DNA of 7,513 nt from a virus (lineage: Duplodnaviria; Heunggongvirae; Uroviricota; Caudoviricetes). The DNA lies in IMG/VR virus record IMGVR_UViG_2740892272_000010, positions 1-7,513 of that record; one strand, 5' to 3'. A program made the position numbers and the translations under genes. The notes beneath the pieces are model-generated. The model was given only the letters and a program-made list of their open reading frames with translations, ran no database searches and had not been told where the DNA came from. Of the stretch, positions 1-7,513 are shown piece after piece. The first letter of the stretch is position 1; every line of letters starts with the position of its first letter.

Positions 1-94
1 CGGAAGAAAAAGCCAGTTCTTCGCCCCTAAATAACAGCATGATTCCAGTCCATGCAAAATCTGATTTCCAGCTCACACATACCGAGCACTGTAC

Positions 95-116
95 AAAAAA
101 CCGCCAGCCAAGGCAG
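95..116 (-). terminator. putative rho-independent terminator
   Basis: On the minus strand CTGCC-TTGGCT-GGCGG forms a 5-bp stem (one G-U pair) followed by TTTTTT (complement of the A-run at 95-100). Lies about 260 nt downstream of the tRNA array. Weak stem, so low confidence. Confidence 0.3.
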
Positions 117-376
117 TTAAGAGTGTGTTCCCGGGGTTTGCTTAGAATATTTTGTAAGTTGTCCGAAGAGATATTTACAACACCAGAATGATGAATCATC
201 AGTCCCCTGCCAGAGGTTCACTACGTAACCTGACCGACAATGCACCATTCTGGTGCTGAAAAAAGAGCACTGGAACTGCAACAAAACAACATCACAGAAC
301 AGGAGATGGTAAGGAGTCAGACATTCCCACACAATATTGTGTCAGTGCAAATAACAACCTTCGTCTCAAATCTCGC

Positions 377-451
<75 letters not shown>

Positions 452-454
452 ATA

Positions 455-530
<76 letters not shown>

Positions 531-532
531 GC

Positions 533-609
533 TGGCCCACCACCGAGGACTCGAACCTCGCACCGTCAACTTAGAAGGTTGATGCTCTATCCGGATGAGC
601 TAGTGGTGG
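533..609 (-). tRNA. tRNA-Arg (anticodon UCU, reads AGA)
   Basis: Reverse complement reads CCACCACUAGCUCAUCCGGAUAGAGCAUCAACCUUCUAAGUUGACGGUGCGAGGUUCGAGUCCUCGGUGGUGGGCCA: acceptor CCACCAC/GUGGUGG, D-stem GCUC/GAGC, anticodon stem UCAAC/GUUGA, loop CUUCUAA, T-stem CGAGG/CCUCG, encoded CCA. Confidence 0.8.
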
Positions 610-610
610 T

Positions 611-687
611 TGGTGGCCCTTGCTGGACTTGAACCAGCGACCTGGCGATTATGAGTCGCTCGCTCTGACCAACTGAGCTAAAGGGCC
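611..687 (-). tRNA. tRNA-Ile2-like (anticodon CAU, probable lysidine tRNA reading AUA; elongator Met not excluded)
   Basis: Reverse complement reads GGCCCUUUAGCUCAGUUGGUCAGAGCGAGCGACUCAUAAUCGCCAGGUCGCUGGUUCAAGUCCAGCAAGGGCCACCA: acceptor GGCCCUU/AAGGGCC, anticodon loop CUCAUAA, encoded CCA. Close to E. coli ileX/ileZ-type sequences from memory. Confidence 0.75.
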
Positions 688-696
688 GGAGGCAGA

Positions 697-726
697 ATAA
701 TAACCATATGTCATCACATCTGCAAA
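697..726 (-). promoter_or_regulatory. candidate sigma70 promoter for the tRNA array
   Basis: Minus strand reads TTTGCA (726-721), an 18-nt spacer, then TATTAT (702-697); the predicted start site falls a few nt before the tRNA-Ile 5' end at 687. Motif match only. Confidence 0.25.
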
Positions 727-773
727 CTCATCTGACCACCAGCACGTTTAACGTCCTGTGCCGTTTTTCAGGT

Positions 774-801
774 ATAAAAAAACCCGCTCATCGGCGGGTT
801 T
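774..801 (-). terminator. rho-independent terminator downstream of the ORF6N gene
   Basis: Hairpin AACCCGC-TCATCG-GCGGGTT (781-800) is followed on the minus strand by a 7-U tract (complement of A776-A782). The plus strand has only UUU after the hairpin, so it is mainly a minus-strand terminator. Confidence 0.6.
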
Positions 802-876
802 AAGCTGTGTGGCGTAGTAACCACTCTTAACAGGATATTCAACTTTTTACGATCGTAAAGTTTTCGGAAAAAATTT

Positions 877-1440
877 TTAAAACCGCATCAACCGCTCCAC
901 CAGTTGCTCTTTACGGGCAACGATCCACCCGTGTTGCTCCAGATAAAATTTAAACCGTTCCAGAGTACATACCATCGCATCGGCGGGTACCTTTTCCGTG
1001 AACTCAACCTGACCGTGTTTATCGAAGTGGCTCAGTAATGCGCATCCATCATTTTCGATAGATGTGTTTTGTGCCGCTGGTGGCTGTTTCTGGTTGAAAT
1101 AACAGTCTTCCAGTTTTTCGAACACTTCCCACGCCTGATCGGTTTCGAGCATTTTGGCGTGACGGGCTGCGCCACGTTCTGTCCAGAGGATGAGGGAGCG
1201 AACGTTACGGGCAATTTTCACAGAAACTCTTAAAGAGTTTTCGTTCTTCAACTCTCGTAACGCATCACCTTCTATCAGGAAAAAATGTTTACCTTCTATA
1301 AACCGTTCTTTGTTTCGATTGAAATTGTTTGTCAAACGCTGGCGCTCTGTTCCGTACAAATCAGCCAGCAGCTCTGTTGTCATGACAGGAAGATGGTTAT
1401 GCGTAAGTGACGGGAGTTTTTCAATAGACGTGCGATTCAT
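877..1440 (-). CDS. ORF6N-domain protein (antirepressor-like DNA-binding N-terminal domain) with uncharacterised C-terminal region; prophage cargo gene
   Basis: The segment PVMTTELLADLYGTERQRLTNNFNRNKERFIEGKHFFLIEGDALREL matches the ORF6N signature (LAxLYG...RNxERFxxxFxF) from memory. Start placed at the ATG at 1440 (MNRTSIEK...), which has an AAAGGA Shine-Dalgarno 7 nt upstream. The longer frame back to 1638 lacks a ribosome-binding site and overlaps the predicted promoter. Confidence 0.7.
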   Translation of the reverse strand: MNRTSIEKLPSLTHNHLPVMTTELLADLYGTERQRLTNNFNRNKERFIEGKHFFLIEGDALRELKNENSLRVSVKIARNVRSLILWTERGAARHAKMLETDQAWEVFEKLEDCYFNQKQPPAAQNTSIENDGCALLSHFDKHGQVEFTEKVPADAMVCTLERFKFYLEQHGWIVARKEQLVERLMRF

Positions 1441-1646
1441 AGACATGTCCTTTCGAATATTTTGATTTACCCCTTTTGAGAGGGTGACCGGGCGCTCAAA
1501 ACCGTCGAAAGTCGGCGGGCGTATTTCCATTGCTGGTATTGTATTAGCCGCACACCCGGTCATAAACCAAGAATTCTGGACACAAAAAAACCACATGGCT
1601 ATCGGGTGTGGATACCGCTTTCGAGGTGTTTTGAGCACCGCGGGGA

Positions 1647-1675
1647 AATGTAAACTGCAAACCTGAAACTGTCAA
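1647..1675 (-). promoter_or_regulatory. candidate sigma70 promoter for the ORF6N gene
   Basis: Minus strand reads TTGACA (1675-1670), a 17-nt spacer, then TACATT (1652-1647). The -35 element sits between the arms of a 7-bp inverted repeat, AACCTGA (1660-1666) and TCAGGTT (1681-1687). Confidence 0.4.
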
Positions 1676-1800
1676 CACCGTCAGGTTCCAATCATCGGGT
1701 GGTGAGACGCACAGGGTTGGAACTACCGGGAAACCGACCGGCGAGCTTTTCAGCTCCCCCATGCGCCCCACCATAATTCAGATGTGCGCGTGCATACGAC

Positions 1801-1825
1801 AATAAAAAACACGCTCGCGGCGTGT
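1801..1825 (-). terminator. tR'-like rho-independent terminator downstream of Q
   Basis: GC-rich hairpin ACACGC-TCGCG-GCGTGT (1809-1825) is followed on the minus strand by TTTTTATT. It lies about 60 nt downstream of the predicted PR'-like promoter. Confidence 0.5.
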
Positions 1826-1886
1826 GTCTGTCGCGGTCTCTATCCGGGGTTCCAATCCCGACGCCAGATTTTGCTGGCGCGTGAGG

Positions 1887-1916
1887 AATATAGCCCCGGA
1901 CAATGTGTCTGGTCAA
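1887..1916 (-). promoter_or_regulatory. PR'-like late promoter immediately downstream of Q
   Basis: Minus strand reads TTGACC (1916-1911), an 18-nt spacer, then TATATT (1892-1887), beginning 5 bp after the Q stop codon. This is the position of PR' and the qut site in lambdoid phages. Confidence 0.4.
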
Positions 1917-1920
1917 GCAC

Positions 1921-2307
1921 CTACATAATTCGTTCTACGTATCTGTCCATCTCCAGCCGGATATCAAGCATCATCAACATGCCATCAATAACCCCTTCCG
2001 CTTTCTGCAGGCGCTTGCCAATACAGGTATCCGAACACCCATGTTTCCGTGCCAGACTCATAAAAGTCATTCCACCTACGTAATAATCCACCAGCAAATC
2101 GTGCAAATCCTGATTTTTCTTGTTCAACCGGGCCATACAGCCACAAATTATCATTGCATCATCATCAGAACACTGAGGGCGTGATTTCACTTTCGACGGA
2201 ATTAACCCTTTAAAACCAGCAGCGATCGACGCCCAGGATACATCTTCATGAGTGTTTGCAGCCCAAGCCCCCCACCGTTCCATAACCTGCTGAATATCAC
2301 GCGCCAT
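1921..2307 (-). CDS. phage late antiterminator Q-like protein (QuuD/933W-Q-type small Q family)
   Basis: Protein [35 protein letters not shown]...[17 protein letters not shown]... resembles the small Q antiterminators of DLP12 and 933W from memory, and the gene sits directly after rusA as in those phages. Several Cys residues are consistent with a zinc-binding site. Start placed at the ATG at 2307, which has an AGGTGA Shine-Dalgarno 5 nt upstream; the alternative start at 2328 lacks one. Confidence 0.65.
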
Positions 2308-2668
2308 CGTTATCACCTGTGATTTCATAAATCTTCACGCCCAGTCGCCCACCAGGAACGAGCTGACCGCGCACAATATTGATTTCATCAAACTGCTCGT
2401 CGTCTATGAGTAGTCCGGCATGCGTCAGCGCATCCAGTGGTGCTTTCAGGATATTGTCCAGGTCACGACGGCGCTTATCCGGTGGCTCTGCAATAATCTT
2501 TATCGCCAGCCTTCCGGACAGGTTTAATTTCAGCCGCTGCTGGCGAACAATTAGCGTCACATCACGGCGATAACGCTCACCAACTTTTGATACAAAATAT
2601 GTGCTGCCACGACGTCGCCAGTAAGTATTCACCGTCGGCGGATAAGGTAAAATAAACTCATGGCGCAT
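2297..2668 (-). CDS. rusA: RusA-family Holliday junction resolvase (crossover junction endodeoxyribonuclease)
   Basis: Carries the RusA signature [30 protein letters not shown] and an N-terminal [15 protein letters not shown] motif. A GGAGGTG Shine-Dalgarno precedes the ATG at 2668, which overlaps the stop of the upstream ORF (TGATG). Confidence 0.88.
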
Positions 2669-2910
2669 CAGCGCAGCACCTCCTGCACCATTTTTTCAAA
2701 CTTTCCAACTTTGGTTTCCAGCTCTGCCACACAATCAACGAGCTCATCCACCGCTTTTTGTGCGCGATGTTTCGCCTGCATCAGTTCCCTGAGCGCTGGC
2801 ACCATATCCCGACGAATGGCATCTTTTGTTACACCTGTTTTTTCCAGTTGTTCCGCCTGTCGCAACATTTCCTGCGCGTGTTTACGCAATTGTTCAGAGG
2901 TAAAAGTCAT
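2668..2910 (-). CDS. small hypothetical phage protein (nin-region, predicted helical/coiled-coil)
   Basis: Open frame of about 80 aa (MTFTSEQLRKHAQEMLRQAEQLEK...) packed between the helicase and rusA. Its stop overlaps the rusA start. The start is ambiguous: ATG at 2910 with no clear Shine-Dalgarno, or TTG at 2925 overlapping the helicase stop. Confidence 0.5.
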   Translation of the reverse strand: MTFTSEQLRKHAQEMLRQAEQLEKTGVTKDAIRRDMVPALRELMQAKHRAQKAVDELVDCVAELETKVGKFEKMVQEVLR

Positions 2911-2921
2911 TGTCTGGTTGT

Positions 2922-4313
2922 TCAAAAGAAACGCTCCATCTTACTGCTGTCGGTACGTGTATTGCTGTATCTGCGCGGCTGGGGCTGCCGCATTGGGGTG
3001 GAAAGAACCTGTGCGCTTTCCTGGTCCACAGGCAGAAAATGTCCGTTATAAAAACGCCGGTAAATCGTCCCCAGAGAACCGTTACGTTGTTTCGTGATAT
3101 TAATTTCTGCTATGCCTGTAGCCTGTGTATCCGGGTTGTACACTTCATCCCTGTAAAGCATCAGAATGATGTCTGCATCCGCCTCTATTTCTCCGGAATT
3201 TTTCAGGTCTGAGTTCATGGGACGTTTATTGGGTCTGGACTCCACACCGCGGGAGAGCTGGCTCAGCGCAATCAACGGAAAACCACCGGATTTTGCCAGG
3301 CCTTTAAGCCCCTTTGAGATTTCACCCACGGCAAGGTCATGACGCCCCGTGGTTCGGGTTTTTATCAGCCCGAGATAATCAACCACCACCAGCGCCGTTT
3401 CCGGATGTTTAATCAGATGGTGTTTCGTTGTTGCGCATATCTCATCAATGGTCAGGTTCGCCTGGTCCACCATCCAGATATTGCGCCCGGTCATCCGCCC
3501 CACCCCTTGTGAGAAACGCGCCCAGTCTTCATCTTCAAAGTGAGCCACAGATTTCAGGCGTGATACTGGCATCCCTCCAGCCGCAGACACCATACGTTCA
3601 CCAATCTGGATGTTCGCCATCTCCATGGTGAACAGAAGCACACCATGCCCCTGCTCAGTCACCTTGTCGATGATGTCCAGCGCAAGTTCGGTTTTCCCCA
3701 TCGAAGGACGGGCGGCAATGAATACCAGGTCTCCGGGCTCCATACCGCCTGTTTTTGCGTCCAGTTCATCAATACCGGTCATCAACGTCCTGGATTTCTC
3801 CAGCCCCTGATTCCGGCATTCAACACGCTCAACCACTTCCGGAAGCACATCATCAATATGTACCGGCTGAATGACGCCCTTTCCTGTCGACAGTGTGACC
3901 ATCATGTTCTGCGCATCCTTCAGGGCATCTTCAGCTGCTTCACAGGTATGCGCATCACGTAATTTCTGCAGCGCCTCATTCAGTGTTTTTTCTGCATCGC
4001 GCAGTGCGGCATTGCGCCGCAACGCTGCAACATAGTGCTCCAGTGAAGACTTCACCCAGGTTTTACGCCCGGTATCAGTAATCACCGGGGCAAGTTCCGG
4101 CATCTCATTACACAACAGCACGGGGTCAATCACTCCTGAAACACGGGCCTGTCTGCAGATGCCTGTGTAGATATCCCGATACGCTCGTACAGAAAAAATG
4201 TCCGCCGGTAGTGTGATCAGAATATCCATCACTTCATGATCTGCCCCACGCAGAAAGAATGCGCCAATGACAGCGCCTTCCAGGTCATCATTACGCCAGA
4301 CTGGTGTTGTCAT
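2922..4313 (-). CDS. phage-encoded replicative DNA helicase, DnaB family
   Basis: Walker A motif IAARPSMGKTE, DnaB-like blocks LVVVDYLGLIK, ALSQLSRGVESRPNKRPMNSDLKNSGEIEADADIILMLYRDEVY and ITKQRNGSLGTI; about 463 aa. Start placed at the ATG at 4313 (MTTPVW...), which has a GAGGTG Shine-Dalgarno and overlaps the stop of an upstream frame (ATGA). The longer frame to 4454 starts on GTG inside the IS2 terminal repeat and is rejected. Confidence 0.88.
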   Translation of the reverse strand: MTTPVWRNDDLEGAVIGAFFLRGADHEVMDILITLPADIFSVRAYRDIYTGICRQARVSGVIDPVLLCNEMPELAPVITDTGRKTWVKSSLEHYVAALRRNAALRDAEKTLNEALQKLRDAHTCEAAEDALKDAQNMMVTLSTGKGVIQPVHIDDVLPEVVERVECRNQGLEKSRTLMTGIDELDAKTGGMEPGDLVFIAARPSMGKTELALDIIDKVTEQGHGVLLFTMEMANIQIGERMVSAAGGMPVSRLKSVAHFEDEDWARFSQGVGRMTGRNIWMVDQANLTIDEICATTKHHLIKHPETALVVVDYLGLIKTRTTGRHDLAVGEISKGLKGLAKSGGFPLIALSQLSRGVESRPNKRPMNSDLKNSGEIEADADIILMLYRDEVYNPDTQATGIAEINITKQRNGSLGTIYRRFYNGHFLPVDQESAQVLSTPMRQPQPRRYSNTRTDSSKMERFF

Positions 4314-4417
4314 GCAGCCACACCTCTGATACAAGAACGGTAGCTGGGCCAGTTGAACGACAACCAGTTGCGCCCCCCGTCTGTGATCCTGTCGGCAATG
4401 CGGGGGCTGATGAACGC
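4310..4417 (-). pseudogene. 3' remnant of the prophage gene upstream of the helicase (probably replication initiator or helicase loader), cut by IS2
   Basis: A minus-strand frame is open from the IS2 boundary (4417) to a TGA at 4312-4310 that overlaps the helicase ATG, encoding ...AFISPRIADRITDGGRNWLSFNWPSYRSCIRGVAA*. The rest of the gene is replaced by IS2. Confidence 0.4.
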
Positions 4418-4428
4418 TGGATTTGCCC

Positions 4429-5334
4429 CTATATTTCCAGACACCTGTTATCACTTAACCCATTACTGGCTTGCTGCCGTAGATATTCCCGTGGCGAGCG
4501 ATAACCCAGTGCACTATGCGGATGCCATTCGTTATAATGCTCGAACGCCTCTGCAAGGTTCTTTGCTGCCGTTAACCCGTCTGGTTTGGGCATGACACTG
4601 ATGTAGTCACGCTTTATCGTTTTCACGAAGCTCTCTGCTATGCCGTTACTCTCCGGACTCCGCACCGCCGTGCTCTTCGGTTCAAGCCCCAACATCCGGG
4701 CAAACTGCCGTGTTTCATTAGCCCGGTAGCATGAACCATTATCCGTCAGCCACTCTACTGGAGACGCCGGAAGCTCGTTGCCGAAGCGGCGTTCCACCGC
4801 TCCCAGCATGACGTCCTGTACTGTTTCACTGTTGAAGCCGCCCGTAGTGACCGCCCAGTGCAGTGCCTCACGGTCACAGCAGTCCAGCGCGAACGTGACT
4901 CGCAGTTTTTCTCCGTTATCACAGCGGAACTCGAACCCGTCAGAGCACCATCGCTGATTACTTTCTTTCACAGCCACTCTGCCTGTATGTGCCCGTTTCG
5001 ATGGCGGTACAGCAGGTTTTCGCTCAAGCAACAGCGCATTCTGGCGCATGATCCGGTAAACACGTTTGGCATTGATCGCAGGCATACCATCAAGTTCTGC
5101 CTGTCTGCGAAGCAGCGCCCATACCCGACGATAACCATACGTGGGCAGCTCTCCGATAACATGGTGTATACGGAGAAGCACATCCGTATCATCAGTGTGA
5201 CGACTGCGGCGGCCATCCATCCAGTCATCGGTTCGTCTGAGAATGACGTGCAACTGCGCACGCGACACCCGGAGACAACGGCTGACTAAGCTTACTCCCC
5301 ATCCCCGGGCAATAAGGGCGCGTGCGCTATCCAC
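4429..5334 (-). CDS. insD: IS2 transposase InsD (orfB, DDE integrase domain)
   Basis: 301-aa frame [34 protein letters not shown]...[20 protein letters not shown] matches IS2 InsD from memory; GTG start next to the frameshift window. Confidence 0.9.
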
Positions 5335-5577
5335 TTTTTTGCCCGTCCATATTCAACGGCTTCTTTGAGGAGTTCATTTTCCATCGTTTTCTTGCCGAGC
5401 AGGCGCTGGAGTTCTTTAATCTGCTTCATGGCGGCAGCAAGTTCAGAGGCAGGAACAACCTGTTCTCCGGCGGCCACAGCAGTAAGACTTCCTTCCTGGT
5501 ATTGCTTACGCCAGAGAAATAACTGGCTGGCTGCTACACCATGTTGCCGGGCAACGAGGGAGACCGTCATCCCCGGT
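5292..5577 (-). pseudogene. insC: IS2 InsC (orfA) lacking its N-terminal ~28 codons
   Basis: Frame encodes ...[80 protein letters not shown]..., the C-terminal ~93 aa of InsC. The expected N-terminus (MIDVLGPEKRRR...) and its upstream sequence are replaced by the hchA 3' end. Confidence 0.8.
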
Positions 5578-5585
5578 AACAGGGA

Positions 5586-6437
5586 TTAATCCGCATAAGC
5601 TGCCAGCATTTCCTGCGCCGCCAGTTTACCCAACGCATTCGCTGCGAAAGGACTGTCGCCGGTGAGAACTTTACGGTCCTTATGTACTCGCCCGGTGATG
5701 TCGTCATTAATAATGTTCATGCCCATTTTCTTCAGCTCTTCGCCGAAGTACCAGGTGAGATGACCCGGCATATAGCCTATCTCTGGCGTTTGTTTGTCTG
5801 CGGCGTCTGGGAATGCGCAAATGGAATAACCATTCAGTGGGTTATCGCCGTGGCGAAGCGCCAGAAAAGCCGCCGGGCCGTGGCAAAGGGAGATAACAAA
5901 ACGGTCATTTTTGATTGCCCACTGCAAAGCAGCAGCTACGTCCTGGCTTTCTGGTAAACCAATAAGTGCGCCATGACCACCAGGAACAAAGATTGCTGCA
6001 TATTCGCTATCAGCGTTGAGGCTGGCGACAACATCCGCGAGTTTCTTCGGATTGCGGAACAACGATTTATGCTGCTCAAAGAATGGCATTACTTTTTCAT
6101 CTTTGTGCGGCATAGCCCAGTATTCAAACTTGGTCATCAGACCGGAAATGGTCGCCACTTCGAATTCGAAACCAGCAGCATGGAGATGATACAACGGCAG
6201 CAACGTTTCAATCGGATGGTTACCGGTCGAGAACAGTTTTCCGTTATCGGTTGGCAAATAACGTTCGTCCGCGGCGATCACCAGAATTTTATGCTTACCG
6301 CGATACGGTTTTGGATAGTCCACGCCATCAAGATCAGAGACGGGACTGGTATATTGGCTAAGCGAATATTCTGAAGGGAAGAATGCATTATCTTCAGCAA
6401 TATCGACCTGCGGATTTTTACTTGTTTGAACAGTCAT
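5586..6437 (-). CDS. hchA: Hsp31 / glyoxalase III / protein deglycase HchA (DJ-1/PfpI family)
   Basis: 283-aa protein MTVQTSKNPQVDIAEDNAFFPSEYSLSQYTSPVSDLDGVDYPKPYRGKHKILVIAADERYL...ISLCHGPAAFLA... matches E. coli HchA almost exactly from memory. AAGGA Shine-Dalgarno 7 nt upstream of the ATG at 6437. Confidence 0.95.
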   Translation of the reverse strand: MTVQTSKNPQVDIAEDNAFFPSEYSLSQYTSPVSDLDGVDYPKPYRGKHKILVIAADERYLPTDNGKLFSTGNHPIETLLPLYHLHAAGFEFEVATISGLMTKFEYWAMPHKDEKVMPFFEQHKSLFRNPKKLADVVASLNADSEYAAIFVPGGHGALIGLPESQDVAAALQWAIKNDRFVISLCHGPAAFLALRHGDNPLNGYSICAFPDAADKQTPEIGYMPGHLTWYFGEELKKMGMNIINDDITGRVHKDRKVLTGDSPFAANALGKLAAQEMLAAYAD

Positions 6438-7027
6438 AGTGTATTCCTTATTGTTGCTTAGTTAGGGTAGTCACTATATTTGCGACTGAGCTGGTCGCTA
6501 TTTTTAACCAGTCTGGAAAATTGAGTCAATATATCGAAAGCGGTAGTCGGCGGGTGTAAGTATGTAATGATGATGCTGCACTGGTGTTGAATATTATTCA
6601 CGCCAAATTTTCCTTATTGAGCAACGTCGTCGCAAGTGGCCTCAATGATTTTAGGCCATTATCAAAGGTACGGGGCGGCGGGGAGAGATTTAGTGCTGTG
6701 AAATATTGTGGTACTGATGAATATTTATATCGCGGATTGGTAGAGAAAAGATTATTTCATGCACTATTTTTGCAAATATTTCTATATGGGAAGCGTGTTT
6801 GTTACGGATTAATTCATAAAGAAATGCATTTGGGTGTTGGTTTGAAGAGTCGCTGGTTGATGTTATTGTGCCAGGAGGGGCAGGGTAAGGTGCTGTATCG
6901 ATATGCATTGGCAATTGCGTGTGCCGCAGATGGAGATGAAATGCCAATAAAAAAGCCTGAATTCGATGAGGGACGAACTCAGGCTAGTGTTTAGTTTTAC
7001 AGTAACACGCCGCAGCACGTTGGCTGA

Positions 7028-7399
7028 TTAGAACTGGTAGACTAAGCCCACACCAACAACGTCATCTGTTGCGATGCCATTGTTGTCATAGAAATCGTCA
7101 TCTTTATCCAACAAGTTTATTTTATAGTCAACATATGTTGAGAAGTTCTTATTGAAATAGTAGGTCGCTCCAATTTCAACATAGTTGACCAGATCCTGAT
7201 CAACATACTCCTGATGACCATTGTTGTTATAGTCGTTACCGCCGAGGTCTTTGCCTTTTGAATAAACATATGCAAGAGATGGGCGCAGACCAAAATCGAA
7301 CTGATACTGTGCTACAGCTTCAAAGTTCTGGGTTTTATTTGCGATACCCACATTACCATATGGTGTCATATTGCGGGTTTCAGCATACATCATTGCAAG
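7028..7399 (-). pseudogene. yedS: C-terminal fragment of an OmpC/OmpF-family general porin (yedS-like), truncated upstream by IS1
   Basis: Frame ends with the porin C-terminal signature ...[38 protein letters not shown]. Only about 123 codons are present before the IS1 end at 7400. Its position directly upstream of hchA on the same strand matches the K-12 yedS-hchA arrangement, so the symbol is assigned by synteny and is tentative. Confidence 0.6.
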
Positions 7400-7513
7400 G
7401 GTAATGACTCCAACTTATTGATAGTGTTTTATGTTCAGATAATGCCCGATGACTTTGTCATGCAGCTCCACCGATTTTGAGAACGACAGCGACTTCCGTC
7501 CCAGCCGTGCCAG
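7400..7513 (-). mobile_element. IS1 (partial; right end with terminal inverted repeat, continues past the window edge)
   Basis: Plus strand 7400-7513 (GGTAATGACTCCAACTTATTGATAGTGTTTTATGTTCAGATAATGCCCGATGAC...) is the reverse complement of the IS1 right end, including the insB 3' region, as I recall it. Confidence 0.85.

Follow-up and report, generated by a model that had tools for sequence, protein, structure and literature searches.

The window, that is, the whole stretch of 7,513 nucleotides analysed here, is part of a defective lambdoid prophage, probably of Shigella sonnei, which is truncated by an IS element and carries no repressor or immunity region within the window. Between the gene of the late antiterminator Q and an array of four tRNA genes, we identified an ant/anrP-like gene (Table 1), whose promoter (P2), leader, Shine-Dalgarno (SD) sequence, open reading frame and terminator are all located on the minus strand. 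The original prediction had described a near-consensus sigma70 promoter, a leader of roughly 200 nt, a 187-aa ORF with its own SD sequence and a terminator in the slot between Q/tR' and the tRNAs, and each of these parts was recovered, with a presumed transcription start near 1640 that gives the leader a length of about 200 nt up to the ATG (1440). The slot after Q is used likewise in E. coli and Salmonella loci. The 3' untranslated region of ant (876..775) is 88-100% conserved among related loci, except for one partial match of 37 bases. A Rfam Trp_leader match at 847..774 (24.9 bits, gathering score 41) was rejected, as it corresponds to the terminator.

Table 1. Features of the ant locus and its neighbours in the window.
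Feature	Position	Strand	Basis or detail
Q late antiterminator gene, upstream neighbour	1921..2328	minus	Pfam Phage_antitermQ, E 2.7e-52
PR'-like late promoter, TTGACC-18-TATATT	1887..1916	minus	Promoter scan; corresponds to the isrK promoter of Gifsy-1
c4-a1b1 motif, overlapping IsrK	1893..1841	minus	Rfam, 50.1 bits (gathering score 46.7)
IsrK-type short RNA	1880..1804	minus	Rfam isrK, 77.5 bits (gathering score 50)
Box b1 of C4 tier, UUGGAAC	1855..1849	minus	Loop of the second IsrK hairpin
tR' hairpin followed by U-run	1825..1809	minus	Terminator scan; end of IsrK
C4-type antisense RNA	1695..1778	minus	Rfam C4, 71.0 bits (gathering score 45)
C4 junction box b', GUUCCAA	1723..1717	minus	
Box b2 of C4 tier, UUGGAAC	1685..1691	minus	Directly after C4
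Promoter P2, TTGACA-17-TACATT	1647..1675	minus	Promoter scan, 10/12 matches
Short leader RNA	1584..1640	minus	
Box a1, GCUCAAAAC	1636..1628	minus	In the loop of hairpin GGUG/CACC
Box b1 of short leader RNA, UCGAAAG	1624..1618	minus	
Weak hairpin CCACA/UGUGG and U7	1606..1584	minus	Terminator-like stop
sRNA-Xcc1-family RNA, c4-like architecture	1478..1561	minus	Rfam, 77.4 bits (gathering score 53)
Xcc1 loop box b', CUUUCGA	1511..1505	minus	
Xcc1 junction box a', UUUUGAG	1501..1495	minus	
Target box a2, UCAAAA	1465..1460	minus	Within target site 1448..1465
Target box b2, UCGAAAG	1456..1450	minus	Overlaps the SD sequence of ant
SD sequence of ant, AAAGGA	1453..1448	minus	7 nt before ATG
ant/anrP-like gene	877..1440	minus	187 aa, ATG 1440
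Intrinsic terminator of ant transcript	780..801	minus	Terminator scan; 8-bp stem, 5 G-C pairs, T-run
tRNA array Met(CAT), Arg(TCT), Thr(TGT), Gly(TCC), downstream neighbour	377..687	minus	ARAGORN; Rfam tRNA

Comparison with homologues identified ATG 1440 as the conserved start codon of ant. A second ATG (1446) stands only 1 nt from the SD sequence, and the homologues do not have such an ATG. An in-frame extension to 253 aa (GTG 1638) was rejected as the start, because it overlaps the Xcc1 RNA and has no usable SD sequence, and the similar extension in Salmonella annotations of 211-217 aa was rejected on the same grounds.

The encoded protein has at its N-terminus an ORF6N winged-helix-like domain (aa ~12-113), which a disordered linker (aa 112-129) connects to a C-terminal module (aa ~130-187). 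The original prediction had proposed an ORF6N domain at the N-terminus, and the profile check set beforehand returned a strong match to Pfam ORF6N (PF10543; aa 15-99, 74.4 bits against a cut-off of 27.8, E 9e-21), which spans profile positions 5-86 of 86. The C-terminal part, which had been reported as unrecognised, is composed of a beta-hairpin and two helices and belongs to no named family: no match was found by Pfam for the last 74 aa or by a structural search with the module (~65 aa), whose fold was not recognised. This module is domain-swapped and recurs behind different N-terminal domains, including Phage_pRha in one relative (L100, about 90% identical), AntA plus Phage_ASH in another (P0149), and other ORF6N domains.

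On sequence grounds, the 187-aa ORF6N protein is a member of the AnrP/phrog_2379 antirepressor family. BLASTP against AnrP of Gifsy-1 (STM2616/SL2578) gave 49% identity over 184 of 187 aa (E 6e-58), with the C-terminal ~60 aa about 28% identical by our own count from the alignment, and phrog_2379 ("anti-repressor", PHROG 2379) covers residues 2-187 of 187 (E 4.4e-85). None of the P22 antirepressor domains (P22_AR_N, P22_AR_C, ANT) matched the protein in Pfam at E up to 1, and a comparison with defence systems gave only weak matches to PADLOC PDC-S05 (E 1e-7), through the ORF6N domain. A search for relatives in a genome collection returned 20 loci, mostly distant Firmicutes ORF6N genes, which were uninformative for the leader. 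The earlier guess of a regulatory or antirepressor function is thus favoured by homology, while the idea of an uncharacterised cargo gene comparable to stx does not stand, since the gene belongs to this family and its member in the same slot of Gifsy-1 has been studied experimentally (PMC4825925).

The promoter scan alone returned four sites in 2.1 kb against 2.2 expected, which is not above chance. Among 57 related leaders, however, a promoter with at least 9/12 matches occurs within 53 nt upstream of a conserved CTCAAAA box in 67%, compared with 2% of random segments; TTGACA is the commonest -35 hexamer, and the -10 hexamer ends at a fixed distance. The P2 hexamers are kept despite unrelated flanking DNA, and a promoter is annotated at the equivalent site upstream of Nil2 antB. 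The assignment of P2 as a promoter therefore appears convincing through comparison, not by its match alone.

The leader was originally taken as plain. In fact, it holds a terminator-like stop and an sRNA-Xcc1 element, which is complementary to the ant ribosome-binding site. Box b' of this element (CUUUCGA) is exactly complementary to b1 and b2 (both UCGAAAG), and box a' (UUUUGAG) is complementary to a1, (G)CUCAAAA(C), and to a2, UCAAAA; the exact complementary words in the window are 7-9-mers. The stop hairpin of the short leader RNA covaries between relatives (CCAC/GUGG to CCGC/GCGG), and a run of at least five T at 20-30 nt after b1 is present in 56 of 59 loci, compared with 18% of control segments. 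A CACCC tail follows the closing helix of the Xcc1 element, and no intervening ORF was found between this element and ant. The designation 'c4-like' denotes similar architecture and logic, not demonstrated homology, because the Rfam C4 model (RF01695, clan CL00128) gave no match at E up to 1 to the element at 1561..1478, which matches RF02221 (no clan).

The duplex between Xcc1 and a1b1 was calculated at -32.2 kcal/mol (z -5.9), a value that 0 of 1000 shuffles attained. Taken by itself, the duplex of Xcc1 with the ribosome-binding site of ant in the window is weak (-14.2 kcal/mol, z -1.4, with 104 of 1000 shuffles attaining this value), and the case for pairing between Xcc1 and its target rests on covariation. 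RNAduplex between whole elements produced very long, uninformative duplexes and was set aside in favour of exact-word and covariation tests. In the IMG/VR test, an exact hairpin-2 word of at least 6 nt was required to have its reverse complement both upstream and downstream. Such a three-site word was present in 59 of 91 distinct IMG/VR loci (control, 7 of 91), with more than 30 different words; according to the phage, b1/b'/b2 carry TCGAAAG, TCAGTAG, CAAGTAG, CAGAAAG, ACGAAG or CCAAAAA. In the 59 loci, the distance from the end of b2 to the start codon is either 7-12 nt or -1 to 3 nt, and b2 is always located on the SD sequence or abuts the start codon. Pfam analysis of 65 genes following such leaders identified domains of antirepressor type, namely Bro-N (12), ORF6N (12), Phage_pRha (10), KilA-N (7) and P22_AR_N (4), and the loci include Acinetobacter and Pasteurella phages. 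A leader of the window type was also found in 163 complete E. coli genomes, none of which has sRNA-Xcc1 annotated, and the literature searched mentions a link between sRNA-Xcc1 and an ORF6N gene in passing only, without a mechanism.

A second circuit of the same kind, PR'-IsrK-tR'-C4 (1916..1695), lies directly upstream of the cassette, and a comparison of the window with Gifsy-1 and an E. coli relative (L002) showed covariation of its boxes b1, b' and b2. Box b2 of this C4 tier is followed by the ant ribosome-binding site in 'short' relatives and by P2 in the window, where the -35 hexamer of P2 coincides exactly with the recombination joint to the upstream circuit. The cassette is thus fused downstream of PR'-IsrK-tR'-C4 and is not self-contained, contrary to what had first been assumed.

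The closest studied counterpart is the isrK-orf45-anrP-isrJ locus of the Salmonella prophage Gifsy-1. Expression of AnrP in trans increased the antQ-operon mRNA and induced Gifsy-1 (Hershko-Shalev et al. 2016, PMC4825925). In that prophage, the PR'-IsrK circuit drives anrP by terminator read-through, no anrP transcription occurs without PisrK, and translation of anrP is coupled to 'orf45', whose stop overlaps the anrP start codon (AUGA) (PMC4825925). Like this locus, the window contains Q, PR'/IsrK, c4-a1b1, a C4-type RNA, a 187-aa ORF6N protein, a terminator and tRNA, and IsrK, c4-a1b1 and C4 were all detected by Rfam. The PR'-like promoter has the same position relative to Q and IsrK in both, the C4-type RNA of the window has its counterpart at the same place in the 'orf45'/STnc1160 region, and the PR' transcript has AUG codons at +107 and +119, matching orf45. 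Unlike in Gifsy-1, C4 and the gene are separated in the window by a further ~200 nt, which contain P2, the short terminated RNA and the sRNA-Xcc1 element, none of which was found in the Gifsy-1 locus, and Rfam gave no IsrJ match at the 3' end of the cassette. Moreover, the orf45-like ORF (1774, +107, to 1544) ends 104 nt before ATG 1440, and the start context of ant (CUAUGAAU) has no overlapping stop; the translational coupling of Gifsy-1 is therefore not transferable as it stands.

The immI region of phages P1 and P7 reportedly comprises the c4 antisense RNA, icd and ant. The c4 RNA is processed by RNase P out of the leader of the very transcript that encodes the antirepressor and represses Ant synthesis, its target is the ribosome-binding site of the small gene icd, with polarity on ant behind it, its boxes a' and b' are complementary to upstream a1/b1 and to downstream a2/b2 on the ribosome-binding site, and heteroimmunity reflects different box sequences in different phages. 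The window shares with immI the structured antisense RNAs in the ant leader on the same strand (C4, 1778..1695; sRNA-Xcc1, 1561..1478), and the antisense boxes matching one upstream and one downstream site, the latter on the ribosome-binding site; box sequences of window-type leaders likewise differ between phages. In both c4 and the Xcc1-type RNA, a long helix closes off two inner hairpins and is followed by a CCACCC tail. However, the proximal RNA of the window belongs to Rfam sRNA-Xcc1 rather than C4, its target covers the SD sequence of ant itself instead of that of the small upstream gene icd, the protein combines ORF6N with an unnamed domain, and the module, which is duplicated and forms a tandem with a true C4 tier, belongs to a late-control region of lambdoid type.

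The antB/antB2 modules of Stx phages (Nil2, 2851, P13374 and Shigella phage 75/02 Stx) have the same sRNA-Xcc1 element and the same ORF6N N-terminus as the window, but they are located in the nin region and not after Q. From transcription start to SD sequence, the window leader is 87-88% identical in 28 phage records, besides two more distant matches. The antB word is CAAGTAG, compared with TCGAAAG in the window, and the C-terminal domain of Nil2 antB is P22_AR_C, unlike that of the window protein. Nil2 carries IsrK-C4-antA followed by promoter-Xcc1-antB, which are the same two tiers with a gene between them, and from its sequence the window looks like this arrangement with the first gene deleted. 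The CI RNA of phage P4 with seqA/seqC was named as a structural parallel by the Gifsy-1 authors (PMC4825925), in that a processed leader RNA pairs with upstream and downstream complementary sites and controls downstream genes. It differs in working through transcription termination on replication genes, and no sequence or family match to P4 CI was found in the window.

We consider the segment to be the gene-proximal half of a two-tier, P1 immI-like control region for an antirepressor-type gene, and assign a probability of about 0.65 to this antisense-gated antirepressor model as a whole (the gene and its two-tier RNA control). According to the model, P2 would start a transcript whose first ~55 nt carry a1 and b1 and end at the weak hairpin and U7 stop, while read-through transcripts would contain the ~84-nt c4-like sRNA-Xcc1-family RNA. 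Loop b' and junction a' of this RNA would pair with a2/b2 on the SD sequence of ant and block its translation, and the short a1/b1 RNA, pairing much more strongly with the same antisense boxes, would serve as a decoy and so release the ribosome-binding site. The upstream PR'-IsrK-tR'-C4 tier may be an older copy of the same logic, and might also feed transcription into ant, via terminator read-through or Q antitermination. The model is built on the observed homology, RNA family matches, complementarity, three-way covariation, overlap of the target with the ribosome-binding site, and the conserved promoter and U-run; antisense repression, de-repression by the short RNA and RNA processing would operate by analogy with P1/P7 c4 and Gifsy-1 IsrK. 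By the same analogy, the protein is presumed to have antirepressor activity and, when made, would most likely lift repression of the early operon of a resident lambdoid prophage.

Several other explanations were weighed against this model. The gene could be cargo, an autonomous 'moron' cassette whose own promoter is active in the lysogen outside phage regulation and which provides the host with a new, uncharacterised function. Indeed, the conserved promoter P2 and a terminator of its own (801..780) flank this single gene, which is present in some relatives and absent in others within a variable Q-to-lysis slot, and its C-terminal domain has no named family. Against this stand the membership of the protein in a phage regulatory family (AnrP, phrog_2379), the occurrence of the same leader ahead of genes of antirepressor type, both in the nin region of Stx phages and in phages unrelated to them, and the co-evolving antisense target over the translation start, which argues for tight silencing rather than constitutive expression; we regard the cassette view as very unlikely. 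Control by LexA, with ant as an SOS-controlled antirepressor of the GfoA/Tum/AntC type and LexA bound at P2, was suggested by a CTG-N10-CAG motif (CTGACGGTGTTGACAG, 1689..1674) overlapping the -35 hexamer. The interior of this motif is G+C-rich, unlike the LexA box consensus. In addition, E. coli EC12 has ATG... in place of the CTG half, P2 of Salmonella, Nil2 and L096 lacks the motif, and the window protein is unrelated in size to GfoA/GftA, which were described as about half of the 146 aa of Tum (PMC3121763). As the motif occurs only in the lineage of the window and is lost in other versions of P2, LexA/SOS control was rejected and is almost certainly not the explanation.

It is also conceivable, yet unlikely in our estimate, that the protein is a sequence-specific DNA-binding regulator (an activator or operator competitor) under the same RNA gating, instead of a protein-binding antirepressor. 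A further explanation is that the locus is a decaying relic, whose protein has no cognate target and whose retained IsrK, C4, Xcc1 and short leader RNA act in trans on other prophages or host mRNAs. This would fit the absence of an immunity region from the window, the cut by the IS element, the trans action of IsrK, and the reported first description of sRNA-Xcc1 as a trans-acting sRNA (Chen et al. 2011); besides, insertions inside ant were found in two near-identical contigs (L037 and L038), so that ant may be dispensable. On the other hand, 10 independent contigs (L027-L036) carry the same intact ORF, and antirepressors can inactivate in trans the repressors of prophages other than their own (PMC3121763), which means that a truncated prophage can still matter. 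A relic of this kind therefore appears rather improbable to us, and the antisense-gated antirepressor remains our preferred reading.

For the window itself, the conclusion is more modest, namely that ant is recognisable as belonging to a known regulatory family and is carried by a degraded prophage. As a wider and tentative proposal, to which we give less than even odds, sRNA-Xcc1 may represent a second widespread class of c4-like 'immunity' antisense RNAs, each gating the translation of an adjacent Bro-network antirepressor gene, with a three-site code diversified into dozens of specificities. If so, the code would consist of decoy box, antisense loop and ribosome-binding-site box, and its specificities would be spread over phages of Enterobacteriaceae, Pasteurellaceae and Acinetobacter. 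The window would be a tandem two-tier version (IsrK/C4 and leader/Xcc1) in which one antirepressor could be reached both by Q-dependent late transcription and from a separate promoter, and RNA-level cross-talk between co-resident prophages would be possible.

Antirepressors decide when dormant prophages switch on, among them prophages that encode Shiga toxin. Should the model hold, a class of antirepressor genes, found in Shigella, E. coli, Salmonella and further bacteria, would be kept silent by a self-encoded antisense RNA, whose specificity is a short, evolvable word; such a hold would explain how strong constitutive promoters can precede ant genes without death of the lysogen. It would also predict that co-resident prophages fall into RNA-level immunity groups and engage in cross-talk. 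The Rfam family sRNA-Xcc1, now annotated without such a function and reported from Xanthomonas as an integron sRNA that acts in trans and is linked to virulence, would be reinterpreted, and the 'orf45' region of Gifsy-1 can be re-read as a C4 RNA.

Within the window, four structured RNAs lie upstream of or in the leader of ant, the 187-aa ORF6N gene, including isrK, c4-a1b1, C4 antisense RNA and sRNA-Xcc1 (hereafter Xcc1), each above its Rfam gathering score. The elements listed in the original prediction (ORF, ORF6N domain, promoter, terminator and the slot between Q and the tRNA genes) are all present according to Pfam, the consensus scan and the tRNA genes. Of the earlier interpretation, the regulatory or antirepressor-like role and the real promoter stand, while the uncharacterised function, the self-contained cassette and the plain leader do not. 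The supposedly plain leader contains Xcc1 as well as complementary boxes; isrK, c4-a1b1 and C4 are located directly upstream of the cassette, and anrP, the Gifsy-1 homologue, is transcribed through the IsrK terminator. The start of ant was assigned to ATG 1440, because an alternative ATG at 1446 is only 1 nt from the Shine-Dalgarno sequence and is absent in homologues.

Features of the ant locus and its surroundings in the window
Feature	Position	Strand	Sequence or remark	Basis
Q gene	2328..1921	minus	Phage_antitermQ	Pfam, E 3e-52
PR'-like promoter	1916..1887	minus		consensus scan
c4-a1b1	1893..1841	minus		Rfam, 50.1 bits
isrK	1880..1804	minus		Rfam, 77.5 bits
tR' terminator	1825..1809	minus		consensus scan
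C4 antisense RNA	1778..1695	minus		Rfam, 71.0 bits
P2 promoter	1675..1647	minus	TTGACA-17-TACATT	consensus scan
Box a1	1636..1628	minus	GCUCAAAAC; in loop of GGUG/CACC hairpin
Box b1	1624..1618	minus	UCGAAAG
Weak hairpin + U7	1606..1584	minus
sRNA-Xcc1	1561..1478	minus		Rfam, 77.4 bits
Box b'	1511..1505	minus	CUUUCGA; Xcc1 loop
Box a'	1501..1495	minus	UUUUGAG; Xcc1 junction
Box a2	1465..1460	minus	UCAAAA
Box b2	1456..1450	minus	UCGAAAG; 3 nt past a2, overlaps ant Shine-Dalgarno
ant Shine-Dalgarno	1453..1448	minus	AAAGGA; ATG 1440 comes 7 nt later
ant ORF	ATG 1440 to stop 879..877	minus	187 aa
ant terminator	801..780	minus		consensus scan
Four tRNA genes	687..377	minus	Met(CAT)-Arg(TCT)-Thr(TGT)-Gly(TCC)
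Helicase gene	2922-4454
IS3-family (IS2-like) element	4429-5570		orfB with rve domains, orfA with HTH_Tnp_1
hchA (DJ-1/PfpI)	5586-6437
Porin C-terminal fragment	7028-7393

The leader alignment, comprising nine loci and two more distant phages, showed a conserved order of promoter, a1, b1, hairpin with U7, Xcc1, a2, and b2. The word shared by b1, the antisense box b' and b2 varies in concert from phage to phage, being TCGAAAG in the window and Salmonella, TCAGTAG in E. coli EC12, CAAGTAG in Nil2 and P13374, CAGAAAG in locus L096, ACGAAG in Acinetobacter phage 4316, and CCAAAAA in Pasteurella phage Pmp3. The weak leader hairpin also covaries, from CCAC/GUGG to CCGC/GCGG. In phages 4316 and Pmp3, which infect distant hosts, the full layout of promoter, a1-b1, U-run, Xcc1 and a2-b2 was found (both 1330-1640), ahead of a KilA-N gene and an Ant gene.

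Scanning IMG/VR for the pattern of the conserved Xcc1 core yielded 91 distinct loci. In 59 of them, an exact hairpin-2 word of at least 6 nt recurs as its reverse complement on the upstream as well as the downstream side, compared with 7 in a reverse-not-complement control, and more than 30 different words were seen. The end of the downstream box falls 7-12 nt ahead of the start codon, on the Shine-Dalgarno sequence, or else -1 to 3 nt ahead of it. In 56 of the 59 loci, at least five consecutive T occur 20-30 nt after b1 (18% of control segments). A promoter matching at least 9/12 consensus positions is located just 5' of a1, at fixed spacing, in 67% of loci versus 2% of random segments, which bears out the promoter proposed originally. 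Among 65 genes downstream of such leaders, Pfam identified Bro-N (12), ORF6N (12), Phage_pRha (10), KilA-N (7) and P22_AR_N (4), as well as P22_AR_C (12) and ORF6C (9).

The window leader has the layout of the P1/P7 c4 system (Citron & Schuster 1990), in which an antisense RNA from the ant leader reportedly pairs with one site on either side of itself, the downstream one being said to lie on a ribosome-binding site. We infer that Xcc1-type RNA would block translation of ant, while the short a1/b1 RNA would act as a decoy that lifts this block. The duplex of a1/b1 RNA with the antisense boxes (-32.2 kcal/mol, z -5.9) is much stronger than the one that these boxes form at the ant ribosome-binding site (-14.2 kcal/mol, z -1.4). 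C4 and sRNA-Xcc1 are alike in their consensus structures, both having two inner hairpins within a long closing helix and a CCACCC tail; since the window Xcc1 element gives no hit with the Rfam C4 model, what they share is architecture and logic. Comparative evidence is strong for the tandem two-tier RNA control and for the reading in which sRNA-Xcc1 gates antirepressor genes in a c4-like way. In the searchable literature we found no description of these beyond a passing note of co-occurrence.

The distal tier (PR'-IsrK-tR'-C4, 1916..1695) covaries like the proximal boxes in the three loci compared. The IsrK loop, C4 junction and post-C4 box read ATTGGAAC, GTTCCAA and ATTGGAAC in the window, ATTGGCGT, ACGCCAA and ATTGGCGT in Gifsy-1, and ATTAGGAAC, GTTCCTAA and ATTAGGAAC in an E. 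coli locus (L002). In Gifsy-1 (NC_010392), STM2616 likewise encodes 187 aa and is located after Q and before a tRNA; isrK, c4-a1b1 and C4 are at equivalent places, but no Xcc1 element is detected by Rfam. STM2616 is AnrP, the subject of Hershko-Shalev et al. 2016 (PMC4825925), who reported that transcription of anrP starts at the isrK promoter and reads through the IsrK terminator, that its translation is silent without IsrK in trans, and that expression of AnrP by itself increases antQ-operon mRNA and leads to induction of Gifsy-1. The proposed a1/b1 decoy would parallel this trans-activation of anrP translation by IsrK, and PR' read-through or Q antitermination would bring extra transcription into ant from upstream. 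The Gifsy-1 C4 (34131-34214) is a full Rfam C4 antisense RNA (69 bits) spanning the region named 'orf45'/STnc1160 in 2016, and the IsrK-orf45 pairing of that paper (PMC4825925) corresponds to pairing of c4-a1b1 with C4. A 76-aa ORF (MVGRM...; 1544-1774, minus strand) with its AUGs inside C4 RNA was also observed in the window; its AUGs at 1774 (+107 relative to the PR' start) and at +119 correspond in position to those of orf45, and it crosses P2 and stops inside Xcc1 RNA, 104 nt before the ant start.

Two architectures were found among 106 loci surveyed. The short one (IsrK-C4-ant) occurs in Gifsy-1 and most E. coli prophages; the long one (IsrK-C4-P2-Xcc1-ant) occurs in the window, its identical copies, E. 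coli EC12 and several Salmonella prophages. The nin region of Nil2 is ordered IsrK-C4-antA-promoter-Xcc1-antB, and the window looks like this arrangement minus its first gene. Similarity to Stx-phage antB leaders begins at 1639, the presumed transcription start, and the P2 -35 hexamer sits at the joint with sequence common to the short architecture. In loci L049-L053 (about 600-725), a C4 copy with 96-98% identity to that of the window lies about 45 nt 3' of an ant gene, followed by a post-C4 box; these are head-to-tail chains of tandem antirepressor modules. An inverted repeat (AACCTGA/TCAGGTT; 1664-1693, minus strand) flanks the P2 -35 hexamer, and its arms covary, since those of EC12 are AACATGAA/TTCATGTT; it could be an operator, or an RNA hairpin within PR' read-through transcripts.

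The ORF6N domain was confirmed by Pfam at aa 15-99 (74.4 bits against a cut-off of 27.8; E 9e-21), and Pfam assigns no family to the C-terminal 74 aa. A database search gave 4,908 relatives, the best hit being a Shigella sonnei protein (99% identity). Nearly all of the best 120 have lengths of 184-198 aa, a few reaching 230 aa; they belong to Shigella, E. coli, Salmonella, Citrobacter and E. albertii and carry the name 'ORF6N domain-containing protein' or 'antirepressor'. Ten IMG/VR contigs encode an identical protein; nine show 100% DNA identity for every element between the 3' end of Q and the stop codon of ant, and one differs at a single position in the stretch of ant that codes for the C-terminal part. 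The regulatory or antirepressor-like role is backed by AnrP (49% identity over 184 aa, E 6e-58) and by PHROG family phrog_2379, 'anti-repressor' (187/187 positions, E 4e-85). The protein is a new member of a known family, which is partly characterised through AnrP (PMC4825925). It may act by binding either a repressor or DNA; in Gifsy-1, a proven antirepressor separate from AnrP is GfoA (PMC3121763). Salmonella proteins P0005, P0094 and P0115 are annotated as 211-217-aa versions with an N-terminal extension (L004, 3001-3090), probably from mis-called starts, because the extension is read through Xcc1 RNA.

The AlphaFold model (48-sequence alignment, mean pLDDT 73) shows an N-terminal domain predicted with confidence (pLDDT 78-90), then a disordered linker (aa 112-129), and a C-terminal beta-hairpin with two helices (pLDDT about 70-78). 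This C-terminal module is portable: a near-identical copy was found behind a Phage_pRha domain in locus L100, and more distant copies behind AntA and Phage_ASH or other ORF6N domains. Such portability fits the 'Bro network' of regulators that swap domains (PMC10111431). PADLOC also matched candidate defence family PDC-S05 weakly, through the ORF6N domain (E 1e-7; 880-1440).

The window prophage is defective. The DnaB-type helicase gene, RusA and Q remain, and the early region is replaced by the IS3-family element adjoining hchA, so that the prophage is truncated on this side. The IS element itself looks truncated too, because its orfA start is only 16 nt from the hchA stop. No repressor or immunity region was found within the 7,513-nt window, therefore any target of the ant protein must be elsewhere in the genome. 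In two IMG/VR contigs, L037 (1259-2506) and L038 (3004-4918), which are otherwise 99-100% identical to the window, the ant ORF is interrupted by insertions of ~1.2 kb and ~1.9 kb, suggesting that ant is dispensable or counter-selected in some strains. The window combination is rare: among 5,426 complete E. coli genomes, 2 cover at least 80% of 700-1950. The P2-Xcc1 leader was found in 163 of these genomes, including O157:H7 and O104:H4-type Stx prophages, and among the RefSeq matches listed (H140-H169) almost none has an annotated feature under it. A promoter-like TTTGCA-18-TATTAT (697-726, minus strand) was observed just 5' of the tRNA array, so transcription of the array may be independent of the ant terminator; the tRNA in it that carries the CAT anticodon may be one for Ile (lysidine), as it is in Stx phages.
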